A stretch of 64,000 nucleotides of DNA from a virus (lineage: Duplodnaviria > Caudoviricetes), in IMG/VR virus record IMGVR_UViG_3300022876_000002. One strand, written 5' to 3'. The notes beneath the pieces are model-generated. The model had not been told where the DNA came from. It did no database searches and was given only the letters and a program-made list of their open reading frames with translations. Below are positions 1 to 64,000 of the stretch, piece by piece. Both the position numbers and the translations under genes were made by a program. Numbering within the stretch: the stretch's first letter is position 1; the number at the start of each line of letters is the position of its first letter.

Positions 1-1
1 A

Positions 2-1357
2 TGTGGGGAGGATTGCCTCGTCTTCTGGGTTCTGCATCAAGTCATCCCAGAAGCTGGGGAAATAATCACGTACGGCGTGGTCGATACAGACTACCAATCG
101 GTACTTGTTCTTGAAGTTCACTTGGTCCTTCAAGGTGACGATCCCGGTCTCATCCATAGACAGTCGCACTGGCAGCACCTGGAGGTCTTCAGAGAACACC
201 CGTACCCAGAAAGGCGAATGGAACTGATCGAACACCGTAGCACGTCTGCGCAGGATGTACTGCTTAACACGTTCGTTCCATTTGAAACCAGGGATCTCAA
301 AGATGTTGCCGAGTACCTGTTCACCCATGGTGTCTTTAACGGTAAGGCGTGCTTGTACTACTGGTTGGATCCAGTCACCACCTGGCATCACCCATGGGTC
401 GTGCGCAGGCAGTTTAAGGTAGTACGGTGCCTGATACTTACGTGTGTCAGTAAGAGCTTTACCCAAAGCCATCTCCGGGTTAACCCGGATGTTGAAACGC
501 TGAGTGAAACCTTCTTCTGGTTTAGGAATCCAAACCTGGTCGATCTCATCCTGGTATACGTTGAGTGGGTATTCAAGTTCCCAACCCACAAACTCAGGGA
601 AGTGGAACTTATAACCGATCTCGACTTCGTACTTACCGTAGGTGTCGGCATTACGGGTCTGGGAAACCTTAGGTTCCTTAAACTCGATACCGATCTCATC
701 CAAACGCACAGGTACTACTAACCGTGGGTTCTTGTTGGCATCGTCAGAGATGTTCATGAACGGTACACGACGGTACTTGGAGAACCACACACCGAACTCT
801 GGTGTGGTAGGGTCGTTCTTTACCAGGAGCTTGTGGATAGACAGGAACAATGCAATGATGGAGTTATTGAACACCATGTGTACCGTTGCACTGAAGTTCA
901 TGTCCACTACTTGCTGAGCTTGCGCCCGGTTAATACGACGACGGAACTGGTCAGCCAACTTGGAACTGTTGAAGTGGGCTACTACAGCTACGTTAACCAC
1001 ACGACCAGCGTACGACGGATAAACCATCATTGGCTTGGGGTCGTCATTCATCCACACTGGGCGTTCGGTCATCTCACGACGTTGGTTAGCAAAGCCAGAG
1101 TTGAATGGAGAGTCCTCGAACTCAGCCACCACAAATAGCTTGTTACGGAACATCCCGTCCGTGTACAAGTCAGTACGCACACGATCGCCATTGTTACTAC
1201 CTACCAACTTGGCGATCTCATTACGGCCGTTGTAGAAGATCTCTGCGGTAGACTCCAGGTTGTAGAACCGGAGCATACGACGCAAGGAATCCATAACAGC
1301 TGGTCGAGCAAAGGACCGATAGTCCTCCTCCGACATCATGGTAGTTTTAAGAAGCAT
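2..1357 (-). CDS. Virion structural protein, phiKZ-like (partial, runs off the window start)
   Basis: Absent from the ORF track because no stop lies in the window. ATG at 1357 follows GGAG; reads MLLKTTMMSEEDYRSFARPAVMDSLRRMLRFY...; the same frame at the window start reads ...DHAVRDYFPSFWDDLMQNPEDEAILPT. Product inferred from position in the structural cluster. Confidence 0.7.
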   Translation of the reverse strand, partial: MLLKTTMMSEEDYRSFARPAVMDSLRRMLRFYNLESTAEIFYNGRNEIAKLVGSNNGDRVRTDLYTDGMFRNKLFVVAEFEDSPFNSGFANQRREMTERPVWMNDDPKPMMVYPSYAGRVVNVAVVAHFNSSKLADQFRRRINRAQAQQVVDMNFSATVHMVFNNSIIALFLSIHKLLVKNDPTTPEFGVWFSKYRRVPFMNISDDANKNPRLVVPVRLDEIGIEFKEPKVSQTRNADTYGKYEVEIGYKFHFPEFVGWELEYPLNVYQDEIDQVWIPKPEEGFTQRFNIRVNPEMALGKALTDTRKYQAPYYLKLPAHDPWVMPGGDWIQPVVQARLTVKDTMGEQVLGNIFEIPGFKWNERVKQYILRRRATVFDQFHSPFWVRVFSEDLQVLPVRLSMDETGIVTLKDQVNFKNKYRLVVCIDHAVRDYFPSFWDDLMQNPEDEAILPT

Positions 1358-1414
1358 AAAGACTCCTAACAAACAACTATAACTGGAGGTCTCCCTCCAG
1401 TTATAGTAAACGGT

Positions 1415-2896
1415 TTATTTTGCTTTGGCTTTACCCTTACCCGCAGCTTTGGCGGCCGGGGCTGGTGCAGCAGCTGGCTCAGTAGCAGCAGGCTTGTTCT
1501 CGTCAGTCTTGACCTCAGCATCTTTGCTGAAGATTTTCGGACCAATGCCTTTAATGCACTTCTTGATACCAGCGACGTATTTCTTCTGGGCTTGCGCAGC
1601 CTTACGGACTTCAGCCACTTTCTCTTTGGCCTTAGCGATTTTGTCAGATACGTTAGACTTGGCATTGGCTACCACGTCTTTGTTATCTGCCTTAGTGCTA
1701 GCGGCTTTGGTGTTAGCGGCTTTCAGTTCATCATGGGCGGCTTTAGCAGCGTTGAGTTTCTCACCCAGCTTACCTTCTTTGGTCATCTGCTTGCTCAGCA
1801 GTGCCTGCAAGGCATCCAGTACACGACTAGCGTCAGCAGGGGTATTCAAGGTTTTAACAACCTTACCTACCGCACCAGTGGTATCGATACTGGCAGCCAA
1901 AGCAATGATACCCTTCTTAGCAGCATCGTTGATCTGGACGTTTTTGTTTTCCATCGACTGGATGGCTTTCTTGTTGTTCTCCGCTACAGTTTCAACTTCC
2001 TTAGCGACCTCCTCGGCCTCCTCAGGAGAGAACAACTCGAAGAAGCTAGCCAGGGCTTCCTTGATCCACTCGTAGGCTTTGGTACCCATCTCCTTGATGG
2101 AGTCGAGCATACCTTCCTCGTTACCCTGGTAAGCTGCCAGACGAATGTCGTTAGCGAACAGTACCCCGGCAGCATAACGCGCCGCCTCAGTACCCTCACG
2201 ACCAGAAAGCAAGTCTTCCATGCCTTCCAAGACCTTGATGGGGTGGTCCATCACACAACCACATTCACAGCCCTGGTGACCACTGCACTCAACACCGGTA
2301 GTGAAATCCGGTACGTACATTGGGTACACATCGTTGTAGTCAGCTGGGGCGTATTCTTCCATCCCAGCCAACATACCGTTGTGGGCGGTAACGAACACAT
2401 CTACCAGCTGGAGGATCTTGACACAGTACGACAGATTACGAGTATAGAGTTCCAAGAAGTCGGTCTCGATACCCTCGTCGAACTTTTCACGCATCGCGTC
2501 TACGAGTTGCTGTGCTTGTTCGATCCACAGGTTAACACCGGCAGTGGAGTCACGCTCAGCTACCTTGTTACCGTAGGCACAGATCAATGCAGCGATCTGG
2601 TGGGTGTCGTCTTTGGAACCGTTGGTGAAGTTGTAATGCAGTTCTACCAAGTAACGGTCCAACACCTGGTTGACTTCGAGTTCACTGGCATCGAAGTAAT
2701 CGATCTCACGTTCAGCGCCATTCAAGATGCTGTGAGCGCGCTCGAGGATGTCTTCGTTGGTCCACTCAGCCCAGTTACCAAAATCGTAACCCAGTTGGTG
2801 AAGTGTGCGAATCAACACCGGATTGGATTCTTGTGTGGGGCGGTTAGGGGATACCAGCAAAATGCCGAGTAATCCCAGTTCCCTTAATGCGCGCAT
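1415..2896 (-). CDS. Head/inner-body protein (phiKZ internal head protein family-like)
   Basis: 493 aa with several G-x-E motifs (AGMEE, TGVEC, EGMED, QGNEE) followed by an amphipathic helix (GMLDSIKEMGTKAYEWIKEALASFFELF) and a Lys/Ala-rich tail. Confidence 0.7.
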   Translation of the reverse strand: MRALRELGLLGILLVSPNRPTQESNPVLIRTLHQLGYDFGNWAEWTNEDILERAHSILNGAEREIDYFDASELEVNQVLDRYLVELHYNFTNGSKDDTHQIAALICAYGNKVAERDSTAGVNLWIEQAQQLVDAMREKFDEGIETDFLELYTRNLSYCVKILQLVDVFVTAHNGMLAGMEEYAPADYNDVYPMYVPDFTTGVECSGHQGCECGCVMDHPIKVLEGMEDLLSGREGTEAARYAAGVLFANDIRLAAYQGNEEGMLDSIKEMGTKAYEWIKEALASFFELFSPEEAEEVAKEVETVAENNKKAIQSMENKNVQINDAAKKGIIALAASIDTTGAVGKVVKTLNTPADASRVLDALQALLSKQMTKEGKLGEKLNAAKAAHDELKAANTKAASTKADNKDVVANAKSNVSDKIAKAKEKVAEVRKAAQAQKKYVAGIKKCIKGIGPKIFSKDAEVKTDENKPAATEPAAAPAPAAKAAGKGKAKAK

Positions 2897-3028
2897 AGCT
2901 TATCCTTTGATTAAAGCCCCTAGGAGGGGCCTTATAAACGTTTTAGTGCGTTATCAGTACCATTTATCAAACTGATAGAGATAACACACCACAAGAGGCT
3001 TTACGGGGCTTATAACCCACGCCTGGAG

Positions 3029-4114
3029 TTATTTAAGATCCTTGTCCACACTTTGGTTGTACACGACACCAGTGCACCCAATAGTGGCGGCAGCGCGAAT
3101 GCACTTAGCGATCAGTTCCTGGAGGAAACTCAAGTTAGCCATAGCGGTGGTAACCATCGACTTAACACCGCTAGCAACGAGTTTAGCACCAGTCGAATCT
3201 TTAACGTCTAACGAACTGGCAAACTTGATGGACTCGTTCAGACCTTTCACCACATTCGTTTCCATGTCGGTGATTTTCTTGGTAGCGTCACTAGACAACT
3301 TGTTACTAGCGCGGGCTGCTTTAAGTACAGCCAGGTTACCAGCAGCAGTAGGCTGGAACTTAAGGGTAACTCCTTTCTTGGCCTTGGTGATCTTGCCATT
3401 GGCGCGGCCGATCAGTTTACCGTTATCTGCAATATCCAGGACCACACCACCAATGAAAGGGCCGTCCTTAAACAGCTTGTTGATGGCACTGATATGCTCG
3501 GAGCGGGCTTTGTCCATGTCTTCTTTGGCATTGGACAACATGCCGTCTTTAACGTTAACGTTAATGTGGTTAACGTCGTCGATGTATTTCTGTACTTCCT
3601 TGAGGTAGGGTTCCAGTTGCTTGGTGATCACCTCGTTAACTTTAGACAGGGATTTAGTTACCCAGCCAATGTCGCTACCGGGATTACCGGAACCATCCCA
3701 AATACGGGTATAGTCTTTAGGGTAGGGAACTGGATCTTTGTCTACCCCTTTTACTTCAATGGCTTTCTCGGCTTTCTCAGTAGTACGCTCGATTTGTGCG
3801 GAGCTGTTGCCGAAGAAGCTAAAGATCCATTTGAAAAACTTCTTGATGTTTTCGATGAAGGCATTAAAGCCTTTACCGATAGTCTCGAAGAAACCTTCGT
3901 TACCATCTACCCGACGTGGTTGTACACGGGCTTCCTGGATAATGAAACGATAGAAACTTTCAGTACCAGTTACATCACCTTTGTCGTCGTATTCCTTAGA
4001 AAGCTCGTCTTCATCTTTCTCTGGGAGCTCTGGTTCTTTGGTCTGGGACTGTTCCCAGACTTCCATTACGGTTGGTGTGTTCACAAAGCGTAACGGAGCT
4101 ACGTATTCAGACAT
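3029..4114 (-). CDS. Head/inner-body protein paralog
   Basis: Start moved to MSEYVAPL (4114). TGTES and DGNEGFF motifs precede FETIGKGFNAFIENIKKFFKWIFSFFG. Confidence 0.7.
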   Translation of the reverse strand: MSEYVAPLRFVNTPTVMEVWEQSQTKEPELPEKDEDELSKEYDDKGDVTGTESFYRFIIQEARVQPRRVDGNEGFFETIGKGFNAFIENIKKFFKWIFSFFGNSSAQIERTTEKAEKAIEVKGVDKDPVPYPKDYTRIWDGSGNPGSDIGWVTKSLSKVNEVITKQLEPYLKEVQKYIDDVNHINVNVKDGMLSNAKEDMDKARSEHISAINKLFKDGPFIGGVVLDIADNGKLIGRANGKITKAKKGVTLKFQPTAAGNLAVLKAARASNKLSSDATKKITDMETNVVKGLNESIKFASSLDVKDSTGAKLVASGVKSMVTTAMANLSFLQELIAKCIRAAATIGCTGVVYNQSVDKDLK

Positions 4115-4186
4115 GTTTGTTATCCTGTTAATTGGACGATAGCGACCTATAGCATTTAAGCGAAAATGCAAAAAAAGAAATATAAT

Positions 4187-4216
4187 AACCTACCAGCCCC
4201 GAAGGACTGGTAGGTT
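4187..4216 (-). terminator. Hairpin terminator
   Basis: AACCTACCAG...CTGGTAGGTT stem followed by a T-rich tract on the minus strand. Confidence 0.65.
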
Positions 4217-4239
4217 ACCATTAAGGGTTAAGCCGAAGC

Positions 4240-5523
4240 TTATTCCTTGCCGAAGCCCAGGTGAGCAGCAACGGCGTCCAGGGTGGCGCCAGCGACGTTG
4301 ACAGTGTCACGCTCGCCAACAGCGGTCAGCTTGGCAGCCAGGGCGAAGACAGCCTTAACGATGGCCACTTTACCGTTGACTTCCGAGGACTTGTCGCCGT
4401 CAGCAGCTTTGACGTTGTTCAGCTTGCCGATGATCTGGTCGCGGGTGGTGTTGGTGAACTGGCCTTTCAGCTTGTTCTCGCGGATCGCGGCGATCTTGGC
4501 CTTGACGCTGTCCAGAGCGGAGATCAGGCCAGACTTGTCAGCCTTGGCAGCAACTTCGCCCGAGGACAGTTTCTTGGCTTCTGGAGCTTTGCCAACAGAC
4601 AGGGAAACCGAACGGATGGCCGAAGCGGCGTCGTTCAGGGATTCCATGGTAGGCTCGCTGAAGGAAGCGACCAGACGAACACCGGCCGACTGCGAGACCA
4701 GCAGGTCTTTGGAACCTTGCTTCTTGGCGTTGTACTTGCCGAAGGCAGTGGCGTCGGCTTTCAGGCCGGATACCAGGGTGCCGTAGGCAGACTTCACGCC
4801 GCCCAGCTCGATGCCATCAACTTTGCCAGCTTCTGCTACCAGAGCAGCGATACCGGCGTCGGTACCGGCGGTGGTGCCTTTGTTGCGCTTGGAGACGCCA
4901 CCCAGACCAGCCGAGGCGTAGTCGATGTAGACGTTCCAGCCGCCCAGCTTGATTTTCTTCTTGATGGCAGCGCCATCGTTGATGCGCTTGCGCAGTTGCT
5001 CGGCGCGACGCTGCAGACCATCAGCCTTCGAAACGATGGAGACGAAGAAGTTGATGATGGTGTTGAAGATGTGCTTGATGAAGTTGACGGCTTTGGTACC
5101 CCAGTTCTTCAGGGTTTCGCCGATAGCTTCGATACCAGCACGGGCCATCAGGTTGGCGTTGGCGATGTCGCCCATCGATTCGGCGCCGACACGCTCACCG
5201 GTGAACTCGCAACCCAGCTTGGCGGCAGTGCGCAGAGCACGGTTGTAGGTGTTGGTGAAGCTGATCGAGTTGAAGTTGCCGGAGTTCAGCATCGACTCCA
5301 TGCCTTCTACAGCTTCTTCCAGCTCTTCAACCGCTTCTTCGGTGGCTTCGACGTGGTCGGCCAGCTTTTCGATTTCAGCGGTTTGCTCTTCGATGACCGC
5401 GGTCAGTTCGGCGATCTCGGTCGCTACTTGCGCCTCGGCCACGTCACCGACGACTTCGGAGTGCTGGCCTTCTTCGTTCAGGCCCAGTTCTTCGGCGCCC
5501 ATGTAATTCAGGAGAGGATCCAT
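4240..5523 (-). CDS. Major internal head (inner-body) protein, phiKZ gp93-like family
   Basis: 427 aa with an acidic coiled-coil propeptide, EGMES/VGAES/AGIEA motifs, then IGETLKNWGTKAVNFIKHIFNTIINFF; strongly biased codon usage typical of an abundant protein. Confidence 0.8.
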   Translation of the reverse strand: MDPLLNYMGAEELGLNEEGQHSEVVGDVAEAQVATEIAELTAVIEEQTAEIEKLADHVEATEEAVEELEEAVEGMESMLNSGNFNSISFTNTYNRALRTAAKLGCEFTGERVGAESMGDIANANLMARAGIEAIGETLKNWGTKAVNFIKHIFNTIINFFVSIVSKADGLQRRAEQLRKRINDGAAIKKKIKLGGWNVYIDYASAGLGGVSKRNKGTTAGTDAGIAALVAEAGKVDGIELGGVKSAYGTLVSGLKADATAFGKYNAKKQGSKDLLVSQSAGVRLVASFSEPTMESLNDAASAIRSVSLSVGKAPEAKKLSSGEVAAKADKSGLISALDSVKAKIAAIRENKLKGQFTNTTRDQIIGKLNNVKAADGDKSSEVNGKVAIVKAVFALAAKLTAVGERDTVNVAGATLDAVAAHLGFGKE

Positions 5524-5571
5524 GTTGTTACCCTTTTTCGTTAACGAAGGAAAAGTGTGTTTGGAAACGTT

Positions 5572-6576
5572 TCACACAAAGACACCCAGCACACCATGAA
5601 TGTACCGGTCAGTATAGCTGATCACCCGAGGAGTGAATCCGCTATAAAATGCGAGAGCATCTGAATCACCACCTAATAAACGTTCAACGTCTTTCAGGGC
5701 GCTCTTACTTACCTTGTCCAAATTACCTAAGCTAGGCTCTACGGCTTTCACCATGTCGCCCCAGGATTTGATGAAACCCAGATAACTTTCAAAGTTCGCT
5801 TTAAAGCGTTTGTGCATACCATTGACTTTATCGAGTCTAACGAGCAAAGAGCTTACATCAGACTTCGACATTTCAACAGTCGCTGGTGACCCAGCTGTAG
5901 TGTCCCCGTTCATAAGATATTTAGTATTCGATTCATCGAACACCATTACCTTACCGCCAGGCAGCTTATCGGAGCTGTACTCACTACCACTGTGGTGGCT
6001 AAAGTTAAGCACCGGGTACTTCAAGGCGTTGTGTTTATCTATGATCTCGTACAGGTCTTCGGTGGTATGTGCATTACGCAACCCACGCAGTACGCCCATA
6101 CGTGCATCCAAATGGTCCAGGACTGCCTTGGCGTGCTTGTCCACTAACTCCAGGGTATGGAGCAGTGTGTCCAGGTCTTTACTTATGTCCTCGTGGTCGC
6201 CGCCACTAGTGATAAGGTTGAGCTTATCCTTAGTGATCTTGACCTCATGAGCATCAGACCGTGAGAACTGTTGGAGGACCTTGCGGATCAACACATCGTT
6301 ATCAGCGAAAGCCTTAGACAACAAGTTACCAGCTCCACCTAGTACGTTGGCAAAGGCACTAACGGTTTTACCGCCTACCCAACCAACAGTAGTAAGTAGA
6401 CCACCACCCAAACTACCCATGCCATTTACCAGGGTCCCCAATACTTCTGTCAGAGCCTCATTACCGGTTACTGCTTCGTGGACAGCCACGTGTAGCTTTT
6501 GCAGACCGTTATTGAACTCTAGCAGCTCCAAATGGGTTTCCATGCCCTGGATGTAAAGTTGCTTTAACTCACTCAT
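5572..6576 (-). CDS. Virion head protein
   Basis: 334 aa with QGMET and TGNEA motifs near the N-terminus, then a Gly-rich hydrophobic stretch; within the head cluster. Confidence 0.6.
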   Translation of the reverse strand: MSELKQLYIQGMETHLELLEFNNGLQKLHVAVHEAVTGNEALTEVLGTLVNGMGSLGGGLLTTVGWVGGKTVSAFANVLGGAGNLLSKAFADNDVLIRKVLQQFSRSDAHEVKITKDKLNLITSGGDHEDISKDLDTLLHTLELVDKHAKAVLDHLDARMGVLRGLRNAHTTEDLYEIIDKHNALKYPVLNFSHHSGSEYSSDKLPGGKVMVFDESNTKYLMNGDTTAGSPATVEMSKSDVSSLLVRLDKVNGMHKRFKANFESYLGFIKSWGDMVKAVEPSLGNLDKVSKSALKDVERLLGGDSDALAFYSGFTPRVISYTDRYIHGVLGVFV

Positions 6577-6584
6577 GTAACCTC

Positions 6585-7892
6585 CTAGTCGGAAAGGTTA
6601 GCGGTGATGGAAGTGTTGCAGATTTCGATGAGTCCGTTGAACACCAGGACCAGGTAGTTGTTTACCGCCGCACGGTTAGTGAGCAGGTCTACTTGGTTCT
6701 TACGTACCAGCGAGGCAAATGCGGTCTGTACCTTGTCTTTCATTTCGTCAGACATCGGCGACTCGTAGATACCCCGCATGACGTCGTTGAACTCCGAGTC
6801 ATCCACTTTGTAGCGGTCGATCAGGTCAGCAGCTTTACGCCAGCTAGCCAAAGTACCGCGCAGGGATTTGACCAGACTGCGAATAGTGTCACTCGACAGG
6901 GTCTTGATCTCGGTGCCGATTTTCGGGTATTCAACTGGAGAACTGTTGAAGAACTCCACGCCATCCAGGTCGATCAATGCATGGACGTAGCCCACCACCT
7001 GTTCCACGTTAGTGGGGTTGGTGTTCTTACGCTCATTACGCTTGTCCAAGAAGTAAGCACCACCCATCAACTCGACGGACTGCTTAGCCACCACGTTACC
7101 AGTGGTGAACTCCTTATTGGGATACGAGCACTCTTTGAAGCGATTCGACGGCACAGCTTTAGGCAGCAAGAGGAAACGCTGCACAGCCTGGTCATCGTTG
7201 TCGTCAGCAAAGCCACCGAAATAGCGCACAGTGTTGTTCAACGCCGTGTTGCTAGCCAGGTAGTAGTTGTTGCTCAGCGCATTGATAGTCGCATTCAGCT
7301 TGGTGACACTACCGATCCAGTCCTCGTTTACCTTACCGCCAATCTTGAACAGATTGAACAGACGGGTACCCAGGAGGATGGTGTCAGTACCAGCCTTGAA
7401 CGTACCGGCGGACTCGACGTCTTTTTCCAGCAGGTCCAGCAAAGCATTCAGGGAGTCTACCGACTGAGTAAACAGCAGGTAAGACTCCTGGAAGCCAATA
7501 CTGATGTGCGCAGTGATTTCCTTAGCCTTACGGTAGAAGTCACCCAGGAACGATTCACAGCCCTGTATACGTGTTTTACGGAATACCGCTGGCGACAGAC
7601 TGCGACCGAGGCATTCGAAGCCCTGGACGTCTCCCAGATCGTCTGCGGGGATGTCTACATCGGACCGGGTAAGCTGGTTGTCGATTTGCTTGGCCAGGGT
7701 AAGGTTAATACCGTGGTCATTCAACGACACCAATACCTTCTTGGCTACTGTTACTCGGTCTTTGTCCCCATCCAGCTTTTCTTGCAGCTGCTGGAGTTGG
7801 GCAGTGTCCTTGGCTTTCTCTACTAACTCAGCAGATTTAACCGTGGAGATCACCGCCATTTCAGCAGCTAGTTGCAGATCACTGTTCGACAT
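6585..7892 (-). CDS. Virion head protein (phiKZ gp92-position)
   Basis: 435 aa with QGFEC and QGCES motifs; syntenic in the head cluster. Confidence 0.6.
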   Translation of the reverse strand: MSNSDLQLAAEMAVISTVKSAELVEKAKDTAQLQQLQEKLDGDKDRVTVAKKVLVSLNDHGINLTLAKQIDNQLTRSDVDIPADDLGDVQGFECLGRSLSPAVFRKTRIQGCESFLGDFYRKAKEITAHISIGFQESYLLFTQSVDSLNALLDLLEKDVESAGTFKAGTDTILLGTRLFNLFKIGGKVNEDWIGSVTKLNATINALSNNYYLASNTALNNTVRYFGGFADDNDDQAVQRFLLLPKAVPSNRFKECSYPNKEFTTGNVVAKQSVELMGGAYFLDKRNERKNTNPTNVEQVVGYVHALIDLDGVEFFNSSPVEYPKIGTEIKTLSSDTIRSLVKSLRGTLASWRKAADLIDRYKVDDSEFNDVMRGIYESPMSDEMKDKVQTAFASLVRKNQVDLLTNRAAVNNYLVLVFNGLIEICNTSITANLSD

Positions 7893-8391
7893 AGTAGGTA
7901 CCTCCGCCCAAGAGCAGGAAGATCCTGGCTACTTCCAAGGTACCGACACCTGCCATCAAGCGGTAGAGATCGAAGTGGTATAGCTGCAGGCCTTGCTTGA
8001 TCAGTGGGTCAATCGAGCTGCCGCCGTGACTGGTGGTAACGTAAACAGCATCGTGGTAATGGTTGGCATTACGCAGCCGTTCTTCGTGCATGGTGATCGC
8101 TGTACGCAGAGACATGTGCCCGATCTTACCGTTGAGGTAGTTCAAGATATCCCGCACCAGGCTAGACAGCGGACCTTCAGCGTTAACACGCATCCAGTCA
8201 GCAAAGTCATCACCAGTCAGACGACGTACCGCGCGAATAACTTCGATCGCAGTGTAGCCTTTCAGCAGCACGTTGAAATCGACGTAAGCGTCACGACGCA
8301 AGGCCACGAAATTACGGAAGAGACCTGTGGCTTCCGCATCTGTAACCTGGTCGTTGAAGAACCCGTTGGTTCCCATACGGAAGCTGGTCAT
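7879..8391 (-). CDS. Conserved hypothetical or virion protein
   Basis: 170 aa ORF translationally coupled to both neighbours. Confidence 0.6.
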   Translation of the reverse strand: MTSFRMGTNGFFNDQVTDAEATGLFRNFVALRRDAYVDFNVLLKGYTAIEVIRAVRRLTGDDFADWMRVNAEGPLSSLVRDILNYLNGKIGHMSLRTAITMHEERLRNANHYHDAVYVTTSHGGSSIDPLIKQGLQLYHFDLYRLMAGVGTLEVARIFLLLGGGTYYVEQ

Positions 8392-9278
8392 CAGTCGTAA
8401 CTCCGGATGATTTGCTCGATGGCGTGTTCGTTCTTGATGATTTTCTCTTGATAGATCTCAATGGTGCGATCGATCTGAGGATCATTGGTGCCATCACGCC
8501 GGTTGATAGCCTGGGAGATTTTCATGGCGTGCTGTTGGTTCTTAGCACGCATGTTGTCGATCCGAGCCAGGTTGATGTTTTTCATACCCAGGCCGATCCA
8601 GAACAGTGGGTTCAGGTTGTGGATACCAAAACCTTTACCGACCATATCGGTGGCACTCTTACCGGTGGTGGACTCGAGCACGTCGATCGACACTTCGGAG
8701 ATCTCTGCGTCTGGAACTTTCTCCAGGGTGGAGATCATCATCTTGCTGCCTTTCAGGAGCTCGACGGTGAAGTGCTTGTAGAACTCCTGGGTACCGTTCA
8801 ACCATTTCTGGTCGTGGCCACTCAGGTACTTGGCTGGGTCTACCTTGTTCAGCTGAATGGTCAGCAGGACATCGAGGATCTTGCTGGTATACTCACCCCA
8901 GAAATAGAAGTGTTCTACCAGGTTGAGGATGTTAGCCTGTTTGAGGGTAACCAGCTTGCCATCCCACACCTTGGTGTTGTAATGACGAACCATTTTCTCA
9001 ACCGCCATCACCCCGATCTTGATAGCCGACAGACCGAACTCCAGGTTGTGCAGGAACGATGCACCACGGAAGCCCTTGTCCTGGGTGTAACGGTGGATAG
9101 CCTTGGTCAGGTACCACTCGTCGGCGATACCGTTGATCACGCCATCCATGTTGTTGGCTTTGAGCTGGTCGATGTTGCCGAGCAGATCGTTTACGCTTAC
9201 GCTGATAGCGGCCAGCAGACCGTACAGTTCCGACTCGGTGAAGGTTTTCACCTTACCAGTGTAAGACAGAATATCCAT
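8391..9278 (-). CDS. Virion head protein (phiKZ gp90-position)
   Basis: 295 aa ORF with coupled start/stop codons; identity from synteny. Confidence 0.55.
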   Translation of the reverse strand: MDILSYTGKVKTFTESELYGLLAAISVSVNDLLGNIDQLKANNMDGVINGIADEWYLTKAIHRYTQDKGFRGASFLHNLEFGLSAIKIGVMAVEKMVRHYNTKVWDGKLVTLKQANILNLVEHFYFWGEYTSKILDVLLTIQLNKVDPAKYLSGHDQKWLNGTQEFYKHFTVELLKGSKMMISTLEKVPDAEISEVSIDVLESTTGKSATDMVGKGFGIHNLNPLFWIGLGMKNINLARIDNMRAKNQQHAMKISQAINRRDGTNDPQIDRTIEIYQEKIIKNEHAIEQIIRSYD

Positions 9279-10387
9279 TACATACCCCCGTTCAGCAGCT
9301 TGACGAGATCAGCGAAGCTGCTCGAGCCCATATCTTTTTTGCTCTTCAGCGCGATGTCCTTACGGGTGTAAACCTCAGGACGCGACTGACCGTGCGTGTA
9401 GAAAGTGAAAATGCCGCGGTCTTCGTTGCACACCACGATGGTGTTGGCTTTGACAGCCTTGAAGATTTCATTACGCGAGTTCGCATCGGAGAACCGGCGA
9501 CCAATGGACAGTTCCAGTTGGTTGGCAGTGTCCTGCGAGAAAATGAACGAGTTGGCCAACGAGTTAACCGAGATCACACCGGTACGCACGGCTTCCATAC
9601 GGTTGCCTGCTTCGTTTTTCATGGCCTCGCGGTAATACCCGGACATGTCCTCGTTCTTGATCTTGAAGCGCTCTTTGATAATGTCCTTACCAGAGAGCAG
9701 ATCAGGAATGGTGATTTCCTTGGTTTCTACCATGGTGAAGCGACCCCAGAAGGAATCGTCATTTTTGGCAGAGGAGAAAATACGAGTCAGGTCACTGGAG
9801 TTCACCGGTACCGGGATCTGACGGAAGGTCAGTGGGAACTCGATGTCCTTACCACTAGCGGTAGGCAGGGTAGCGATTACTGTACGACCAACAGCCAGCG
9901 GAGTGTACTCACTCAGGTCGGGCATGTTCTTACCGTTGACCGAGATAGTAGGAACGAAGTTTTTCTCTTCCTCTTCCTTCTGCTCTTTGGTCTTGATATT
10001 TTTGTCGTACGCTTCGATACCGGCCAATGCCATGAGACCAGCGCGCTTAGGGTTTACCGAACCGATGAGGTTGGAAACCTTGACGCCCATGGCTACCGAA
10101 GACTCCAGCGACAGGTGGGTCAGGGTAGCGACGATGTCGCGCAGGTTAACGATCTGGATGAGATCGTTCATGTATTCTTGGTGGATGCTAGCGGCCTCAA
10201 TTACCACCATAGGGGCGATAATTGCACGGTTTGCGCTCTCGTGTACCGAGCGCGTACTTACCACATTGTATGCTTGTCTGGCTTGACCAGTAGCCTCTAC
10301 TACGGCCCCGATATCTTTGTTGTCGGGGTAGATTCTGGAAGCCAGGCCCAGAAACATCGATCCCAGGTTCAACGCTGCGGAGATCAT
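9278..10387 (-). CDS. Virion head protein (phiKZ gp89-position)
   Basis: 369 aa with an LAGIEAY motif; identity from synteny. Confidence 0.55.
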   Translation of the reverse strand: MISAALNLGSMFLGLASRIYPDNKDIGAVVEATGQARQAYNVVSTRSVHESANRAIIAPMVVIEAASIHQEYMNDLIQIVNLRDIVATLTHLSLESSVAMGVKVSNLIGSVNPKRAGLMALAGIEAYDKNIKTKEQKEEEEKNFVPTISVNGKNMPDLSEYTPLAVGRTVIATLPTASGKDIEFPLTFRQIPVPVNSSDLTRIFSSAKNDDSFWGRFTMVETKEITIPDLLSGKDIIKERFKIKNEDMSGYYREAMKNEAGNRMEAVRTGVISVNSLANSFIFSQDTANQLELSIGRRFSDANSRNEIFKAVKANTIVVCNEDRGIFTFYTHGQSRPEVYTRKDIALKSKKDMGSSSFADLVKLLNGGM

Positions 10388-10419
10388 TGGGTTTACCTCT
10401 ATTTTTAAGAGAATCGTTT

Positions 10420-11487
10420 ATGGCAGATAATCCAACGAGTGGTTGGTTTGACGGAACACCAGGTAACGCAAAACCTGCCAGTAATTTAACTCCACAGTCT
10501 TTCGAAGACTACATGGACTTTGCACTGCGAGAGAACGGAGGGCCTGGTTATCGGTCAGTCCTCGTTAACTTGTTGCGCGGAGCTAGGATTTTGGGCCCTG
10601 GGAACCAACAGGCCCCCATCCCCGACGACACCATAGGATTAGTCTTCATGAACCGTCCGTGCTTGAATTTATCGGACAGTAACATCGAAGAACACCCGCA
10701 ATTACTGTCTTATATCAGCCCGCCACAAAACAGTCTCAACTCGTACATTAAAGGCTTGTTGGATCCTAACTGGGCTAAGGGCAACAGTGGTCTGGTGGAG
10801 TGGCTTGATCCACTTTATCCATGGATCGCTCCAGTTAGTAATTTGGTTAAAGTGTGCAGTGGCTTCCCAGACGTTAGTCTTAACGTAGCTCGTAGCACGC
10901 CAGGTATTCGTAAAGAGGTCTACCAATACGTCGACGGCATCTTAGCTGTCAACGGTGACTTCGATATGTCGTTGTCGTTCTATCCATTAAAGCATAACCT
11001 ACTGGCTACTATCTTCGATGTGTGGAACCACTACATTGATGGTGTGTCTACAGGTGACACTGGGATGGAGCCTTACTCGGAAGCACTGATTCAGAACTAC
11101 CGAGATTACGACTGTACTATCTTTACCGTTATCATGAATAAAAACATGCGTAACGTTGAAGGCATTTATAACAACTTCTATTGCTGGCCCAACACTTTCC
11201 CGAGTGGGGCATTCAGTGCGGTAGACCGTACCCAAGACACCTTGCGTGGCCAGGGGCAGGACGAACTCGAGATCCGGTTCCCTAGTGTTGGGTTCCGGTA
11301 TAACAACCTTAAAGTAGTGGACCGGTTCAACCGTATTACTCTGGCGTTCAATCCTAACATGCGTCCCGACCTGCGGGAGCAGAACTACAAGAAGTTAGAT
11401 GTGGCCGAGTACTTTGCGGGCGGTTACCATGCCTATCCATGGATCAACCCACTGAACATGGAAATGGAATACTGGAGCGCTAAATAA
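10420..11487 (+). CDS. Virion protein with tail-tube-like fold (tube initiator/baseplate)
   Basis: Start moved to MADNPTSG (10420, TATG context). The pattern DFDMSLSF...IFDVW...YDCTIF...CWPNTFP...ELEIRF resembles T4 gp19/gp48/gp54-type proteins. Confidence 0.5.
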   Translation: MADNPTSGWFDGTPGNAKPASNLTPQSFEDYMDFALRENGGPGYRSVLVNLLRGARILGPGNQQAPIPDDTIGLVFMNRPCLNLSDSNIEEHPQLLSYISPPQNSLNSYIKGLLDPNWAKGNSGLVEWLDPLYPWIAPVSNLVKVCSGFPDVSLNVARSTPGIRKEVYQYVDGILAVNGDFDMSLSFYPLKHNLLATIFDVWNHYIDGVSTGDTGMEPYSEALIQNYRDYDCTIFTVIMNKNMRNVEGIYNNFYCWPNTFPSGAFSAVDRTQDTLRGQGQDELEIRFPSVGFRYNNLKVVDRFNRITLAFNPNMRPDLREQNYKKLDVAEYFAGGYHAYPWINPLNMEMEYWSAK

Positions 11488-14423
11488 TGCCGATCACCCA
11501 AGACCAGTTAACCGCGTTAGCGGATAACCCCGAACGTGGTATTGACATCCTGATCAACGATGTCGAGAACAACTTCTTTAACAAGCGTGTCCAGCTGAAC
11601 AGCAAGACCCACCCGGCTATTCTGGCATACGACTTGATCCTCGGTACCACCCACGGTGTGCTGAACCGTATCGACGATTCGATCAGCAAGTCTTTCCCCG
11701 ACCATGCGCGGAATATCTCCGAGCTGGCCAAGCACATGGGTGACGAGGAAAAGATTGGCTTGTTTGGTATGCCTAGTAGTTGCACACTGTTACTGGGTAT
11801 CCAGATTGATGCCTTTAATAAGCTAGCAAAAGAAGAAACCGTAACGGTAGGGAAAATCACCAACAAGTACCGCGTGCTGTTGTTCCCGAAAGACACCGAG
11901 GTTTACTTCAACGGTATTCCTTTTGCTATCGAGAACGGTATCGAGATTCGTTTCCGTGACTCGTCAGGCTACCAGGTGGTTTACGACGAGAAGGTCCCTA
12001 ACCCACAAGCGCCTGTTCAACAGAACATCTTGCAGCGGGATTTCAAGACCGAGAACGGTGTTAACTTCCTGACTATCCAAGTGCCTGCTCGTCAGTTGGC
12101 TTGTAACCCAACTGAAGGTCTGACCTCCAACGCCTCGTCTGGTTGCCGTGGGCAGATCACCTACTCCGATAACTTGTATAACGTACGTGCGTTTATCCAA
12201 CGTGCCAACAGTAACGTTAAGCAAGAGATCAAGGTGGTGTTCGACCAAGACGTGTTCGACCAGAACAGCATCACGCTGGCGCTGAACATCGACACTACTA
12301 ATAAGACCTTCAACTACGAGATCCCGGACGTTTACATCCAGGATGGCAGTGGTGTTGGTACTATCAGTATTTACACTTACACCACGCTGGGGGAACTGAA
12401 CAAAGACTACCGCTCGATCCCATTGAAGGAAGTCAAGGTTAACTACCAAGACTACCGTTATGGTGCTGGTCGTCTGGGTGAGTACTCGGAAGGTATCCGT
12501 AACTCTGGTGCAATTGCCTGGGGTGCAATGACTCCTACCCGCGGTGGTACTACCCCTCCTCCATTCCTGGAGATCAAGCGTAGTTTCCTGTTGGGTCGTC
12601 GCCTGCGTACGTTGCCGATCACCAACAACAACCTGGAAGGTACCGTAGAAGCTTCTGGCTACAACTCGGTTAAAGTGATCGACTACCTCACTGGTCGTCA
12701 GTACTCGATTACTAAAGAGTTGCCTATCCAGGAGAACAAGAGTTTCTACAGTGCCATGTCTTGCTTTGTTGGTAGCCACTTGGCTTCGGCTAACCAACTG
12801 GTAAACAGCGGTGTGGTACTGGACAACGGTAAACGTATCACCATTCCACACAACGTGCTATTTGACGTGACCGACTACACTACACAGTTGGTAACCAGTG
12901 TGGTCAAGAACCGTTACCTGGGCCTTACCAATGAAGAACTGGTAGAGCTCATTGCTAACCGTACGTTGGTGTACACCCCGTTCTACTACGTGATGGACCT
13001 TACCAACAACCAAGCAGTGCTGCGTACTTACCACCTGGATGAACCAAAGCTTAACTACCAGACCTTTGTGTCTGAGAACGAAGCATTGGGTATCGAGGTC
13101 GGTGTAGGTTCTATTGATATCGAACACCAGGATGATGGCTACCTCATTACCCTGGTTACTCAGTCCAGTCAGTCGTACAAACAACTGGAGAACGACTCGG
13201 TCGGAATCCAGCTGTGCACGAACATCACTGACTCGATCTCGTTGGCTAGTGTGCGCGGTACATTCTTCGGGTTGAATGAGAACGACGAACGTATTTGGCA
13301 ATTCAAGCTGGATACCAACTACGACGTTGATGTTAACGACGTAATCTATTTCACCAACCTGTGGATGTTTGGTCAGAAGCAGTACAGTGTAGGTACTCCA
13401 CTGGATCTGAACATGTCGTTCATTTTCACAATGGATGGTGACCCTGCTAGTACTGACACGCCTAGCGACCGGAAAATCGAACAGCCAATGTTTGAAGACC
13501 TGCAGCTGGCTATCATTGAGACCTCCTACTCGGTAACCCTGGGTAAACGTTTGGGTAACCTATACAGCCGTATCCGGCCACTGGTTGGGGAGGGTCAGTA
13601 CAAACGCTATGAGACCGATATCCCACAGCGTTATGAAGTCGATGAGCTTAAGCGTGACCCAGAAACTGGTAACTTGGTGTTTGACTCCCAGGGCAAAGTG
13701 ATTATCCTGCATCGTGCAGGTGACATCGAATACGCCCCTAACGGACAGCCACGTCTGAAGTACCTGAAGAACGATATCGTCATGGACGAGAACGGTAACC
13801 CAGTTCCACTGGCTCCTCGTGATCTCCTATACCACTTCGACTTCATTGGTTTCGATGGTGCTTACTACTTCAGTCGTGATGATTACGACAAGGAGTTCGC
13901 CCAAGAGACCAAGGACCACTTCATCAACGTCATTAACGTCGACATGCAGTATTTCGACACACTGATGTTGGACCGCACCGGTCTGTTCTATCAACCACGT
14001 AGCAAGATCGGATCGCAGGAGGTCGTTGTTAACAGCAACTACCAGATGGCGCTCAAACAAGACCTTAGCTTCGTGTTGGTGTACTACCTCTCGGAGACTG
14101 GCTACAAGAACCAGAACCTCAAAGAGTCCTTACTGGCTGCAAGCCCACGCTTGATCAACCAGACGCTCGCTGGGGCTACTCAGATCTCGACTGCCGAGCT
14201 TACTACTATTCTGTTGGCGGATGCGCCAGAAGACGTACGTGGTCTCAAACTGTCGGCACTGGCTGGAGACTCCACGATTGACATCATCAGTAACGAAGAC
14301 GCGCTTACCGGTTTCGGTGTGCGTAAAGTCTTGCGTCTTACTAGTGACCAGTTGATCTCGGTACAAGAAGCGGTAGATGTAACGTTCATGCCTCACGACG
14401 TAAACATGGTAACAATCAAATAG
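11487..14423 (+). CDS. Large baseplate/virion structural protein
   Basis: 978 aa ORF coupled to the preceding gene, ending at a 14-bp convergent hairpin; phiKZ gp87 position. Confidence 0.55.
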   Translation: MPITQDQLTALADNPERGIDILINDVENNFFNKRVQLNSKTHPAILAYDLILGTTHGVLNRIDDSISKSFPDHARNISELAKHMGDEEKIGLFGMPSSCTLLLGIQIDAFNKLAKEETVTVGKITNKYRVLLFPKDTEVYFNGIPFAIENGIEIRFRDSSGYQVVYDEKVPNPQAPVQQNILQRDFKTENGVNFLTIQVPARQLACNPTEGLTSNASSGCRGQITYSDNLYNVRAFIQRANSNVKQEIKVVFDQDVFDQNSITLALNIDTTNKTFNYEIPDVYIQDGSGVGTISIYTYTTLGELNKDYRSIPLKEVKVNYQDYRYGAGRLGEYSEGIRNSGAIAWGAMTPTRGGTTPPPFLEIKRSFLLGRRLRTLPITNNNLEGTVEASGYNSVKVIDYLTGRQYSITKELPIQENKSFYSAMSCFVGSHLASANQLVNSGVVLDNGKRITIPHNVLFDVTDYTTQLVTSVVKNRYLGLTNEELVELIANRTLVYTPFYYVMDLTNNQAVLRTYHLDEPKLNYQTFVSENEALGIEVGVGSIDIEHQDDGYLITLVTQSSQSYKQLENDSVGIQLCTNITDSISLASVRGTFFGLNENDERIWQFKLDTNYDVDVNDVIYFTNLWMFGQKQYSVGTPLDLNMSFIFTMDGDPASTDTPSDRKIEQPMFEDLQLAIIETSYSVTLGKRLGNLYSRIRPLVGEGQYKRYETDIPQRYEVDELKRDPETGNLVFDSQGKVIILHRAGDIEYAPNGQPRLKYLKNDIVMDENGNPVPLAPRDLLYHFDFIGFDGAYYFSRDDYDKEFAQETKDHFINVINVDMQYFDTLMLDRTGLFYQPRSKIGSQEVVVNSNYQMALKQDLSFVLVYYLSETGYKNQNLKESLLAASPRLINQTLAGATQISTAELTTILLADAPEDVRGLKLSALAGDSTIDIISNEDALTGFGVRKVLRLTSDQLISVQEAVDVTFMPHDVNMVTIK

Positions 14424-14432
14424 CAACCCCTA

Positions 14433-14464
14433 CTACCCCTACTCCCTTGCGGGAGTAGGGGTAG
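14433..14464. terminator. Bidirectional hairpin between convergent genes
   Basis: 14-bp perfect stem with a TTGC loop. Confidence 0.75.
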
Positions 14465-14471
14465 GTAAGGA

Positions 14472-15227
14472 TTACATTTCCAACACGATTTCCAGCTTGA
14501 CTACGAGCTCGTTCAAATACTCAGCAAACAGCTGGGTAATGTTAAGCTCTGCCAGGTAACGGTCAGCTTCCCACTTCACACCATGCAGGCTGGTGTAGTC
14601 GTCGGTGTAATGCACGTCCTTGTTGCGACGTTCCAGGAAGCGATTATGAGCTGCTTTGAGATCGGTATCGAACTCAGTCAACATCAGGTAGTCACCGTCT
14701 TCAATACACTGAGAATTGACAATGTAGTCTTTCCAGGTAGGAGTCTCGGCTACTTCTTCAACGCTGAGCTCAAACGAGCAATACTTAACGCCTTCGATGT
14801 AAGTGAGTACGTTTTTACGGAACTCATTCACAGCATCCAGACCGATTGGGTCATTGATGTCAAATTGGTTAAGCTTGGCCAATACCACACCCACGGTGCG
14901 CTCGATATATTCGTGCGCTTCCAGTACGTACTCCACAGCGGGTTTCATATCGCCGAGCAGGTTAGCCACTGCATAAGGCGGCAGCGGTGCGTACATGATG
15001 GTGTTGGAGTTCTCGCGGGGGAAGTTAACTACTAGGCGGGCCAGTAACTTCTTGGCATCGCTAGACTCACCCCAGATGGTCTTGATAATGGTGCGAGCAA
15101 TGGACATGCTTACACCACGGCCTAACTCTTCTTTGATCATGCCCATTGATTCTTGAGCTTCACGAATACGAGTGTCGGCAATACCTTTCTTGGTACTCAA
15201 GGTATCCCAGATCATGCTTTTCTCCAT
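14472..15227 (-). CDS. Hypothetical or virion protein
   Basis: 251 aa ORF overlapping the upstream gene by a few codons. Confidence 0.6.
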   Translation of the reverse strand: MEKSMIWDTLSTKKGIADTRIREAQESMGMIKEELGRGVSMSIARTIIKTIWGESSDAKKLLARLVVNFPRENSNTIMYAPLPPYAVANLLGDMKPAVEYVLEAHEYIERTVGVVLAKLNQFDINDPIGLDAVNEFRKNVLTYIEGVKYCSFELSVEEVAETPTWKDYIVNSQCIEDGDYLMLTEFDTDLKAAHNRFLERRNKDVHYTDDYTSLHGVKWEADRYLAELNITQLFAEYLNELVVKLEIVLEM

Positions 15228-16759
15228 CCGACCTGACGGGCGAAGTTGTTGTAGGTTTCTTTGAGTTCCTTCAGGTTGGGCTCAATCACTGCATGCAGTG
15301 TACCGCTAGCCCGTTCCATGAAGGTTTTAGCATCCGCATCCTTGATAAACATCAAAGGCTGTGGACGACCCTTCTTATCCAGCAACGGCTTGTGCCCGTG
15401 TGCCTTGGCATCAGCAACTGCGGCCATCATGATGTCCAGGTCACCGATTACTCCACCCATGTAGTAAGCATAGGTACGGTTGTGCCATTCCACCAGGTTG
15501 ATGATCTGCTTCTGCACCACGTTCAGCGACTGCGACACACTGTAGCAGAACTGGGTAAAGTTCCGCACTTCCATGGTCATACGCTGGTACTCAGCAGTAA
15601 GCTGGTGTTGCTTAGGCAGTTTGGTGTAACCGTAGAAACTGTTCATGTCTTCGATTTTGTCTGCATCAGACTTGTCGATCAACTCACCCAGTTCTTTCCA
15701 ATTGATACCGCTGAGGTCCAACTGTTTGTCGGAGATCTCTTGGTAGCGCTTGTTGAGTGCCTGGATGTTAACGAACAGCTGCGGGATATCCTGCGGAGCC
15801 AACTGAATGGTTTGCGTGTGGATATCCTGCTTGAGCTTAGCACGGACTTTGTCAAACCCTTCGGTCAGTTCTTCGTTAGTGAAACTGACTTTGTAGAGTT
15901 CTTCGTAGACCTTACCGACTACGACAGTAATAGGCTGGACGTCCAGGCTAGCCTTGACTTCCTCGATGCCTTTAACTACACGCACGGCTTCAGGGGAATC
16001 CCCCATGCTCAGTTGCTCACCACGGCTACGGCGTGCCACAAACTGTTTGTGCTCTTCTTTCAAGGTCTTCTTGAATCGACGAGCAGCCTGGTCGGCTTTG
16101 TTGCTAGCCTGATTCAGTTTGGACACGGCATCCTTGAGCAAAGGCAGTGCGGTGTGCAGGCCCTTGATCGAGTCCATATCCTTTTCCATTTTGGATTTAA
16201 GGATGTGGAGCTGGGTAACCGGGGACTTGCCTGGAGCCATCTCGCCCAGATAAGCCTCTACGTTGTACGTAGCCGCAGGGAAGCCCAGGCCTTTGAGAGT
16301 CTCAGCAAACTGTTGTTTCAGATCATCCAAGGAGTCATCGATCTCCTTATTGATACGCGCAGACTTACGGAAACCGAAGAAGGTCTTGACGATATCTACT
16401 ACCCAGTCAATAGCCATACGGATATAACGGATAACAGCTGCAACACCTTCCTTGAATTTCTCAGCTACGTAGCCAAAGAACCCTTCTGCACCGGTACGAG
16501 CGTTACGCTCCGATGGGAAAGGATCATAGCGGTTAGCACCATCGAGGTCTAACTGCTTAGCGATATCGCGGGACAACTTACCCATAGACAACTGCTCGAA
16601 GCCCTGCATCATCACAGTGCCTTCTTGCTGGTTGGTCTCTTTGAAGTATTCGTCCAGGTCGACTCGCTGTTTACCCGAACCTGGCTGATATGAATCAGTG
16701 GGGCTCGAGTTACCTACCTGCTTGTAGGAATCGATTTGTTCCCCAGCTTCATCACTCAT
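15212..16759 (-). CDS. Head protein paralog
   Basis: 515 aa with QGFEQ and TGAEGFF motifs, then FGYVAEKFKEGVAAVIRYIRMAIDWVVDIVKTFFG. Confidence 0.65.
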   Translation of the reverse strand: MSDEAGEQIDSYKQVGNSSPTDSYQPGSGKQRVDLDEYFKETNQQEGTVMMQGFEQLSMGKLSRDIAKQLDLDGANRYDPFPSERNARTGAEGFFGYVAEKFKEGVAAVIRYIRMAIDWVVDIVKTFFGFRKSARINKEIDDSLDDLKQQFAETLKGLGFPAATYNVEAYLGEMAPGKSPVTQLHILKSKMEKDMDSIKGLHTALPLLKDAVSKLNQASNKADQAARRFKKTLKEEHKQFVARRSRGEQLSMGDSPEAVRVVKGIEEVKASLDVQPITVVVGKVYEELYKVSFTNEELTEGFDKVRAKLKQDIHTQTIQLAPQDIPQLFVNIQALNKRYQEISDKQLDLSGINWKELGELIDKSDADKIEDMNSFYGYTKLPKQHQLTAEYQRMTMEVRNFTQFCYSVSQSLNVVQKQIINLVEWHNRTYAYYMGGVIGDLDIMMAAVADAKAHGHKPLLDKKGRPQPLMFIKDADAKTFMERASGTLHAVIEPNLKELKETYNNFARQVGWRKA

Positions 16760-17162
16760 TGCCGTGCTCCAGTTCTTTGGACAGGTACTGTACCAGTTCG
16801 TTGAAACCAGGTGCCTCGGCGACGTTCACTTCCAAGCCTTCTTCTTGCGGCCAGGTATTGAACTGCTTGGCGCAAGGCAGAGTACCCGAAGTAGCCAGGG
16901 CGCCAGCAATCAGGTTGGTACGGCTGAACACCGAGTTGTGGATGTAGGGAGCGTTAACTGGCGACACACGGTTCCAGCATTCCAGCTGCTTCCACAGCTT
17001 GGCTTTGAACGCTTCTACGTTATGACCTGGGTGGCTGTAGTTGACCATCAGCGCTGCGCGGATGTAAGCCTCGTTGAGCAGGTGGGACTGCTCCATTGGG
17101 CAGAGCACACCTTTCTCGGTCAGGAAGTTCTTGATAGGCAATACGTGGACGAGATGCGACAT
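16752..17162 (-). CDS. Hypothetical protein
   Basis: 136 aa ORF with GGAG upstream, coupled to the next gene. Confidence 0.6.
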   Translation of the reverse strand: MSHLVHVLPIKNFLTEKGVLCPMEQSHLLNEAYIRAALMVNYSHPGHNVEAFKAKLWKQLECWNRVSPVNAPYIHNSVFSRTNLIAGALATSGTLPCAKQFNTWPQEEGLEVNVAEAPGFNELVQYLSKELEHGNE

Positions 17163-17174
17163 AGGGTTAACTCC

Positions 17175-18593
17175 TTATGCGAGGGTTTTGAGACGCTCAG
17201 CGAAGACCGTCATTTCGTTATTGACAAGTGCTTGAGTAAAGTGCTCGTGTTCGGACTTCTTGAAATCAGAACCTTTCAGCAACCAGCCAAGCATGCGCTT
17301 AAGGGCAGTACCCTCGTACCATGGCTTGATGGTCTTGTTGATCTCGAGGAGTTTCTCGATATCTTTGAGCAATTCGGCTTTATCGGCAGCTGGCATTTCT
17401 ACTTCTTTCAGCTTGGCGATCAATTGTCGCACAGCGTCTTCGAAGCGACGATGGTTGGAGTTGTACACACCGTGGAAGCCAGGCATGAAGTACCCGATAA
17501 CCGTGGCTACCAGGAAAATCAGCAAACCACCTGCTGCCAGTACACTGAGTGGGATACCAGCCAATGCCATGGTCAGTAGTGACCCGGCAAACAGCATAGC
17601 ACTGATCAGGGTATAGACAATGCCGAACATCATTGCGTTCATCACAGTCATGATGCAGCCGTGGTCTACCAATGCGCCGATTGCTGCTACCACAGCTTTA
17701 CCGCAACCCATACGGATGGCATAGACGTCAGCGATGACCTCACTAGACATCTCTTCTACACCGAGCGACAGTGCCCGGGAGGTATTACGTTGTGCTACCA
17801 GCTTGTTGAAGAACAACAGCATAGCAGCGTCGCTTTCATCTTGAGCGATCTCCTGGAGTTCTTGCTGCTTAGGAGCAGGTAGTTCCAGGAGCTGCGCTGT
17901 GTCTTTCAGCACAGTAATACGTTCTTCACGAGACTGACCACCACGATAGTGGTTCAGTGCAGCACGCGAGATAACGTTGTCTGCGGCCATGGTAGCCATC
18001 AACGCACAGCCACCGTAGCAGTGGCCCATCTCGTGTGTGATAGCACCGCTCAGTACTTCATGCATCGGCACTTCGTACTTTTCGATTTTATCACTAGGGA
18101 AAGTTAGCTTGAGGTTGGCGTTAATTTTCATGGTAATAGGCAAGTCCTGGAAACTACCAGTAACCCGACCAGTACGGAAATCAACACCACCTTCAAAGAC
18201 TTTCTCTTTGTTCTTTACGAACCACTTGTAAAGAGTGGTTTCCGCAGGCTTGAGGAACTCGTCCAGCCCTTTGGAGTTGAGTACGTGTTTGGGAGAAAAG
18301 TAGCCGACGTTGACCGAGAGGTTGCCATCTTCCACGAGTTCTATCTTGATATTACGAAAACCAATATATTCTTTGATAATGTCTTTGATGCCTTGGTAAG
18401 CATCCTTGGACAAAACCAGTTGCCCGTTTATCATCTCTGCCAAATGGCTAGATAATTTTCTGTGAAAATCATCGCTTTGAAAATCGATGAATTCCAGACC
18501 TCCCCGTTGCATGGTCAGGAACGACATGGAAAGCATGGCTACCACCCCTATATTTTTAACTGAGTCGCTATGGATATAGCGCAAAATCGGCAT
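17175..18593 (-). CDS. Virion-type protein with M48-like zinc metallopeptidase motifs and hydrophobic helices
   Basis: AITHEMGH (HExxH), EVIADVYAIRMG, a long hydrophobic segment and an N-terminal GGLEF motif. The true start is probably a downstream Met. Confidence 0.6.
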   Translation of the reverse strand: MPILRYIHSDSVKNIGVVAMLSMSFLTMQRGGLEFIDFQSDDFHRKLSSHLAEMINGQLVLSKDAYQGIKDIIKEYIGFRNIKIELVEDGNLSVNVGYFSPKHVLNSKGLDEFLKPAETTLYKWFVKNKEKVFEGGVDFRTGRVTGSFQDLPITMKINANLKLTFPSDKIEKYEVPMHEVLSGAITHEMGHCYGGCALMATMAADNVISRAALNHYRGGQSREERITVLKDTAQLLELPAPKQQELQEIAQDESDAAMLLFFNKLVAQRNTSRALSLGVEEMSSEVIADVYAIRMGCGKAVVAAIGALVDHGCIMTVMNAMMFGIVYTLISAMLFAGSLLTMALAGIPLSVLAAGGLLIFLVATVIGYFMPGFHGVYNSNHRRFEDAVRQLIAKLKEVEMPAADKAELLKDIEKLLEINKTIKPWYEGTALKRMLGWLLKGSDFKKSEHEHFTQALVNNEMTVFAERLKTLA

Positions 18594-18610
18594 AAAATGC
18601 AGGCCAAATA

Positions 18611-20413
18611 ATGACCACTACGAATTCACCAATTGTAGCTAGAGTTTGTAAAAGTGCTGGCTATAGTCTGCATCAAAGCGACCGTAGTCAAGACTTGTTG
18701 TGTGCAAAGATCACCAACATCCACGAAGACGGTAGCCGTACCAATTCTTTCATTGCAATCAAGAACTACAAACAACCGTTCTGGATTGTAAAAGATGTAC
18801 ACCGTAAGTTCGAGCAACACAAGGATTACATCAAAGAAACAATGGTTCGCGAGTACCGGTCACCACGGTGCCGTATCCCGTTTGAGGTCAAGAAACAGCT
18901 TTATGGAGCGGCAGACTATAAAGCTAGTATGCGTGATGTTAAGTCTGAACAGTTTGTATTTGGTTTAGACCAGACCCCGCCAGTACACTTCAAGCGTCGG
19001 TTCTTTGAGAAATACGGGGAGATCCAAGAGAAAGAACCTTACACCTTAGCAGCGTTCGACGTCGAAGCCGACATGGATAAGCCGGACCAGCCGATTATCT
19101 GTGCTTCGGTCACCATGAAGGACAAGGCATATTTCGCTGGGGTGCGTAGCTGGTATAAAGAGGATAGTGATGAGACTATTCTTAGTAAGCTCAAAGCAGC
19201 TGAAGACAAGTACGTTAAGGAACACGTTGAGCGTCGTAAGTGCAAGATTGTTTATGAACTGTTCGACACACCTGGTCAAGTAGTAGCAGCTTGTATCGGT
19301 AAGTTCCACGAGTGGGAACCAGACTGGGTGGCTAGCTGGAACGCAGCTTACGATATGGAAGCTTGCGAGAAGGCGCTTATCAAGGAAGGGTACAACCTAG
19401 CCGATATCTACTGCGACCCACGTGTACCTAAAGAGTTCCGCTCGTACGAGTACAACCCTGGTCGTACCCACAAGGTTAAAGAGAACGGTGATCGCACACC
19501 ACTCGAGCCACAAGAGAAATTCCCAAGTGTCAGATGTCAGGCTACTTGGAAGTGGGCAGATGCCATGTCGGTATACGCCATTAAACGCTTCCCGTTCGGT
19601 AAGTTGGAATCGTACTCACTGGAAGCTATTGCTACTCGTGAGGAAGTGCCTGGTAAACTGTACACCGAGGAAGGTCGTGGCTGGGGTAACGGATCGCCAC
19701 AGTGGCACCGGAACATGCAGCGTCAGCAGAAGTACCTGTACTCGATCTACAACATTGCCGATAACTGGCCGATTGAAGAGATCAACGAGAAGACGTTCGA
19801 CTTCACACTGTCGTTACCGATGCTGTTAAGGTACTCTGAGTACTTCAACTTTGTGTCGCAACCTACACTGATCTCGGATACCTTGTCGTTCGTGGCTAAA
19901 GAGCACGGTTATGTATGGGGTAGTACACCACCTCGTCGTGATGACTTCTTTACTTCGCGTCTGCCTACACTGGGTGACTGGATTGCTCTGCTTGACACCG
20001 AGAAAAACTCGAGTCAGGGTAGCTTCCTGTTTGCTGGTCTGGAAGACGTACAGTCTCAAGGTCGTGCTGCTACATCTGACTTGGACGTGGAGGGTGCATA
20101 CCCAACTGGTACACTGACTGGTAACGTGTCTAACACTACTACCATGATGGAAGTATATCGTATCCAAGGTGCTGACTCGATGCAGCTGCGTGAGATTGCT
20201 GTTAACTACGCAAGTAGTCCAGCAGCTAACGCAATCAGTCTGGCTAACAAACTGTATGGTTTCCCACGTATCTCCGAACTCAAAGATGTGTTCGAGCGTT
20301 GCCTGGGTGAGCGCGGTATGGAAGCACAGCTGTACACGCTGCAGAATGCTAAACCGAAACCTGCTCCTGTTGTTGACGAAACCCTTAACCCAGACCTGCC
20401 AATGGCAGCATAA
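18611..20413 (+). CDS. Family-B DNA polymerase, exonuclease-containing subunit (phiKZ gp82-like)
   Basis: ExoI FDVEADM, ExoII WNAAYDM, ExoIII YNIADN and polymerase motif A SDLDVEGAYP. Confidence 0.85.
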   Translation: MTTTNSPIVARVCKSAGYSLHQSDRSQDLLCAKITNIHEDGSRTNSFIAIKNYKQPFWIVKDVHRKFEQHKDYIKETMVREYRSPRCRIPFEVKKQLYGAADYKASMRDVKSEQFVFGLDQTPPVHFKRRFFEKYGEIQEKEPYTLAAFDVEADMDKPDQPIICASVTMKDKAYFAGVRSWYKEDSDETILSKLKAAEDKYVKEHVERRKCKIVYELFDTPGQVVAACIGKFHEWEPDWVASWNAAYDMEACEKALIKEGYNLADIYCDPRVPKEFRSYEYNPGRTHKVKENGDRTPLEPQEKFPSVRCQATWKWADAMSVYAIKRFPFGKLESYSLEAIATREEVPGKLYTEEGRGWGNGSPQWHRNMQRQQKYLYSIYNIADNWPIEEINEKTFDFTLSLPMLLRYSEYFNFVSQPTLISDTLSFVAKEHGYVWGSTPPRRDDFFTSRLPTLGDWIALLDTEKNSSQGSFLFAGLEDVQSQGRAATSDLDVEGAYPTGTLTGNVSNTTTMMEVYRIQGADSMQLREIAVNYASSPAANAISLANKLYGFPRISELKDVFERCLGERGMEAQLYTLQNAKPKPAPVVDETLNPDLPMAA

Positions 20414-20422
20414 CAGACATAA

Positions 20423-20456
20423 CCCTACCCTAGCCCCGCTAAGGGCTAGGGTAGGG
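20423..20456. terminator. Bidirectional hairpin between convergent genes
   Basis: 14-bp perfect stem CCCTACCCTAGCCC/GGGCTAGGGTAGGG. Confidence 0.75.
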
Positions 20457-20469
20457 ACTATGCACGCAA

Positions 20470-21555
20470 TTAGATCGCGTAGATCTTGATCAGTGCCACG
20501 TGTGCTGCACGCAGACGCACGTTGGAGATCTCGATCAGCTTGGCTACTTTGATAGCCTGGTTCATTACCACACGCAGAGTGCCCAACAGCAACTTGAGAC
20601 GCTCTTTGTCTTTACCTTCTTTGGCTTCCTTCATTTGCTTCTCAGTGTCATTGAAGATCGACTGCATCTTCGACTTCTTCTGATTGAAGGATTCACCCAG
20701 GGTTTTCATCGCATCGACGTTAGCCTGGATAGCACGGCCAAAGGCTACTACTTTGCCCACAGTGTCCAGCTCCATTGCTTTATCAAGCATGGGGATGAAG
20801 GTGCGGTCTTTGACGATAACCTTGCTTACTTCAGCTTCGATATCGATCAATACATCCACAGCAGCATGGTTGGATTGCATGAGACGATCGTTGGCTTCAG
20901 AGTACTTGCGGTTTTTCTCGTCGGTAACGATCTTGTTGAAACCGTTTTTGGCGGTAACAGCAGCTTTGATCGCCTCGGCGGCCTTGAGTTTGGCTTTCTT
21001 GTTAAGCTTGTGGATCTTTTTCAGAGCCACCTTAACAGCCGCTTTGACTTCCTGAGGTGTGCGCGCAGCACGGAGCTCATCTGCCAGGGCCTGGTCACCG
21101 TTTTCCGCTGCGACGCTAGCCATGGCACTGGCTTGCTTCTTGGCGTCCTCGTCAGACTGGGTCCCGTTCTCGGCAGCAGTAGCGTCCTTGTTCTGCTCGT
21201 CGATCTCTTTCTTGGTCTTATCCGCTTCCTCAGCGTTGTCACGACCAAAGAAGAAACCCCACACCGACTTGAACATGTCGCACAGCCATTTCCAGGCAGC
21301 AGCAAAGCCGTTGCCAATGGCAGAGAACACACCACCTTCTTCGTTACCGGCCAGCTGGCTGTGACTGATCACACCGTTGGCGAACAGCACGCCAGCAAAG
21401 TAACGCTGGTTAGCAGTAAGGCTGATGGACTCACCGCCAGCCACTGCATCCATTTGATCCACGGAGTCTTCCAGGGCATCCAACATTACGTTGACTTCTG
21501 GGAGGTCCGGTACAGCTTGTACGTAGTCCGTACTGTACTCGTCGGTGTTGTCCAT
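20470..21555 (-). CDS. Head protein paralog outside the main cluster
   Basis: 361 aa with AGGES and AGNEEG motifs, then GVFSAIGNGFAAAWKWLCDMFKSVWGFFFG. Confidence 0.65.
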   Translation of the reverse strand: MDNTDEYSTDYVQAVPDLPEVNVMLDALEDSVDQMDAVAGGESISLTANQRYFAGVLFANGVISHSQLAGNEEGGVFSAIGNGFAAAWKWLCDMFKSVWGFFFGRDNAEEADKTKKEIDEQNKDATAAENGTQSDEDAKKQASAMASVAAENGDQALADELRAARTPQEVKAAVKVALKKIHKLNKKAKLKAAEAIKAAVTAKNGFNKIVTDEKNRKYSEANDRLMQSNHAAVDVLIDIEAEVSKVIVKDRTFIPMLDKAMELDTVGKVVAFGRAIQANVDAMKTLGESFNQKKSKMQSIFNDTEKQMKEAKEGKDKERLKLLLGTLRVVMNQAIKVAKLIEISNVRLRAAHVALIKIYAI

Positions 21556-21563
21556 GACGGTCC

Positions 21564-22346
21564 TTAGCGAGCCGCTACCAGTGTGTTGAAATACATGGTA
21601 ACGTTTTGTTTACCGACTTCGCGGAGATCTGCAATCACGGTAGCGATATCAGTTTGCTGACGCAGCCGCGCGCGGTTGGTCCAGTTCACTGCGATCTTGG
21701 TGAGGAAGGTCACGTAATCGGTGTAACGGTTGATGGACTGCTGGGAGTAGTGTCCCTGCAGGTTTTTGAGGAAGCGCAGTGCTTCGCCGGAACGGAACAG
21801 TTCCTTGTTGTCCACAATCATGCGGATCAGGGCATCTGTAACGATCTTGAATTTCTCGAAGTCCAGGCTGGTGGACTCACCGACGGTTTCGATGAAGCTC
21901 ACTTGTTCCAGACGCTGTTCTTCGATACTGGCAAAGCCCACTTCACCTTTCAGGTGGCGCAGGTGCTTCTCGATGCGACGCAGCATGATGTTGGTAACAG
22001 CGCTGCCGCCATCTGCTACCATTTCAGGGCCAGGCACGACGTTCGGTACTTCGTCCAGGCTAGCTTCGCCCTTTTCCACTTCCAGGCTTACGTCAGGACC
22101 TGGTGCTGGCTCGGTGGGTTCGGTTGGATCTGGGGTAACTGGTTGTTCGGTCACTGGGCCTACCTCGTCGATTACTGGGGGAGTCCAGTCCGGTTCTGGT
22201 TCTGGTTCGGGCTCAACTGCGTCGATCGGAGCGATCGGTTCGTCTTTGAGGATTACATCACCTTCTTTTGGAGCTGCGGTTGCTGCTGCCACAGCAGTGG
22301 CCACTGCGGTAGTAGTAGCGGTAGGAGTCTTATCTTCCTTTGCCAT
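21564..22346 (-). CDS. Hypothetical protein with Pro/Glu/Thr-rich N-terminus
   Basis: Start moved to MAKEDK (22346), which has GAGG upstream; helical C-terminal domain. Confidence 0.65.
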   Translation of the reverse strand: MAKEDKTPTATTTAVATAVAAATAAPKEGDVILKDEPIAPIDAVEPEPEPEPDWTPPVIDEVGPVTEQPVTPDPTEPTEPAPGPDVSLEVEKGEASLDEVPNVVPGPEMVADGGSAVTNIMLRRIEKHLRHLKGEVGFASIEEQRLEQVSFIETVGESTSLDFEKFKIVTDALIRMIVDNKELFRSGEALRFLKNLQGHYSQQSINRYTDYVTFLTKIAVNWTNRARLRQQTDIATVIADLREVGKQNVTMYFNTLVAAR

Positions 22347-22435
22347 GTCACAAACCTCTATTTCGAAATAGAATAAGCTGTTGCTGATCAGCATAAAATA
22401 CCCCCTAGCCCGTTAAGGCTAGAGGGTATTAAACA

Positions 22436-22903
22436 CTAACGGGGTTTTACTAATCGTGGATCAAAGCCAGCTTTACGGAGATCTTCCTGTTGCTCTTTCG
22501 GTAACCCTTGTCGCTGTTCTTCTGCTTTACGACGGGCTTCTTCAGCCTTATCGCGTTTGTTGAGGCCTTTACTAACAGCCTCTAGAAACTCATCCACTAC
22601 AGCAGACGGCATTTCCAGGTAGTCCTTAGGAGTCATTAACTCACCGAGTTTATGGTATCCGAAGTACTCACCTACCTGTTCCGTCGACCATGGGTGGAAG
22701 AAAGCGTTCTCAGCAGGGTTGTAGGCGATCGAGGAGTAAGGTGTACGTGTTTTAGGATCATAGCGCTCGAAGTTGATGTCTACCATCATTTTCTCATTGA
22801 GCAGCAAGGTCTCCGGTAGCATCTGTTTGACAGACTTACCCAACAGACTACGAGTGATACCTTCATGAACCGTATTAAACGTTACCTTACCCCCCGGTCC
22901 CAC
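22436..22903 (-). CDS. Hypothetical protein, possible tail/baseplate assembly chaperone
   Basis: 155 aa; the segment PKDYLEMPSAVVDEFLEAV resembles T4 gp51 and tail-chaperone C-termini. Confidence 0.4.
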   Translation of the reverse strand: MGPGGKVTFNTVHEGITRSLLGKSVKQMLPETLLLNEKMMVDINFERYDPKTRTPYSSIAYNPAENAFFHPWSTEQVGEYFGYHKLGELMTPKDYLEMPSAVVDEFLEAVSKGLNKRDKAEEARRKAEEQRQGLPKEQQEDLRKAGFDPRLVKPR

Positions 22904-22908
22904 TTTAC

Positions 22909-24600
22909 CTATTCGGAGAGGGCTTCTGCCCGTACGTCGTGGTTTTCCGCGGCGCTCTGAATCATCAGCAACTGGATGTGGGTAAAAAAAGCCATGATCG
23001 GATCGATCGGGGTGTAGCCCAGCTTACGCAGCTTGATGTTGTCCGGATCTTCCAGATGACCTTGATTGGTCTTGCACTTCGGACAGTCGAAGTTCTGCAG
23101 GCCGACGAAGGTCTTCGACAGGAACGGAACCTTGTTGATGATATCTCGGGTCAGCGCACGGTTGAGCCATGGGCTGTCCTTGATAACCTCCAACAGACCA
23201 CCGTTGAAGTCGTTCATGTCTTTGGCATTCTGCCGATCCAGGATGTGGTCCTTGTCATCGGAGTCAGGTGCTGCCACAGCCACGAACTTCGAGATCCAGT
23301 GGATGTACTCAGTGGCACCCAGGTCGGTGTACAGCATATTGCGCTGGGTGTCGTACTCTTCCGGATCGATGATGCTGGTACGCAGTTCAGCCAGCTTAGG
23401 CGAGATCCGACCGGCGTAGTAGTCGAAGGTCATGAACGCATCGGCCAACGACGGCGAAGCCAGCTCCAGGTAAAGTGACTGGTCTTCGTTGTACACCTTG
23501 TTGGTGTCCAAGCCGAAGTGTGCTGCATTGATCAGCACCAGGGTTTCTTCGCTGGTGTAAGTGACCTTGTGGTTGAAGAGGTTAGCGTAGATCGCAGCCT
23601 CTTCATCCGTGGTGTGGTAGTCACGGTGGTGTACCAGGAGTTCAGGATCTACCAGTTGAAAGTCTTTCCAGTCACAACCAGGCTTGGAGCAGATCAGTTG
23701 CATGCCAACACCTTTGCTGGTGTAAGCGCGCAGCAGAGCCATGGTCAGTGCATCGATATCCGACCAACGAATGATCGAGGCCAGCTGACGGTAGTCACCG
23801 ATGTCGCTGATACTGGAATAGGTCAGACGCTCGGCAATGAAGTTCCAGATAACGCGAGCAGCAGCCACACGGGCCAGTACTACGCTATTGTTGTTCACTT
23901 GACGCACGTAGCCTTTGATCGACGCTTTGATGTCGTTGATCAGCTGACCCATGTCCATCTTGGACGGACGAGCCATTACCAGCTTGGTGAACGAGTTGCG
24001 CAGCTCGATGTCGAACATCAAGCGACCGTCTTCGGCCTTCAGGGAACGACGACGCATGATCTCAGAGTCTTTCAGACCCTTGCCACCGTTACCAGGCTTA
24101 CGACCGGAGATATCTGGAGTTACCAGACCGCCACGGTCGGAGACGTTGGAGATTCCGAGCTCACGGATCGCATTGGACCGGCTACGGACGTCGTCCAGGT
24201 ATTCGGTGTAGAACGCCACCATGCGCTGTGCTTTGTCTTCGGCTTCTTCCAGAGTCAGGTCTGGGTAGTTGTCTTCGACAAAGCGAGCCCAGTCTTGGTT
24301 CTGCTTTTCAGCAGCCAGGGCATAACGCTGTGGGTCTTCCTGCGCATAGCGCTCGACGGTAAGCTTCTGGATGTACGGAGACATCAGCTTAGCATCGTGG
24401 TCACGGCTTTCTTTACTGTTTCCAAGAAATACCGTGATGAAGCCCTGCGCCCGCTCGTCTTCAGTAAGCTGACGGATAAAGCTGTTCTTTGGCTCTACCC
24501 GGGTATTCATGGTGGTGTTGCCAGCCTCGTGCACCTGGCTATAGCTAGCCTTCGGGCGCTCTGGTACTGGTTGTCCTTCGTTCAGTTCGTCATTAGACAT
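22909..24600 (-). CDS. Conserved protein with two Cys pairs, possible baseplate-hub assembly factor
   Basis: 563 aa with CSKPGC and CPKC motifs. Confidence 0.5.
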   Translation of the reverse strand: MSNDELNEGQPVPERPKASYSQVHEAGNTTMNTRVEPKNSFIRQLTEDERAQGFITVFLGNSKESRDHDAKLMSPYIQKLTVERYAQEDPQRYALAAEKQNQDWARFVEDNYPDLTLEEAEDKAQRMVAFYTEYLDDVRSRSNAIRELGISNVSDRGGLVTPDISGRKPGNGGKGLKDSEIMRRRSLKAEDGRLMFDIELRNSFTKLVMARPSKMDMGQLINDIKASIKGYVRQVNNNSVVLARVAAARVIWNFIAERLTYSSISDIGDYRQLASIIRWSDIDALTMALLRAYTSKGVGMQLICSKPGCDWKDFQLVDPELLVHHRDYHTTDEEAAIYANLFNHKVTYTSEETLVLINAAHFGLDTNKVYNEDQSLYLELASPSLADAFMTFDYYAGRISPKLAELRTSIIDPEEYDTQRNMLYTDLGATEYIHWISKFVAVAAPDSDDKDHILDRQNAKDMNDFNGGLLEVIKDSPWLNRALTRDIINKVPFLSKTFVGLQNFDCPKCKTNQGHLEDPDNIKLRKLGYTPIDPIMAFFTHIQLLMIQSAAENHDVRAEALSE

Positions 24601-24611
24601 AAAACAAACCC

Positions 24612-25379
24612 TTAGTTGATATCTTTGATCACGCGAGGCTCGTCACCCATCGGGGTGAGTTCAGCCATGGAGATGTCACCAGCTTCGATGAACTCGGCGG
24701 GAAGGTCGTCTTCTTCATCGGCAGGCGACTCAGGTACTTCTACCTGGGCGATAGTACGATACAGGTGTTGAATACGGGCGATACGCTGGTCGTGCAACTC
24801 GAACGCGTAGTTCATGTCGGTAGTACCGGGTTCTTTGTGTTCTTTGGTGTACTCTTCGATCATTGCCTGGTTAGGCTTCAGTAGTTCTTCGAATACCGGA
24901 CGGGCGTGGAAGTGCATGCACTCGGTCACGTTGTCGAACAGGTGGACGTAGATCTCGACGAAGTCGTCCATGGTCTGGCCTTCATCCATCAGGATGCGGA
25001 TCGCAGTCATGTCTTCGGCGATTTGCACGATCAGACGGTCGAAGTTGTCTACCAGTTCCTGGATAGCTGGCGTGAACTCGATCTTGCCCTCGTTCTTGAG
25101 GATCTCGGCAACTTCCACAGCGGAGTGGATAGGTGCGAACATTTCCACGATGCCCAGGATCTGTTTAGTGACCTCCAGGTTATCCGGCAGTTTCTTGCCT
25201 TGCTTCTTGTCGACCAGAAGATCCTTGTACTTTCCGACGGTAGCCATGATACCCTTGCTGGCCAGTTCGAACTGGAGCTTGGAATTGGAAACCCGACGGA
25301 CTTCAGTCTTCTTGCCACCTTTACGCTTCTTAGCGCGTTGTTGACGTTTTGCTGCCATGGCTTGATTTTTAGTGCCCAT
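24612..25379 (-). CDS. Hypothetical protein with basic N-terminus
   Basis: 255 aa; KRQQRAKKRKGGKK at the N-terminus, an acidic C-terminus and strongly biased codons. Confidence 0.7.
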   Translation of the reverse strand: MGTKNQAMAAKRQQRAKKRKGGKKTEVRRVSNSKLQFELASKGIMATVGKYKDLLVDKKQGKKLPDNLEVTKQILGIVEMFAPIHSAVEVAEILKNEGKIEFTPAIQELVDNFDRLIVQIAEDMTAIRILMDEGQTMDDFVEIYVHLFDNVTECMHFHARPVFEELLKPNQAMIEEYTKEHKEPGTTDMNYAFELHDQRIARIQHLYRTIAQVEVPESPADEEDDLPAEFIEAGDISMAELTPMGDEPRVIKDIN

Positions 25380-25417
25380 GAATGCTATGTTCCCTTTGAC
25401 CTGGTCGTGGAGTTTAT

Positions 25418-26374
25418 ATGTTAATCAATGCTGAAGAAGCCATTTTGCTAGCTGACGATGAAGACCTAGCGGCAAATGTCATCGGCGGCCCATGGTTGCT
25501 GTTTAAGCAAACCATCCCTGAGGCACAGGCTAAAATATTGGTCAATGCGTTTAATTTAATTCTGCTGACTGATGGTGCGACCAGTGAACCCGAAGAGATC
25601 GATGAAGACTCGATCATGGGACGTACCGGATCACTCCTACCAGTCATGGTGCAGAACCTGTTAGTGGATGAGGCGGTGTCCACCCCTAACAAGAAAGCGC
25701 ATATGTACGAGTTCATGATTGACAATACAATGTCTTTATTACAAGGCATTGGTATTACCCTAGATGAGAAGTACACCACAGCAGAAATGCTGCCGTTCAT
25801 CTGTAAGATAGGGTACTTCTTCTATGAGATGCAGGGCTACCAAGACCTGATTGGTTTGGCTTCTTCGTTGGAGTCATATGACGTAGCCCCAGTAGATCGT
25901 TTCCTGCTGGTGATGCAACGTTACCTCGGTGAGGAAACCGACATGACCAACTACGAACTACTGATCTCGGACGTCTCGGAAGTAACACTCAAAGCTATCA
26001 AAGACGGGTTGGAAGGTGATGACCCATCAGTAGGGCTCCCAGAGCCTCTGATCAAGCGTGTGAAGGCGAACATCCCTTCACTCGAAGGTACGATAGCCTA
26101 CACGCACATTCGCTCCAATGGGCAGCTTGGGGGCTCTGTAGAGAGCTTCTTGAACTTCTTCCAACAAGAGCTTCGTCCACTGGTAGATAACCTTACTGGT
26201 GACAACGTCTTGCCATACTTCAAAGAGCTGATTGGTTTCTATCTGATCAGTGAGGTTAATGACCACGCCATCCGTAACCACCTGAACAAGGCAGTGTACG
26301 ATCTGGTGGATGACATGGTTATTCTTAACAAGGCAGAAGCACTGATCAATAAGCTGGTACTCGCTAATGACTAA
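25418..26374 (+). CDS. Conserved hypothetical protein
   Basis: 318 aa acidic ORF coupled to the virion RNAP gene. Confidence 0.65.
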   Translation: MLINAEEAILLADDEDLAANVIGGPWLLFKQTIPEAQAKILVNAFNLILLTDGATSEPEEIDEDSIMGRTGSLLPVMVQNLLVDEAVSTPNKKAHMYEFMIDNTMSLLQGIGITLDEKYTTAEMLPFICKIGYFFYEMQGYQDLIGLASSLESYDVAPVDRFLLVMQRYLGEETDMTNYELLISDVSEVTLKAIKDGLEGDDPSVGLPEPLIKRVKANIPSLEGTIAYTHIRSNGQLGGSVESFLNFFQQELRPLVDNLTGDNVLPYFKELIGFYLISEVNDHAIRNHLNKAVYDLVDDMVILNKAEALINKLVLAND

Positions 26375-27662
26375 ATTAGAATTCCTAAAGATCTGGTTAG
26401 CTAACCAGGGCTATGCTGAGAAGGCTGCTGTACAGTCAGTGATCTCGATTCAGTTTGAAGACGAGGACTCTGCTGGTGCTTTCCGTAAAGTCCCTTGGGC
26501 TGTCTGGGTTGAAGGCGGTGTGTATAAATGCCACATTGATGGTTCGGATGTGACCATAGATGGCAAAGTAGATCGTCCGTTGTTTGTTAACGACGATTAC
26601 ATCGATCTACCTGGCGACTTCCATCCGGTACTACGTGGCGCTAAGACCGACACTACCTTCGGTCTGTTGTTGTTCAACATTATCCTGTTCTGGGAAGTGT
26701 TCGGTACCAAGGTGCCTTACGTTAACGAGGAGTTTACTCCTAAGCTTATCCAAGGGTTCTTGTCTGACCTGATGGTAGACAACCCCAAGGAAGGCGAGCA
26801 GGTGCCTGAGGGTAAAGCCTCGGTAGACGACTGCATGAAGTTCACCCGTCACTGTAACTTCCTGGAAGGCCTGGGTACCTACTTCGTGCGGCCTGGTGGG
26901 ATTGAGATGCTCACCATCAGTCCTGCTATCCTCAAGCGTAAAGACGAGCTGATGGCTAAGCTGAAAGCCGACGGCAAGATGAACGACCCAGTAGCTGTAA
27001 CTAAGGCTATTGATGAGCTCGTCAAAATGGACCGTGAGGAGATCATGAACGGTCCTGGGGCTACGTTTATCATTAACGATGGCTTCATCAGTAACGCCCG
27101 TAAACGTATGTTCATCGCCTTTGGTATTGAACCTAAAGGTGACGGTTGGGTGTTCCTCAACATGTCCCTGGATGAGGGCATGGATCCAGATGAGATCGTG
27201 GCGTATATCAACACAGCTATTGCTGGTTCGTATAGCCGTTCGAAATCTACTGGTGAAGGCGGTGCACAGGTTAAAGAGGTACTGAAACTCGTAGGTCGTC
27301 GTAAGGTCGATCTGGCTGACTGCGGTACTACTGTTGGTGAGCCAATCCAGATGCATGAACTTACTGCTCAGAAATGGGCTGGTAGTTTTTACATCGTTAA
27401 TGGTAAGACCGAACAGTTAACCAAAGAGGTGGCACTGGCTAGCTTCGGCAAACGTCTGGTTATCCGTACCCCTAATGGTTGCCGTAACCCTGAGGGTAAC
27501 TACTGTGCTACTTGCTGTGGTACTGGCTTGGGTAAACTGGCTACTCGTCTGTCTGCTGAGGTCGTGCGTATCCCTACCAACATGATGCTGGGGCGTATGA
27601 AAGCTGCTCACGTGGCTGGTGGTAAGACTACTCGGTTGAACCTGGCTACTGCGATCAAATAA
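26367..27662 (+). CDS. Virion RNA polymerase beta-prime-like subunit (phiKZ gp80-like)
   Basis: Bridge-helix-region motif GSYSRSKSTGEGG and the zinc site DCGT...RTPNGC...CATCCG. Confidence 0.8.
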   Translation: MTKLEFLKIWLANQGYAEKAAVQSVISIQFEDEDSAGAFRKVPWAVWVEGGVYKCHIDGSDVTIDGKVDRPLFVNDDYIDLPGDFHPVLRGAKTDTTFGLLLFNIILFWEVFGTKVPYVNEEFTPKLIQGFLSDLMVDNPKEGEQVPEGKASVDDCMKFTRHCNFLEGLGTYFVRPGGIEMLTISPAILKRKDELMAKLKADGKMNDPVAVTKAIDELVKMDREEIMNGPGATFIINDGFISNARKRMFIAFGIEPKGDGWVFLNMSLDEGMDPDEIVAYINTAIAGSYSRSKSTGEGGAQVKEVLKLVGRRKVDLADCGTTVGEPIQMHELTAQKWAGSFYIVNGKTEQLTKEVALASFGKRLVIRTPNGCRNPEGNYCATCCGTGLGKLATRLSAEVVRIPTNMMLGRMKAAHVAGGKTTRLNLATAIK

Positions 27663-27680
27663 CAAAAAAATAAACCTTAC

Positions 27681-27712
27681 CTACTCCTAGTCCCTTGCGG
27701 GACTAGGAGTAG
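27681..27712. terminator. Bidirectional hairpin between convergent genes
   Basis: 14-bp perfect stem with a TTGC loop and a flanking A7 tract. Confidence 0.75.
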
Positions 27713-27720
27713 TGCAGGAA

Positions 27721-28323
27721 TTAACTACGCTGATTGAACAAAGCGTTCTGGAACGACAGCTTGCTCGGGTCAAACAATGCCTTGAGTTCTGCAACTCCGG
27801 GATCTTGGTCAAATATCAAATCAGCCAAACTGACTGGTCTGGTATCTGGGGTGCTCTTCGGCATAATACAAAATGCGATACGGTCAGGCAAATGGAGTGC
27901 GTTAAAACGGAACCCCTTTGCTATCTGTGGATCTTGGAATACTTCATCCAGTGAATGAATCTCACCAGGATCGTTAAACTCTTCAATGGAGATAATCGCG
28001 ATACCTAGTTTGTCTGCGATCTGTTCGTGGGCGTCGGAGTTGAACCCGTACTCTTTCTCGTCGAGGAAGATCCCACATTCTTCATTGAGTTGCTTATTGA
28101 TATCCAGCAGATAATCAATGGACAAATCATACTGACAGACGTCATCGGGTTGTTCGAGGTCACAATCATCCATGGTCTCGAACGTACCTATTTTGCCTAC
28201 CCGCAAGACTGACAGTATGGAATAGATCGCCTCCAACACCAGGAAGCCCATAAAGGACTCACTGGCATCGGAATAGAGCTCGTCCCTAGTCTCTGGATCC
28301 AGACGTATTATGAAGTTGTGCAT
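27721..28323 (-). CDS. Hypothetical protein
   Basis: 200 aa acidic ORF with AAGGA upstream. Confidence 0.6.
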   Translation of the reverse strand: MHNFIIRLDPETRDELYSDASESFMGFLVLEAIYSILSVLRVGKIGTFETMDDCDLEQPDDVCQYDLSIDYLLDINKQLNEECGIFLDEKEYGFNSDAHEQIADKLGIAIISIEEFNDPGEIHSLDEVFQDPQIAKGFRFNALHLPDRIAFCIMPKSTPDTRPVSLADLIFDQDPGVAELKALFDPSKLSFQNALFNQRS

Positions 28324-28326
28324 TCA

Positions 28327-28731
28327 TCATGATCCTTCACTCAATGTGATGATCAGTTGCAGACCCATGTTGGTCAGACCATTGATCGTGAACGGTTTAC
28401 CCTTGTACGGCACCAGGGTGTGCAAAGCTTCCTGGAACTTGGGGGTCTGTTCGTACATGGCAAACGAGTTGTACAACTCTTGAGCTTCCAGCGAGTAGAA
28501 GTTGTTGAGCTGGTCAACAGTCTGCATGGTGACCGGTGGAGTGATATACTGCTCTACCAGGGTACGTGCGATGTTGTCGAACGGAATACCAGTCATCATG
28601 GAACGCACACGGTGCTCCAAGAGTTTCTGGACGAGGAAATAGTTGCGGAGTTCCTCGATACCTGGAGTGGCAATGAACAGGGTACCGTATTCCGGAATAA
28701 TGGAGCGGGCGATAGGGCTGGTGGTGGTCAT
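28327..28731 (-). CDS. Hypothetical protein
   Basis: 134 aa ORF coupled to its neighbours. Confidence 0.6.
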   Translation of the reverse strand: MTTTSPIARSIIPEYGTLFIATPGIEELRNYFLVQKLLEHRVRSMMTGIPFDNIARTLVEQYITPPVTMQTVDQLNNFYSLEAQELYNSFAMYEQTPKFQEALHTLVPYKGKPFTINGLTNMGLQLIITLSEGS

Positions 28732-29198
28732 GCTTGTAATCCTCGGATAGCCACGGCAATGTGGGTTGCGTGTATTTGAACAGTGACACTCTTTATGACA
28801 ACTGCTTCATATAGAGCGTCGATAGCCTCCCTGTTTAACGTCACTACTTCCTCAAAGAACGTCCCGATAGACTCACAGAGTAAAGCTATCGTTCGATCAG
28901 GATCGTGTTGGTACCGTTCCAGATCTGCACGCCCAGCGCTGCCCATAATGAAGGGCATTTGTTCTAACTCGTAGATGTAATCCTTGAGCTTGGTGTAATA
29001 CCAGGTATCGTCATTGGCTTCATCCGGATCAGCGTAAGCTAATATGAACGACTCCAGACTATCCCTGAGTGTTTGTAATACAAGGTCGCTATAACCGCTT
29101 AATCCTTCCGGCGCTGGCAGGATAAGGCTAAACGACCCTTCTGGATTGAGTAGACTAGGCATGATCAACCTATTCTTTTTCCATTGTTCGTCGCTCAT
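28728..29198 (-). CDS. Hypothetical protein
   Basis: 156 aa ORF with a 4-nt overlap with the next gene. Confidence 0.6.
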   Translation of the reverse strand: MSDEQWKKNRLIMPSLLNPEGSFSLILPAPEGLSGYSDLVLQTLRDSLESFILAYADPDEANDDTWYYTKLKDYIYELEQMPFIMGSAGRADLERYQHDPDRTIALLCESIGTFFEEVVTLNREAIDALYEAVVIKSVTVQIHATHIAVAIRGLQA

Positions 29199-29228
29199 GA
29201 CAGAGCCTTAATAAGGTACAACGCGCTA

Positions 29229-30764
29229 CTATTGCAGCGCGAGACCCGATGTAATTGTTTTCCACGACTTCTGCTTGGGAGCAAAAGCCAGCTTACGTTT
29301 ATGGTAGCAATCGCCATGCTTAGCGATATCCACACATACGGGGAATATGAAACGTGGAGTGATACGACCACCGAACTTACCTAACAGGTTACGCAGGCGG
29401 CCAATCATTTGTTTGTTACGTTGTATAGAGAACACAGTGTGGAAAGATATACAAGTAATCGCACCAGGGATATCTTTACCAGTACCACAACTACCCGGAG
29501 TGGTTACCAGGTTCTCGTGCTCTAAATACTTCTTGGGTGTTTTCTTGTCCAGGGTACCCAAGAACGTATCAAAGTCTGCACCAGGATACTTTTCCCTGAA
29601 CTTTTCCTTCATTACTAAGCACATCTCGATCAGAGTAAAGAAGAAGATACATTTAGTTCCCTCCTCCTTAGCGTCGAGGTAGTAGCGTTGATAAATGTCA
29701 TCTGCCAACTGGAAGTAGAAGTCTGTTGCCTCCTTACTTCGCAAGATGGACTTTTCCAATGCAATGTCGTTGTAGGTACCACCCTGCATTGTCTGGATTT
29801 TGTACTTACGTATATCCATTTGGTAGAGATACGCAAAGATGTCGATGTAGTTCTCAGGCTCTGCCTCTTTAAGCCTGGTCTCTTTAGGCGCCATCGCCTG
29901 ATACATTTTGTTGAGGAACGGATCGTCCCCCTTCATAGTAGCAGACAGCATGAACGTCTTGGCCACGTTGCCGTAGAACATCGACAATGTAACTTCGTGG
30001 AACGACTCGTGTGCTTCGTCGATAATACGCAACCCAGGGTTGATATTAGCGATGATCTCGTCCAGGCAAGGTAAGTTACCATTCTTGCGACGGGAACGCA
30101 TATACGTGCTTATACGAGTCGTAGGGAGGATAATGATCTTAGGATCGATCTTACCTTCCTTACAGAGTTCACCCAACCTAGGCAGGTCGGTGTACTCCCA
30201 AACCAATACATCCTTCGGCGAGATATTGAACATCTCTGCCAAGTCTTTCTGCCAGATGGGAATGTAACGTGGCTGGATAGTAATGATCGTCCGCTTCTGC
30301 ATCAACATCATGCAGTACAGAGCCATGTACGTCTTACCTAGACCCGTGGAGGCTTCGTTTACTTTGAGGGCCCCAGGACCCATTTTGTATTCGATCCACT
30401 CCTTCTGGTTTTCGCGTGGTGTGTTGTATTTCTCCTTAATACTAAATTCAGCATGCGCTCCTTCAATGACGGGTTCGTCTTTGACTTGGATACGAGCACG
30501 GTTGAAGCCCTGCGATGCAGCTAAGCGTAACAGGGGCTCCAATACCGACTTAGGCATGCGGTACTCAGAACGGTCATTGCTAGTGCGGGCAAACACATGT
30601 GTGGGCACCCAGCGTTTCTTGCGTGTACCAGGGATTGGTTCTTGACCGTACTTCGTTAACTCCATTTTGCAGTACTTACGCAGTACTAAGTTCTCGAAAC
30701 CATCTCCGAAATCAAATATGCGTATGTAGTTATTAGCGACGCTTATCGTAGCAACGGAACGCAT
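29229..30764 (-). CDS. Superfamily 2 helicase (phiKZ gp75-like)
   Basis: Walker A ASTGLGKT, Walker B IIDEAHE, motif III SAT and motif VI QMIGR. Confidence 0.9.
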   Translation of the reverse strand: MRSVATISVANNYIRIFDFGDGFENLVLRKYCKMELTKYGQEPIPGTRKKRWVPTHVFARTSNDRSEYRMPKSVLEPLLRLAASQGFNRARIQVKDEPVIEGAHAEFSIKEKYNTPRENQKEWIEYKMGPGALKVNEASTGLGKTYMALYCMMLMQKRTIITIQPRYIPIWQKDLAEMFNISPKDVLVWEYTDLPRLGELCKEGKIDPKIIILPTTRISTYMRSRRKNGNLPCLDEIIANINPGLRIIDEAHESFHEVTLSMFYGNVAKTFMLSATMKGDDPFLNKMYQAMAPKETRLKEAEPENYIDIFAYLYQMDIRKYKIQTMQGGTYNDIALEKSILRSKEATDFYFQLADDIYQRYYLDAKEEGTKCIFFFTLIEMCLVMKEKFREKYPGADFDTFLGTLDKKTPKKYLEHENLVTTPGSCGTGKDIPGAITCISFHTVFSIQRNKQMIGRLRNLLGKFGGRITPRFIFPVCVDIAKHGDCYHKRKLAFAPKQKSWKTITSGLALQ

Positions 30765-30820
30765 CTAATACCTCTAATACGGTAGGGGAGGGGTGACCCT
30801 CCCTTACGGGAGGTACCCTT

Positions 30821-32833
30821 TTACGACACCGCGTGTTGGAAGTAGGTCTCCAGCGGACTTGGTTGCCTGTCTTTAACCAGGAAGGTTTTGATGTTGGACA
30901 ATACCCCTTGTTGGCCTTCCGCGATCATCAGACCGCCTGCGCCTCGGTTCTTGACACACACCATAAAGTTCTCAAAGTACTTAGGACCACTACCCAAGGC
31001 TAGCTTATACGACAAGTTAGCAGGGTCTTTACACAGCAACGATGCGAGCATAGACTCCGCATGTACGATGTTGATACCCTTGGTTTCTTGGTTGATCAGG
31101 GTCCAGAATTCACCGAGTACCTCGCCAAAGATCTTCGGTGTAACTGGTTGCGACTTCCAGGCACTGTTACGTTTATTGAATGTCATGAAGTTCTCTACAC
31201 GCCCTCGGTGGGCATCCAGGGATTCACGAGTAAACGGCAGTACAAAGATTGCGTCTTCCCAGTTCCAGTCTTTGAGGTCCACTGCGATATGCTTCTTGTC
31301 CATGATCTCCCAGCCTTTCTCCAAGAGGTACTGGAGGAAGCCCAAAGAGAACCTGGATGTACGCGACGCTACCGAGGTTTGCGCCGAGTGCTGCTGAATG
31401 GTCTTACCACCGACCATCACGTCTTCGATCTCGTACTGGAAGGTTACGTCAGTCAAGTACGGAAGTTTATCCATACTGACCTCATCCAATACGTCCAGCG
31501 ACCGTAGGTCAGACAGATCCCGTTGGATCGACGACTTCAGGATCAGACGAGTACCGTCAACACACATCTCTGGCTTCAAGAAGATCTCGTTGCCGTTCGA
31601 GGTAAAGATCTGACGGTCACGCGCTGCCACATCAAAGCGACGGGTTACAGCGTTACGGATAAAGTGCTTAGTCGACAGCATTTTCTGACCAAGCGGGTTA
31701 CAGATGGTAGTTGCAGCGAACATACCAATGTTGGCATCACGTCGCATCATGGCGTTGTAAGGGATCGAAGCTTTCATAGCTCCGTAGCACTTACCACACA
31801 CCATACCGTCTTGACCGGCGTTACAGAACGCAATACTGCGGAATGCAACTGTCTCACCAGCCTTGATTTTCTTGACGGTCTTGTGGTCGATCAGCTCCAG
31901 TGTACCGTCATCCAACATCCGATGCTTACCGAGCAACGCTACAGCCATCTCGGTTGTAGACACACGGATCTCTGCCAGGTCTTGCGACCCACAGTCATAC
32001 GTGTGCAGGATACCTTGCAGTACCGCTGTTGCCAAGTGAGTCTTACGGTGGAACCACTCGGAGTCTTTCAGGCCACGACCGTTGGAGATCAACGACATGC
32101 CCGAGGACTTACCGTCACCAAGTACGTCTACCTGGTTAGTGATACCTTCCCCGTAGTTGGAGTAGATGACGTTAGGCAGGATGACGTTGGGTAGGTCAAA
32201 TACCGCACCACGTGCAATCGCCAGCTGATAAGCCTGGTTGATCGACACCCCACCTGTACGTGCCATCAGCGCCACGATGTTTTCTTTCAGCGAGTCGTCG
32301 TTCCGTACGTAATGACTGAACAGTTCCTCGCCTTCGTCCACCGTTACTTCATTCGCGTGGACTTTCCGACGAATCTCACAAATACCTGGGTTAAGCATGA
32401 ACTCATCAACAGACTCTGCCGTCGCAGAGATAATCGACCGTTCCGACATCACGGTGATCATGTTGTTGAGCTTAGCTTGCCACGAGTGGATCAACCGCTT
32501 GATTGCATCCATCTCGAGTGGATCATCGATCAATGGACCGATAATACCCAGGATATGATCCAGAGGGATTTTCAACACCTTGTCATTATAGACAATGTTG
32601 CGGTGCTTCTCCTCACGAATCGACGGGATCAGTTCGTCGACTGTGTAAGGAATCTCTGGATACCGACGGTGGACGTTCATCCCTTGCCACGACAGCATCA
32701 TTGCATATGCGTCGGACTTTACCGTTTTGCCATTGTCATCAGTTACATCGATAGCTTTACGGTGATTCCTGAAACGAAGTACATCCATCTCAGTAAGGTT
32801 GGCGAAATCCCGTAGATTAACATGCATTCCCAT
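30821..32833 (-). CDS. Non-virion RNA polymerase beta-prime C-terminal subunit (phiKZ gp74-like)
   Basis: DCGSQ...RSIAFC...CGKCYG zinc site and the trigger-loop-like QKMLSTKHF. Confidence 0.85.
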   Translation of the reverse strand: MGMHVNLRDFANLTEMDVLRFRNHRKAIDVTDDNGKTVKSDAYAMMLSWQGMNVHRRYPEIPYTVDELIPSIREEKHRNIVYNDKVLKIPLDHILGIIGPLIDDPLEMDAIKRLIHSWQAKLNNMITVMSERSIISATAESVDEFMLNPGICEIRRKVHANEVTVDEGEELFSHYVRNDDSLKENIVALMARTGGVSINQAYQLAIARGAVFDLPNVILPNVIYSNYGEGITNQVDVLGDGKSSGMSLISNGRGLKDSEWFHRKTHLATAVLQGILHTYDCGSQDLAEIRVSTTEMAVALLGKHRMLDDGTLELIDHKTVKKIKAGETVAFRSIAFCNAGQDGMVCGKCYGAMKASIPYNAMMRRDANIGMFAATTICNPLGQKMLSTKHFIRNAVTRRFDVAARDRQIFTSNGNEIFLKPEMCVDGTRLILKSSIQRDLSDLRSLDVLDEVSMDKLPYLTDVTFQYEIEDVMVGGKTIQQHSAQTSVASRTSRFSLGFLQYLLEKGWEIMDKKHIAVDLKDWNWEDAIFVLPFTRESLDAHRGRVENFMTFNKRNSAWKSQPVTPKIFGEVLGEFWTLINQETKGINIVHAESMLASLLCKDPANLSYKLALGSGPKYFENFMVCVKNRGAGGLMIAEGQQGVLSNIKTFLVKDRQPSPLETYFQHAVS

Positions 32834-32844
32834 ACGGGGGCTCC

Positions 32845-35052
32845 TTAAGTGTTAGGTTGTTCGTCGGCACGTTGGAGCATTTCTTCCAGCACCTGATCCT
32901 TGATCATGTTACTCGCATTAACGTCGAAGACATCCAGCGAACGGTCAGAAGCCAGTTCTTCACGCAGTGCATAACCCGAGTCAGACATCATGCTCGCTGA
33001 CATCTGTACCGCCACGTTCATATCGTACTCATCCGGCTTGACGATGTAATCAATGTCAAACGGATCATCTGCCCGCAAGATACGACGGGTAGCACGGGTA
33101 CGCAACTCCGGAGAGTTAGCCAACGCCAGGTTCTTGTTGATCTCTTGCGGACCAGACTGGCTATTGGTCAGACGTGCTTCGGTTTCACCTTTGTTACGGT
33201 TCGGTTTGTTCTGCAAGATATCCGAATACTTGTGCATGTCATTCGGCTTAGTCGGCATACCGTAAATGTTCGACAACGGCAGTGACTGTGCAGACATATC
33301 AGTACCAAACTTATCCAGCAACATGAAGTGCTGGTTGGTAATGAGTACCGGTTGGTCAGACATCACTTCCTCGTTGAGTGAGTCTGTAAAGATAATGCGT
33401 TCTGGTTTGTAGCTATATACCTCGCGCAATGCGCGGATGATCGCTACGCCATACAGTTTAGTGTCGGATACTACTTCAACACTGATCTGTGTCTTGCAGA
33501 CGTGGTCAACGAACTCTTCGATAACCGCCGGGTCAATGATTGCATCCCGTACCAGGTCCCCGAACTCTGGGAAACCTGTGTCGAAGAACTCTTGCAGCTT
33601 GAGGAACGCTTCGCCGTAATTACCAACCTTACGCAGCTTGATGACATCTTGCTGCAGGCGCATGCTGATAAAGTTGACCGACTGCTCCAGCAACATCGAG
33701 AAAATCTGACGACGGAATGCTGGGATGTTGTTTACCACGATGTCGGCAATGGTCCCGTCTGCATAACGAGGTGCCATATGACGTGGGATGATCCGAACGA
33801 TTACCCCTTTGTCACCGTTCATACCGGTCATCTTGAACTTGACCCGACCTGGAACCATTTCACGCAAGGTGATGTTGATATTCCAGTCTTTCAGTTTAAC
33901 GCGCTTATACCCACGGAACAGTGGGTTGATTTTACCCATGACACTACGGGTATAGTTGGCAAATGCAAAGCGCACGAAAGTGTCAAGTGTGTTGGACACC
34001 GGAATGTCTACACCGGCATTAGTCGACAGCTTATTATGGTACCAACGGATTACCGCGTTCCACATGTCGTTCTGACGGCGCTCATACCGATCCAGCTGCT
34101 TGGTATGCGTCTGCTCGATGTAATCAGTAGACCGATTGTTACTACGGTCTTTCATACGCTCACTGATTACTTCTACCGCCATTACTTCCGAGTTAATCGG
34201 TGCGCGGAACAAGACGTCGTGGTTAAGGTCTGGTGTACGCAGTGCCTTCTTGGTCAACGTGGTAAGTGCAGTCTTGCTATTGCGCTTACGGAAGCCCATC
34301 ACGATGCCGTCAGGACGGATACGCTCACCAGACTCTGGCAGCACCTTCGGGTTCTCGTCAGTACCGTTCAACAGCAACGGTACGTACTCGTCCTCATTAT
34401 AACTGAAACCACGAGTGTGCTTGAACATGCACTTGAGCTTTTCAGTCGCAGCCCAGTCGGTGATCGCAATACCGTCCTCCTCGTTGTAGTGGAAGCTACC
34501 AGCACAAACCTTGAGGTTCATACCGAACATCCACTCACCGGTCTTACTGACCCGAGGTGATTGACCGAAAATAGTACCCTTGGCAAATCGTGCACCTTTC
34601 TCGATCCGTGCCATTACCGCTGGATCGTAAACGTACTCGAAGCCGATATAAGTGTTCTGTGTGTTGTACTTAGGCAGCTCCAGAATGTCATAAGCGTTAA
34701 GCTCATCGTTCTTAAAGAGCAACCACATCGAACTCCACTTGTCAGTGATCTCCCCGCCTGGGTTAGGGCTATGTACGTAGAACACTTCTTCCACGATCAT
34801 GTTAGATGGCGCTTCAATGCGACGAGCGCCTTCCGAGTAGTTATACTCAGCCCCCGAAATCAGTGCACGCTCACTACGCCCATTGGTATCCACCGACTTC
34901 GGGATCATGTTACCGACCATGTACATACGAGTCGGAGAAGATACCCACGGGAACACTACCAGGTTAATACCAACCCCTTGTAACTCGGGGATCATTTCGT
35001 TTTCACGTTTAAGGTATTGATACTTGGCCTGGCTTAGATCTATCTTACCCAT
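32845..35052 (-). CDS. Non-virion RNA polymerase beta-like subunit (phiKZ gp71-73-like)
   Basis: YNEEDGI, KMTGMNGDKGVI and DIVVNN motifs of the beta DPBB domain; one uninterrupted ORF. Confidence 0.85.
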   Translation of the reverse strand: MGKIDLSQAKYQYLKRENEMIPELQGVGINLVVFPWVSSPTRMYMVGNMIPKSVDTNGRSERALISGAEYNYSEGARRIEAPSNMIVEEVFYVHSPNPGGEITDKWSSMWLLFKNDELNAYDILELPKYNTQNTYIGFEYVYDPAVMARIEKGARFAKGTIFGQSPRVSKTGEWMFGMNLKVCAGSFHYNEEDGIAITDWAATEKLKCMFKHTRGFSYNEDEYVPLLLNGTDENPKVLPESGERIRPDGIVMGFRKRNSKTALTTLTKKALRTPDLNHDVLFRAPINSEVMAVEVISERMKDRSNNRSTDYIEQTHTKQLDRYERRQNDMWNAVIRWYHNKLSTNAGVDIPVSNTLDTFVRFAFANYTRSVMGKINPLFRGYKRVKLKDWNINITLREMVPGRVKFKMTGMNGDKGVIVRIIPRHMAPRYADGTIADIVVNNIPAFRRQIFSMLLEQSVNFISMRLQQDVIKLRKVGNYGEAFLKLQEFFDTGFPEFGDLVRDAIIDPAVIEEFVDHVCKTQISVEVVSDTKLYGVAIIRALREVYSYKPERIIFTDSLNEEVMSDQPVLITNQHFMLLDKFGTDMSAQSLPLSNIYGMPTKPNDMHKYSDILQNKPNRNKGETEARLTNSQSGPQEINKNLALANSPELRTRATRRILRADDPFDIDYIVKPDEYDMNVAVQMSASMMSDSGYALREELASDRSLDVFDVNASNMIKDQVLEEMLQRADEQPNT

Positions 35053-35088
35053 CAGTTTACTCCAATTACTATTACCATCTACATTCAG

Positions 35089-35107
35089 ATGATATAGGTT
35101 CGAGATT
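35089..35107 (-). promoter_or_regulatory. Early-type promoter upstream of the nvRNAP beta gene
   Basis: Minus strand AATCTCGAACCTATATCAT. Confidence 0.5.
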
Positions 35108-35140
35108 ATTTATCACCCCTTCGCACAAGAGGTATGTTCC

Positions 35141-35470
35141 ATGCCCATTGGTGGTCTTAACGTTAACGCAACCAAGGATATCTTCTTTACTGACAGATAC
35201 AAGATTATGGTGCGTTCCTTGAAAGAAGTCTTGCTAAAACAAGCACAGGCTTTGCCAATCCCCAACCCAAACGATCGTTATGCATATCGGTATGACTTTT
35301 ACCGACTGCTACGTGAGCTCGGGGTTGAATCCCATCTGCATTGGACCGTCGCGTTCCTAAACGACGTGACCGACCCATTTGCTGATAATAGTAAAAAGAT
35401 AGAAATACTGAACATCAATGAATCAGTAATTCTCTCCGCAATATCCCGAAGTAATACGCGTCGAGGTTAA
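35141..35470 (+). CDS. Small protein with LysM/T4 gp53-like pattern (possible baseplate wedge)
   Basis: GAGG upstream; the sequence YRYDFYRLLRELGVESHLHWTVAFLNDVTDP. Confidence 0.5.
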   Translation: MPIGGLNVNATKDIFFTDRYKIMVRSLKEVLLKQAQALPIPNPNDRYAYRYDFYRLLRELGVESHLHWTVAFLNDVTDPFADNSKKIEILNINESVILSAISRSNTRRG

Positions 35471-35484
35471 AAAATAACTGTAAG

Positions 35485-35516
35485 CTAGTACCTCCGGCTA
35501 ACGCCGGAGGTACTAG
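35485..35516. terminator. Bidirectional hairpin between convergent genes
   Basis: 14-bp perfect stem CTAGTACCTCCGGC/GCCGGAGGTACTAG. Confidence 0.75.
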
Positions 35517-35529
35517 TATTACGGGGCTT

Positions 35530-37017
35530 TTACCAGGTGAAGTTAGCGTTGTTGTTATCTACGACAACGCTCGACTGACCGGCAGTTGTTGCTACAGTTG
35601 GAACCTGGATACCAGACATTGCTGCCAGCGCCGGGTTCATCTGCATCATGGCCAGCATAGCCGGGTTCATCATTGCAGACATCGGGTTACCCAGTGCTGC
35701 CAGTGCGCCCATACCTGGAGTAGGCATGCCCGGAATACCACCCGGGAAGGCACCTTGGTTTTCCACACGCTGCAAGAACGTACCAGACTTGGTGCAGTAG
35801 TAGATCACTGCTGCGTTGGTCAGGGTGTTGATTGCATGGTGGATCACTTGGTTGGAACCGAAGTCGATCTCGTATTTCAGCCAACGGTCACCACTCGCCA
35901 TTGGTGGCGGAGTTACGTTGAATCCAGCGAGCACAGTACCAGCCATTGGCTGAGCGATCTGCGATTGCTGGATCAGCTGCGCTTGTTGGTTTTGTGGCAG
36001 TACCGCTACCTGTTGACCAGCACCAGAAGAGTTCACCGACAGAATACCACCGAGAGCACCCAGGTTCGAGTTAGCAGCAGACTCGTCTTGGGTGTTGTTG
36101 GTGTTGTAATCCATCGCCGGTACTTGACGATAGATGTCAGGCAGCTCTTCCAGCTGTTCGGTCCAGCTGAGATCGATCGCGTAGATACCGAGCTTGTTGA
36201 AGTCCGCACGGAACAGGTTCTGGATGCGGTTCATCTGCTCGGCTACTTGCTCGTAGCAACCACAGAAGGCAATCAGGCGCGAAGCTACCGAAGTAGTGGA
36301 CTCGCTGCTGATGCTATCAGGATCTACCACACCAGGGATGATCGAACGGAACAGATGTGCCATCAGCTTGAGCGCTGCACGCGAGATAGAACGACCATTG
36401 AGCTCTACAGACTGGTTATCGGATTCACCTTCCGACTGTGCCAGACGCTTGACGATCTCGTTGTAGATCGGGAACGACGGCTTGGCTTTGTAGTACACGC
36501 GCTCGCCGCTACCGCTGGACGACCGACCCTGAGCACGCGACACCTTGATGTGGATGAAACGGTTGTCGTGGCCCTTGTCATCAACTTCCACCTGGAAGCG
36601 TTCCATCAGATCCTTGATCTCTTGGATTACGGTCTTCTTGACACCGCGCAGTGGCTCGATGATATCCAGGGTGTTCTGTTTCCAGCTGGATTTCTCTTTA
36701 CCGGTACCAGCAACACCCAACAGCACGATCGGGTATTTCTTGAACAGTTCCAGCAGGTGGATCACTGCCATACGACGAATGATCTTGAAGACTTCAGTCT
36801 CCTTGCTGACGATGTTCTCACACGCTGGGTGGAAGAACACTTTGTCCATGGTGTCCTTGGAGTCCAGGACTTCCGACACCGGCAGGTAAACGGACATGTC
36901 ATCGATCTTAACGTCGATTTCCTTATCACCCAGCTTAAGCACAATACGACTGTCAGGCTTGATGACACAGCCCCACGAGCACAGCATTGCTTTATACAGT
37001 TTGTTCAGATCGTTCAT
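35530..37017 (-). CDS. Conserved protein in the nvRNAP block (phiKZ gp70-position)
   Basis: 495 aa with a Gln/Gly/Pro/Met-rich C-terminal region; identity from synteny. Confidence 0.6.
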   Translation of the reverse strand: MNDLNKLYKAMLCSWGCVIKPDSRIVLKLGDKEIDVKIDDMSVYLPVSEVLDSKDTMDKVFFHPACENIVSKETEVFKIIRRMAVIHLLELFKKYPIVLLGVAGTGKEKSSWKQNTLDIIEPLRGVKKTVIQEIKDLMERFQVEVDDKGHDNRFIHIKVSRAQGRSSSGSGERVYYKAKPSFPIYNEIVKRLAQSEGESDNQSVELNGRSISRAALKLMAHLFRSIIPGVVDPDSISSESTTSVASRLIAFCGCYEQVAEQMNRIQNLFRADFNKLGIYAIDLSWTEQLEELPDIYRQVPAMDYNTNNTQDESAANSNLGALGGILSVNSSGAGQQVAVLPQNQQAQLIQQSQIAQPMAGTVLAGFNVTPPPMASGDRWLKYEIDFGSNQVIHHAINTLTNAAVIYYCTKSGTFLQRVENQGAFPGGIPGMPTPGMGALAALGNPMSAMMNPAMLAMMQMNPALAAMSGIQVPTVATTAGQSSVVVDNNNANFTW

Positions 37018-37030
37018 ATTGGTCTCTCGC

Positions 37031-38476
37031 TTACTTCTGCTCGATGAAGTATTCGCGCAGGTTATTCAGGAAATTGACGGACTCGGTTACACCGTTTTCG
37101 TTACTGGCGATGTTGGTGCTGGTACGAGCCAAGTAATACGTAGCATTCACGTAGCGCTCTTTAGCTTCGGTTTCACCATTGAAGTACACTTCGACGGAGG
37201 TCTCACCGAACAGCGAGCAGTTAACTACGATGTTAACCACGGTGCACAGGTGTGCGTAGGCGTTGTTGTACTTGGTGTAGAACTTGTCTTTGAACAGCTG
37301 CTTGAAGCGTTCCAGACGGTTGATAGAGTTCTGATCTTGGTCAGTGATAGACATCCACTCACCAACTACCATTTCCACACCACCGTTGTCACTGAGCCCG
37401 CCGAACTCGTGTACGTTGTTGGATGCTGCAAACACGATGTGAGTCAGACCAGTACGGATCAACAGGTCGGTAGTCAGCATAGCGATCTCTTGTGCCGTGG
37501 TTTCGACCATATTGGACGCACCATAAGCACTGGAGTTAGCTATCTCGTCACGCATTGGGAACCGCGCTTCGTCCAGCATGCTCAAGTCGAGCACGTCCGG
37601 CAGGGCAGGGAACACGTCACAGATCTCACCCAAGGTATAACCCTGGAAACCATTCCAGCTGTAATGGCCAGCACCAATTGCCATTGCCTTGAAGAACGGG
37701 TTCTGCGAGATAATCGTTTCCTTCATGCTGCTGCTGTACAGGCTACCAGCAACCGAGTCCTGCAACGACATGTTGAAGTCTTGGTCATGCAGCACGTTAC
37801 CAGCAATTTTCAGCAACTGCTTGGCATGGAACGTGGAGTCCAGGTTCTGCGTCTTGGATACCAGGGTGTGCTTGCCGAGGCTAGCGCCAACGTTACCGTG
37901 GTAGTGATCCTGACGGTTCTCCTGCTCAGTGGACATGTAACCCAGTACCTCGTTGGCCATGTCCTCAGGACGTACGGCGCGGAGCTGACGCTGTTGAGTA
38001 GGGTCACCCAACAGGAACTGGTCAGAAGCACTTACTGCTTGCTTGACCATCGGCATGCCGTCGTACAGATTGGTGATCGACTCTTTGGCTACAGTGTAGC
38101 TACGGATTGGTACCAGCATGGTGGCAGGATCGATACCACCATCTTCCATCAGACCGCCGCCTGCGCAGTAGAAGAGTACGGTCAGTTCCTCCTCTTTCAG
38201 CGCGTCCATCATTACCGAGAACTTGAGCATCGCCAGACCACAACGTTGGTTGTAAGTCTCTTCGATGTTTACCTGACCGCGTGGGTTGACAGTAAGACCA
38301 CCAGACTGACCGGCGATGTTGTTGAGCATGGACTCGACGATACCGCCTTGTGCTGTGGCCATCAGCATTTGGTCGATGTTCTGCGATTCCAGGTTAAGCT
38401 TATTGTGGCGGTGTACGTGTGGATGCACCGGGTTGCCCATGCCGATACGCGCCATGGTCATCATAATGTCTGCCAT
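37031..38476 (-). CDS. picA: Phage-nucleus protein import factor PicA/Imp1-like (phiKZ gp69-position)
   Basis: 481 aa directly after the gp68-like gene. Assigned from synteny and size, not from a motif. Confidence 0.55.
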   Translation of the reverse strand: MADIMMTMARIGMGNPVHPHVHRHNKLNLESQNIDQMLMATAQGGIVESMLNNIAGQSGGLTVNPRGQVNIEETYNQRCGLAMLKFSVMMDALKEEELTVLFYCAGGGLMEDGGIDPATMLVPIRSYTVAKESITNLYDGMPMVKQAVSASDQFLLGDPTQQRQLRAVRPEDMANEVLGYMSTEQENRQDHYHGNVGASLGKHTLVSKTQNLDSTFHAKQLLKIAGNVLHDQDFNMSLQDSVAGSLYSSSMKETIISQNPFFKAMAIGAGHYSWNGFQGYTLGEICDVFPALPDVLDLSMLDEARFPMRDEIANSSAYGASNMVETTAQEIAMLTTDLLIRTGLTHIVFAASNNVHEFGGLSDNGGVEMVVGEWMSITDQDQNSINRLERFKQLFKDKFYTKYNNAYAHLCTVVNIVVNCSLFGETSVEVYFNGETEAKERYVNATYYLARTSTNIASNENGVTESVNFLNNLREYFIEQK

Positions 38477-38497
38477 TTCTAACCCCTACTACCTTAA

Positions 38498-40054
38498 TTA
38501 ACTATTTACTTGTTTGACCAGAGCCATGAATTCATTCCTGATATCGTTCTCGATATCGATTGGGAACAAATCACCAGCGGAGACTCGATCGTAGATTACC
38601 AGGTCATCCAGTACCCCGTACTCGAGGTTGGACTGCCAGGTGCCATTACCAAACTGAGTAAGGAAGTCATCTGCGGCTAGCAGTGCTTCATTATAACCTC
38701 GGTTCTCACTATTGCGTGACTGTACGTCACAAATCGATGCCAAATAGTTCTTGTCATCGTCGCTCAGCTTAAGCCCCTCGGCCAAACTGCGCACGCCATT
38801 CGGATCGTGGATTGCACCCAAGACCGATGGTAGGTACTTATATCCTTGTTCGCTCAGTTTAACTTGAGCGAGGGCGATAGCGGCCATCAACTGCGTATAG
38901 TTACAAGCTTCCCAGATGAACGAGCTAACTACGTTCATATAAACCAGTTCCAGCAGTCGCAGGATATGGTTGTGGGTATCGAAGTCCCAGTTGATCGGCA
39001 GGTTGTCATAAACCTTCTCGACTAACTGTTCGTTCTTGATCTCCAATGCAATGCACTGGTATTTGAACCGATCTTTGTAACGTGGTGCATCGGTTTCGTC
39101 GAACAAGCCAAAGCTAAAGAACTCTGCTTCGGATTCCTGGTCGGACTCTTTGACGTCTTCGGTAATACCGTATTTGTCAAAGTTAGAACGCTTGTCTTCC
39201 TCGTCTACTCCTGGACGGTCTTCCTTGGGTTTGAATGTGGCGCTGGTCTCATGCTGCTTAACCGCACCGTTGATACTGTTGGCGATGTTCTTGTCGTATT
39301 CTGTTTCAGGGATTACCGCGCAGCACAGTCGATTGAAGATCGCGCTATACAGTACCTTGTCGATGAAAGTGTCGCCACTACCACCGCCGTCGATCTGCGT
39401 AGGTACGTCACGCTTGTTGAACGAGAACTGGAAGTAACTGTTGAGTTTCTCCCAACCAGGCATTTGTGTAATCTGCAAGTTGTCCTTGAGCAACTCGCCT
39501 GCTACGATCTCACTGAACCCTGCACCCATCCGACCTTCGAAACGTTGCAGGACGCCGAAGATGATCGGGTATACACAACGTACTACGAACAGGAATTTCA
39601 CCATGTTGACGTAGTCGATGTCAGTGATCGTGGTCTGAGCTGGGTAATCACCCTTGCTAGCGGCCTCACTCAGGTTCTTTGGAATCTTGAGGTACTTGGA
39701 GTTCTCGATGAACGCACAGTACTTCTTGATATTGATCAGATCCCACACACCGTCACAGATTGGCTTGAGCCTGGCGATCTCAGTATTGTAGTCGAGGAAC
39801 TTGCCGTGCTCTACAATTGAGTGCGCCCGATCGAAAAGTTTGAACAATTCGATTTTCTGTTCAGTGGTCAGTACCGCATCAACGTACTCGTTCATGCAAC
39901 TGAACAAATTGTTCTCGACGTCAGACTTGTCCTTGAGTACTTTCTCCAACTGTACTTTAGCACGTCCATGGAACTTTAACGTTTGTTCATTAAGAGATAC
40001 TTCGATCGCCTTAATGCCCTTTTTACCCGTACGCTTGATGTCAATAGAGAACAT
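38498..40054 (-). CDS. Non-virion RNA polymerase specificity subunit (phiKZ gp68-like)
   Basis: About 518 aa from MFSIDIK (AAGGT upstream); conserved position in the nvRNAP block. Confidence 0.6.
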   Translation of the reverse strand: MFSIDIKRTGKKGIKAIEVSLNEQTLKFHGRAKVQLEKVLKDKSDVENNLFSCMNEYVDAVLTTEQKIELFKLFDRAHSIVEHGKFLDYNTEIARLKPICDGVWDLINIKKYCAFIENSKYLKIPKNLSEAASKGDYPAQTTITDIDYVNMVKFLFVVRCVYPIIFGVLQRFEGRMGAGFSEIVAGELLKDNLQITQMPGWEKLNSYFQFSFNKRDVPTQIDGGGSGDTFIDKVLYSAIFNRLCCAVIPETEYDKNIANSINGAVKQHETSATFKPKEDRPGVDEEDKRSNFDKYGITEDVKESDQESEAEFFSFGLFDETDAPRYKDRFKYQCIALEIKNEQLVEKVYDNLPINWDFDTHNHILRLLELVYMNVVSSFIWEACNYTQLMAAIALAQVKLSEQGYKYLPSVLGAIHDPNGVRSLAEGLKLSDDDKNYLASICDVQSRNSENRGYNEALLAADDFLTQFGNGTWQSNLEYGVLDDLVIYDRVSAGDLFPIDIENDIRNEFMALVKQVNS

Positions 40055-40084
40055 ATTTTTAATACCTTGGCTACTCACTACCCT

Positions 40085-40104
40085 GATAATTTAGGTCTGA
40101 AATT
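40085..40104 (-). promoter_or_regulatory. Early-type promoter upstream of the gp68-like gene
   Basis: Minus strand AATTTCAGACCTAAATTATC. Confidence 0.5.
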
Positions 40105-40124
40105 ATCTTAGACAGCTATAATTT

Positions 40125-40155
40125 AAACCTAGGAGGGGATCACCCTCCTAGGTTT
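40125..40155 (-). terminator. Hairpin after the ChmC-like gene
   Basis: 13-bp perfect stem. Confidence 0.65.
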
Positions 40156-40181
40156 TGTAGTCCATTACAGTTAATCAGTCC

Positions 40182-40940
40182 TTAGAACGGAATGTCATCT
40201 TCGAAGTCGTCGAAGTTGCTGTTCGACTGGTTCGGGTTACCGCCGCCATTACCACCCTGCTGGGTGCCCTGACGATAGCCACCACCACCGCTACCACCGC
40301 CGTTGAAGTCACCCTTCGGCTTCGGTGGCTCCCAACCATCACGTTCCATGCGGTCCAGGACTTCCTTGTGGAAGTTGACCCACGAACGGGTGTACATGCG
40401 CGACATGAAGCCGCTGTCTTCCACGATCTCGCCGGCGTCGTTGCGTACCATGACCACCGAGGAGTTTGGACCTTTGAAGCGGGTCTTGACTTTGTAGTCG
40501 CCTTTGGTGTAGACCAGGTTGATCACACCTTTCTCGTCACGCGAGATCGAGAACATGACCTTGGTGATCGGTTGTTCCGACAGACGCGACTGACCGCCGA
40601 CACGAACGAAGTCGTGCTTCTTAACGTAGAACTGACGAGCCGGGAACTCGATCGACATGTTCGAAGCTTCCAGCAGAGCTTCGAAGAGAATGTTGCGGTC
40701 GTAGCCGGACATCTCCACTTCTTTGTGCGGAGATTTCGCACCTTCTTTGAAAATGCCGTCGGAGATCTTCAGAACGATCTTGCCGGCGTTGGTAACTTCC
40801 CACATGAACTGTGCAGGGTACTTGCCACCTTCCAGCGGTGCATCCGTTGCAGGGTGAGGCTGGCGCCAGTCGTTCAGGAAGCTCTTCTTGCGAGGAGTGC
40901 CTTGTGGACGACCGCCATTGTTGTTTTGCTGGTAGCTCAT
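40182..40940 (-). CDS. chmC: ChmC-like nucleic-acid-binding protein with disordered termini
   Basis: 252 aa with Asn/Gln/Gly-rich termini around a folded core, next to the gp68-like gene; ends DDFEDDIPF. Confidence 0.55.
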   Translation of the reverse strand: MSYQQNNNGGRPQGTPRKKSFLNDWRQPHPATDAPLEGGKYPAQFMWEVTNAGKIVLKISDGIFKEGAKSPHKEVEMSGYDRNILFEALLEASNMSIEFPARQFYVKKHDFVRVGGQSRLSEQPITKVMFSISRDEKGVINLVYTKGDYKVKTRFKGPNSSVVMVRNDAGEIVEDSGFMSRMYTRSWVNFHKEVLDRMERDGWEPPKPKGDFNGGGSGGGGYRQGTQQGGNGGGNPNQSNSNFDDFEDDIPF

Positions 40941-41003
40941 TATTAAATCCTTGAAAAAATGGATACGCCTGGTATAGATTGGATCTACAGTGAGATTACA
41001 TTG

Positions 41004-41288
41004 CTACTTAGCTTTGTACTCAGGCATGGGTTTACCGGTGAAGTGGTTCTCAATGGCTTCTTCCAACCACTGTCTATGTCCAGACTCACCGTGTGCGATT
41101 TTGCTAAACAATTCGGGGATCAGTTTGATCACCTCTGCGGCCAGCCGGAAATCCCCAGTGGGGATGTCATGACCTTCAGCCGTATTGGTCATATCTTCCA
41201 AACCCACACCTAACGCGTGTAGCTTCTCTTTAAGAGTTGCGTTATCTGCCGGTGGGTACAGGCACTTGCCTTGGAAGTCAAGAGTCAT
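41004..41288 (-). CDS. Hypothetical protein
   Basis: 94 aa ORF with AGGAG upstream. Confidence 0.55.
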   Translation of the reverse strand: MTLDFQGKCLYPPADNATLKEKLHALGVGLEDMTNTAEGHDIPTGDFRLAAEVIKLIPELFSKIAHGESGHRQWLEEAIENHFTGKPMPEYKAK

Positions 41289-41297
41289 AAAGGCTCC

Positions 41298-42095
41298 TTA
41301 AAGCATGGAGATCAATCCAGCCCGCTCTACCCCTTGGGGTAAGTTCATGATTGTAGACCGAACCCGAGCGGTACTAGTAGCTGTTGTCCAGTTGGATTCA
41401 TCGGCGATGCGTTTTACTACCTCGCGGATACCAGCGATACTAGCTTGGAAGTCCGTAGACTTATCACCAAATACCTGAATAGTAAGCCTGTTCAGCGGAA
41501 TGTTGAACAGTTTACTACCGCCTGTCAGTTTTGTGTTCCAATCAGGATAAGCCTTCAACACCCCCGTATAAGACTCTAATAGTTTTAGCCGCGTAGTGCC
41601 ATTGGTTTCGCACAGATCCACTGGGTGGTGTGTCAATACAATACCGTTACCACTAAAGACTGGCATGCCTACGTCGGTTTCTACTATAAGCTTTTGGTAT
41701 TTCTCAAAGACCCGATCACACGTGGCTTTGATTGTCTTTGCAATGGCCTGCTGTTTAGCAGTCCCCTTAGTATGATCTTTGATATCAGCCTTAGGGTACT
41801 TACTAGACAGGCTCTTGTAAGACGGGTAATAGATGACAAACTTTACGGGTTTGCCATTACGATGAGTTTCAACGTATTTGGCTAAGTAGGCAATATCTTC
41901 CGCTACTTCCTTAGCCAGCACGCTTGGATCATGATACTCGGAGTCTTCCTTTGTGTAGGACTCTTGAGCATTGCGCACCAAAGTACGCAGATTGAACAGG
42001 ATAGAGTCGGTGTTTTTAAGCACCGACAAAGCCCCTTGTTCCAATGCCAAGGATGTCCCTACCGAGATTCCTAATGTACCGACGGTACGGCTCAT
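41298..42095 (-). CDS. Conserved protein, possibly a degenerate 5'-3' exonuclease/PIN-like fold
   Basis: 265 aa with DSILFNLRTLVRN and VLTHHPVDL; 4-nt overlap with the SbcD-like gene. Confidence 0.45.
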   Translation of the reverse strand: MSRTVGTLGISVGTSLALEQGALSVLKNTDSILFNLRTLVRNAQESYTKEDSEYHDPSVLAKEVAEDIAYLAKYVETHRNGKPVKFVIYYPSYKSLSSKYPKADIKDHTKGTAKQQAIAKTIKATCDRVFEKYQKLIVETDVGMPVFSGNGIVLTHHPVDLCETNGTTRLKLLESYTGVLKAYPDWNTKLTGGSKLFNIPLNRLTIQVFGDKSTDFQASIAGIREVVKRIADESNWTTATSTARVRSTIMNLPQGVERAGLISML

Positions 42096-43219
42096 GAGAA
42101 TTCCTCCAGTACGGCCATTGCTTCGGCGTTTGATATGTTGTGTTTGGCCAAGTTGTCTTTGAACGACTGGTCAGCTGCCAATGACTTAGGCAGCGACTCT
42201 TTGGTCAACGATGTACCAGTGTAAACCTTGGTGGTAAACAGGTCCTCGTCAATCAACTCATCGTCGTTCTTTTCGTTCTTAGCCTTGATGTGGAAATGCG
42301 GGTACTCTTTACTGAGCATGCTGATTACAGGGTTGACCACCATTGCGCTACCACCCATAACCCGGATATGGGAGTGGTGTGGTAACTTGCGCTTCTGGAT
42401 GAAATCGTGCAGGTCTGTAATCAGGTCGCCAGCGGTGATATCAGGTGACACTTCCATGGTGAGGTAGGGTAAGGCACTTTTGTTCTCCCAGAAATTGATA
42501 TCACACTTACCGGCTTTCAAATCGAAGTCCACAACCAATCCACCCTTAGGGTGTTCTTCGCCATGTCCACCACGGTCAAAGGAGCCAGACGTCGCTAGCT
42601 TACCTCTACGGACGGGGGTGTGGATATGGCCAGCCAGGATGCAGTACCGAGTAATGGACTCCCAGCGTTCTAGGTTGTGGCACTTGTGTCGCATTTTGGC
42701 AACTAACTGGAACTCAAACGCACCGTGGAAGTGGATCTGGTCCACCATTTCCAAACCGGCGTCTTGCAGTACCTTTAAAGCAAGGTCCCAGACCTCATCA
42801 GGAGTTAAGGCTCCCATGTTGTCTGGAACGTACATCACTGTCAGACCATCGAGGTGTTCGTAGGTAACGATACTCAGAGTATCGATATAACGCACATCTA
42901 GGCCAGGTGGAGCGAGATTAAGGAAATGTCGTGGCTGACACCAGTCGTGCGACGAAGTCCCTTCTAACCACACCACAGTGGCTTTAGGATTAACCTTATA
43001 AAGATGATGCAGGAAATCCTTAGCCCAATCGAATACCACATGGGTATCTTGGTGCGGTAACTCTACCATGCGTTCAAAGAAATCACCACCGAAGGTGATC
43101 ATGTCCACTTTAGCCAGGTCATGATCTTTACGCAGAAACGTAGTGAGGTTATTCAGTACGTGTGTGGTCGGCGTATTTTGGTGGAAGGTGTGGTGATCAC
43201 TGCTCCATAACAAACGCAT
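42092..43219 (-). CDS. sbcD: SbcD/Mre11-like metallophosphoesterase nuclease
   Basis: Calcineurin-like motifs SSDHH, GGDFF, GTSSHD, FHG and AGHIH. Confidence 0.8.
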   Translation of the reverse strand: MRLLWSSDHHTFHQNTPTTHVLNNLTTFLRKDHDLAKVDMITFGGDFFERMVELPHQDTHVVFDWAKDFLHHLYKVNPKATVVWLEGTSSHDWCQPRHFLNLAPPGLDVRYIDTLSIVTYEHLDGLTVMYVPDNMGALTPDEVWDLALKVLQDAGLEMVDQIHFHGAFEFQLVAKMRHKCHNLERWESITRYCILAGHIHTPVRRGKLATSGSFDRGGHGEEHPKGGLVVDFDLKAGKCDINFWENKSALPYLTMEVSPDITAGDLITDLHDFIQKRKLPHHSHIRVMGGSAMVVNPVISMLSKEYPHFHIKAKNEKNDDELIDEDLFTTKVYTGTSLTKESLPKSLAADQSFKDNLAKHNISNAEAMAVLEEFS

Positions 43220-43236
43220 TGTAGTTCCTTATTTAC

Positions 43237-44019
43237 TTAGCACTCCAGCGGGTCGTAATCTTGTTGCGCACCGGGAGTATCATTTACTTTGGTTTCGGAT
43301 TTAGCCGCACCAGTGCCGAAGTCGATATTCCACTGCTCTTTGACCAACTTGTTGATGAACTCTTTGTCCTCGTTGGACACGTGCTCATTACGGAAAGCAG
43401 CATAAAGAATAGGACGAGCACGGGTCAGTAGCGACTCGTCGATCTGTTCGTTGTGAATGTTGTCACGGATGAACCAGATCTGGCCTTCTACGTCCGGGAT
43501 GATGTTGTTTTTGGCGTAGTACCAGTCAGACACCATGTCAGTGATAGTCCGTGGCTTAACGTTAGCCAGGGAGTTCTCGGAGAGTTCTGCCAACTGCGCC
43601 GAAGCCATCGGGTCGGCCGAACGTTGCGAGTCAGCCGAGATCTGCTTGATCGCCTGTTCGATGTGACGGAACATGCGGTACTGCTCAGGACCCAAGTTGT
43701 TGGAAACCAGTGGTGGGATGATCAGCATTGGCTTGTTGTCTTTGTCGATGATCATCACCGATTGCAGGCCGTCAGCCGACAGGTCCAGCCACTCTTGGGT
43801 GTTGAAGTAGTTGCGACCGTTACGACGACCCAGGGCAAACTGGATCAGCCACTTGGCCTTGAACTCGTCTTCGTCCATGACCGTGGAGACGTTGAAGGGC
43901 ACGGTCTCACCTTTGGCGGTCATCATGCGCTTGCCGTCTACTTCGGATACGGTGTAATCTTTCAGCCACCCGAAGGACTCTTCGATGATGCGCTGTTTGG
44001 TGGTCATTGGTTGAGTCAT
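43237..44019 (-). CDS. Conserved hypothetical protein
   Basis: 260 aa ORF in the operon. Confidence 0.65.
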   Translation of the reverse strand: MTQPMTTKQRIIEESFGWLKDYTVSEVDGKRMMTAKGETVPFNVSTVMDEDEFKAKWLIQFALGRRNGRNYFNTQEWLDLSADGLQSVMIIDKDNKPMLIIPPLVSNNLGPEQYRMFRHIEQAIKQISADSQRSADPMASAQLAELSENSLANVKPRTITDMVSDWYYAKNNIIPDVEGQIWFIRDNIHNEQIDESLLTRARPILYAAFRNEHVSNEDKEFINKLVKEQWNIDFGTGAAKSETKVNDTPGAQQDYDPLEC

Positions 44020-44423
44020 CGTGCTAATCTCTCTTCGTCAAGGATGCGGTATTGTTCACCGGTTTTCTCAATGGTGCGCCCTAAATCATAGACCTTGCCG
44101 TCAACAAATACTCTTATGTCCAACTGGACAGTGTACAGTGACCTGGACTCTCTGATGTACTTGTAGGTCACAGTTACCTCAGACCCTGGGAACATCTCGT
44201 CCATGTAGCTCTTGAGCTCCTGGTTGGCTTTCTCAACCAGTTTCTCTGGGGTGTTACCGTATTTCATGAACAGGTAAAAGAAACTTGGTACCTGCCCGAT
44301 TACTTTACCCTGGTTACGGCGACTCTCTAACCAGTAGGTAAAATGTTTGGCTAACGCAGTCTCTACCGACTGGGTTTCCCAACCAACACTGGAATCCATC
44401 GAACCTAAACAAAAAGTAGACAT
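44016..44423 (-). CDS. Conserved small protein, possibly T4 gp25-like (sheath initiator)
   Basis: 135 aa with a helix followed by beta strands (ELKSYMDEMFPGSEVTVTY...YTVQLDIRV). Confidence 0.4.
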   Translation of the reverse strand: MSTFCLGSMDSSVGWETQSVETALAKHFTYWLESRRNQGKVIGQVPSFFYLFMKYGNTPEKLVEKANQELKSYMDEMFPGSEVTVTYKYIRESRSLYTVQLDIRVFVDGKVYDLGRTIEKTGEQYRILDEERLAR

Positions 44424-44478
44424 TACGCTATACCCGCTAGTGGTTATCGTAAAATCGAAAAAAAAAATAAACAGTTGG

Positions 44479-44504
44479 GCTAAGGGGTGTTGCCACCCCC
44501 TAGC
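44479..44504 (-). terminator. Hairpin terminator
   Basis: GCTAAGGGGTG-TTGC-CACCCCCTAGC followed on the minus strand by a long T tract. Confidence 0.65.
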
Positions 44505-44512
44505 TTTACAAC

Positions 44513-45130
44513 TTACTGCTCGCTAACTACGTCGTCGTCTTCCGACTTGACATTGAACAACCCTTGCGCACGATGGTAGTCAGTTGCCTTCCAGGTGCGG
44601 TGGATCGAGTCGAGGTCACTGAACGACACCTGAGTACCACCGGTGTCGAAGAAGTGACTGTGCGACAACGTGTGTTTGCCGTCTACTGTTTGCAAGTCCA
44701 GGATCCCGTGCATCGCTTTACGATAGAACGGGTTGGCAATACCCACACCTTTACAAGTGGCGTGAGTGTCTGTCAGACCTTCGATCAACCCATCCAGCTT
44801 AGCCTGCATGTGAAGCGGGTTAGCCATGATGTAGTTGGCCATCAGTCCCTGAGCTGACATGATGTCGTTTGCGTAACCAATGAAACCGATGTCGAAACGA
44901 CCAATGTGGGCACGCCCACCCTGCGATAGCAAGCGACGACCGAATTCCCAGGCACGTGAATTCAGGAAGTTATTGAAACCATCCAGAATCTTCGTAGCCT
45001 GTCCGGCCAGCCAGCCACCAGCAGCTTGTACAGCGGCGACATTTTGGTTGACGTAAGCAGCATTCTGCGCAATCTGCTGATCGGTAAAGCTACCCGACAT
45101 CGCATATGCAAATGCATGAGCGCTGTTCAT
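44513..45130 (-). CDS. Conserved hypothetical protein
   Basis: 205 aa with GGAGG upstream, downstream of the catalytic beta-prime gene. Confidence 0.65.
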   Translation of the reverse strand: MNSAHAFAYAMSGSFTDQQIAQNAAYVNQNVAAVQAAGGWLAGQATKILDGFNNFLNSRAWEFGRRLLSQGGRAHIGRFDIGFIGYANDIMSAQGLMANYIMANPLHMQAKLDGLIEGLTDTHATCKGVGIANPFYRKAMHGILDLQTVDGKHTLSHSHFFDTGGTQVSFSDLDSIHRTWKATDYHRAQGLFNVKSEDDDVVSEQ

Positions 45131-45153
45131 TGCCTAAGCCTCCCTAGTACGGA

Positions 45154-46776
45154 TTAATCAATAATGGCATGCGTATGCATCAGTGTGTTCAAGTTCATCA
45201 GGTTGGTAGCCGTTTGCGAGGCATAGTCACCTACCTTGAACGGGTTATTCCGATCCAACGTCTGGTGATGACCCCAACCACCATACGCTTTTGCTTTGGA
45301 TTCGTTATCCACCAATACAACCGCATAGATTTGGTCACCATCGAAGTCGGCGTTCTGGATCTTAACACCCAAGATTGGGAGTTTGAACGATTCGTCTTCG
45401 AGGTCCCGGTTTACCCCAAACTTAAAGGTACGGCAACTCAGGTATTCGATCGATGGATTTCGACCTGCCTGAATCAAGCACTTATTGTTCTCTTCCATGT
45501 CGCGGAAGAACTCATCAATCAACGGATCGATATGATAAGCCGCTTGCTTAATGCGAGCCAGTGCTTTATATGGGGTGTGACCACGACGGTACAGATAGTT
45601 CTTGATGTGGATTTCCAACATCGAGATTGCCATTTTCCACGGCACTATCAGCAGGTCAGGATCAATTACACCAGTTTGCGACGTAATAATAGACCGGCCA
45701 GTGAAAGGAACCGATCCAGACGCGCAGTGTTTCCGGTTTAAGCCATGTTTCTCAAACAGCCCTTTCGGGTTGTTCGTCGACCGGTACTGCTCGGACAACA
45801 TTACCAGGGTCTTGCCTACCGTCTCAGCATTCTTCTGGAGTTCCGCTTCGGTCAGCTGATGGCAGATGTTGGACTTGAGAGAGTCCACCAACGTGACATA
45901 CATAGCCGCCGTGATTGGCTGATACGAATACGAGAACGTATCTTTACCAGACTTCTCCAAGATGGTGCTGTAGCGGTTTGGCACTTTCATGTAATACGGG
46001 AAGGCAATGTCTTTATTGCGCTCCCACACTTCCATGTAAGCAGGACCCTCTTTGGTATCCTTGAAATGCTTACGACCCGGGCCTATCAGGATGTACTCCA
46101 TCAAGGCATCAGCATTACGGTAGAACGTGTTGATGTTGAACTCGGAAATACCCAAGGTTTCGAACATGTTGCGCAGAACGATACCAGTCGTGTTGCGGTT
46201 CTTGTCGACTTCTCGACGGTAATCCTTATCTAGGAAATACCACGGCACACAGACTTTAGGGCTACCTATTGCGATGTTGCTGAAAAACGTTGCCAGAAAC
46301 CCGAGGTTGACGAAACGGTCTACCCCTTCTGGTGCTTTCAGCCAGAGTTTGGTTTTATCTCCTTTATTAAGGAATTTCTCTGGTGGATCACCACATCGAT
46401 CACAGATCTGCGGGCGGTCTTCACGCAAGCGGAAGTTACCACGCAAATGTCCACACGAACACTTGGCAATAGTTTCGAAGCTATTACCACTGAACTCCAT
46501 GCGGGTTAAACGTCCCAGGGTTTCCCGGTGTTCTTCCAGCTTGAGGTCCAGGTCATTCAGGTAGATCGGCCGCAGCTTGCTGGTGTCGTGCAGGTAGTCG
46601 TAGTTCTCGAAGTCCGGATAAAGGGGCTTGGAGTACCGCGGGTCATCCGTTACGATCCCACCGAAGGGAGCAGCAAACTTATTAAAGAAGGGCATCGGAT
46701 CGATGCGTTCTTCACTGTAACTTGTCAGTAACGCAATGGCTTTGGCGTTTGACTCATTAATAGCAGGTAGTTCCAT
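45154..46776 (-). CDS. Non-virion RNA polymerase catalytic beta-prime N-terminal subunit (phiKZ gp55-56.1-like)
   Basis: Zinc ribbon CSCG...CDRCG, RNPSI and the catalytic NADFDGDQ; uninterrupted. Confidence 0.9.
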   Translation of the reverse strand: MELPAINESNAKAIALLTSYSEERIDPMPFFNKFAAPFGGIVTDDPRYSKPLYPDFENYDYLHDTSKLRPIYLNDLDLKLEEHRETLGRLTRMEFSGNSFETIAKCSCGHLRGNFRLREDRPQICDRCGDPPEKFLNKGDKTKLWLKAPEGVDRFVNLGFLATFFSNIAIGSPKVCVPWYFLDKDYRREVDKNRNTTGIVLRNMFETLGISEFNINTFYRNADALMEYILIGPGRKHFKDTKEGPAYMEVWERNKDIAFPYYMKVPNRYSTILEKSGKDTFSYSYQPITAAMYVTLVDSLKSNICHQLTEAELQKNAETVGKTLVMLSEQYRSTNNPKGLFEKHGLNRKHCASGSVPFTGRSIITSQTGVIDPDLLIVPWKMAISMLEIHIKNYLYRRGHTPYKALARIKQAAYHIDPLIDEFFRDMEENNKCLIQAGRNPSIEYLSCRTFKFGVNRDLEDESFKLPILGVKIQNADFDGDQIYAVVLVDNESKAKAYGGWGHHQTLDRNNPFKVGDYASQTATNLMNLNTLMHTHAIID

Positions 46777-46808
46777 GGCGAACCCCTAAAAACTAAAAAG
46801 CAGAATAG

Positions 46809-46837
46809 AGGCTAGGGAGGCGCGAACCCCCCTAGCC
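46809..46837 (-). terminator. Hairpin after chmA
   Basis: AGGCTAGGG...CCCTAGCCT. Confidence 0.65.
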
Positions 46838-46864
46838 TTTATTCAGTTAAAGGCCAAAACCTTA

Positions 46865-48925
46865 TTAGTACAGCGGGGTGAAGAAGTTCACCGACTGACC
46901 GGCTTGGACGATCGGACTGTTGCTACCAGCAGCCACAGTAGTAGCCAGGCCGATACCAGGCGCGAACGCCAGGCGGTTGGTCTGGAAGCTACCCAGGTTG
47001 TTGGCGGCGTTCAGGTTGCCGATACCGTTCATCGCTTCGGCCATGGCAGCCATGAAGTCCGGAGCGAAGATCGCCGAGTTGCCGAAGGCGTTGATGTGGT
47101 TGTGACCGTCGAACAGCGAGGACGATTGCTCGATCCGCAGTTTCTGCGAACGTTGCTTGAAGTCTTCCTGCTGTGCGTTGCCGTAGACCAGACCCAGGTA
47201 GTTTTCGATCGACGCTTTCGCGGCAGCCGAGTTGCCAGGCTTGGCGTTGCAGATGAACATTTCGTCCACTTCTTGGGTGTTGATGTGACGCTCGCGGTCG
47301 TCCTTGCCACCAGGGGTAACGGCCAGGCCGTTGACAACGATGGAGTTGGACTGGATCAGGATCGGCTTGGTTTGAGCCGGGAACCAGCCGCGATCGGCTG
47401 CACGGTTCTTCGCGATGACTTCCGAGAAGCGCTTGTTGGTCATCGAGTCGATCAGTGCCACAACAACCTTGACAGCCTTGGCGTTGTCCGAACCCACCAG
47501 CTTGCGCATGAAGTTGATGATCGGAGCATCCGGACCGTTCGAGATCAGGTTGATCTTGAACACCGCGTGAGCCGCCACGTTCTGACGGATCCAGTTGGTG
47601 ACGAAGTCGGTGTCGTTGATGTTCTTCTCGTTCAGCGGCGGACGGATCTGAGGGTTCAGGATCTGCGCTGCGCCAGGCATGTTCTGCACCATCATCTGGA
47701 TCCGGGTCTCCAGACCGGCCAGCGAACCACGACCACCTACGTGTTGCTTACGCAGTGCGTCGGCGAAGACGTACTGGTTGTTGGTGGTCATCAGCGCGAA
47801 CAGGCCGAAGAAGAACGGATACAGACCGCCGTTACCACGCATCATTTCACCGGCAGTGACGGTGTCGATGGTGATTTCCGGCTGCAGCGGACGGTAGGCA
47901 CCTGGCCAGATGTTCTGACCCAGAGCGAACACACTGGAACCCATGAAGCTTTGCAGGGCCTGCATGTAGTCGTTGCTTTGAGCGCGGGCCATCATGCGAG
48001 CAGCGTATTCTTCGTACGCGGTACCGATCAGCGACACGGTTGCGGTAACACGAGCGATCTCGCGGGTGTTGACCGGGTTGTACTGCTGGGTGTTGTTGCC
48101 GTTGGCGTTCATGGTAGTCACGATGACTTCCATGTTGGCTGGCGACAGGGTCTTGCCGTCGGTCAGACGTTCCTGGATGGCTTGTACGCGAGCTTCCGCA
48201 GTACGGTCTTTGCCGTAAGGGGAATCAGGCTCCAGCCATGGGGACGGAATGTCCATGCCCATTTCGACGATTTTCTCAGCACCGTATACCAGCAGGGCCT
48301 TCTCCCACTGACGGGCCAGGTACATGGCCAGGTAGTGCGGTTGGTCCTTGGTTTCGCCGGCTTGTGGATGCTTGAGCATTTCCATGTCGACAACCACCAG
48401 GTTGACGATTTCAACGGCGTTGGCGCCCTTGGTCTTCGCAGCCGAGTCGTAATGCTCTTTCAGGCGATCAACGAACTGCTTGTTGATCTGTGCCGAAGGA
48501 GTGATCGGAATCGAAACGCGTTGCTGCTGGCCGGCGGCGACGTTGATGGTGATGTGCTCGGTACCGATCGAGTTGTCACGGTCCGAGAACAGCGCCGCCA
48601 TGATGTACATCACACCTTCGATGACGGTGTAGAAGCCCAGGCCTGGCAGTTGTGCCGAGATGTTGGTGGTCAGGTGTTCGATGGTCGGTACGATCTGACG
48701 TTGCTTGGCGTCAGTGGTGGAAGTGTTGATGTTCTTGTAGATGTGGTCGGTCAGGACCTCATATACTTCGGTGACGATCTTGAGGTTCCGGGTGTCCGAA
48801 ACCAGGGAGTTCATACCGAAGAGTTGAGCCAGAAGACCGCTCGCATTGTTGGACGGGCCCGATGGCTTGCTACCACCGTTGTTGTCGGCCCAGCCACCGT
48901 ATTCGTTTTCTTTATCAAGAGCCAT
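46865..48925 (-). CDS. chmA: Chimallin, the major phage nuclear shell protein
   Basis: 686 aa, highly biased codons, located between the catalytic nvRNAP gene and the DNA polymerase region; extended C-terminal segments (NRLAFAPGIG...FFTPLY). Confidence 0.85.
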   Translation of the reverse strand: MALDKENEYGGWADNNGGSKPSGPSNNASGLLAQLFGMNSLVSDTRNLKIVTEVYEVLTDHIYKNINTSTTDAKQRQIVPTIEHLTTNISAQLPGLGFYTVIEGVMYIMAALFSDRDNSIGTEHITINVAAGQQQRVSIPITPSAQINKQFVDRLKEHYDSAAKTKGANAVEIVNLVVVDMEMLKHPQAGETKDQPHYLAMYLARQWEKALLVYGAEKIVEMGMDIPSPWLEPDSPYGKDRTAEARVQAIQERLTDGKTLSPANMEVIVTTMNANGNNTQQYNPVNTREIARVTATVSLIGTAYEEYAARMMARAQSNDYMQALQSFMGSSVFALGQNIWPGAYRPLQPEITIDTVTAGEMMRGNGGLYPFFFGLFALMTTNNQYVFADALRKQHVGGRGSLAGLETRIQMMVQNMPGAAQILNPQIRPPLNEKNINDTDFVTNWIRQNVAAHAVFKINLISNGPDAPIINFMRKLVGSDNAKAVKVVVALIDSMTNKRFSEVIAKNRAADRGWFPAQTKPILIQSNSIVVNGLAVTPGGKDDRERHINTQEVDEMFICNAKPGNSAAAKASIENYLGLVYGNAQQEDFKQRSQKLRIEQSSSLFDGHNHINAFGNSAIFAPDFMAAMAEAMNGIGNLNAANNLGSFQTNRLAFAPGIGLATTVAAGSNSPIVQAGQSVNFFTPLY

Positions 48926-49006
48926 GGAAGTTTTTCCTTTTACTATCTTCGAAGATTTGCTAGCGGTTATATCACATAAAGATAATCTTTACTGTGATTC
49001 ATTGTA

Positions 49007-49024
49007 GTAATACAGGTTTGAAAT
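49007..49024 (-). promoter_or_regulatory. Early-type promoter upstream of chmA
   Basis: Minus strand ATTTCAAACCTGTATTAC. Confidence 0.6.
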
Positions 49025-49163
49025 ATTCTTAGCCCAAGCAAATGCTATAGGTTTAGACACCAAAACTATATCACCAAATTTCCAAACTGCGTGGGGGTCC
49101 CTCCTGGAGTTTCCTCCAGGAGTACTTTCCTATATAATGGAAACACACTGAGATTATACCTAC

Positions 49164-50258
49164 ATGCAAACTCTAACGTTTCCGACTGCAGGTAGTTACA
49201 TTTACCCAATGAAGCATTACCCTGGGATGAACAACCTGCGCAGGGTTACTACTTTCAATGAGCGTGCGTTCCGTGGTTACGTTGATCAGAACCCGTTCAA
49301 CCTGGAGAACCAACACTTGTTGGTGGGGATCCTCCAGCAGCTGGCAATCGATCCTGAGTGGGATCTAGACTACGTTGTCAGCTATACGCGGTTCCGTTCT
49401 AATAGCTTAGCAACCGTGTTTAAAATTAATTCCATCAGTGGTGTAGGCGAACCTATAAAGGACGGCCTGTACCGTGAGGGTACCACTGAGCTGTGGGGTT
49501 TACTGGAACACGATAAGGTTTATCCGCAGACTATCCGTTTGGAAGACCTGCGACCTGTCGTTCCAGTTTACACCAATATACTGAAACGTGGGTATAAACT
49601 TACTGTTGAGCGATCACTCAATCCCACCCATCGTGGTTTTGATATGGCCATCATTGGTTTGAACCTGGTAGAGCTAGCCATTGGCTGGTGGCTATACATG
49701 CGGGAGGACCGTGATCGTGACACGGGGATCCATGCGTACCTGTGTAAGTATCCTCTTTATTACGCGCAACTGATGCACAACCAGGGGTTAACGGTAAACT
49801 ATCTGTACGAGTTCTTTGTCCGTGGGGTTCCTTTAAAGGACTTGTGGGAGATGGAGCAAGTCAAGTTTACTACGCTGGGTGAGGAGAAGCTATATAAAGA
49901 GTATTTCAGTTTCCGAGTGGATTTCCTGACTAGCCGTAAGCTGGTGGATATCGGTCATCTGGTAGCCAGTGTGGATAACATATACCATCCGAATTACTTC
50001 AACTATGAGGACGGTGGACGCAATAAGTTGTTATCCCAAACCCGCTGGTTATGGGAACCTAACTCGATCAGGTGGTACAGTATTTACTTTGCCATCTGTA
50101 ACGCTCTAGGGCATCCTGTGGGCGACGTTAAGACTCGATTGAAGCGTACCCTACCGATTGTGCACGAAGGCTTCAATAAGTGCCCTTCCACCTTATGTAG
50201 GGAAAGTTTCAAAAGGGAATCCTTGGAACTGCACCGCTTAATACTAAAAAACAAATAA
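49164..50258 (+). CDS. Conserved hypothetical protein (phiKZ gp52-position)
   Basis: 364 aa divergent from chimallin, ending at a 16-bp hairpin. Confidence 0.65.
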   Translation: MQTLTFPTAGSYIYPMKHYPGMNNLRRVTTFNERAFRGYVDQNPFNLENQHLLVGILQQLAIDPEWDLDYVVSYTRFRSNSLATVFKINSISGVGEPIKDGLYREGTTELWGLLEHDKVYPQTIRLEDLRPVVPVYTNILKRGYKLTVERSLNPTHRGFDMAIIGLNLVELAIGWWLYMREDRDRDTGIHAYLCKYPLYYAQLMHNQGLTVNYLYEFFVRGVPLKDLWEMEQVKFTTLGEEKLYKEYFSFRVDFLTSRKLVDIGHLVASVDNIYHPNYFNYEDGGRNKLLSQTRWLWEPNSIRWYSIYFAICNALGHPVGDVKTRLKRTLPIVHEGFNKCPSTLCRESFKRESLELHRLILKNK

Positions 50259-50272
50259 AAAGTTGTTTAATA

Positions 50273-50310
50273 TAACCTACCCTAGCCCTTGACGGGGCTA
50301 GGGTAGGTTA
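50273..50310. terminator. Bidirectional hairpin between convergent genes
   Basis: 16-bp perfect stem. Confidence 0.75.
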
Positions 50311-50320
50311 TACCAATTAT

Positions 50321-50524
50321 TCATGCTGCTACCTTCACAACAGTGCTCAGAGCATTGATCTTTGCAGTCAACTTGTTCATCTCTTTGCACAGCAGTCGGT
50401 ACTCTTTATCCAAGCATACACCTGGACCTTCTTCCCGGAACCAAGCACTACGTTTAGCATTCAGTGCTTCGCGTTCTTTGATCAGGTTAGCAACAGTGTT
50501 TACTTCAAAGTCGAAAATGGACAT
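50321..50524 (-). CDS. Small hypothetical protein
   Basis: 67 aa coiled-coil-like ORF with GGAG upstream. Confidence 0.55.
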   Translation of the reverse strand: MSIFDFEVNTVANLIKEREALNAKRSAWFREEGPGVCLDKEYRLLCKEMNKLTAKINALSTVVKVAA

Positions 50525-50620
50525 GGTAAAACTCCTAGGGTGTTAGTGTAGTGAACCAAATGGTTTACTGACCTTATACACCCTAGTTATATAGACCCAA
50601 GACTCCCTAGAAGTTAAACC

Positions 50621-50959
50621 CTAGTAAGTTCCATCCGACCGGGCTGAACGCTTGTCTTCGAGCATGGCCCAATAACGTTCTGGAGTTACCACAATAGAGG
50701 CGTCAAATTTACCGTTTGTGAGTTTGAAGAACTCTTCAATATCTTCTTCTCTCTTGAAGTAAAGATGGTTATCATGGTCGTACATATAGTACTCCACATG
50801 GGTCTCCTTAGTTACTTCAAAGCCAAATTCAAGTCTTTCCAAGGAAGGATCTTTAAAGTACGTATTGAGCTCGTCTTCATAGTTGAAGGCGCCTTCAGCA
50901 GCGAACTCTAGTCCAGACCCCTTATGTTTGTAGTACGCCAGCGATGGATCAATGTTCAT
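50621..50959 (-). CDS. Hypothetical protein
   Basis: Probable start MNIDPSL (50959) overlaps the polymerase stop codon region by 11 nt. Confidence 0.5.
   Translation of the reverse strand: MNIDPSLAYYKHKGSGLEFAAEGAFNYEDELNTYFKDPSLERLEFGFEVTKETHVEYYMYDHDNHLYFKREEDIEEFFKLTNGKFDASIVVTPERYWAMLEDKRSARSDGTY

Positions 50960-64000: not shown

Follow-up and report, generated by a model that had tools for sequence, protein, structure and literature searches.

Introduction

ChmC/Imp6 is among the most abundant early proteins of the nucleus-forming jumbo phages and has variously been cast as an mRNA export factor, a subunit of an import complex and a condensate former. In phiKZ the protein is gp67, which has been published both as ChmC (PMC11077065) and as Imp6 (bioRxiv 10.1101/2024.03.27.586873). 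The PhiPA3 orthologue is a homotetramer that binds single-stranded RNA with a Kd of 58 nM and single-stranded DNA with a Kd of 184 nM, crosslinks to phage mRNAs in eCLIP and forms condensates. Deletion of its residues 204-251 abolished condensates and shell localisation, while the tetramer and RNA binding were kept (PMC11077065). The authors saw in this tail an N/G-rich region and, behind it, an S/D/E-rich 'electronegative cluster'; their paper nowhere uses the word SSB (PMC11077065). phiKZ gp67 forms a 2:1 complex with Imp1/PicA, the gp69 product and a direct binding partner of ChmC/Imp6 (bioRxiv 10.1101/2024.03.27.586873). The RNase H-clamp protein Rhc of Goslar pulls down ChmC, nvRNAP subunits and both halves of the DNA polymerase (PMC13648698). 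In Goslar, phiKZ and PCH45 the chmC/imp6 gene has proved essential or has resisted insertion. Tetramerisation, binding of ssRNA and ssDNA, shell localisation, Imp1/PicA binding and essentiality are known from the PhiPA3, phiKZ, Goslar and PCH45 orthologues only, and as far as we searched the ChmC/Imp6 literature draws no link to SSB.

Among phage single-strand binders, T7 gp2.5 carries an acidic tail with an essential terminal Phe. The bacterial SSB of E. coli consists of a tetrameric core, an uncharged disordered linker (IDL) and a nine-residue acidic tip with at least 17 partners (PMC10018359). Within the tip the Pro and Phe are most conserved; a Pro-to-Ser change is disruptive, and the Pro is critical for partner binding (PMC10018359). 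DDDIPF is the ending of SSB in Klebsiella, Salmonella and P. aeruginosa (PMC4137731). Cooperativity depends on the IDL, and a preprint is by its title devoted to the phase separation of E. coli SSB (10.1101/2022.01.17.476650). SSB-type tips also occur on phage single-strand binders, namely on prophage DUF669 proteins (PMC13687109) and on Bas52_0087 of a BASEL phage, described with SbcB (10.64898/2026.04.29.721553), and both have been proposed to plug into SSB-partner networks (PMC13687109; 10.64898/2026.04.29.721553).

Results

The gene and its neighbourhood

The window, a stretch of 64,000 nucleotides with a G+C content of 50% from an uncultured virus (IMG/VR record IMGVR_UViG_3300022876_000002), contains an intact open reading frame of 252 codons that starts with ATG and stops with TAA (Table 1). 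The GC-rich hairpin past its stop codon is judged from the sequence to be a likely intrinsic terminator of the gene; the 101-nt stretch containing it folds at -32.2 kcal/mol (z = -4.4 versus shuffles), and an equivalent hairpin lies downstream of gp32, the orthologue in phage EL. The motif ahead of the next gene is promoter-like by resemblance, ACCTAnATTATC being common to it and to the stretch annotated as 'putative phage promoter' after EL gp32.

Table 1. Features of the chmC/imp6 orthologue and its neighbours, in window coordinates.
Feature	Position	Strand	Details	Basis
chmC/imp6 orthologue ORF	40182..40940	(-)	252 aa, stop codon at 40182-40184	ORF and translation
Whirly/PUR-type nucleic-acid-binding core, predicted	40326..40895	(-)	residues about 16-205	AlphaFold2, VIA-align
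Disordered Gly/Asn/Gln/Ser-rich linker	40215..40325	(-)	residues 206-242	pLDDT <50 from residue 211
Acidic SSB-type C-terminal tip	40185..40214	(-)	last 10 residues, 243-252	sequence
Shine-Dalgarno AAGGA	40948..40952	(-)	8 nt upstream of ATG of ChmC ORF	sequence
12-bp GC-rich hairpin, likely intrinsic terminator	40126..40154	(-)	about 30 nt past ChmC stop	folding
Promoter-like motif	40085..40102	(-)	before phiKZ gp68-type nvRNAP subunit gene	sequence resemblance
phiKZ gp66-type gene, upstream synteny anchor	41298..42095	(-)		phrog_3229; BLASTP to phiKZ gp66 E 7e-20
phiKZ gp68-type gene, nvRNAP subunit, downstream synteny anchor	38498..40078	(-)		phrog_3209, as phiKZ gp68
Imp1/PicA-position gene	37031..38476	(-)		phrog_3141 E 1e-77, PHROG family of phiKZ gp69

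Five consecutive genes of the window belong, one to one and with order kept, to the PHROG families of phiKZ gp66-gp70. The larger order is ChmA, nvRNAP, SbcD-like, gp66-type, a 94-aa ORF, ChmC, gp68-type, gp69/Imp1-type, gp70-type, nvRNAP beta, nvRNAP and helicase, and the SbcD-like, nvRNAP, ChmA and helicase genes that flank the block are colinear with phiKZ.

An orthologue of ChmC/Imp6

The first-pass annotation had called the protein ChmC-like, and it proves to be an actual orthologue of ChmC/Imp6 (phiKZ gp67, PhiPA3 gp61, Goslar gp176, 201phi2-1 gp123). It falls into PHROG phrog_3284 (E 4e-53), as does phiKZ gp67 (E 6e-80). An alignment of 31 close homologues, compared by hhalign with one of 11 phiKZ-clade proteins (phiKZ, PhiPA3, 201phi2-1, Goslar and others), matched at a probability of 99.9% (E 1.3e-32) over 192 columns, which span the whole core and exclude the tail. 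Orthology is thereby established, and the window protein resembles the ChmC of the phiKZ clade in PHROG family, core profile homology, gene position, Whirly-like fold and an N/G-rich disordered tail with an acidic end. In contrast, BLAST-level similarity to the characterised members of that clade is lacking: phiKZ-like phages were absent among the 69 tblastn matches to the window protein, and a Pfam scan of the protein returned no family. The relatives found at BLAST level are the Erwinia phages Joad and RisingSun and the Pseudomonas phage EL, at about 55% identity, further OBP, and then jumbo phages of Vibrio, Aeromonas and Klebsiella. A tree of the cores likewise puts the protein in the branch of EL, RisingSun and the Vibrio and Aeromonas phages. 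The source is an uncultured nucleus-forming jumbo phage (Chimalliviridae) whose nearest cultured relatives are Joad, RisingSun and EL. The gene itself is an ordinary orthologue within a known family, and the element that has gone unreported is the SSB-type tip, which is family-wide.

Core, linker and tip

The C-terminus of the window protein reads ...SNSNFDDFEDDIPF, followed by TAA. Its last ten residues are FDDFEDDIPF, and almost all of the 37 residues ahead of them are Gly, Asn, Gln or Ser. E. coli K-12 ssb, translated for comparison, ends in MDFDDDIPF, so that six of the last seven residues (FEDDIPF in the window protein) are identical and a single Asp-to-Glu change separates the two. The SSB-like tip behind a Gly/Asn/Gln linker, as first noticed at this ORF, is thus real, and it is nearer to the bacterial tip than are the tips of phiKZ, PhiPA3 and Goslar ChmC.

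The AlphaFold2 model, built from the 31-sequence alignment, has a mean pLDDT of 75. In ten-residue blocks the core scores mostly 86-96 between residues 31 and 200, with a dip to 68 at residues 61-70, and residues 211-252 of the tail score below 50, as expected of a disordered region. The predicted core topology comprises two four-strand sheets and helices at residues 79-92 and 176-202. When the core was compared by VIA-align with 48,161 representative PDB chains, Pur-alpha (Z 7.8), PBF-2 Whirly (Z 6.4), StWhy2 (Z 6.4) and T. brucei MRP1/2 (Z 6.2) took the first four places, with 116-135 residues aligned. A Foldseek search of PDB gave no match at E <= 0.001, its best matches being PURA, MRP1/2 and WHY2, weak at E about 0.02. 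Since all top structural matches are of one class and the protein is homologous to ChmC, the fold class can be taken as established at the level of prediction: the core is predicted to be of the Whirly/PUR type and not an OB fold, with moderate confidence as Z stays below 8. The Whirly-type fold of PhiPA3 ChmC has likewise been reported from prediction. No relevant PDB entry came up in sequence searches, whether these used the protein, the family profile or only the tail, and there is no PDB entry for ChmC because the published PhiPA3 ChmC 'structure' is an AlphaFold model.

Proteins of the Whirly, PUR-alpha and MRP1-MRP2 type (PBF-2, Why2, T. brucei MRP1/2, Pur-alpha), which the predicted core resembles most closely in structure, use a beta-sheet face to bind ssDNA or RNA. 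To our knowledge they carry no tail of the SSB type. The likeness is at fold level only, since PF08536 (Whirly) did not match the window protein at E <= 1, and an Atlas lead to Whirly was weak (0.80). PF00436 (SSB) did not match at E <= 1 either, and the Pfam scan gave no match to PF08804 (T4 gp32), PF10991 (Enc34/T7-2.5-type) or PF05037 (DUF669). Membership of the SSB family was considered for the window protein and rejected, the core not being an OB fold. The proposal that the protein copies SSB architecture consequently stands for the linker and the tip and falls for the binding domain, which is predicted to be of the Whirly/PUR type instead.

Conservation of the tip

Tail conservation had been named as a check on the first observation, and the tail proves to be conserved, position by position. 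Across the alignment of the 31 closest homologues F252 never changes and D244 is conserved to at least 90%, while the linker varies freely in both length and sequence. When 1.8 billion cluster representatives were searched with the profile, 312 matched at E <= 1e-3, counted as representatives at the 50% identity level, and the best 150 of these 312 were analysed. A terminal F, W, M, Y or L is found in 134 of these 150 (89%), and in about 10% the hydrophobic end is absent. Anchored at the C-terminus, the counts among the 150 are F 43 at -7, D 88 at -6, D 96 at -5, D 112 at -4, I 64 or L 38 at -3, P 98 at -2 and F 87 at -1, and over the last seven residues the positionwise majority spells out the E. 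coli SSB tip exactly. The composition of the family linker in the same set is G 33%, N 18%, S 9% and Q 5%. The original search profile included the tail columns, and a core-only HMM with the last 45 residues cut was used as control at full database size. On this re-scoring 86 representatives remained at E <= 1e-3 and 64 of the 150 fell below that strict cut; among the 86 core-confirmed proteins 90% end in F, W, Y, M or L, 63% in hydrophobic-Pro-hydrophobic, and in 83% the last eight residues include three or more acidic ones.

Individual orthologues illustrate the range. That of Joad ends in the exact SSB hexapeptide, and those of pEa_SNUABM_37 and Salmonella phage SA002 are near-copies of the SSB tip. 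The RP12 and LucasX orthologues have Trp or Met at the C-terminal end, phiKZ and PhiPA3 place one extra residue between Pro and Phe, and Goslar, 201phi2-1 and Yong XC31 have degenerate tips. Universal to the tip are an acidic stretch and a free C-terminus that is hydrophobic, in most cases with Ile or Leu at -3; the exact SSB ending prevails in the family, and the window protein has it too.

Comparison with other ORFs also speaks against chance. An acidic stretch with a hydrophobic C-terminus occurs in one of the 360 stop-to-stop ORFs of at least 60 aa in the window, ChmC alone, with no second tip-bearing protein among them, and the same criterion selects 3 of 1181 ORFs in Erwinia phage Joad. 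One Joad protein with a similar C-terminal peptide, gp111, belongs to a PHROG of unknown function and has no Pfam match; tblastn of Joad RNase HI and of gp111 against the window gave no match. That the tip likeness should be a product of chance or of erroneous ORF calling is practically negligible, given the Shine-Dalgarno sequence, the terminator, more than 300 homologues and a tip that is unique in the window and recurrent in the family.

A published interpretation has to be weighed against this conservation, namely that the N/G part of the tail drives condensates and that the 'electronegative cluster' keeps an RNA binder soluble, in which case the tip would have no sequence-specific partner and the likeness to SSB would be compositional convergence. 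This reading agrees with the loss of condensates and shell localisation upon deletion of the whole tail, residues 204-251 (PMC11077065), and with the degenerate tips of some family members. However, composition leaves unexplained both the fixed register (an aromatic residue at -7, three acidic residues, Ile/Leu at -3, Pro at -2 and Phe at -1) and the invariant terminal Phe beside a freely varying linker, and the published deletion took linker and tip together and so cannot separate them. We regard it as improbable. Our reading of the tip as a docking peptide follows from the same register, since a charge cluster alone needs no fixed register at the extreme C-terminus. On the opposite side, the condensate driver and 'electronegative cluster' of the ChmC authors suffice for their own data, and the tip is not uniform, with its degenerate members and with mostly Asp at -2 in the clade of the window protein.

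The core tree falls into two large groups, and the Pro-type tip is found in 56 of the 78 proteins of the larger one. The window protein lies in a well-supported clade of 44 rows, in which 29 have Asp or Glu at -2 (endings of the type Ile/Val-Asp-Phe) and only 5 have a Pro-type ending, three of these being the window protein and its two nearest relatives. Ile versus Leu at -3, mapped on the tree, is scattered, with 17 changes among 62 rows.

This distribution bears on a second alternative, in which the tip mimics that of the host and captures or titrates host SSB-interacting enzymes (ExoI, RecQ, RecJ, RNase HI, PriA, Pol III chi). Enzymes so captured would be kept off the phage nucleic acids or passed to the Imp1 import complex. 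The closeness of the window tip to that of E. coli and the exact hexapeptide of Joad are as such a mimic would have them, and the cultured hosts of the relatives listed by the searches are all Proteobacteria, whose SSBs, where checked, end in DDDIPF (E. coli by our translation; Klebsiella, Salmonella and P. aeruginosa by PMC4137731). The tips of the DUF669 proteins and Bas52_0087 are proposed to engage host factors (PMC13687109; 10.64898/2026.04.29.721553), the import factor Imp1 is a binding partner of ChmC/Imp6, and among the imported proteins is a host topoisomerase. Yet the penultimate Pro is critical for the binding of SSB partners (PMC10018359), and strict host mimicry is weakened because most of the window clade swap it for Asp; phage EL, whose host is P. 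aeruginosa, has a tip without Pro, and the residue inserted between Pro and Phe in phiKZ and PhiPA3 points the same way. Moreover, the phage nucleus excludes most host proteins, according to the introductions of papers in the ChmC field. Host mimicry is for these reasons held to be unlikely. The loss of Pro in the EL-type clade resembles the outcome of co-evolution with a phage partner more than that of strict host mimicry, and as the clade, EL included, has largely lost the Pro though P. aeruginosa SSB keeps DDDIPF, we lean towards a phage partner. Two ideas had been put forward in the first-pass annotation, recruitment or titration of host enzymes and the binding of phage partners in the manner of SSB, and the latter is the better supported.

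Discussion

The ChmC/Imp6 family displays the three-part plan of SSB on a different fold. Common to the window protein and bacterial SSB are a binding core, an uncharged linker rich in Gly, Gln and Asn, and an acidic Ile-Pro-Phe end with a free C-terminus. The PhiPA3 ChmC orthologue is a homotetramer, as is SSB, and tail-dependent behaviour is found on both sides, as condensates in the ChmC orthologue and as cooperativity in SSB. In contrast to SSB, the characterised ChmC orthologue prefers RNA over ssDNA, and whereas partner docking is known for the SSB tip, the ChmC tip is likened to it by sequence. The DUF669 proteins and Bas52_0087 similarly combine a non-canonical or divergent binding domain with an SSB-type tip, but their folds differ (DUF669 and two OB folds, respectively), their phages form no nucleus and they are unrelated to ChmC.

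The most plausible hypothesis, to which we assign a probability of about 0.7, is that the tip of this ChmC orthologue serves for docking and self-regulation in the manner of the SSB C-terminus. The docking role is what we infer from the analogy with SSB. The Whirly/PUR-type core would bind single-stranded nucleic acid and would be joined by the variable Gly/Asn-rich linker to the conserved acidic tip, whose hydrophobic end and free carboxylate could form a short peptide-in-pocket docking motif. ChmC coating nascent phage RNA, and probably ssDNA too, might in this way tether partner enzymes through the tip. When folded back onto the basic binding face, the tip may also tune nucleic-acid binding, and the linker could provide weak multivalent contacts, tip and linker together driving condensates. 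The partner would more likely be phage-encoded machinery of the nucleus; host SSB-interacting enzymes are possible for the window protein because its Pro-Phe ending is kept.

If the tail is taken for a bona fide SSB-type linker and tip, what has been a 'disordered acidic tail' becomes a defined short linear motif, and specific partners are predicted to dock there. The toolkit of the SSB field, that is tip peptides, Pro and Phe mutants and known pocket architectures, becomes usable on ChmC. The linker, with its presumed role in condensates, and the tip, with its proposed role in recruitment, would in principle be separable, unlike in the published whole-tail deletion.

One may go further and ask whether ChmC fills the place of the replicative or repair SSB missing, as it seems, from the Chimalliviridae, with mRNA binding as a second job. 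This proposal is a specific version of the docking hypothesis and not its opposite; in it the tip would be what brings the phage replisome (Rhc, the split DNA polymerase, helicase, SbcCD) onto ssDNA in the phage nucleus. As far as we searched, no SSB of the Chimalliviridae is named in the literature, and PF00436, PF08804, PF05037 and PF10991 had no match in the complete genomes of phiKZ, PhiPA3, Goslar, EL and Joad. The check thus covers five complete genomes of cultured relatives, the record nearest to the window (G001) being a 143-kb fragment, and a divergent SSB could escape four HMM families in searches that had no phage positive control. In favour of such a role, PhiPA3 ChmC is a tetramer with affinity for ssDNA. 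Goslar ChmC forms puncta within the nucleus and its knockdown leads to small nuclei, both halves of the DNA polymerase accompany ChmC in the Rhc pull-down, and the window gene lies two genes from that of the SbcD-like nuclease. Set against this, ChmC has an about threefold preference for RNA in vitro and crosslinks to phage mRNAs in eCLIP, the PhiPA3 protein has been located at the shell and in the cytoplasm, and host SSB could enter the nucleus by import. On balance a role as the missing SSB is possible but doubtful.

A bolder combination can be envisaged, in which ChmC/Imp6 would be a Whirly-fold SSB-analogue hub whose tip recruits phage replication and transcription machinery and may license host enzymes with SSB-type pockets for import or exclusion. 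As ChmC sits on the Imp1/PicA import complex, the tip could gate host enzymes such as topoisomerases, helicases and nucleases. We consider this hub a long shot; if true, it would name both the 'missing SSB' of the Chimalliviridae and a signal for cargo selection.

Within the docking hypothesis, candidate partners of the tip are Imp1/PicA, which binds phiKZ gp67, and the set of proteins in the Goslar Rhc pull-down. An observation that speaks against tip-dependent binding of Imp1 is that phiKZ 'gp67-FLAG' still bound Imp1; should the FLAG on gp67 be C-terminal, Imp1 binding would be independent of a free tip.

Results and Discussion

Throughout most of the window's own clade in the tree of ChmC cores (44 rows), the proline that is penultimate in the C-terminal tip of bacterial SSB (E. 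coli ...DDDIPF) is replaced by Asp or Glu, as seen both in this tree and in the alignment of the 31 closest ChmC homologues. Within this clade, the Pro-type ending was found in the tree only in the small subclade of the window and in the metagenomic representatives P0062 and P0070. The ending is likewise kept in the cultured relative Joad, which is not among the tree rows. Pro versus Asp/Glu at this position is possibly a marker of partner co-evolution. Joad also encodes a second protein, gp111, with an SSB-tip-like C-terminus, in which acidic residues are followed by Leu-Pro-Phe. Its gene lies between those of an NAD-dependent ligase and RNase HI; gp111 had no Pfam match and no homologue was found in the window.

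The stop codon of chmC is closely followed by a strong hairpin and then by the motif ACCTAnATTATC, and the same layout is found 3′ of the orthologous gene of phage EL, gp32, where the stretch with the shared motif is annotated as 'putative phage promoter'. Since the layout is common to both phages, the sequences suggest that a terminator and a putative promoter form a conserved unit separating chmC from the gp68-type nvRNAP gene.

Coordinates of the features discussed
Feature	Location	Strand	Basis
Hairpin and motif, 3′ of chmC	window 40085-40154	-	sequence
Hairpin and motif, 3′ of EL gp32	L012 4685-4755		
Joad gp111, 506 aa	L028 792-2312		phrog_38204
94-aa ORF between gp66-type gene and chmC	window 41004-41288	-	
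nvRNAP beta-type ORF, 735 aa	window 32845-35052	-	BLASTP
Long antisense ORF over minus-strand gene	window 36896-38482	+	
Antisense ORF opposite chmC, 192 aa	window 40368-40946	+	

On the 5′ side of chmC, the 94-aa ORF had no match in PHROG or Pfam and may be a lineage-specific insertion, or no gene at all, because EL, Joad, phiKZ and PhiPA3 have merely a short intergenic gap there. A single nvRNAP beta-type ORF in the window matches both gp71 and gp73 of phiKZ, where gp72 separates these two ORFs; this subunit is thus uninterrupted in the window phage.

Long plus-strand ORFs, the two tabulated and others, cover real minus-strand genes almost exactly; these are most likely not genes but a side effect of codon composition.
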